4,590 nucleotides of DNA from a virus (Duplodnaviria; Heunggongvirae; Uroviricota; Caudoviricetes), in the IMG/VR virus record IMGVR_UViG_2734482538_000008. One strand, written 5' to 3'. This document shows positions 1-4,590 of this stretch, piece after piece. The notes under the pieces are model-generated. The model was not told where the DNA came from and searched no databases. It worked only from the letters and a program-made list of their open reading frames with translations. Positions within the stretch are counted from its first letter, which is position 1. The number at the start of each line of letters is the position of its first letter. The translations under genes were made by a program, and so were the position numbers.

Positions 1-79
1 GCTTTGAACTCTTTAGAGTAACGTTGGGTTTTTCTGCTCATTATTAGCTCCTTCTGATGCCATTCTATTTCAGGAAGGA

Positions 80-782
80 GTGTCCGTTAAACTCAGGCTA
101 CCTCAGGTTATTCGCTTCTGGGCATGGGCGGATCAACAAATGATAGACGGTAATGCAGATTGTAACGCTCGCGGCGTTACAAAAAGTGCAATAGATCGCA
201 TCACTTTTATGTCTGGTTTTGCTGATGCGTTAATTCAGGTTGGATGGCTGGTCGAAAATGACGGAGGGCTTTCTCTACCTAACTTTGAACGTCATAACGG
301 AAAAAGCTCTAAAAAAAACGGGCGGTTACAAACGAGCGAGTAACAAAAATACGCGAACTGAAACGAAAAGGTAACGCTGCCAGCGTTACACAAACGGATC
401 AAAAAGCGTTACCAGAGGAAGAGGAAGAGGAAGATCTAAATACTGATCTCCCCCTCGCCAAAAACGAGCGTCTAAAAAATTCGAGCCGGAGGCTATTGAG
501 CTGCCCGATTGGTTGCCGGAAACACTCTGGCATGAGTGGGTCCGGTTCAGACAGGCATTGCGAAAACCGATTCGAACGGAGCAGGGCGCTAACGGGGCGA
601 TACGGGAACTGGAAAAATTCCGTCAGCAGGGTTTTACACCTGAGCAGGTGATTCGACACAGCATCGCCAATGAATACCAGGGCCTGTTCGCGCCGAAAGG
701 TGTTCGGCCTGAGACGTTGCTCCGACAGGTTAACACCGTCTCGTTGCCGGACAGTGCGATCCCGCCAGGCTTCAGGGGGTAA
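80..782 (+). pseudogene. Phage replication initiator (O-like / replisome-organizer type); reading frame broken twice as sequenced
   Basis: Frame-2 ORF 80-343 (GTG start at 80, AGGAAGGA at 72-79) ends ...GWLVENDGGLSLPNFERHNGKSSKK. Protein-like translation then continues in frame 1 (about 319-477: RAVTNERVTKIRELKRKG...EEEEEEDLNTDLPLAKNERLK) and in frame 0 (about 478-782: KFEPEAIELPDWLPETLWHEWVRFRQALRKP..., stop TAA 780-782). Both frame switches fall at homopolymers: A8 at 311-318 and the C5/A5/A6 runs at 450-479. The stop lies 6 nt before the helicase-loader ATG, the usual initiator/loader arrangement. Domain family is pattern recognition only. Confidence 0.55.
162..412. repeat. Cluster of dyad-symmetric GTAACGC / GCGTTAC repeats (iteron-like, candidate replication origin inside the initiator gene)
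   Basis: Two full 19-bp palindromic sites, GTAACGC-tcgcg-GCGTTAC (162-180) and GTAACGC-tgcca-GCGTTAC (371-389). An extra GCGTTAC half-site sits at 406-412 and a weaker GTTAC...GTAAC pair at 325-344. That is five exact copies of one 7-mer (either orientation) within about 250 bp, where well under one is expected by chance. I found only one other exact copy in the window (2365-2371). Confidence 0.4.
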
Positions 783-788
783 CGGACC

Positions 789-1540
789 ATGAAAAATATT
801 GCGACAGGCGGCGTTCTGGAACGCATCCGCCGACTGACCCCGCCACATGTAACCGCCCCATTCAGAACGGTAGCGGAGTGGCGCGAGTGGCAACTTGCTG
901 AAGGCCAGAAACGTAGCGAGGAGATCAACCGCCTGAATCGCCAGTTGCGGGTGGAAAAAATTCTGAATCGCTCAGGCATCCAGCCGTTGCACCGTAAATG
1001 CTCGTTTGCGAATTACCAGGTGCAGAACGACGGCCAGCGATACGCGTTAAGCCAGGCGAAATCCATCGCCGATGAACTGATGACCGGGTGTACAAATTTT
1101 GCGTTCAGCGGAAAACCTGGTACCGGGAAGAATCACTTAGCGGCAGCTATCGGGAATCGCCTGCTGAAAGACGGTCAGACAGTGATTGTGGTTACCGTGG
1201 CTGATGTTATGAGCGCCNNNNNNNNNNNNNNNNNNNNNNNNNNNNNNNNNNNNNNNNNNNNNNNNNNNNNNNNNNNNNNNNNNNNNNNNNNNNNNNNNNN
1301 NNNNNNNNNNNNNNNNNNNNNNNNNNNNNNNNNNNNNNNNNNNNNNNNNNNNNNNNNNNNNNNNNNNNNNNNNNNNNNNNNNNNNNNNNNNNNNNNNNNN
1401 NNNNNNNNNNNNNNNNNNNNNNNNNNNNNNNNNNNNNNNNNNNNNNNNNNNNNNNNNNNNNNNNNNNNNNNNNNNNNNNNNNNNNNNNNNNNNNNNNNNN
1501 NNNNNNNNNNNNNNNNNNNNNNNNNNNNNNNNNNNNNNNN
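789..1540 (+). CDS. DnaC/IstB-family replicative helicase loader (phage P-like; resembles Rac YdaV / E. coli DnaC from memory); 3' end inferred
   Basis: ATG at 789 is 6 nt after the initiator stop. The visible 143 aa (789-1217) include Walker A FSGKPGTGKNHLAAAIGNRLL (GKPGTGKN at 1110-1133) and ...TVIVVTVADVMSA, closely matching the DnaC P-loop region as I remember it. The gene runs into the N-run at 1218. The end coordinate of about 1540 is an estimate from the typical family length of roughly 245-250 aa, not observed. Confidence 0.85.
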
Positions 1541-1561
1541 NNNNNNNNNNNNNNNNNNNNN
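1218..1561. other. Run of 344 N (assembly gap or masked sequence)
   Basis: Directly visible. It hides the 3' part of the helicase-loader gene and anything lying between it and the next gene. Confidence 0.99.
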
Positions 1562-1577
1562 AGTTTCAGGAGGATTT

Positions 1578-2000
1578 ATGGCGAAACCTTTTACTCCCGA
1601 ACAGCGGGAAGAACTGAAGACGCGAATTGTGGAACTCGTGCATCAGGACGGTCGGGTCACGATTCGGCAGTTGTCAGATGAAACAGGTATCAGTCGTGCG
1701 TCTGTCGGTCGCTTATGCATAGAACTGGTCGCAAGTGGTGATGTATATAATTCTGGCTACGGCTTATTCCCGTCTGAACAGGCTCGCAAGGACTGGCAAA
1801 GCGCCCGCAAAAAACTCTCGAGAGTAAAGGTGAGGAAACCGGTTGTTGTTGATCCGGACCTTATCTGGTCATTACCTGACGGAGAAATACGCCGCTACGA
1901 CAGGCGCCTGAATATAATCTGTCGCGAGTGCCGGAAGAGCGAAGCTATGCAGCGTGTACTGGCTTTCTATCAGGGTAATTTTCAGGAGGCGATACTGTGA
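1578..2000 (+). CDS. Hypothetical protein with putative helix-turn-helix / winged-helix DNA-binding motif (140 aa)
   Basis: AGGAGG at 1568-1573 sits 4 nt before ATG 1578; stop TGA at 1998-2000. The translation MAKPFTPEQREELKTRIVELVHQDGRVTIRQLSDETGISRASVGRLCIELVASGDV... contains an HTH-like segment. An N-terminal extension into the N-run cannot be excluded, but the strong SD supports 1578. Confidence 0.7.
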   Translation: MAKPFTPEQREELKTRIVELVHQDGRVTIRQLSDETGISRASVGRLCIELVASGDVYNSGYGLFPSEQARKDWQSARKKLSRVKVRKPVVVDPDLIWSLPDGEIRRYDRRLNIICRECRKSEAMQRVLAFYQGNFQEAIL

Positions 2001-2414
2001 ATGAAATTAGCTATCAGGCTTCAATTACCGCTGGCATTCGCATCAAAGGAGAGGAGCATGGAAATAAAACCAGAAGATGAGTTAAGCAATATCGTTTTAT
2101 TTCCGGTAAAAGAGGATGACCCTCGTAATCAGGTTAATTTTCTTTATGAGCCATCGGAAAGACCATATTGCCATCACGCCTCTGTACGGGTTGACGAAAA
2201 AGAGCGTCAGGTCCGCTGTAAAATCTGCGGTGCGGTTGTGGAGCCGTTTGACTGGATGCTCTCTGTGGCAAAAAGAGAAACCAGACTGGCAGATGATGTA
2301 AGGCTATTGCGCCAGGAGGAACAGGAAAGGCGGAGAAATATAGAAAAGCTGATACAGATTGAGCGTAACGCGAAAGCGCGGATACGCAGGGCGACAAAAT
2401 CCAGAACTGAATAA
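2001..2414 (+). CDS. Small hypothetical protein with CHH...CxxC zinc-ribbon-like motif and a C-terminal charged coiled-coil-like segment
   Basis: ATG 2001 overlaps the upstream stop (TGAATG), suggesting translational coupling. An alternative start at ATG 2058 has a better SD (AGGAG 2047-2051, 6-nt spacer) and would give 118 aa beginning MEIKPEDE. Motifs: PYCHHASV...RCKICG, then RLADDVRLLRQEEQERRRNIEKLIQIERNAKARIRR. Stop TAA at 2412-2414. Confidence 0.6.
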   Translation: MKLAIRLQLPLAFASKERSMEIKPEDELSNIVLFPVKEDDPRNQVNFLYEPSERPYCHHASVRVDEKERQVRCKICGAVVEPFDWMLSVAKRETRLADDVRLLRQEEQERRRNIEKLIQIERNAKARIRRATKSRTE

Positions 2415-2518
2415 TTAAATTTAGCACTGTTAAAAATTTAATCCTTAACCGGAGGGATTTCTGCACCCTCAAATCATCAGGAGACCACCCGAAAGGGCGG
2501 GGAGCAGTCACACATCTG

Positions 2519-2548
2519 TTTCCGATAGCCCCGTTCTAATGCTACACT
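2519..2548 (+). promoter_or_regulatory. Candidate sigma70 promoter with extended -10 upstream of the QueH-like gene
   Basis: TGcTACACT (extended -10, 2540-2548) with a weak -35 TTTCCG (2519-2524). It lies in the 146-nt intergenic gap before ATG 2562. Purely a sequence-pattern call. Confidence 0.25.
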
Positions 2549-2561
2549 CTTTGATATTTTT

Positions 2562-3248
2562 ATGACCCCAATAAACATATTTATGACAGTTGCTGATTTC
2601 AAACGGCCCAAATTGGAGCTCCCAAACGGGGCAAACAAACTACTACTGCACTCTTGCTGTGCTCCATGTTCCGGTGAGGTGATGGAGGCGCTTCAGGCCT
2701 CGGGAATCGACTACACCATCTTTTTCTACAACCCGAACATTCATCCTCAGAAAGAGTATTTAATTCGTAAGGATGAGAATATTCGCTTTGCTGAACAACA
2801 CGGCGTGCCGTTTATTGATGCTGATTACGACACAGACAACTGGTTTGAACGAGCCAAAGGAATGGAATGGGAGCCCGAACGAGGGATCCGTTGCACCATG
2901 TGTTTTGACATGCGTTTTGAGCGGACAGCGCTGTACGCCGCTGAAAATGGTTTCAGTGTGATCAGCAGTTCACTGGGCATTTCACGCTGGAAAAATATGC
3001 AGCAGGTTAACGACTGTGGGCGGCGAGCCGTCGCGCATTATCCGGGCATGGTGTACTGGGATTATAACTGGCGCAAGCAGGGCGGCTCGTCCCGTATGAT
3101 TGAAATCAGCAAGCGCGAAAAATTCTATCAGCAGGAATATTGTGGCTGTGTGTATTCTCTGCGCGATACCAATCTACACCGCAAATCTCAGGGACGCCCT
3201 CTTATCAAAATTGGTCAACTCCACTACGGTAAAGAAGAGAAGGAGTGA
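2562..3248 (+). CDS. queH: QueH-like epoxyqueuosine reductase homolog (DUF208 family), 228 aa
   Basis: Translation carries the N-terminal [14 protein letters not shown] motif, then [21 protein letters not shown] and QEYCGCVYS. This cysteine pattern is what I recognise as the DUF208/QueH family. Assigned from memory of the family, not from a search. Start could be ATG 2562 or ATG 2583; neither has a clear SD. Stop TGA at 3246-3248. Confidence 0.8.
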
Positions 3249-3269
3249 TTTTATGGGGCACCTTTCTGA

Positions 3270-3299
3270 TTGATTTCATATTGGCGAGGTAAGTAGAAT
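3270..3299 (+). promoter_or_regulatory. Candidate sigma70 promoter (TTGATT -35, TAGAAT -10, 18-nt spacer)
   Basis: -35 TTGATT at 3270-3275 and -10 TAGAAT at 3294-3299. Same hexamers as the promoter at 3777-3804. Predicted start near 3306, reading into the inverted repeat and the N-run. Confidence 0.3.
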
Positions 3300-3317
3300 G
3301 ACTGCGGGTGCTTGAGG

Positions 3318-3354
3318 CTATCTGCTTCAGGCATGAACACCAAAAGGCAGATAG
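3318..3354. repeat. Perfect 8-bp inverted repeat CTATCTGC ... GCAGATAG (21-nt spacer); operator or 5' stem-loop candidate
   Basis: CTATCTGC at 3318-3325 pairs base for base with GCAGATAG at 3347-3354. It sits just downstream of the predicted start of the 3270-3299 promoter. The same 8-mer recurs at 3794-3801. Confidence 0.4.
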
Positions 3355-3395
3355 AGAAAAGCCCCAGTTAACATTACGCGTCCGGCAAGACGCTT

Positions 3396-3681
3396 NNNNN
3401 NNNNNNNNNNNNNNNNNNNNNNNNNNNNNNNNNNNNNNNNNNNNNNNNNNNNNNNNNNNNNNNNNNNNNNNNNNNNNNNNNNNNNNNNNNNNNNNNNNNN
3501 NNNNNNNNNNNNNNNNNNNNNNNNNNNNNNNNNNNNNNNNNNNNNNNNNNNNNNNNNNNNNNNNNNNNNNNNNNNNNNNNNNNNNNNNNNNNNNNNNNNN
3601 NNNNNNNNNNNNNNNNNNNNNNNNNNNNNNNNNNNNNNNNNNNNNNNNNNNNNNNNNNNNNNNNNNNNNNNNNNNNNNNNN
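3396..3681. other. Run of 286 N (assembly gap or masked sequence)
   Basis: Directly visible. It lies between a candidate promoter plus hairpin (3270-3354) and an intrinsic terminator (3712-3763), so whatever that unit encodes is hidden. Confidence 0.99.
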
Positions 3682-3711
3682 GTGTCAGGCATCCTCAACG
3701 CACCCGCACTT

Positions 3712-3763
3712 AACCCGCCCATCGCTGTGATCTCTCAGCGTTTCGGCGGGTTTTTTGTTGTTT
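3712..3763 (+). terminator. Rho-independent terminator (bipartite GC-rich hairpin followed by T-run)
   Basis: Outer stem CCCGCC (3714-3719) pairs with GGCGGG (3745-3750), extendable by two A-T pairs. Inner stem CGCTG (3723-3727) pairs with CAGCG (3736-3740) around an 8-nt loop. Followed by TTTTTTGTTGTTT (3751-3763). The orientation terminates + strand transcripts coming from the left. Confidence 0.55.
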
Positions 3764-3776
3764 ATTTCCGGTGAAT

Positions 3777-3804
3777 TTGATTCGCGCACCTTCGCAGATA
3801 GAAT
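3777..3804 (+). promoter_or_regulatory. Candidate sigma70 promoter (TTGATT -35, 16-nt spacer, TAGAAT -10) for the downstream ORFs
   Basis: -35 TTGATT at 3777-3782 and -10 TAGAAT at 3799-3804. The -10 is overlapped by the GCAGATAG motif (3794-3801). It lies directly downstream of the terminator and about 80 nt upstream of ATG 3886. Confidence 0.4.
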
Positions 3805-3885
3805 CGACTCACTTAAGTAGCGCGCAGGGAGAAGAGGGATGGACCCCGAACAGGGGAGAGCTATTTATCTGGAAGGATTCTGAAG

Positions 3886-4173
3886 ATGAAAATCGAAGAA
3901 TTGCGTGAAATTTTTAGTGAAAATGGCCTCTATGCTGTGCGCGTTGAGAATGGAGCGATTGTCAGCCATTGCCGCATTAGATGTTTGCAATCTCAACAAA
4001 GGAAGAGCGGTGCTGTGTTATTTTATTTTTGTAATGGACTTCTGACGGACGGTTTTATTTTGCGTGAGGACGAATTTGTCACATCATTACGGGTTTTGAA
4101 AGAGATTGGTTTTAAGGCTGGTTTTCTGCTTTTGCTGAAGAATAAACTCATCTACAATCTTGAGCAGGATTGA
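3886..4173 (+). CDS. Hypothetical protein (95 aa), AT-rich moron-like gene
   Basis: GGAAGGA at 3871-3877 sits 8 nt before ATG 3886; stop TGA at 4171-4173. My manual count gives about 40 percent GC, lower than the neighbouring genes. It has its own upstream promoter candidate. I do not recognise the family. Confidence 0.5.
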   Translation: MKIEELREIFSENGLYAVRVENGAIVSHCRIRCLQSQQRKSGAVLFYFCNGLLTDGFILREDEFVTSLRVLKEIGFKAGFLLLLKNKLIYNLEQD

Positions 4174-4211
4174 ACTCCTGCTGTGTAACACCGTGCCACC
4201 GGAGAAAGCCG

Positions 4212-4565
4212 ATGGCACATATACAACTGGTCAAACAAACCTCTTCCGGATTACTTCTCCCGGCGACGCCGGAGAGTTGCGATTTTCTGCATCAAATCAA
4301 AATAGGTGAGTGGATACACGCAGACTTTAAGCGTGTGTGTAACTACGCATTCCACAAGCGTTTTTTCAAACTCCTGCAACTGGGTTTCGATTACTGGACT
4401 CCGGTCGGTGGGGCGATCACGCCTCGCGAACGAAAACTGGTGTCCGGTTTCGTTGATTACCTGTGTGAATCAGTAGGCCGGGAACATACGCCAGCTCTGA
4501 GCGAAGCCGCAGAGCAATTGAGGTGTACTGGCAATAGCGGACACTACCATTTGTTCTTTTTTTAA
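4212..4565 (+). CDS. Hypothetical nin-region protein, possibly YbcN/DUF1367-like (117 aa as sequenced; may be truncated)
   Basis: GGAGA at 4201-4205 sits 6 nt before ATG 4212. Translation MAHIQLVKQTSSGLLLPATPESCDFLHQIKIGEWIHADFKRVCNYAFHKRFFKLLQLGFDYWTPVGG... resembles my recollection of DUF1367/YbcN-type prophage proteins (low certainty). The TAA stop (4563-4565) uses the last base of a T7 run (4557-4563). Confidence 0.55.
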   Translation: MAHIQLVKQTSSGLLLPATPESCDFLHQIKIGEWIHADFKRVCNYAFHKRFFKLLQLGFDYWTPVGGAITPRERKLVSGFVDYLCESVGREHTPALSEAAEQLRCTGNSGHYHLFFF

Positions 4566-4590
4566 GCAGCCATCTGATGATATTTTTCCC

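Follow-up and report, generated by a model that had tools for sequence, protein, structure and literature searches.

The closest described relatives of the locus analyzed here are the YdaU-family replication initiators of E. coli, each encoded by one 789-nt CDS (262 aa) lying between ydaT and the DnaC-like gene ydaV. Proteins of this type are named ‘hypothetical protein’ (WP_038340159.1) or ‘phage replication initiator YdaU family protein’ (WP_001737256.1; PGAP). The intact homolog aligns with PHROG 2509, ‘replication initiation protein’ (1–262 of 277 profile positions, E 1.2e-89), and its residues 77–236 are matched by PHROG 678, ‘replication initiation O-like’. Searches of Pfam and NCBIfam returned no family for the intact initiator beyond a weak match of its DnaT-like tail. 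Residues 170–262 (positions 513–782 of the DNA analyzed here) resemble the C-terminal domain of DnaT, a primosomal protein of host replication restart (PDB 2ru8, E 9.5e-5; 9zbt, E 3e-4), a likeness that reaches the terminal NTVS-PDS-IPPGFRG and includes a nearly identical tail, PDSxIPPGFRG. The role of replication initiator is a predicted one, drawn from family annotation, gene order and the DnaT-like domain.

A second relative is the 285-aa YdaU (Pfam DUF1376) from the Rac prophage of E. coli K-12. It likewise lies upstream of a DnaC-like YdaV, and its C-terminal 124 residues are 81% identical to the intact homolog, whereas its N-terminal domain is unrelated to that of the homolog. DUF1376 (PF07120) gave no match to the intact 262-aa homolog at E values up to 10, while a K-12-type YdaU from a Shigella sonnei draft contig (L008) matched it at E 2.7e-26. 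This pattern of a shared C-terminal and an unrelated N-terminal part indicates that the intact homolog is a mosaic, the N-terminal module of which presumably binds the origin. It also suggests a two-module initiator in which a variable N-terminal module would serve the origin and a DnaT-like C-terminal module would work with the helicase or its loader.

Insertion sequences are the other element of the comparison. IS600 is one of five IS families that have expanded in all Shigella, and 50% of S. sonnei pseudogenes are caused by insertion sequences, with a further 12% carrying an insertion sequence plus other inactivating mutations (Hawkey et al., 2020; PMC7373316).

The DNA considered here, referred to as the window, is a 4,590-nt stretch of a Caudoviricetes virus record (IMG/VR IMGVR_UViG_2734482538_000008). 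Megablast of window positions 1–1217 against 5,426 complete E. coli genomes identified 680 genomes that cover at least 80% of the query, and the best match is 98.8% identical over 105–1217, where it holds 1121 bases against 1113 in the window. Tblastn of an intact 262-aa E. coli homolog against the window yielded three high-scoring segment pairs (HSPs) in three frames (E 9e-63 to 1.5e-76; Table 1), a match that, judged by these alignment scores, is far beyond chance. The locus also occupies the position characteristic of the family, upstream of a DnaC/IstB-like helicase loader and downstream of cro and ydaT (contigs L001, L002 and L004). Positions 106–782 are the 3′ seven-eighths of a gene predicted to encode a YdaU-family phage replication initiator. 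The functional members of the family are read in one uninterrupted frame; the window copy is broken by an IS600 at codon 36, by a run of eight A residues (A8) and by a 10-bp deletion, so that this locus is almost certainly a pseudogene of a prophage replication initiator, hit several times in the course of ordinary genome decay in a Rac-like lambdoid prophage of S. sonnei. The data gathered contain no evidence against this reading.

Table 1. Coordinates of features in the 4,590-nt window.
Feature	Position	Strand	Basis or remark
IS600 (IS3 family), left end	1–105	−	megablast matches labelled ‘IS3-like element IS600 family transposase’
HSP 1, query residues 33–105	98–316		tblastn, frame 2; 97% identity
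GGT, one copy of the 3-bp target-site duplication	106–108		IS600 insertion into codon 36
Initiator pseudogene piece 1, codons 36–105 of the 262-aa protein	107–316	+	frame of 80; tblastn and DNA alignment
Heptamer sites	160–182, 371–389, 405–413, also 324–345		palindromes and half-site
A8 run, first frameshifting lesion	311–318	+	three-way DNA alignment; A6 in intact E. coli genes
HSP 2, query residues 104–162	313–492		tblastn, frame 1; real identity stops at ...DLPL
Initiator pseudogene piece 2, codons 106 to about 149	319–448	+	frame of 82; tblastn
HSP 3, query residues 152–262	447–779		tblastn, frame 3; 99% identity, E 1.5e-76
10-bp deletion junction, second frameshifting lesion	449–455	+	three-way DNA alignment; one TCCCCCT copy left, intact TCCCCCTAAATCCCCCT
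Initiator pseudogene piece 3, codons about 154–262 and TAA	456–782	+	frame of 81; DnaT-like C-terminal domain
Hypothetical trans-frame peptides of the spliced reading			SSKKNRAVTNER; LK/KFEPEAIELPDW
ydaV, DnaC/IstB-like helicase-loader gene, 5′ part	789–1217	+	Pfam IstB_IS21 E 1.1e-6; remainder N-masked
Second IS600, right end	4519–4590	−	terminal repeat TGAGGTGTACTGGCAATAGCGGACAC at 4519; same orientation as first

The original prediction, made from the DNA alone, held that region 80–782 is an initiator gene whose only protein-like reading requires two −1 frame changes, both at A-rich homopolymers, and suggested alignment of an intact homolog as a check. The list of open reading frames and the three forward translations contain no single frame that covers 80–782. 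The frame of position 80 is open up to 343, that of 82 is protein-like from about 313, that of 81 is open from 447 to a TAA at 780–782, and the last two are both open across 447–651. Over about 107–782 the need for three frames is borne out by the three HSPs, and a single homolog does align across all of them. The first switch had been correctly placed at the A8 run, since 684 complete E. coli genomes have six A residues (A6) there, and the splice proposed at this point, ...NGKSSKK/RAVTNERV..., is the exact sequence of the intact protein. The registers given for the two heptamers, A_AAA_AAC at 313–319 and A_AAA_AAT at 474–480, are likewise accurate, as are the runs that contain them (A8 at 311–318, A6 at 474–479).

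The start proposed for the gene fared differently. Window positions 1–105 are the terminal part of IS600 and show no alignment to the initiator gene in a three-way DNA alignment, so both the GTG at 80 that had been taken as the start and the residues read from it (MSVKLRLPQ) are IS600 sequence; truncation of the gene by IS600 was absent from that account. The orfA start of the element is an ATG at 41–39 on the minus strand, its terminal inverted repeat ends ...CCTCA at 105, and the three IS600 copies compared are identical up to 105 and divergent beyond it, which makes 105 the last IS base. A complete 1.26-kb IS600 is found at 4764–6026 of contig L004, where 4806–5962 contain a 100-aa HTH_Tnp_1 ORF and a 272-aa rve ORF; IS600 is also the PGAP label of the element. 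The element has TG...CA inverted repeats, an orfA/orfB transposase and a 3-bp target duplication, as IS600 does; its ends read TGAGGTAGCC... and TGAGGTGTAC..., and GGT is duplicated. A 3-bp target duplication is what an IS3-family element would be expected to make. On the upstream side of the element, L004 reads ...GGGAAGGT as far as the boundary with TGAGGTG, and on the downstream side it continues with GGTTATTCGC after CCTCA; the intact gene has GGGAAGGTTATTCGC. Native initiator codons restart at V36 (107–109), and the first 35 lie upstream of IS600 in full-length contigs such as L004.

The same junction also occurs in another setting. Two S. sonnei draft loci (L008 and L011) carry an identical junction of IS600 and truncated initiator with other neighbours, namely a complete Rac-type ydaU (DUF1376)-ydaV pair directly upstream of IS600 and a DUF1627 gene downstream, an arrangement suggestive of recombination, with either two prophages or copies of IS600 as the partners.

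The first frameshifting lesion is a change in length of an A tract. Among the 684 complete E. coli genomes with this segment, the best match to 270–360 has a 2-base gap and agrees at 89 of 91 bases; this implies A6 in E. coli, and A8 is carried by none of these genomes. This search used a 91-nt query in ‘distant’ mode, a 61-nt megablast query across A8 having returned no match, possibly owing to the low-complexity filter and the 28-base word size. In other S. sonnei contigs (L012–L014), which lack IS600 at codon 36, the tract is A9, a length that keeps the frame and brings in one more Lys. With the IS removed in silico, the window locus has its nearest relatives in these contigs, from which it differs by 3 substitutions and the A9/A8 gap in about 1,840 nt. 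One of them (L014) has a separate IS600 at the equivalent of window ~408, some 300 nt deeper in the gene, indicating that the same gene was struck twice, independently, in different isolates. The lengths 6, 8 and 9 amount to at least two changes of the A tract, a pattern that slipped-strand mispairing would be expected to leave in a gene free of selection; A8 could have arisen from A6 directly (+2) or by way of A9 (A6 to A9 to A8, the last step being −1).

The presence of A6 in E. coli, A8 in the window and in-frame A9 in S. sonnei contigs, all among very close relatives, could also be taken as the mark of phase variation, in which slipped-strand mispairing at a hypermutable tract would turn the initiator on and off. 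Such a role is very improbable, because the occurrence of A6 in all 684 E. coli genomes and of A8 on 492 contigs means that the tract is stable within lineages, because the two further lesions would not be reversed by any change in tract length, and because differences of this kind are what a decaying, unselected gene would show.

The second frame change had been assigned to the A6 run at 474–479, but this run and its surroundings (TCTAAAAAATTCGAG) are identical in intact genes and, on that comparison, the run is ancestral and unchanged. The lesion lies about 25 nt upstream and is a 10-bp deletion: an intact TCTCCCCCTAAATCCCCCTCG has become TCTCCCCCTCG in the window, one 10-bp unit (TCCCCCTAAA) having been lost between two 7-nt direct repeats, TCCCCCT. 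The deletion is present in none of the 532 E. coli genomes that match 420–480, in which all full-length matches have 70–71 bases against 61 in the query. The switch could be misplaced because both frames are open over 447–651; as a result, the ‘AKNERLK’ of the proposed second splice is an out-of-frame reading, the true one being (N)PPRQKRASKKFEPEA and the native one (N)PPRQKRASK. The view that both lesions are homopolymer events thus stands for the A8 run and fails for the second site. More generally, a slippery-looking heptamer in the overlap of two open frames can mask the true lesion, and comparison with an intact homolog resolves its position.

Between the two lesions, an acidic linker in the second pseudogene piece is encoded by a GAGGAA repeat (414–434). 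This poly-Glu hexamer is present in 3 copies in the window and in most E. coli, in 2 copies in FDAARGOS_943 and in 6–7 copies in some 4.8-Mb S. sonnei contigs (variable loci L003, L006, L007, L009 and L010), a variation that reflects either real repeat instability or assembly noise.

The original prediction had favoured sequencing error or prophage decay over ribosomal slippage. Errors at homopolymers in an otherwise intact gene are a natural suspicion, given that an A run, a context that is error-prone on some platforms, is the site of one of the two frame changes, and given that the number of GAGGAA units differs in long contigs (L006, L007, L009 and L010), where it could partly be assembly noise. 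Three kinds of observation speak against it. The second lesion is a 10-bp deletion and the gene is also split by a 1.26-kb insertion sequence, neither of which is a homopolymer error. The IS junction, the A8 run and the deletion junction recur verbatim in all eight independent assemblies that were read, which range from 55-kb draft contigs up to 4.8-Mb contigs, and the three-way DNA alignment shows no indels other than the IS boundary, the longer A run (A8 against A6) and the 10-bp deletion. Finally, the exact 87-aa product of 80–343, which spans the IS600 junction and the A8 run, is found on 492 contigs (481 blocks of the protein collection), under names that include ‘putative bacteriophage protein [Shigella sonnei]’, UniRef A0A2Y6EAI8_SHISO and FORC11_0721. 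Since all three lesions occur in all eight assemblies and the exact 87-aa product occurs on 492 contigs, sequencing error is very unlikely, to the point of being practically dismissible, and of the two explanations favoured earlier it is decay into a real pseudogene that holds. Both indels are real, derived and fixed in a large S. sonnei lineage. Two of the eight assemblies match the three unmasked segments of the window at 100% identity. The IS600/initiator junction was not found in a collection of contigs with one genome per species, and our guess is that this collection holds no S. sonnei genome with the locus.

Programmed −1 ribosomal frameshifting, by which A_AAA_AAC (313–319) and A_AAA_AAT (474–480) would together restore a full-length initiator, had already been placed last among the explanations and is unsupported here as well, the intact relatives being single-frame with A6. 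Both heptamers do fit the X_XXY_YYZ pattern in the incoming frame, and a −1 slip at 313–319 would bring back the native reading, lengthened by one residue. However, the E. coli homologs examined are annotated as intact, single-frame CDSs in which the first site has A6, and intact genes use the outgoing frame to read the second heptamer; these two facts mark the heptamers as a by-product of ancestral Lys-Lys codons. The real second frame change also lies 25 nt upstream of the A6 run, so a slip at 474–480 would leave 8–9 wrong residues. Initiation presents a further obstacle, as the start and first 35 codons are missing, the GTG at 80 lies inside IS600 sequence, and the purine-rich AGGAAGGAG at 72–80 overlaps this GTG and leaves no spacer. 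The downstream sequence, which is identical in unshifted homologs, is predicted to fold no better than shuffled sequence (z −0.93 for 319–400; z −1.95 for 481–560, where 8 of 200 shuffles were as good). In E. coli, A_AAA_AAC and A_AAA_AAT are weaker slip sites than A_AAA_AAG. Recoding at this locus is therefore scarcely conceivable.

The initiator gene has been inactivated at least three times, in whatever order. Insertion of IS600 into codon 36, with duplication of GGT, parts what remains of the gene from its promoter, its start codon and its first 35 codons; the A run after codon 103 has 8 bases in place of 6, a change that shifts the frame; and loss of TCCCCCTAAA between two 7-nt direct repeats shifts it again. 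Replication slippage is the probable origin of the A8 run and the 10-bp deletion, lesions that can themselves be read directly in the DNA. With these three lesions no full-length initiator can be made, and the locus is a dead gene kept only by descent. An intact ydaV beside a dead initiator is what recent, unselected decay would be expected to leave.

Stray products may still arise, either from the 87-aa or 67-aa ORFs or as a C-terminal domain initiated at TTG 513. It is a highly improbable speculation that the A run was once an on/off switch for initiation of prophage replication, or that the DnaT-like domain (513–782) is still made alone and modulates the loader or host replication restart; tract-length polymorphism (A6, A8, A9) and an intact ORF are what these two ideas draw on.

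The surroundings of the pseudogene are a mixture of intact and damaged genes. The gene ydaV begins 6 nt past the stop at 782, and the claim that the downstream helicase loader is intact is upheld by contig L004, which agrees with the window wherever the latter is unmasked and encodes a 248-aa product 100% identical to E. coli WP_000789009.1. The N runs at 1218–1561 and 3396–3681, which lie over the 3′ half of ydaV and over the region of hokD (hok/sok), are masks and do not give true lengths, which are 316 and 281 nt in L004. A prophage-borne gene for epoxyqueuosine reductase QueH (2562–3248) appears intact (Pfam PF02677 in L004; PGAP name in E. coli); its product is annotated as 221 aa, against 228 aa for an ORF begun mechanically at the first ATG, 2562. 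An Rfam search of the window returned no match.

Upstream of the window, ydaT (about 4195 in L004, equivalent to 2936 in L001) is frameshifted by the loss of 1 nt in comparison with E. coli, and its called product has 101 aa, not 140 aa; the deletion is common to the sister allele with A9. At the other end, the second IS600 cuts a DUF1367 gene (4212–4565), the translation of which departs from its E. coli counterpart at ...SEAAEQ. This makes the window the 4.4-kb stretch between two direct IS600 copies, in form a composite-transposon-like layout. The gene map of L004 contains more IS copies around the locus and, with the ydaT deletion and the cut DUF1367 gene, these point to general decay of the prophage.

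The pseudogene also retains what may be the sites on which its product once acted. The window has 6 copies of the heptamer GCGTTAC/GTAACGC, 5 of which lie within 162–412 in the initiator gene; 0.34 copies are expected in the whole window, and 6 were reached in none of 200 shuffles. They form two palindromes, TTGTAACGC-N5-GCGTTACAA and GTAACGCTG-N-CAGCGTTAC, plus a further half-site, and both palindromes also encode N-A-x-x-V-T. These repeats are candidate initiator-binding sites, that is, a candidate origin inside the initiator gene as in lambda O.

Proper annotation would treat this locus as a single pseudogene bearing three lesions, rather than splitting it into small ‘bacteriophage protein’ ORFs. 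The locus is of little importance beyond annotation, and it provides a clear case of IS600 and slippage indels inactivating prophage replication in S. sonnei.

Placed beside known systems, the window copy is nearest to the E. coli YdaU-family initiator (WP_038340159.1 and WP_001737256.1, PHROG 2509), with which it shares about 99% DNA identity over the retained part, the same neighbours (a cro-like gene, ydaT, initiator, ydaV, DUF977, QueH and hokD), the same stop codon and the same 6-nt gap before ydaV. It differs from that gene by the IS600 that splits codon 36, by an A8 run where the latter has A6, and by the lack of 10 bp at 449–455. The lambda O/P module has the same order, initiator and then helicase loader; lambda O is a two-domain initiator with an acidic or flexible linker, as is the intact homolog, and the lambda origin lies inside the initiator gene, where the window has its cluster of palindromic repeats, a candidate origin. 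Unlike lambda P, however, the loader of the window lineage is DnaC/IstB-like, and the likeness to lambda O seen here is one of a PHROG 678 match and of arrangement rather than of close sequence kinship. With its IS600 and further frameshifting indels, the locus belongs to the class of IS-driven pseudogenes already described in Shigella (Hawkey et al., 2020; PMC7373316), and is an instance of this known mode of decay.

Follow-up and report, generated by a model that had tools for sequence, protein, structure and literature searches.

We are nearly certain that the GTAACGC repeats in the DNA analysed here (the window, 4590 bp) are a real cis-element. Probably, these half-sites are the initiator's own binding sites, or iterons, and form, together with an adjoining segment of purine tract, GATC-containing A/T-rich stretch and C-tract, a replication origin inside the initiator gene. 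We infer the label 'origin' from the architecture of the element and from comparative data, and the best reading is that of a lambda-style origin in an undescribed variant; a literature search, conducted with limited access, found no description of a GTAACGC-type origin.

The repeats lie in a decayed Rac-like prophage

The window is a fragment of a decayed Rac-like lambdoid prophage that covers its replication module (Table 1). Positions 1 to about 105 are the end of an IS600 element with identical matches in more than 3000 E. coli records, and a second IS600 end is reached at the right edge of the window. Homology to intact initiator genes begins at position 105. In intact E. coli prophages, this gene has 789 nt and is placed between ydaT and ydaV, and its annotation varies from 'hypothetical protein' to 'phage replication initiator YdaU family protein', 'DNA replication protein O' or 'primosomal protein I'. 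In the window, its 5' end was removed by IS600, and the gene is a pseudogene because of two extra A residues at 311-318 (A8 against A6 in intact genes) and a 10-bp deletion after position 450, so that the frame breaks noted in a preliminary description of this DNA are real. Beyond ydaV, the window carries a winged-helix gene (DUF977), a zinc-ribbon ORF and queH, then N-masked sequence where the syntenic locus has hokD, and a DUF1367 gene.

Table 1. Features of the window and positions of half-sites in related genes (> direct, < inverted).
Feature	Position	Strand	Remarks
IS600 end, start of transposase orfA	1..105	-	100% identity, 'IS3-like element IS600 family transposase'
ydaU-like initiator remnant, codons ~36-262 of 262 aa	105..782	+	98-99% identity to intact L001/L002 genes (789 nt)
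Direct half-site GTAATGC (1 mismatch), codons 50-52, GNA	150..156	+	12 nt before 162; GTAACGC in most relatives
Site 1, GTAACGC-TCGCG-GCGTTAC, perfect palindrome	162..180	.	+148/+160 position in all GTAACGC-type loci
A8 run against A6 in intact genes	311..318	+	+2 frameshift
Degenerate half-site CGGTTAC	324..330	.	+334< counterpart: exact GCGTTAC in 5 loci, 1 mismatch in 6
Site 2, GTAACGC-TGCCA-GCGTTAC, perfect palindrome, core of main half-site cluster	371..389	.	codes for disordered linker
Exact half-site GCGTTAC, different codon register (Ala-Leu-Pro)	406..412	.	synonymous positions invariant in 18 diverged genes
All-purine tract AGAGGAAGAGGAAGAGGAAGA, 21 nt	414..434	+	abuts last half-site; conserved family-wide
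GATC-containing A/T-rich stretch GATCTAAATACTGATC and one C-tract TCCCCCT	433..456	+	
ydaV, DnaC-like helicase-loader gene ('ATP-binding protein')	789..1217	+	directly 3' of initiator; enters N-masked 1218-1561
Upstream cluster, half-sites	-56> -44> -32<		intact relatives
Site 1 cluster, half-sites	+148> +160> +172<		
Lone half-site <	about +334		
Linker cluster, half-sites	(+356) +367> +379> +391< +414<		

The pattern GTAACGCNNNNNGCGTTAC occurs exactly at 162-180 and 371-389, confirming the two perfect GTAACGC-N5-GCGTTAC palindromes of the preliminary description, and no other match was found in the window even when up to three mismatches were allowed. Its expected count by chance is 0.10, and none of 200 dinucleotide-preserving shuffles contained two or more matches. 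The exact half-site GCGTTAC that had been listed at 406-412 is present as well, and five of the six exact GTAACGC or GCGTTAC 7-mers in the 4.6-kb window sit inside 162-412. Two degenerate copies had also been proposed. The one at 18-24 lies within the IS600 end and is unrelated. The one at 325-344 was rejected as a full palindrome; its left arm, at 324-330, has comparative support and includes a codon (108, GTT, Val) with a third-base entropy of 0.31, whereas GTAAC at 340-344 is not conserved. Site 1 codes for CNARGVT, in a low-confidence loop of the N-domain whose length varies among homologs.

Two elements can be added. The half-site at 150-156 was absent from the earlier list, and its counterpart at +148 was seen in at least 20 loci. 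Moreover, a third perfect palindrome, TGTAACGCTGCGAGCGTTACA, lies 32-44 nt 5' of the start codon in intact relatives, adjoining the ribosome-binding site; it was removed from the window by IS600 and hence could not be noticed from the window. The repeat element of the window is a fossil, left in an inactivated prophage fragment with IS600 on either side: its initiator gene lacks the 5' end and is frameshifted, and neither the upstream site nor the second C-tract has been retained. It could work only with a matching initiator supplied in trans.

The half-sites are conserved at the DNA level

For comparison, we assembled 22 loci from one-genome-per-species contigs together with annotated phage records. 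Half-sites of 7 bp were found at the same positions in about 30 related loci or phages, with initiator proteins from 97% down to 27% identical, and they lie directly 5' of the start codon, at about +150 and at about +350-410. The GTAACGC type, with its palindromes upstream, at +148/+160 and at +337 to +412, persists as initiator identity to the E. coli protein falls from 97% to about 31%; it was found in loci from Shigella, Mixta, Erwinia, Yersinia, Serratia, Pantoea, Pectobacterium and others as well as in Xanthomonas phage CP2 and Pseudomonas phage VW-6S. A lack of the palindromes in related initiator genes would have spoken against the earlier proposal, but this outcome did not occur; down to about 31-45% identity these genes keep GTAACGC at the same positions. 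The upstream copy is missing in several loci (L005, L006, L014, L016, L018, L019, L022 and L024), all of which keep both intragenic clusters. Exact half-sites reach a density of 10.1 per kb between -120 and +520, compared to 0.17 per kb, the chance level, in 113 kb of flanking DNA.

Across about 20 genome loci and several phages, hardly any variation is seen in the palindrome arms, in contrast to a hypervariable 5-nt spacer. When 18 diverged genes were aligned by codon, the entropy at third positions came close to saturation outside the arms (mean 1.40 bits) but was about 0.3 bit within them (Mann-Whitney p=4e-8). The Ala codon provides an internal control: its third base coincides with the first spacer nucleotide and is free to vary. 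Synonymous positions are likewise frozen in codons 133-147, which comprise the lone half-site and the purine tract (p=4e-7), with a third-base entropy of 0.0 in codons 135-137 (GCG TTA CCA). The conservation of the palindromes at synonymous positions that the preliminary description had proposed to look for is therefore strong, and the repeats are under purifying selection at the DNA level, independent of coding.

A purine tract and a right-hand element adjoin the main cluster

The half-sites, 7 bp long, form two or three clusters of 2-5 each, separated by about 190-260 bp, and those of the GTAACGC type follow a 12-nt phase in the arrangement -> -> <- <-. The main cluster and the purine tract occupy codons ~118-147 of the 262, which code for the linker predicted to be disordered. 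Purine runs of 15-33 nt are present in most loci, compared to only three runs of at least 17 nt in 130 kb of flanking DNA. The tract codes for EEEEEE in enterobacterial genes and for REEKRRED in Xanthomonas, Pseudomonas, Ralstonia and epsilon15 genes; that one conserved purine tract yields such different residues points to DNA, not peptide, as the conserved object. The tract at 414-434 is a candidate unwinding or loading element.

In relatives, the purine tract is followed by an A/T-rich GATC stretch (10-17 nt) and then by one or two C-tracts. Where relatives carry two C-tracts (TCCCCCTAAATCCCCCT), the window has lost one via the 10-bp deletion, which occurred between repeats. This right-hand element was also found in ydaU of the K-12 Rac prophage, in a Ralstonia phage and in a Phycisphaerae metagenome-assembled genome (MAG). 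The region has a GC content of 40-48% in the E. coli type, with no strongly AT-rich DNA unwinding element (DUE), and a scan of the origin region for DnaA boxes revealed none and no enrichment. A terminator-like call on the minus strand was discarded, as it is merely palindrome 2 followed by the complement of an A-rich coding tract.

The initiator and the half-site type change together

In the initiator, a disordered linker connects a winged-helix N-domain to a DnaT-like C-domain. A helix-turn-helix followed by a beta-hairpin wing identifies the N-domain as a winged-helix DNA-binding domain, and the C-domain is homologous to that of DnaT (PDB 6aep, 2ru8, 9zbt). Searches of Pfam (E<=0.01) and NCBIfam assigned the initiator to no family; a weak match to the DnaT C-terminus was the only hit. 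Among PHROGs, 2509 ('replication initiation protein') scored best; 678, labelled 'O-like', covers residues 77-236 only, and 6451 covers residues 127-262. The family comprises more than 1200 protein clusters and occurs in Rac-like prophages of E. coli and Shigella, in Xanthomonas, Ralstonia, Pseudomonas and Vibrio phages, and in epsilon15-like Salmonella phages. A member is carried by phage TL-2011b, which came from an O103:H25 HUS-outbreak isolate.

In divergent initiator clades, alternative 7-mers occupy the positions of the GTAACGC type with the same architecture. GTCCGCA, in an 11-nt phase, was found in epsilon15, Pseudomonas phage phiPSA1 and the Phycisphaerae MAG, GTAGACG in a Ralstonia phage, TGTGACA in a Vibrio phage and TTGCGCT in an Akkermansia MAG; among these clades, arrays of three direct and three inverted 7-mers in an 11-nt phase occur. 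The type groups by initiator clade rather than by host: GTAACGC is common to Escherichia, Xanthomonas and Pseudomonas phages, whereas the Salmonella phage epsilon15, whose initiator belongs to another clade, uses GTCCGCA. Such a switch of the 7-mer by clade at fixed positions is how an initiator/iteron pair should behave, although the intragenic sites are physically linked to the N-domain, so that co-occurrence alone is not independent evidence. The initiator is the sole gene common to all loci, and the repressor, ydaT and loader genes vary. That one copy of the palindrome is non-coding (upstream) and another half-site, at 406-412, is read in a different register also counts for an origin. Counting against it are a layout unlike that of classical lambda iterons, with clusters about 200 bp apart, the lack of a strongly AT-rich DUE, and the position of the upstream copy directly beside the Shine-Dalgarno sequence, where it could have a regulatory function instead.

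Alternative explanations of the repeats

The strongest competitor, to which we give a low probability, takes the palindromes to be operators only, at which the initiator or another phage regulator represses or roadblocks transcription of ydaU-ydaV, with the origin located elsewhere. Plasmid Rep dimers autorepress through binding inverted repeats. Dyad symmetry is typical of operator sites, in intact relatives one copy immediately precedes the Shine-Dalgarno sequence and the start codon, and a spacing of about 200 bp fits looping repression. However, a promoter scan detected no sigma-70-like promoter close to any copy, and several loci have lost precisely the upstream copy while retaining both intragenic clusters. 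The best-conserved cluster lies mid-gene and is joined to a polypurine/AT/C-tract segment for which an operator has no use, and no DNA-binding gene other than the initiator is common to all loci compared. A regulatory role of the upstream copy is possible; being compatible with a dual role, operator function does not exclude the origin reading.

It is less likely still that the binding protein is a host factor or a phage protein other than the initiator, for example the CI/Cro pair or the winged-helix protein with DUF977. Although several helix-turn-helix proteins are encoded nearby in E. coli prophages, the neighbouring genes vary among loci, the initiator being the one constant. The spread of GTAACGC over Escherichia, Xanthomonas and Pseudomonas phages, with GTCCGCA in epsilon15, argues against a host factor, as does the lack of DnaA boxes in the region.

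We consider it very improbable that the palindromes act as hairpins in RNA or single-stranded DNA, for instance in processing, stability, translation control, or as primosome or ssi-type signals. Each palindrome does give a stable predicted RNA fold (-12.6 to -16.3 kcal/mol, z about -3.2 to -3.7), the upstream one ends beside the ribosome-binding site, and the loop is variable, as if the stem alone mattered. However, among 40 distinct palindromes there are 0 compensatory changes; the arms are invariant in sequence, and departures from it mostly disrupt pairing. Conserved direct half-sites in 12-nt phase and the lone half-site at 406-412 cannot form stems, other clades have the 11-nt-phase arrays of direct and inverted 7-mers, and Rfam 15 gave no match in the window at gathering score.

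Finally, chance, or protein-level selection on the N-A-x-x-V-T peptide that both intragenic palindromes encode in one shared register, is effectively refuted by the frozen synonymous positions of the arms next to variable neighbouring ones, quite apart from the low expected count, the non-coding copy upstream in relatives, the other register of the 406-412 half-site, and the location of the peptide in a low-confidence loop and a disordered linker.

Comparison with known replication modules

The proposal that dyad-symmetric origin repeats are embedded in the initiator gene, as in lambdoid phages, is thus supported by synonymous conservation, by clade-linked 7-mers, by the winged-helix and DnaT-like domains of the initiator and by the DnaC-like loader. 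In lambdoid and Stx phages, the central part of gene O contains the iterons and an AT-rich tract (PMC7466680). As in ori-lambda, the putative origin described here is located mid-gene, in the linker between a DNA-binding N-domain and a loader-engaging C-domain, with dyad-symmetric repeats followed by a tract for melting (here putative) and with the loader gene directly downstream. Extra iterons add residues to the O protein of Stx phages (PMC7466680), and a parallel is seen in some homologs of the present initiator, which have inserted segments with additional NAxSVT motifs.

The suspicion that the origin may be of a type distinct from lambda is also supported. Lambda and Stx phages have four to six abutting 19-mers, whereas the half-sites described here are 7 bp long, in a 12-bp phase, and dispersed over two or three clusters about 200 bp apart. 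Polypurine, short GATC/AT and C-tracts replace the ~40-bp AT-rich region of lambda, the partner is a DnaC-like ATPase instead of P, and the C-domain is DnaT-like. The initiator could not be recognised as a member of the O family, as no lambda O-family N-domain was detected in it by Pfam (E<=0.01).

The Rac prophage is reported to possess an active origin, oriJ (PMC3945230). Compared to Rac of K-12, the intact relatives have the same operon order (ydaS/cro - ydaT - ydaU - ydaV), a nearly identical C-terminal half of the initiator and ydaV, and the same GATC/C-tract element in ydaU. However, the N-domain of K-12 YdaU is annotated as DUF1376, which Pfam does not find in the window-type initiator, and the N-terminal regions align poorly. 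K-12 ydaU has no GTAACGC palindromes; its linker carries the repeats GATGTTCAAAC instead, followed by the right-hand element.

The E. coli dnaT-dnaC pair has the same gene order, with a DnaC-like gene after a gene whose C-terminal domain is homologous to that of the initiator. DnaT is not known to have a sequence-specific winged-helix N-domain or iterons. Iteron plasmids encode winged-helix Rep proteins (pPS10 RepA, F RepE, pSK41 RepA) and have iterons of 17-22 bp. Like them, the element described here uses one short recognition sequence in direct and inverted orientation, and has a site adjoining the start of the initiator gene which could give autoregulation; unlike them, it has its sites within the coding sequence, half-sites of 7 bp and no DnaA boxes. 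The structural similarity of the N-domain to plasmid Rep winged-helix proteins is generic only. DopC combines an O-like N-terminus with a DnaT C-terminus, and iteron-like sequences were not found for dopC by the authors who described it (PMC5509034), whereas iteron-like repeats are abundant in the present family.

A model for initiation and its implications

The scheme that we infer for initiator binding, oligomerisation, melting, helicase loading and origin firing is as follows. Each 7-bp half-site would be bound by a winged-helix N-domain, with dimers on the palindromes and extra protomers on the flanking direct half-sites in the 12-bp phase. An oligomeric nucleoprotein complex would assemble chiefly at the linker cluster (window ~360-412), and the sites about 200 and 400 bp upstream, that is, +148-172 (window 150-180) and -56..-20 before the ribosome-binding site (lost in the window), may be looped in or may be auxiliary or autoregulatory. 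The neighbouring 21-nt polypurine tract and the short A/T-rich stretch would then melt, and host DnaB could be delivered by the DnaT-like C-domain together with the DnaC-like YdaV.

A broader and clearly more tentative reading, which we consider less likely than not, is that these loci represent a widespread, undescribed class of phage origins, defined by a winged-helix/DnaT-fusion initiator, distant intragenic clusters, polypurine-polypyrimidine opening and interchangeable specificity modules. In such a class, the initiator would polymerise on 7-bp half-sites in an 11-12 bp phase (-> -> <- <-), a polypurine-polypyrimidine tract would open instead of an AT-rich DUE, and the half-site types, at least five in number, would be the interchangeable modules. 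E. coli dnaT-dnaC would then be the domesticated remnant of a phage module that has lost its origin-binding N-domain.

If the GTAACGC half-sites are indeed the iterons of an intragenic origin, the origin and the recognition code of the initiator would be fixed throughout a large and uncharacterised family of phage replication modules, the polypurine tract would have a testable role in origin opening, and phage initiators would be linked to the host primosome protein DnaT. The at least five initiator/half-site pairs would offer a natural set for studying how origin specificity evolves. Defective prophages such as the one in the window may keep orphan origins, which a related co-resident phage could fire in trans. 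For annotation, such an origin would explain the NAxxVT and poly-Glu motifs that recur in the 'hypothetical proteins' of this family.

Conserved elements in the right arm of the proposed origin

In the arm that follows the last 7-mer half-site of the proposed origin, an all-purine tract is succeeded by a 'AAAGATCCCCCC-N4-5-CCCCCC' element, and this arrangement is repeated in Enterobacterales, in a Ralstonia phage and in a Phycisphaerae MAG. The 10-bp deletion in the window corresponds to a slip between two TCCCCCT repeats. Three GATC (Dam) sites are located in the same part of the window, and many relatives carry GATC at equivalent places ('cggATCaaaaaGCGTTAC', 'aaaaGATCccccc'). Their placement hints at a possible control by Dam and SeqA, like that at other origins.

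Coordinates of the right-arm elements and the cargo gene
Feature	Window	Related loci	Remark
GATC (Dam) sites (n = 3)	397-400, 433-436, 445-448		On both sides of the last half-site and purine tract
Purine tract and 'AAAGATCCCCCC-N4-5-CCCCCC' element	414-456	L001 4308-4360; L028 2865-2890; L033
queH (epoxyqueuosine reductase)	2562-3248	L001, annotation identical	Intact; prophage cargo

L001, intact E. coli prophage locus; L028 and L033, further related loci.

Repeats and insertions in related initiator genes

The initiator gene of the E. coli K-12 Rac prophage, ydaU, contains a repeat family of its own, GATGTTCAAAC, with six of the 11 near-matches in 8 kb falling inside the gene in both orientations (L004 3266-3684). 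These repeats are situated in the linker, directly 5' of the shared GATC/C-tract element, and are candidate iterons of oriJ, the origin reported for this prophage.

A common variant of the initiator is 376 aa long and carries an insertion of ~115 residues (proteins P0011-P0058, e.g. P0040; columns ~203-335 of alignment A2), which lies exactly where the C-tract repeats sit in the origin right arm. The inserted residues include GRIDIVV...GIELD, and no Pfam match to the insertion was found. The insertion may be a nuclease-like or mobile element that entered the origin.

In epsilon15 (L030) and Vibrio phage 1.211.A (L032), a C-5 cytosine DNA methyltransferase gene is located directly 5' of the initiator gene and overlaps it; the half-sites in these two phages are GTCCGCA and TGTGACA.

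Gene context of the initiator

The C-domain of the initiator (residues ~170-262, window ~513-782) is homologous to the C-domain of DnaT, a primosome protein of the host. The initiator gene is followed by ydaV (from 789), which is DnaC-like. The phage pair mirrors the chromosomal dnaT-dnaC pair, suggesting shared phage ancestry.

Two runs of N were observed in the window (1218-1561 and 3396-3681). Based on synteny with L001, the former covers the 3' two thirds of ydaV and the latter the position of the hokD toxin gene, the underlying sequence being masked in both. The queH cargo has the replication module on one side and the hok position on the other.

IS600 ends are present at both borders of the window (1-105 and ~4490-4590), so that a 4.4-kb prophage fragment is bracketed by IS600 copies. 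This bracketing suggests that IS activity eroded or rearranged the prophage, as in Shigella-like genome decay.

Follow-up and report, generated by a model that had tools for sequence, protein, structure and literature searches.

A mobile queH gene of QueG-bearing enterobacteria, carried by lambdoid prophages and IncF plasmids and encoding a probable B12-independent epoxyqueuosine reductase

The window, that is, the whole analysed stretch of 4,590 nucleotides (IMG/VR virus record IMGVR_UViG_2734482538_000008), belongs to a lambdoid, Rac-like prophage. The list of its open reading frames contains an uninterrupted frame of 228 amino acids at 2562–3248 on the plus strand, within which lies the gene queH. 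The features of the gene and its upstream region are as follows.

2512–2582, plus strand: upstream region that travels with queH and is common to different prophage backbones and plasmids
2540–2548, plus strand: candidate extended -10 promoter element TGCTACACT, starting 43 nt before the ATG at 2583 and proposed from its conservation
2583–3248, plus strand: queH coding sequence, 221 aa, stop codon included, placed by PF02677, the RefSeq coding sequence and the N-termini of homologues
2649–2669, plus strand: motif HSCCAPC with H23, C25, C26 and C29 (numbering of the 221-aa protein), aligned with H7, C9, C10 and D13 of T. maritima QueH
2889–2903, plus strand: motif RCTMC with R103, C104 and C107, invariant in the alignment of 43 homologues
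3138–3158, plus strand: motif YCGCVYS with C187, G188 and C189, invariant in both alignments and aligned with YCGCVFS of T. maritima

For comparison we used FDAARGOS_944, the closest complete genome, which is 99.8–99.9% identical over most of the unmasked window. Its prophage of ~43 kb lies between ybhA and pgl and has the following gene order.

Integrase, excisionase, gam and recE
Then a Rha-family regulator, cI/cro-like regulators and ydaT
Then an O-like gene, ydaV (DnaC-like), DUF977 (Ren-like) and a zinc-ribbon ORF, followed by queH
After queH, hokD/sok, a small ORF, DUF1367 (NinB-like according to PHROGs), DUF1364 and DUF1133 (Q-like)
Then four tRNA genes (Ile, Arg, Thr and Gly), the lysis, terminase, head and tail genes, and ipaHb

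In the window, runs of N mask hokD as well as ydaV in its 3' half. The ORF downstream of queH corresponds to phrog_340, and the DUF1367 gene is labelled NinB/Orf-like by PHROGs. The first-pass annotation had placed queH in the nin region of a prophage. The gene is indeed prophage-borne. The nin region is roughly correct, with the replication genes (O-like, DnaC-like and DUF977/Ren-like) upstream, and hok/sok, phrog_340 and the NinB-like DUF1367 gene downstream. The type I toxin-antitoxin system hok/sok occupies 3306–3730 directly downstream of queH and is masked at 3396–3681. The Rfam family sok (RF01794) was found with 117 bits at the equivalent of 3306–3481, and the annotated hokD corresponds to 3476–3631. 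A GC-rich hairpin with a T run at ~3715–3765 appears to mark where the hok transcript ends. Just upstream of queH there is a zinc-ribbon ORF at 2001–2414 (likely start ~2058, 119–137 aa) with the pattern C-x2-C...C-x2-C and a basic coiled C-terminus. It belongs to PHROG 1621 (unknown function), gives a weak match to the TFIIB zinc ribbon, and is absent from the other queH-carrying prophages examined. At the far end of the FDAARGOS_944 prophage (locus L016, 16861–18687), the ipaHb gene adjoins the remnant of a DNA invertase, by the attachment end on the side of pgl. The ipaHb product is an E3 ubiquitin ligase that belongs to the type III secretion effectors and is typical of Shigella. PADLOC gave no significant match for QueH or its immediate neighbours.

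Both ends of the window (~1–104 and ~4519–4590) match the ends of IS600, an element of the IS3 family. The 4.4-kb prophage segment between the two IS600 copies is cut inside the 5' end of the O-like gene and, at 4518, inside the DUF1367 gene. An exact match to the IS600/O-like-gene junction was sought in species-representative genomes, and none was found. The bracketing points to a decayed prophage in a host that is rich in IS elements and resembles Shigella. It is possible that queH and hok/sok between the IS600 copies form a composite-transposon-like unit. When compared with the FDAARGOS_944 prophage (otherwise 98.8% identical), the O-like gene has A8 in place of A6 at 311–318 and a 10-bp deletion (TCCCCCTAAA) at ~449, which split it into ORFs 80–343 and 513–782. 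The split gene is either a pseudogene or the result of a homopolymer sequencing error. Despite the IS bracketing and the frameshifted O-like gene, queH itself is intact.

The intact frame had been reported with a start at 2562, and this part of the first-pass annotation should be revised. The true start is most likely the ATG at 2583, giving a protein of 221 aa. The start at 2562 was rejected, because this upstream ATG is not conserved and is replaced by ATT in the allele of the O7:H15 ST70 prophage; the ATG at 2583 is invariant. In addition, the RefSeq coding sequence of WP_012421537.1 begins at the equivalent of 2583 in the queH of FDAARGOS_944, which is 100% identical, and the N-termini of chromosomal QueH homologues align to 2583. 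The identification itself is already public, since RefSeq PGAP names exactly this protein, WP_012421537.1, "epoxyqueuosine reductase QueH".

The first-pass annotation had assigned the protein to the QueH/DUF208 family on the basis of its HSCCAPC and CGC cysteine motifs, and had proposed a DUF208 profile search and an alignment to characterised QueH as checks. Both motifs are present at the positions listed above, and both checks support the assignment. Using a Pfam search, we found a match to PF02677 (QueH) with an E-value of 1.9e-65 and 220.6 bits against a gathering cutoff of 23.5. The match is full-length, covering positions 1–174 of the 175 in the profile and residues 27–201 of the 228-aa ORF. 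No NCBIfam model matches the protein. The E-value against T. maritima QueH (PDB 7lc5) is 5e-22. One alignment comprised 13 proteobacterial homologues and the T. maritima sequence, and the other comprised 43 diverse sequences with identities down to 35%. The putative ligand roles are taken from alignment to the PDB sequences and from the names of the PDB mutants. The QueH ligand pattern H-x-C-C-x-x-(C/D), C-x-x-C, C-x-C is complete (H23, C25, C26, C29, C104, C107, C187 and C189), and all seven cysteines are invariant in the 43 diverse homologues. In a wider sample of 80 representatives of 50%-identity clusters (81 sequences in all), R103 is kept in 80, C104 in 78 and C107 in 77 of the 81 sequences. 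The metal-ligand positions of T. maritima QueH are thus kept, with Cys29 replacing Asp13. It turned out that Cys stands at the position of D13 in 67 of the 72 family representatives having a residue there. Therefore, the window protein has the seven-cysteine pattern of the family majority, and T. maritima is exceptional. The C29 codon is at 2667–2669; at this position the structural model organism is atypical, and it is a residue that crystallographers chose to mutate (D13N). The PDB entries of T. maritima QueH include the mutants C9S and D13N, a queuosine complex and a GMP complex. The mutants, together with the queuosine complex, indicate that the CCAPx motif is functionally central.

An AlphaFold2 model of the protein, built from the 43-sequence alignment, has a pLDDT of 95.9 and a pTM of 0.91. 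In a Foldseek search against the PDB, the best five matches were all T. maritima QueH, with target-normalised TM scores of 0.90–0.92 and rmsd of 1.2–1.9 Å (0.92 and 1.2 Å on 7lc5). The next matches, TtuA and other enzymes of the PP-loop/adenine-nucleotide-hydrolase type, had query-normalised TM scores of ~0.5 or less. The window protein therefore resembles T. maritima QueH (7lc5, 7lc7 and 9deu; PF02677/IPR003828) in the full-length profile match, the fold, the CC...CxxC...CxC pattern preceded by a conserved His, and the motifs FFYNPNI and RTA. It differs in sequence (~31–33% identity), in having C29 for Asp13, and in a basic C-terminal tail of ~20 residues and a short N-terminal extension, both common to proteobacterial homologues. 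It also differs in being encoded by a prophage.

The nearest non-mobile relatives are the chromosomal QueH proteins of other Enterobacterales (Providencia, Photorhabdus, Erwinia, Serratia, Pantoea, Enterobacter, Scandinavium, Kluyvera and Proteus), which are 80–92% identical and have the same length and termini. We inspected five of these chromosomal contexts.

Providencia: queH adjoins tmcA and purC
Photorhabdus: queH adjoins benE
Erwinia: queH lies between purL and glrK/glnB/hmp/glyA
Scandinavium: queH lies amid short-chain dehydrogenase, metallo-beta-lactamase-fold and DUF1543 genes
Enterobacter: queH lies beside chorismate mutase and GGDEF genes

None of the five contexts is phage-like. 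Thus, close relatives of the gene occupy housekeeping or non-phage loci, whereas the gene studied here lies in a lambdoid prophage of a QueG-bearing host. No other queuosine gene was found beside queH in the five contexts either, so a lone QueH is not unusual, contrary to what had been supposed. The statement that enteric hosts use QueG holds for E. coli, in which queG is present in all 5426 complete genomes. It does not hold for the order, many members of which have a chromosomal QueH.

QueG is thus a core enzyme of E. coli, and queH is accessory: it was found in 995 of the 5426 complete genomes (18%), all of which also carry queG. This agrees with the redundancy with host QueG that had been suggested at first. 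The matches cover at least 80% of the gene in 985 of the 995 genomes, and every E. coli match listed is annotated as "epoxyqueuosine reductase QueH" and none as a pseudogene. The hok/sok flank alone is present in 4308 of the 5426 genomes. In the lambdoid backbones examined, including that of the Escherichia phage HannyBb, queH always comes shortly after a DUF977/Ren-like gene. What follows queH varies. O104:H4 has hokD in this place, an O157:H7 strain has an NgoMIV-type restriction-modification system, and O7:H15 ST70 has a DUF1971 gene. The slot after queH looks like a cargo hotspot. In the prophage of E. coli O157:H7 Z1767 (locus L014, 7851–9861), a cytosine methyltransferase and an NgoMIV-family restriction endonuclease replace hokD, and here the slot behaves as a hotspot of both cargo and defence. 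The queH gene is placed as a moron is, between conserved phage modules and before the variable cargo and the nin/Q region, and it is present in some relatives and absent from others. The type strain of E. albertii has a 99% copy of queH behind DnaT-domain and DUF977 genes.

HannyBb is the one cultured phage with queH among 50,697 phage records; its QueH has 97.7% protein identity and is labelled "hypothetical protein". Other "phage" records with QueH, namely unannotated gut contigs, Listeria "phage" contigs, and Acinetobacter and Staphylococcus "phages" of 280–380 kb, were left out because their assignment to phages is doubtful. On plasmids, a QueH homologue occurs in 302 records, mostly from Klebsiella and Escherichia, and conjugative IncF plasmids are among them. 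With these records and 18% of the complete E. coli genomes, queH is not rare. Two plasmid copies were compared with the window.

6001–6669 of locus L017: queH on a Klebsiella IncF plasmid
6001–6669 of locus L018: queH on a Salmonella IncFII plasmid

Their proteins show 92–97% identity, and both have the same upstream region as the window. In one of them queH lies downstream of repA genes with copC nearby, and in the other it lies beside the iron-dicitrate genes fecC/fecE.

We estimated dN/dS by the Nei-Gojobori method. For four prophage and phage alleles dN/dS is 0.025–0.054 at dS of 0.15–0.45, and with two plasmid alleles added it is 0.015–0.042 at dS of up to ~1.7. Judged by these values, the mobile queH alleles are under strong purifying selection. 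The 33 codons before Met34 are under the same constraint, and in this part the window and the ST70 allele differ by 8 synonymous and 0 non-synonymous changes. Thus, selection acts on the full-length protein with the CCAPC motif. This is important for the annotation of the gene, because PHROG 3217 ("unknown function", 188 aa), which covers QueH, has a profile beginning at residue 41 of the 228-aa ORF, that is, at the internal Met34. Many database cluster representatives also begin QueH at this Met. Its ATG is at 2682–2684 in the window and is preceded by the Shine-Dalgarno-like GGTGAGGTG. We rejected this start, since codons 1–33 are under purifying selection; it appears to be a systematic mis-annotation, and probably an artefact arising from GGTGAGGTG. 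A start at Met34 drops the CCAPC motif, and therefore phage annotation pipelines miss the QueH function.

These data also bear on whether queH could be a neutral passenger that hitch-hikes in a lambdoid recombination hotspot with no selection for its function in E. coli. The variable cargo region, in which the neighbours differ between prophages, and the presence of QueG in the host would fit such a passenger. It is nevertheless very unlikely that queH is one: all ligand residues are kept, 985 of the 995 E. coli matches cover at least 80% of the gene, with none of those listed annotated as a pseudogene, and dN/dS among the mobile copies ranges from 0.015 to 0.054. On this last ground the pseudogene or passenger reading was rejected.

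We also considered how queH might be expressed. The homology to other prophages, to HannyBb and to plasmids begins at about position 2512 of the window, and plasmid and prophage copies of queH have 70–90 bp of upstream sequence in common. The element TGCTACACT stands at -43 in nearly all mobile copies (prophage, HannyBb and IncF plasmids), and in the ST70 allele it is TGCTACACA. It is also found 40 nt before the chromosomal queH of Erwinia. The -35 of the candidate promoter matches at 3 of 6 positions. A consensus promoter/terminator scan called nothing for queH, TGCTACACT included, and there is no obvious Shine-Dalgarno sequence before the ATG at 2583. In Rfam, no riboswitch or other RNA family was found upstream of queH, and nearby there were only sok and the tRNAs. 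With a poor -35, no call in the scan and no clear Shine-Dalgarno sequence, autonomous expression of queH from its own candidate promoter is plausible at most. The orientation of queH is that of the replication genes in the early-right operon, and the scan detected no terminator between them. Therefore, its expression might be mainly lytic.

This last point could mean that queH serves the phage itself. In the lytic cycle, the early-right transcript would then yield QueH, which would shift the host tRNA from epoxyqueuosine (oQ) to queuosine (Q), the benefit to the lysogen being incidental. This shift might tune how the NAU/NAC codons of phage genes are decoded, or counter a host response that works through the Q status of tRNA. 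In addition to the shared orientation without a detected terminator, the constant position of queH just after the DUF977/Ren-like gene, also in the isolated phage HannyBb, is consistent with such a role. According to a 2026 preprint, phage infection of Shewanella raises queG expression, with lower oQ and higher Q (10.64898/2026.03.05.709803). This indicates that the oQ-to-Q step is relevant to infection. However, the tRNA genes of the prophage (Ile, Arg, Thr and Gly) are not those of Q-tRNAs, queH is intact in a decayed, IS-bracketed prophage remnant, and cultured phages provide a single carrier among 50,697 records. Moreover, conjugative IncF plasmids, which have no lytic cycle, carry queH together with its upstream region, and in prophages the neighbours of queH are variable accessory cargo; both points argue for a benefit to the host over a function for the phage alone. 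We therefore consider it unlikely that the gene serves primarily the phage.

The first-pass annotation had suggested a non-tRNA substrate, such as a 7-deazaguanine derivative, and a survey of the prophage for dpdA, queC, queD and queE. None of these genes, nor queA or a tgt-like transglycosylase gene, was found in the annotated 43-kb prophage of FDAARGOS_944 between ybhA and pgl. Likewise, no DpdA or preQ0 synthesis genes were found in the 12.7 kb around queH of HannyBb. Unlike the phage 7-deazaguanine clusters (DpdA with FolE, QueD, QueE and QueC), queH is accompanied by none of the transglycosylase or preQ0 genes in these two stretches. We know of no report of an epoxyqueuosine-type base in DNA. 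The PDB complexes of QueH with GMP and with free queuosine demonstrate nucleoside and nucleotide binding, and deazaguanine modification of DNA is known in phages (PMC6884629), so its substrate might be a free nucleoside or base, or else a 7-deazaguanine derivative within phage DNA. With the partner genes absent, this suggestion hardly deserves credence. In addition, no homologues of QueA, QueG or QueH were present in the viruses analysed by Hutinet et al. in their 2019 survey of viral deazaguanine genes (PMC6884629). The 80–92% identity of the protein to chromosomal QueH encoded in housekeeping loci favours an ordinary role in tRNA.

Thus, the reading that we prefer is that queH serves its bacterial host as an ordinary tRNA-modifying enzyme. 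In this role QueH would deoxygenate epoxyqueuosine (oQ34) to queuosine (Q34) by iron-sulfur chemistry, with no cobalamin, at wobble base 34 of tRNA-Asn, -Asp, -His and -Tyr. It is very probable that the gene encodes a real and functional QueH, and we infer that the enzyme is active on tRNA in E. coli. E. coli does not synthesize cobamides de novo, and QueG needs a cobamide, so the likeliest benefit of queH is the completion of Q-tRNA when B12 is scarce. Frey et al. (1988) reportedly dealt with the dependence of oQ reduction on cobamides in E. coli and Salmonella. QueH requires Fe-S clusters and so may itself fail under some conditions. From what is known of the two families, QueG (E. coli yjeS; cobalamin and [4Fe-4S]) catalyses the same reaction, from oQ34-tRNA to Q34-tRNA, and QueH is a non-homologous enzyme that yields the same product (PMC7694415). 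The two enzymes are unrelated in fold and cofactor. E. coli K-12 makes oQ/Q-tRNA (PMC9508795). QueG is among the cobamide-dependent enzymes of E. coli, and deletion of queG left growth unchanged in one condition reported (PMC11841063).

The queH gene may accordingly be described as an accessory moron whose origin would lie in an Enterobacterales chromosome, from which it would have been taken, probably together with a promoter of its own. Its present carriers, between which it would move, are lambdoid prophages and IncF plasmids in Escherichia, Klebsiella, Salmonella and their relatives. Like other lambdoid morons, it is a single host-metabolic gene with a putative promoter of its own, placed between phage modules and beside hok/sok or restriction-modification cargo. 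It differs from them in that no flanking terminator was detected and in that conjugative plasmids carry the cassette too. Where B12 is scarce, a lysogen or a cell with such a plasmid would complete Q-tRNA synthesis, and a phage replicating in such a cell may gain as well. Taken as a whole, the explanation that this is a functional QueH carried as a mobile host-benefit moron for the B12-independent conversion of oQ to Q seems to us likely. We know of no established phenotype of oQ versus Q, and the selective advantage of queH is therefore conjecture. Whether B12-independence is the selected trait of the mobile gene we regard as an evenly balanced question. More tentative, and in our judgement somewhat below even, is the broader proposal that mobile queH is a selected B12-independence module spreading through QueG-bearing Enterobacteriaceae on lambdoid prophages and IncF plasmids.

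A search of the literature on QueH/DUF208 together with prophages, phages or horizontal transfer found no paper on QueH borne by mobile elements. A B12-independent enzyme that finishes queuosine, carried as prophage and plasmid cargo in hosts with QueG and kept under strong purifying selection, is not discussed in the searchable literature. If the broader proposal is true, queH would be the first recognised case of a tRNA-queuosine maturation gene carried as cargo by phages or plasmids, and temperate phages could use QueH to secure Q-dependent decoding in infection or lysogeny. A practical point for phage annotation is that the label "unknown function" of PHROG 3217 and the start of its profile at an internal Met hide QueH. 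If the enzyme is active, strains would differ from one another in oQ versus Q in their tRNA, and K-12 would not fully represent the Q biology of pathogenic E. coli and Shigella. If the gene is indeed a B12-independence module, about one fifth of E. coli strains would differ from K-12 in their oQ/Q status at low cobamide, for example, at extraintestinal sites.

Follow-up and report, generated by a model that had tools for sequence, protein, structure and literature searches.

A stretch of phage DNA in which a promoter and a terminator can be read while the sequence between them is masked raises the question of what the unit encodes. The window analyzed here, 4,590 nt of a Caudoviricetes record (IMG/VR IMGVR_UViG_2734482538_000008), contains such a unit between a QueH gene and a group of downstream genes. 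A preliminary description, made from the letters of the window, viewed it as a self-contained transcription unit that carries either a small protein gene or a structured non-coding RNA. Our analysis supports a self-contained unit at this position. Of the two options, the protein gene stands, with the transcript probably being the mRNA of a 51-residue toxin, while a structured non-coding RNA as the product of this promoter does not. We identify the unit, with near certainty, as a hok/mok/sok type I toxin-antitoxin cassette and an allele of hokW-sokW, located in a degraded Rac/Qin-like lambdoid prophage.

Ends and identity of the masked unit

The promoter is in place as described, with TTGATT (3270–3275) and TAGAAT (3294–3299) separated by an 18-nt spacer. 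A promoter scan returned two sites of this 9/12 class in 850 nt, compared to 0.6 expected from shuffled sequences, and by consensus match alone the hok promoter would be a weak call. The call is strengthened by the −10 block, AAGTAGAAT, which is common to hokW of phage VT2-Sakai, and by the Rfam match described below, whose position 1 falls on G3306, 7 nt past the −10 hexamer. Transcription of the hok mRNA is predicted to start at this residue (∼3306). An inverted repeat follows from +13. Its perfect 8-bp pair, CTATCTGC (3318–3325) and GCAGATAG (3347–3354), had been noted previously, and forms the core of longer, imperfect arms of 19 nt (3307–3325 and 3347–3365). The RNA of this region (3306–3366) folds with −25.8 kcal/mol (z = −3.7).

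At the other end of the unit, AACCCGCC (3712–3719) pairs with GGCGGGTT (3745–3752) and is followed by TTTTTTGTTGTTT, in agreement with the terminator proposed previously. The T-run 3′ of the stem reads T6-G-TT-G-TTT. The loop of this hairpin is 25 nt long and holds a second hairpin of 5 bp, and the terminator RNA folds with −22.8 kcal/mol (z = −5.3). A simple terminator scan that considers loops of 3–8 nt made no call at 3712–3757, only because of its 8-nt loop limit; the hairpin was revealed by folding. Most of the 47 alleles compared below have a compact AACCCGC-TTCG-GCGGGTT at the terminator position, unlike the window allele.

The masked body between these ends consists of 286 N (3396–3681), as reported, and is one of two N runs in the window, the other being 344 N long (1218–1561). 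Measured from 3306 to ∼3756, the unit spans about 446–451 nt, close to the ∼450 nt estimated at the outset. The observation that the visible flanks have no coding start also holds, since the hok mRNA has its 5′ and 3′ UTRs here.

When the window was searched against Rfam, 3306–3365 on the plus strand matched positions 1–58 of RF01794 (“sok antitoxin”), with 53.9 bits and an E-value of 2.3e-10. Only these 58 of the 157 model positions are readable before the mask, and the score lies just under the gathering threshold of 59 bits because the match is cut by the mask. The complete locus of an unmasked relative matches RF01794 over positions 1–157 with 117 bits (gathering threshold 59). The model matches the sense strand, which is the hok mRNA leader. 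At the level of sequence comparison, the visible 5′ flank alone identifies the hok/sok family, which the preliminary description had not recognized, and the masked body is identifiable from the visible flanks alone. Among other RNA families, the full Rfam scan returned only ceN48 and KCNQ1OT1, each with an E-value of ∼0.8 as expected by chance, and a search for another RNA gene of the tRNA or tmRNA type found none.

The masked body was recovered from relatives. A megablast search with 2562–4590 against complete E. coli genomes identified FDAARGOS_944, with flanks that are 99.8–99.9% identical, and the annotation of this genome between QueH and the next genes reads “type I toxin-antitoxin system toxin HokD”. 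Further assemblies were gathered by an exact-match scan of contigs and by looking up proteins identical to the product of the Rem-like ORF. In seven of these (L088–L092, L094 and L096), the compared flanks (1562–3395 and 3682–4518) are 99.8–100% identical to the window, and all seven have an identical 281-nt body. We infer that the masked body of the window carries this 281-nt hok/sok sequence. Features that fall within it were placed by converting the coordinates of the relative L001, subtracting 439 to the left of the gap and 434 to the right (Table 1).

The length of the mask itself does not match this body. In 59 prophage copies whose flanks resemble those of the window, the body measures 272–281 nt and never 286 nt, such that the N run at 3396–3681 is 5 nt longer than the body of any relative. 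The other mask is also too long, its 344 N corresponding to 316 nt in each of the relatives. Over 414–1217, 1562–3395 and 3682–4590, L091 and the window are 100% identical, and the sole difference elsewhere is a 30-nt change in repeat length near 414–434. L092 and L094 are likewise 100% identical to the window over most of its unmasked bases. Because both N runs exceed all relatives while the unmasked bases of the three intervals match L091 completely, we consider that the N-run lengths are unfaithful, rather than that the source strain acquired two private indels. There is a small chance that the source strain has a 5-nt indel, which would shift the frame of hok.

Table 1. Features of the hok/mok/sok unit, in window coordinates
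Feature	Position	Strand	Basis
hok mRNA promoter	3270–3299	+	−35 TTGATT, 18-nt spacer, −10 TAGAAT; 9/12 consensus
tac element GGGUGCUUGAGG, predicted mRNA 5′ end	3306–3317	+	RF01794 positions 1–12; invariant in 47 alleles
5′ hairpin of hok mRNA (inverted repeat)	3318–3354	+	Repeat search, folding, compensatory changes
sok antisense RNA, about 71–76 nt	3353–3427, approximate	−	Predicted; L001 3792–3866, minus strand
ucb/anti-Shine-Dalgarno box AAAGCCCC	3357–3365	+	Pairs with mok GAGG in the full-length fold
mok frame (70 aa)	3419–3636, ±5 nt, masked	+	Projected; L001 3858–4070
sok promoter TTGCCT-17-TAACCT	3434–3462, approximate, masked	−	Projected; L001 3901–3896 and 3878–3873
hok toxin gene (51 aa, MKQQKAMLIALIVICLTVIVTALVTRKDLCEVRIRTGQTEVAVFVDYESRK)	3476–3636, ±5 nt, masked	+	Projected; L001 3915–4070
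fbi element CCUCAACGCACCC	3693–3705	+	Complementary to mRNA 5′ end; just before terminator
3′ terminal hairpin/intrinsic terminator of hok mRNA	3712–3757	+	8-bp outer stem, nested 5-bp hairpin, T-run

The Hok ORF of L001 matches PF01848 with 81.1 bits (cut-off 22). It is identical in the seven assemblies with nearly identical flanks (99.8–100%) and masked in the window itself, which would thus carry, as judged through its flanks, an ORF for a Hok/Gef-family toxin. The mok frame of L001 is in frame with hok and ends at the same stop codon, and its ATG is preceded at a distance of 8 nt by GAGG. This layout is the same as that annotated for mokW and hokW in AP000422 (phage VT2-Sakai). A mok frame with an upstream start, an overlap with hok and its own Shine-Dalgarno sequence is therefore present in the relative and predicted for the window, and translational coupling between the two frames is putative.

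Scanning the recovered body for ORFs, Rfam families and tRNAs, as the preliminary description had proposed, gave Hok, Mok and RF01794, with no tRNA. Nor do the bodies of the relatives simply continue the flanking genes, the outcome that the description had set against its own reading. In the relatives, every body encodes a Hok/Gef-family protein, preceded by a strong AAGGAG ribosome-binding site, and this bears directly on whether the promoter might instead drive a structured non-coding RNA of ∼450 nt. We regard that reading as extremely improbable. It would account for a transcript that is exceptionally structured (z = −8) and for visible flanks without a start codon in good context, but this structure is an mRNA's translational lock of a known kind, and there was no match to a tRNA, a tmRNA or any Rfam family besides RF01794. 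A stand-alone non-coding RNA gene was rejected, as the body encodes Hok and Mok. The lean of the preliminary description towards a non-coding RNA from this promoter is not borne out, since the promoter, the inverted repeat and the terminator all belong to the mRNA.

Folding of the hok mRNA and the predicted Sok RNA

The structure of the hok mRNA was analyzed in an alignment of 47 distinct alleles collected from genomes as well as viral contigs, all of which encode Hok proteins with at least 88% identity. The whole transcript of a relative (446–448 nt) folds with about −190 to −191 kcal/mol (z = −8.0). Over the 47 alleles, 92.4% of the cells of the predicted structure pair, compared to 34–41% in controls in which the 3′ partners were slid by 1–3 columns. 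We use the element names tac, fbi and ucb, which, together with the regulatory model for hok of plasmid R1, are those of PMC9841398.

When the tac 12-mer is paired with the visible window bases 3682–3711, tac and fbi give a duplex of 12 bp that contains one bulge (−21.1 kcal/mol). Apart from the complement of the 12-mer itself, fbi is the best partner of tac in the visible window, where an unrelated segment (953–982) pairs nearly as well (−20.0 compared to −21.1 kcal/mol). The tac/fbi helix (helix 1) also forms in the minimum-free-energy fold of the whole transcript, and 99.8% of its cells are paired across the 47 alleles. No covariation between tac and fbi was found in these alleles, both elements being nearly invariant, and the pairing is for this reason backed by conservation and energy rather than by covariation. 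In the model, tac and fbi would close the full-length mRNA by joining its 5′ and 3′ ends.

The ucb element has two potential partners. Helix 5 of the alignment joins columns 56–61 with 101–106, where GCCCC(A) pairs with (U)GAGGC and is invariant; the GCCCC corresponds to 3361–3365 in the window. When the 5′ fragment is folded alone, tac pairs with 3359–3365 instead of fbi, and the Rfam consensus structure also pairs tac with ucb. The folds thus place ucb opposite either the mok Shine-Dalgarno sequence or tac, and a switch between the two pairings is predicted. By analogy, the tac/ucb stem would correspond to the open or metastable form described in PMC9841398.

The inverted repeat, which forms helix 2, shows compensatory changes. 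One A-U pair is replaced by G-C (27 versus 17 alleles) and one C-G pair by U-A (42 versus 4 alleles), and G-U intermediates are found as well. These changes fit a 5′ hairpin of the hok mRNA. They also weigh on a different reading of the repeat, as a DNA operator at which a repressor would regulate the promoter, which a perfect palindromic pair of 8-mers just 3′ of a promoter would suit. The probability of an operator appears negligible to us. The repeat lies at +13 to +49, within the transcript, and a spacing of 21 nt between the arms is unusual for the operator of a dimer. It is part of a helix of the Rfam covariance model, and its arms co-vary (A-U to G-C in 17 of 47 alleles, C-G to U-A in 4 of 47) through G-U intermediates that are meaningful only at the RNA level. 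The operator was rejected on the grounds that the compensatory and G-U changes act on RNA.

The hok mRNA is probably not the only transcript of the unit. The preliminary description considered an RNA gene possible, and such a gene is predicted here, not on the plus strand but on the opposite one, as the small RNA sok inside the unit, with its own promoter in the masked part. In the window, the visible part of sok is its 3′ portion, with the descending arm of the terminator and the U-tail (∼3353–3395, minus strand). The 5′ recognition tail and the start fall within the masked bases, and the coordinates are approximate. In the predicted Sok of L001, 9 free nucleotides at the 5′ end are followed by a long hairpin and CUUUUCUCU, and the RNA folds with −30.2 kcal/mol (z = −4.9). 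Its free tail is complementary to the mok ATG region. The predicted RNA coincides with the sokW misc_RNA annotated in AP000422, at transcript positions 51–121.

The sok promoter is a weak match to the consensus (∼7/12), with both hexamers in conserved alignment columns. A promoter scan of the minus strand made no call for sok, ∼7/12 being below the threshold of the scanner, and the hexamers were placed with the annotated sokW as positional reference and on the basis of their conservation. The locus is therefore predicted to contain an antisense Sok gene with its own promoter and terminator that overlaps the mok initiation region.

Related hok loci

The closest known system is hokW-mokW-sokW of the Stx2 phage Sp5/VT2-Sakai (also L0137/L0138/L0144 of phage 933W), which shares 92.4% nucleotide identity over transcript positions 1–405. 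Hok matches HokW of VT2-Sakai in 50 of 51 residues. Mok, like the mokW product, is a 70-residue in-frame protein, and the two agree at 68 of the 71 compared positions (70 residues and the stop). The two loci also have in common the −10 block, the 5′ end, a location on a prophage, and the Sok hairpin and tail, with the annotated sokW at equal transcript positions. They differ in the 5′ recognition tail of Sok and in the mok start region that faces it (GCAAAGCAUGAAAUUGG here, GUUCAGCAUGGAUUGAG in hokW-sokW). Since these tails differ, cross-neutralization between the two antitoxins may be limited. The −35 region and the upstream neighbor are also different. Here, the cassette follows QueH in the early/nin region, whereas in the VT2-Sakai record, the hokW locus is found close to an end of the phage genome, and hokW of Sp5 does not have the AACCCGCC...GGCGGGTT terminator present here. 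Experiments have shown that HokW is toxic and is neutralized by sokW in a manner dependent on RNase III and Hfq, and HokW is reported to promote lysis and the release of phage upon mitomycin C treatment (PMC8621323).

The prototype of the family, hok/sok (parB) of plasmid R1, is built of the same parts, with a Hok/Gef toxin, a mok frame and an antisense Sok, and falls into one Rfam family with the window locus. The tac/fbi fold-back, the ucb anti-Shine-Dalgarno box, the 3′ terminal hairpin and a 5′ GG(U/C)GCUUGAGG are common to both. In R1, mok overlaps hok in a different frame, while the two are in frame in the relatives of the window. R1 is a plasmid-borne system with a proven role in post-segregational killing, in contrast to the copy here, which is located in a chromosomal prophage remnant. 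HokW-type toxins are only 44% identical to R1 Hok (PMC8621323).

A third comparison is provided by the Hok/Gef toxin of hokC (gef). MokC is an in-frame, N-terminally extended frame of the Mok type on hokC, of about 69–70 aa. In AP000422, mokW is noted as “similar to Gef leader protein”. The hokC (gef)/mokC/sokC locus of E. coli K-12 is at another chromosomal site and is not prophage-borne.

The hokD gene (relF) in the Qin cryptic prophage of K-12 has the same synteny as the window, hok-rem-DUF1367 (ydfU), and 79% DNA identity over a stretch that starts 14 nt 5′ of the hok ATG and includes rem. Upstream of this region, K-12 hokD has no promoter, tac, 5′ hairpin, ucb, mok start or sok; these are replaced by relBE, with only 71 nt between relE and hokD. 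The window locus, in contrast, is the complete self-regulated form. The NCBI pipeline names the toxin in the relatives HokD. In the RefSeq record examined, the Sok RNA, mok and the mRNA regulatory elements are not annotated, and the public label “HokD” hides a complete self-regulated cassette, unlike the truncated hokD of K-12.

Proposed working and prophage setting

The identity of the elements, their positions, pairings and conservation are observed. The 3′ processing, the order of refolding, the cleavage by RNase III, the toxicity and the biological role would follow from the literature on R1 hok/sok and Sp5 hokW-sokW. For R1, 3′ exonucleolytic processing to a truncated, translatable hok mRNA is known (PMC9841398).

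If the cassette works in the same way, the promoter at 3270–3299 would give rise to a full-length mRNA of ∼446 nt starting at ∼3306. This mRNA would be locked for translation, with tac paired to fbi (3693–3705) upstream of the terminator hairpin and the mok Shine-Dalgarno sequence held by the ucb anti-Shine-Dalgarno box (3357–3365). Slow exonucleolytic trimming from the 3′ end would remove the terminator hairpin and fbi, upon which tac would re-pair with ucb in a 5′ structure built on the inverted repeat, freeing the mok ribosome-binding site. Translation of mok would then lead to translation of hok, giving the 51-aa inner-membrane toxin. As long as the cell retains the DNA and transcribes it, Sok, a short-lived RNA (about 71–75 nt in this scheme, on the minus strand, with its 3′ end at ∼3353), would pair with the mok start of the activated mRNA, resulting in cleavage by RNase III. 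When the element is lost, or upon DNA damage and induction of the prophage, transcription of sok would cease, the pool of stable hok mRNA would be translated, and the cell would be killed or lysed.

The window corresponds to the early region of a Rac/Qin-like prophage, with the gene order O-like gene fragment, ydaV (DnaC-like), DUF977 gene, a gene for a 118-aa zinc-ribbon protein, QueH, hok/sok, Rem-family antirepressor and truncated DUF1367 gene. The prophage region is cut at both sides by copies of IS600 in the same orientation. In such a remnant with IS600 at both ends, the cassette might be intact in sequence but an inactive relic that neither kills cells, stabilizes the fragment nor helps lysis. 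We think this unlikely, while giving it appreciable weight. The 5-nt indel considered above could be hidden in the masked body, and the chromosomal loci hokA, hokB and hokC of E. coli were reported to lack post-segregational killing or a response to rifampicin, as summarized in a preprint (bioRxiv 10.1101/2025.08.07.668861). On the other hand, all readable elements (promoter, tac, hairpin, ucb, fbi and terminator) are intact, the hok frame is open in a body that is identical in the seven assemblies with 99.8–100% identical flanks, and HokW, which agrees in 50 of 51 residues, is toxic and regulated by sokW (PMC8621323). Activity of the hok/mok/sok cassette in this remnant is putative.

A more specific role is conceivable for the terminator of the window allele. 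Its 25-nt loop with the nested hairpin might slow 3′ maturation and retune the release of Hok, with the cassette serving as an addiction module that keeps the IS600-bracketed remnant. We hold this proposal to be doubtful and give it little credence. If true, the addiction module would preserve a remnant with QueH and the Rem antirepressor in Shigella and E. coli genomes, and the slower 3′ maturation would be a variation on the known mechanism, not a new one.

The hok/sok cassette is an already known, very common and well-understood system. As a textbook type I toxin-antitoxin system, it carries little weight as a discovery. An enrichment of hok genes in prophages has been described, and related loci are present in 4713 of the 5426 complete E. 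coli genomes.

Completeness of the hok locus and its transcript ends

In the K-12 counterpart, hokD of the Qin prophage (L097 1611–2289), homology to the window locus reaches no farther upstream than 14 nt before the hok ATG. It has no promoter, tac, ucb, mok start or sok, and relBE occupies their place. The window therefore carries the complete form of the gene that PGAP labels HokD. In L001, a close relative in which the body of the cassette is readable, the hok Tyr47 codon is UAC and is followed by G (UACG, L001 4055–4058; masked in the window at ~3616–3624). This UACG may be an editing site at the locus as well.

At the 5′ end, the match to Rfam family RF01794 lies on the sense strand of the hok leader and covers the mRNA from its 5′ terminus up to the ATG of hok (L001 3745–3920; the part readable in the window is 3306–3365). 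The family is named 'sok antitoxin', yet the matched strand is not the antisense one from which Sok is transcribed. At the 3′ end, the terminator hairpin has a 25-nt loop that encloses a second, nested hairpin of 5 bp. The majority of related hok loci have a compact terminator (AACCCGC-TTCG-GCGGGTT) at this place; in some, including hokW of the Stx2 phage Sp5, the 3′ end is unrelated.

Lengths of the masked segments

The first N run comprises 344 N, compared to 316 nt in every relative, and the second comprises 286 N, compared to 281 nt. The excess persists even against assemblies that are 100% identical to the window over most unmasked bases. Because both runs are longer than their counterparts in every relative, the mask lengths do not seem, from these sequence comparisons, to reflect the real lengths of the segments. 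Hidden under the first mask are the last 105 codons of ydaV, the DnaC-like gene.

Neighboring genes and the IS600 copies

Coordinates of the features are listed below.

Features of the window around the hok/sok cassette
Feature	Window (nt)	Location or match
IS600 end, left	1–105	IS3 family
GAGGAA-type tandem repeat	414–434	O-like gene fragment
First N run	1218–1561	ydaV
118-aa ORF	2058–2414	between DUF977 gene and QueH
Epoxyqueuosine reductase QueH gene	2583–3248	PF02677, 221 bits
Second N run	3396–3681	hok/sok
Terminator hairpin	3712–3757	hok
Second promoter-like site, TTGATT-16-TAGAAT	3777–3804	just 3′ of hok terminator, 5′ of 95-aa ORF
95-aa ORF	3886–4173	PF27490 (Rem), public index
IS600 end, right	4518–4590	IS3 family

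A direct Pfam-A scan of the 95-aa ORF returned no match. In prophage Qin, Rem acts as an antirepressor of DicA (bioRxiv 10.1101/2023.04.14.536235). Upstream of the cassette, the 118-aa ORF matches a zinc-ribbon family weakly (PF08271, 21.5 bits, under the cut-off) and carries a charged tail at its C terminus; its counterparts in relatives are annotated only as hypothetical. QueH, a phage-carried tRNA-modification enzyme, is encoded within the prophage early region, immediately 5′ of hok/sok.

The IS600 ends at the two termini point the same way, so direct IS600 repeats flank the prophage fragment of 4.4 kb. On the left, the O-like replication gene is truncated by one copy; on the right, the other copy cuts off the DUF1367 gene near codon 102. 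Three assemblies (L090, L091 and L094) share this layout. Within the O-like protein fragment, the tandem repeat encodes an acidic linker, and it accounts for a 30-nt length difference between the window and the otherwise identical L091.

Follow-up and report, generated by a model that had tools for sequence, protein, structure and literature searches.

Rem of the Escherichia coli K-12 prophage Qin is a published antirepressor of DicA (Ragunathan et al. 2023, PMC10448788). With Rem, expression from the DicA-repressed dicB promoter (dicBp) rises 165-fold, and the toxicity and filamentation associated with the protein need dicB or dicF (PMC10448788). Deletion of rem in K-12 has no effect under laboratory conditions, and the study raises the question of which signal turns the gene on (PMC10448788); the silent deletion argues against steady expression in the lysogen. 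Antirepressors are also described in the Gifsy prophages, where a LexA-controlled dinI-antirepressor unit lies downstream of the replication genes, behind a terminator-like palindrome that is followed by a promoter (Lemire, Figueroa-Bossi and Bossi 2011, PMC3121763). Strain genotypes in the same study (deletions irsA-stf) put irsA beside the antirepressor gene, and DicA and RacR are listed in the Gifsy repressor family (PMC3121763). The published link between Rem and the Gifsy antirepressors is a transitive PSI-BLAST connection (PMC10448788).

The stretch of DNA analyzed here (the window, 4,590 bases) comes from a lambdoid prophage in decay. Its extremities (1-106 and 4518-4590) are IS ends that are 100% repeated elsewhere in related genomes and are adjoined by IS3-type transposase genes in L018 and L019. 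The left end truncates a ydaU-like gene, which is broken into two frames (ORFs 80-343 and 513-782), and the right end truncates a DUF1367 gene. Between the IS ends lie the broken ydaU-like gene, a DnaC-like gene, DUF977, a gene for a 118-aa zinc-ribbon protein and queH, followed to the right by a masked stretch, ORF 3886-4173 and the 5' part of the DUF1367 gene; the N-runs at 1218-1561 and 3396-3681 are masks. The window is 100% identical to L019 (CP102341.1) in every aligned block, and the only difference between the two is the copy number of a GAGGAA repeat (near 413-433), L019 being 30 nt longer. An E. coli record (L001) is a 99.9% identical relative, and Shigella sonnei and S. flexneri assemblies are named as sources of an identical 95-aa protein. 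The element probably belongs with the DicA-type lambdoid prophages of the Shigella/E. coli group. The 118-aa protein (2058-2414) gave a weak match to a TFIIB-type zinc ribbon (E 1.7e-4, under the Pfam cut-off) and a match to phrog_1621 (E 3e-56), and it is conserved beside DUF977 in these prophages.

ORF 3886-4173 (plus strand, like every feature of the hok-rem-DUF1367 region given below) begins with ATG and encodes 95 residues. The first-pass annotation, made from the bare sequence, had found no motif that it could place in this protein and had proposed a homology search. That search revealed a clear member of the Rem family: BLASTP against K-12 Qin Rem (b1561) gave 68% identity over 80 aa (E 2e-34), the 95-aa protein matched phrog_340, and Pfam PF27490 ('Rem') was assigned to the identical protein P0001 in a precomputed table, on which this assignment rests. 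Homologues are annotated as rem in the phage records PPompW, mEp460_ev081, PhiR42_1 and Rac, and the Rac record reads 'prophage antirepressor'. The family match covers residues 1-80, and residues 81-95 form a frameshifted tail. A moderately confident AlphaFold2 model (pLDDT 71) contains a helix (3-9), four strands, a second helix (68-74) and a disordered tail, with the fold contained in residues 1-75. The neighbors of the structure model were uninformative, a BFVD fold search returned nothing with E below 0.2, and a search of solved structures by sequence returned none. Partial matches to the Rem profile (7-10 in each protein) were also found in P0107 (3023 aa), P0114 (599 aa) and P0135 (497 aa), the best stretches being at profile positions 6-32, 8-46 and 47-72, as if a Rem-like β-hairpin unit also occurred as a repeat in these large proteins.

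We conclude that ORF 3886-4173 is probably rem, carried by a DicA-type lambdoid prophage in decay, and that, by analogy, it encodes a small antirepressor that derepresses the early operons. As with K-12 Rem and the Gifsy antirepressors, the protein would bind the short, non-cleavable DicA-family repressor of the prophage; binding would pull the repressor off its operators, and the early operons would be derepressed. The gene would form its own transcription unit, with a promoter after the hok terminator, a conserved leader and no terminator before DUF1367. The present analysis provides the identity of the gene, its anatomy and synteny, the co-occurrence of a DicA-family repressor and the absence of LexA and DicA sites, and the literature provides the antirepressor activity of K-12 Rem and the binding and release of the Gifsy repressors. 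On the same analogy, the present copy, 68% identical to K-12 Rem and altered at its C-terminus, would still act on a repressor that is 62% identical to DicA. The regulatory circuit of this particular prophage may be a relic, because IS elements cut both sides of the window and the ydaU-like gene is broken.

The partner repressor lies outside the window and was taken from L019, which is 100% identical over the aligned blocks; there, a 135-aa HTH_3 repressor (L019:3659-4066, minus strand) is encoded some 6 kb upstream of rem, and a Cro-like gene also lies upstream. L001 has the same repressor, which shares 62% identity with DicA. More broadly, of 45 long-form rem loci with sufficient upstream sequence, 43 contained a DicA-family repressor. 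Rem subtypes do not correspond one-to-one with repressor alleles, and K-12-like Rem occurs with three repressor types. This mixing would fit binding of Rem to the conserved C-terminal half of the repressors (CSPTW..FGDEDK ... EMRARVENFN.LFEELL) and, by analogy, the cross-reactivity of Gifsy antirepressors; the association of Rem subtypes with several repressor immunity types fits the prophage cross-talk seen in Salmonella. The left arm of the intact relative L016 contains a C4 antisense RNA and an isrK RNA (L016:3464-3652, minus strand; L016:2855-3703), which lie upstream of a Rha/Ash-type gene and overlap its 5' end; in addition to rem, this prophage thus seems to have another antirepressor module, one resembling P1 immI.

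The gene order in the related loci examined is fixed: hok - rem - DUF1367 (irsA) or ydfU - ybcO/rusA - Q. Within this order, a Fic gene splits hok from rem in L008-L010. In L021 the genes called from QueH to rem include IS-type genes, with no hok called beside rem, and IS-type genes directly precede rem in L015; the rem promoter and leader are kept in both. In the window, the masked stretch 3396-3681 corresponds to the hokD toxin gene of the near-identical loci L001 and L019, and sok RNA is found upstream in L001 (Rfam RF01794, 117 bits); judged from these loci, the masked stretch is probably the hok/sok locus. A terminator had been noted ahead of ORF 3886-4173, and it is real. The intrinsic terminator (3712-3763), identified from its fold, inverted repeat and alignment, has arms at 3712-3719 and 3745-3752 (AACCCGCC/GGCGGGTT) followed by the T-run TTTTGTTGTTT, and its predicted fold (-28.8 kcal/mol) has a z-score of -4.1 against shuffles. 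A simple terminator scan overlooked the 3712-3752 hairpin because its loop is 25 nt long. Relative to the other loci, the terminator loop of this copy is enlarged by a 23-nt insertion (CCATCGCTGTGATCTCTCAGCGT), which forms an extra inner helix; the hok 3' UTR, visible at 3682-3763, is otherwise invariant across loci. Given the order hok-rem, it is the hok mRNA that ends at the terminator before rem.

Immediately downstream, the putative rem promoter (3777-3804) consists of a -35 hexamer TTGATT (3777-3782), a 16-nt spacer and a -10 hexamer TAGAAT (3799-3804). A promoter scan gave 9 of 12 matches to a sigma-70-type consensus, and the scan found two such matches where 1.5 were expected, so a single one is not above chance. 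In the alignment, the TAGAAT hexamer is invariant in all rem loci examined, and a TTGAnn hexamer is found 16-18 nt upstream of it in at least five unrelated upstream sequence contexts, namely the hok terminator (two versions), Rac-type sequence, a Fic gene and another unrelated sequence. It is the retention of both elements across unrelated contexts, and not the scan score, that makes a conserved sigma-70-type promoter convincing, and the comparison across loci bears out the promoter that the first-pass annotation had placed after the terminator. From the promoter position, transcription would start near 3811, giving a 5' leader of ~75 nt (3811-3885) that contains a purine-rich core TAGCGCGCAGGGAGAAGAGGGATGG (3818-3842), a small hairpin (CCCC 3844-3847, loop, GGGG 3853-3856) whose stem is kept while its loop varies freely, and the Shine-Dalgarno sequence. 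The latter, GGAAGGA (3871-3877), read from the sequence 8 nt ahead of the ATG, had already been recognized as a good one.

The core is nearly invariant, being 93-100% identical between loci in which the coding sequence beyond codon 26 is 32-80% identical. The block from the -10 to about +45 is likewise nearly invariant and precedes three types of small ORF. These types (Rem, a 57-aa form and a 55-aa form) were recovered in an IMG/VR scan with the core pattern (L024-L142), in which invariance of the core exists by construction; independent support for its conservation comes from the loci found through the protein. In the 55-aa form, all sequence beyond the leader hairpin differs. Conservation at the rem locus is thus highest at the transcript start rather than in the protein, which offers a small, concrete target for mutagenesis. 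The overall leader fold is unremarkable (MFE z = -0.43), and alifold of the leader kept only the small CCC/GGG hairpin. An upstream ORF in the leader (ATG 3839, 14 codons) was rejected as a conserved coding unit because its length and frame vary: the frame has 3 codons in K-12 and 8 in the Rac type, and the ATG is GTG in L015. Rfam gave no known RNA family at the rem leader, and the scan found no promoter-like site on the minus strand. When antisense partners acting in trans were sought across the prophage, the leader matched only its own opposite strand and one chance 11-mer.

No LexA box (CTG-N10-CAG) was found in 3682-3885, where the best LexA-like 20-mer agreed with the consensus at 11 of 20 positions and, within the CTG/CAG core, at only 4 of 6, indicating that the SOS response is not the direct trigger at the rem promoter. 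Nor was any DicA-type operator (TTAG-N6-CTAA, a sequence deduced from immunity regions) found near rem. The question of the signal that activates rem is thereby narrowed to a promoter without a LexA box, unlike that of Gifsy, and without a DicA operator. The input signal would most likely be read through the invariant block from the -10 to about +45. It is possible, although doubtful at present, that the -10, TAGCGCGCAGGGAGAAGAGGGATGG and the CCCC/GGGG hairpin constitute a portable sensor cassette, set behind at least five unrelated -35 regions and ahead of three types of small, antirepressor-like ORF, at which a non-SOS host signal may decide the induction of DicA-type prophages. The leader contains six GGA triplets in 78 nt with the Shine-Dalgarno sequence included, the maximum for the window (1.65 expected), and a GGA-binding RNA regulator such as CsrA is for this reason a candidate reader of the leader; no literature link between rem and CsrA was found.

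Downstream of rem, a conserved hairpin (4164-4181) separates the gene from its neighbor. It is formed by G + CAGGA and TCCTG + C around the loop TTGAAC, which reads (C/T)TGAAC across loci and in this copy includes the rem stop codon. Pairing is maintained in 95% of the alignment cells and three of the six pairs are changed on both sides, giving a covariation of 0.53 compared to 0.18 in shuffles; none of 500 shuffles reached 0.53 and slid controls were much lower. The hairpin is also kept after the 57-aa variant, where the flanks differ. No T-run follows it, and candidate roles are as a processing site, a stabilizer or a weak terminator. The 5' part of the DUF1367 (irsA-like) gene begins at 4212 and is cut by the IS end at about 4518; the assignment comes from the intact copy in L001 (PF07105, E 1.7e-96). 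No terminator was found between rem and DUF1367, the sole terminator-like site downstream of rem being a weak stem of 5 bp within the DUF1367 coding sequence. In a second DUF1367 prophage on the L022 contig, hok-rem is replaced by an 800-nt AT-rich stretch in which no gene is called (L022:17778-18590), which shows that DUF1367 prophages do not all have the module.

The altered C-terminus raises the question of whether this rem is still a working gene. The T4 run at 4122-4125 is one base shorter than the corresponding TTTTT or CTTTT of all other loci, and the DNA alignment of eight loci shows that the missing base shifts the frame, replacing the family ending SAF(A/E)(E/D)(E/D)-stop with LLLLKNKLIYNLEQD-stop; the family-frame stop would be the TAA at 4143-4145, and one T added to the run would give a repaired protein of 86 aa. 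Protein P0003 is 100% identical over 80 aa and then continues SAFAEE. The ending AGFSAF plus acidic residues, which is absent from this copy, is nearly invariant in the Rem family, a regularity of the family and not a proven requirement. Loss of the conserved C-terminus through this deletion could have inactivated the copy, and the IS ends, the broken ydaU-like gene and the truncated DUF1367 gene are what would be expected around a pseudogene in the making in an IS-riddled prophage. That rem is such a non-functional remnant is nonetheless unlikely. Residues 1-80, comprising the entire predicted folded part, are intact, as are the promoter, leader and Shine-Dalgarno sequence. The assembly collection lists the 95-aa form in 4517 blocks, and the nine loci with this form that were examined showed no further lesions. 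Proteins of a K-12-like sublineage (P0044 and P0045) have a comparable alternative tail, LLFQKNKLIYNLARG, which suggests that change at the C-terminus is tolerated, and the T-run may be a recurrent slippage site.

The first-pass annotation had read the gene as a moron, that is, imported cargo expressed from the prophage, and had noted that morons in such regions often act in lysogenic conversion, superinfection exclusion or anti-defense. Its description of the gene was sound: ORF 3886-4173 is AT-rich, separately promoted and located directly after a terminator. The GC content estimated at about 40 percent and below that of the neighbors was computed as 39.6% (GC3 39.6%), against 45.7-57.4% for neighboring genes and 48.7% for the window, so that the GC match named there as a refutation was not seen and the point about composition stands. 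Among the 24 genes of L016, rem has the lowest GC, and 2.7% of 288-nt windows are equally low. Low GC is, however, common to the whole Rem family, whose members are all AT-rich relative to their own loci (38-45% GC), and it is a family trait rather than a sign of recent acquisition. Classical lambdoid morons, for example lambda bor and lom, resemble rem in their atypical base composition and in having their own promoter behind a terminator; rem differs from them in lacking a terminator of its own, in its conserved position and in being regulatory rather than beneficial to the host. It is the importation as variable cargo that fails, because rem occupies a fixed backbone site in all DicA-type loci. 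A moron would be absent between the same flanks in close relatives, and rem was present in all DicA-type relatives examined; although the second prophage of L022 shows that the module can be missing, this sole rem-less DUF1367 prophage seen is an unrelated one. The variable slot lies elsewhere, between the replication genes and hok. In the window it holds the epoxyqueuosine reductase gene queH (2562-3248), which is the moron-like gene here if anything is, and in other loci (L002, L006, L008-L014) it holds a restriction endonuclease, AbiH, SIR2, AAA_15+DUF4435, KilA-N/BstA, Fic or the Paa adhesin. The suggested functions fare no better: PADLOC defense-system models gave no match, the known function of Rem is regulatory, in the relief of DicA repression, and the phenotypes of K-12 Rem all act through DicA, DicB and DicF, with deletion of the gene silent. 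A true moron is for these reasons very improbable, and rem, by analogy, would belong to the phage's own on/off circuit. The correction removes a false lead, in that the gene is no conversion or anti-defense moron but probably the antirepressor of a widespread class of E. coli/Shigella prophages.

The idea that rem is the protein partner or antitoxin of hok, prompted by their adjacency in related loci and by the label 'Antitoxin Rem' in the PhiR42_1 record, can be set aside almost entirely, because in the type I system of hok the role of antitoxin falls to the sok RNA, present upstream, rem has its own promoter behind the hok terminator, a Fic gene lies between the two genes in L008-L010, rem keeps its promoter and leader in L015 and L021 with IS-type genes before it and no hok called beside it in L021, and the toxicity of K-12 Rem depends on dicB/dicF.

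The antirepressor assignment is strengthened by comparison with the K-12 gene. The two proteins are 68% identical over the 80 folded residues, the genes share the site after hokD and before the Q-side genes together with the same -10, leader and Shine-Dalgarno sequence, and the partner repressor in each case is of the DicA family, the one here being 62% identical to DicA. This copy differs from K-12 Rem in four additional residues in the loop between strands 2 and 3 (SQQRKSG compared to RKNG) and in its frameshifted 15-residue C-terminal tail. At the level of the locus, it precedes DUF1367 rather than ydfU, the hok terminator loop contains the 23-nt insertion, and its host prophage, unlike Qin, has lost parts to IS elements. 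The kind of protein, an antirepressor, was known already; the C-terminal frameshift, the nearly invariant block kept before three ORF types and the covarying 3' hairpin are new here.

The Gifsy prophages provide the second comparison. The Gifsy-1 record has the order dinI, a 73-aa ORF ('hypothetical protein') and a gene for a 200-aa DUF1367 protein, which is 53% identical to the DUF1367 protein of the present prophage type. If the 73-aa ORF is read as the antirepressor and the 200-aa gene as irsA, as is done here, rem is in the same slot as the Gifsy antirepressor gene. An hhalign comparison of Rem with this presumed antirepressor was not significant (E 0.11, probability 0.5%), and the suggestive aligned stretch was NG.VT....R.D......EMG. 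The rem locus differs from the Gifsy unit in having no LexA box and no dinI, with no ORF between the promoter and rem. The resemblance lies in the arrangement and in the target: like GfoA, GftA and GfhA of Gifsy-1, -2 and -3, Rem is a small protein encoded outside the immunity region, its gene follows the replication genes and directly precedes irsA/DUF1367, a terminator-like palindrome and a separate promoter stand ahead of it, and the target would be a repressor that is short, non-cleavable and of the same family as DicA and RacR.
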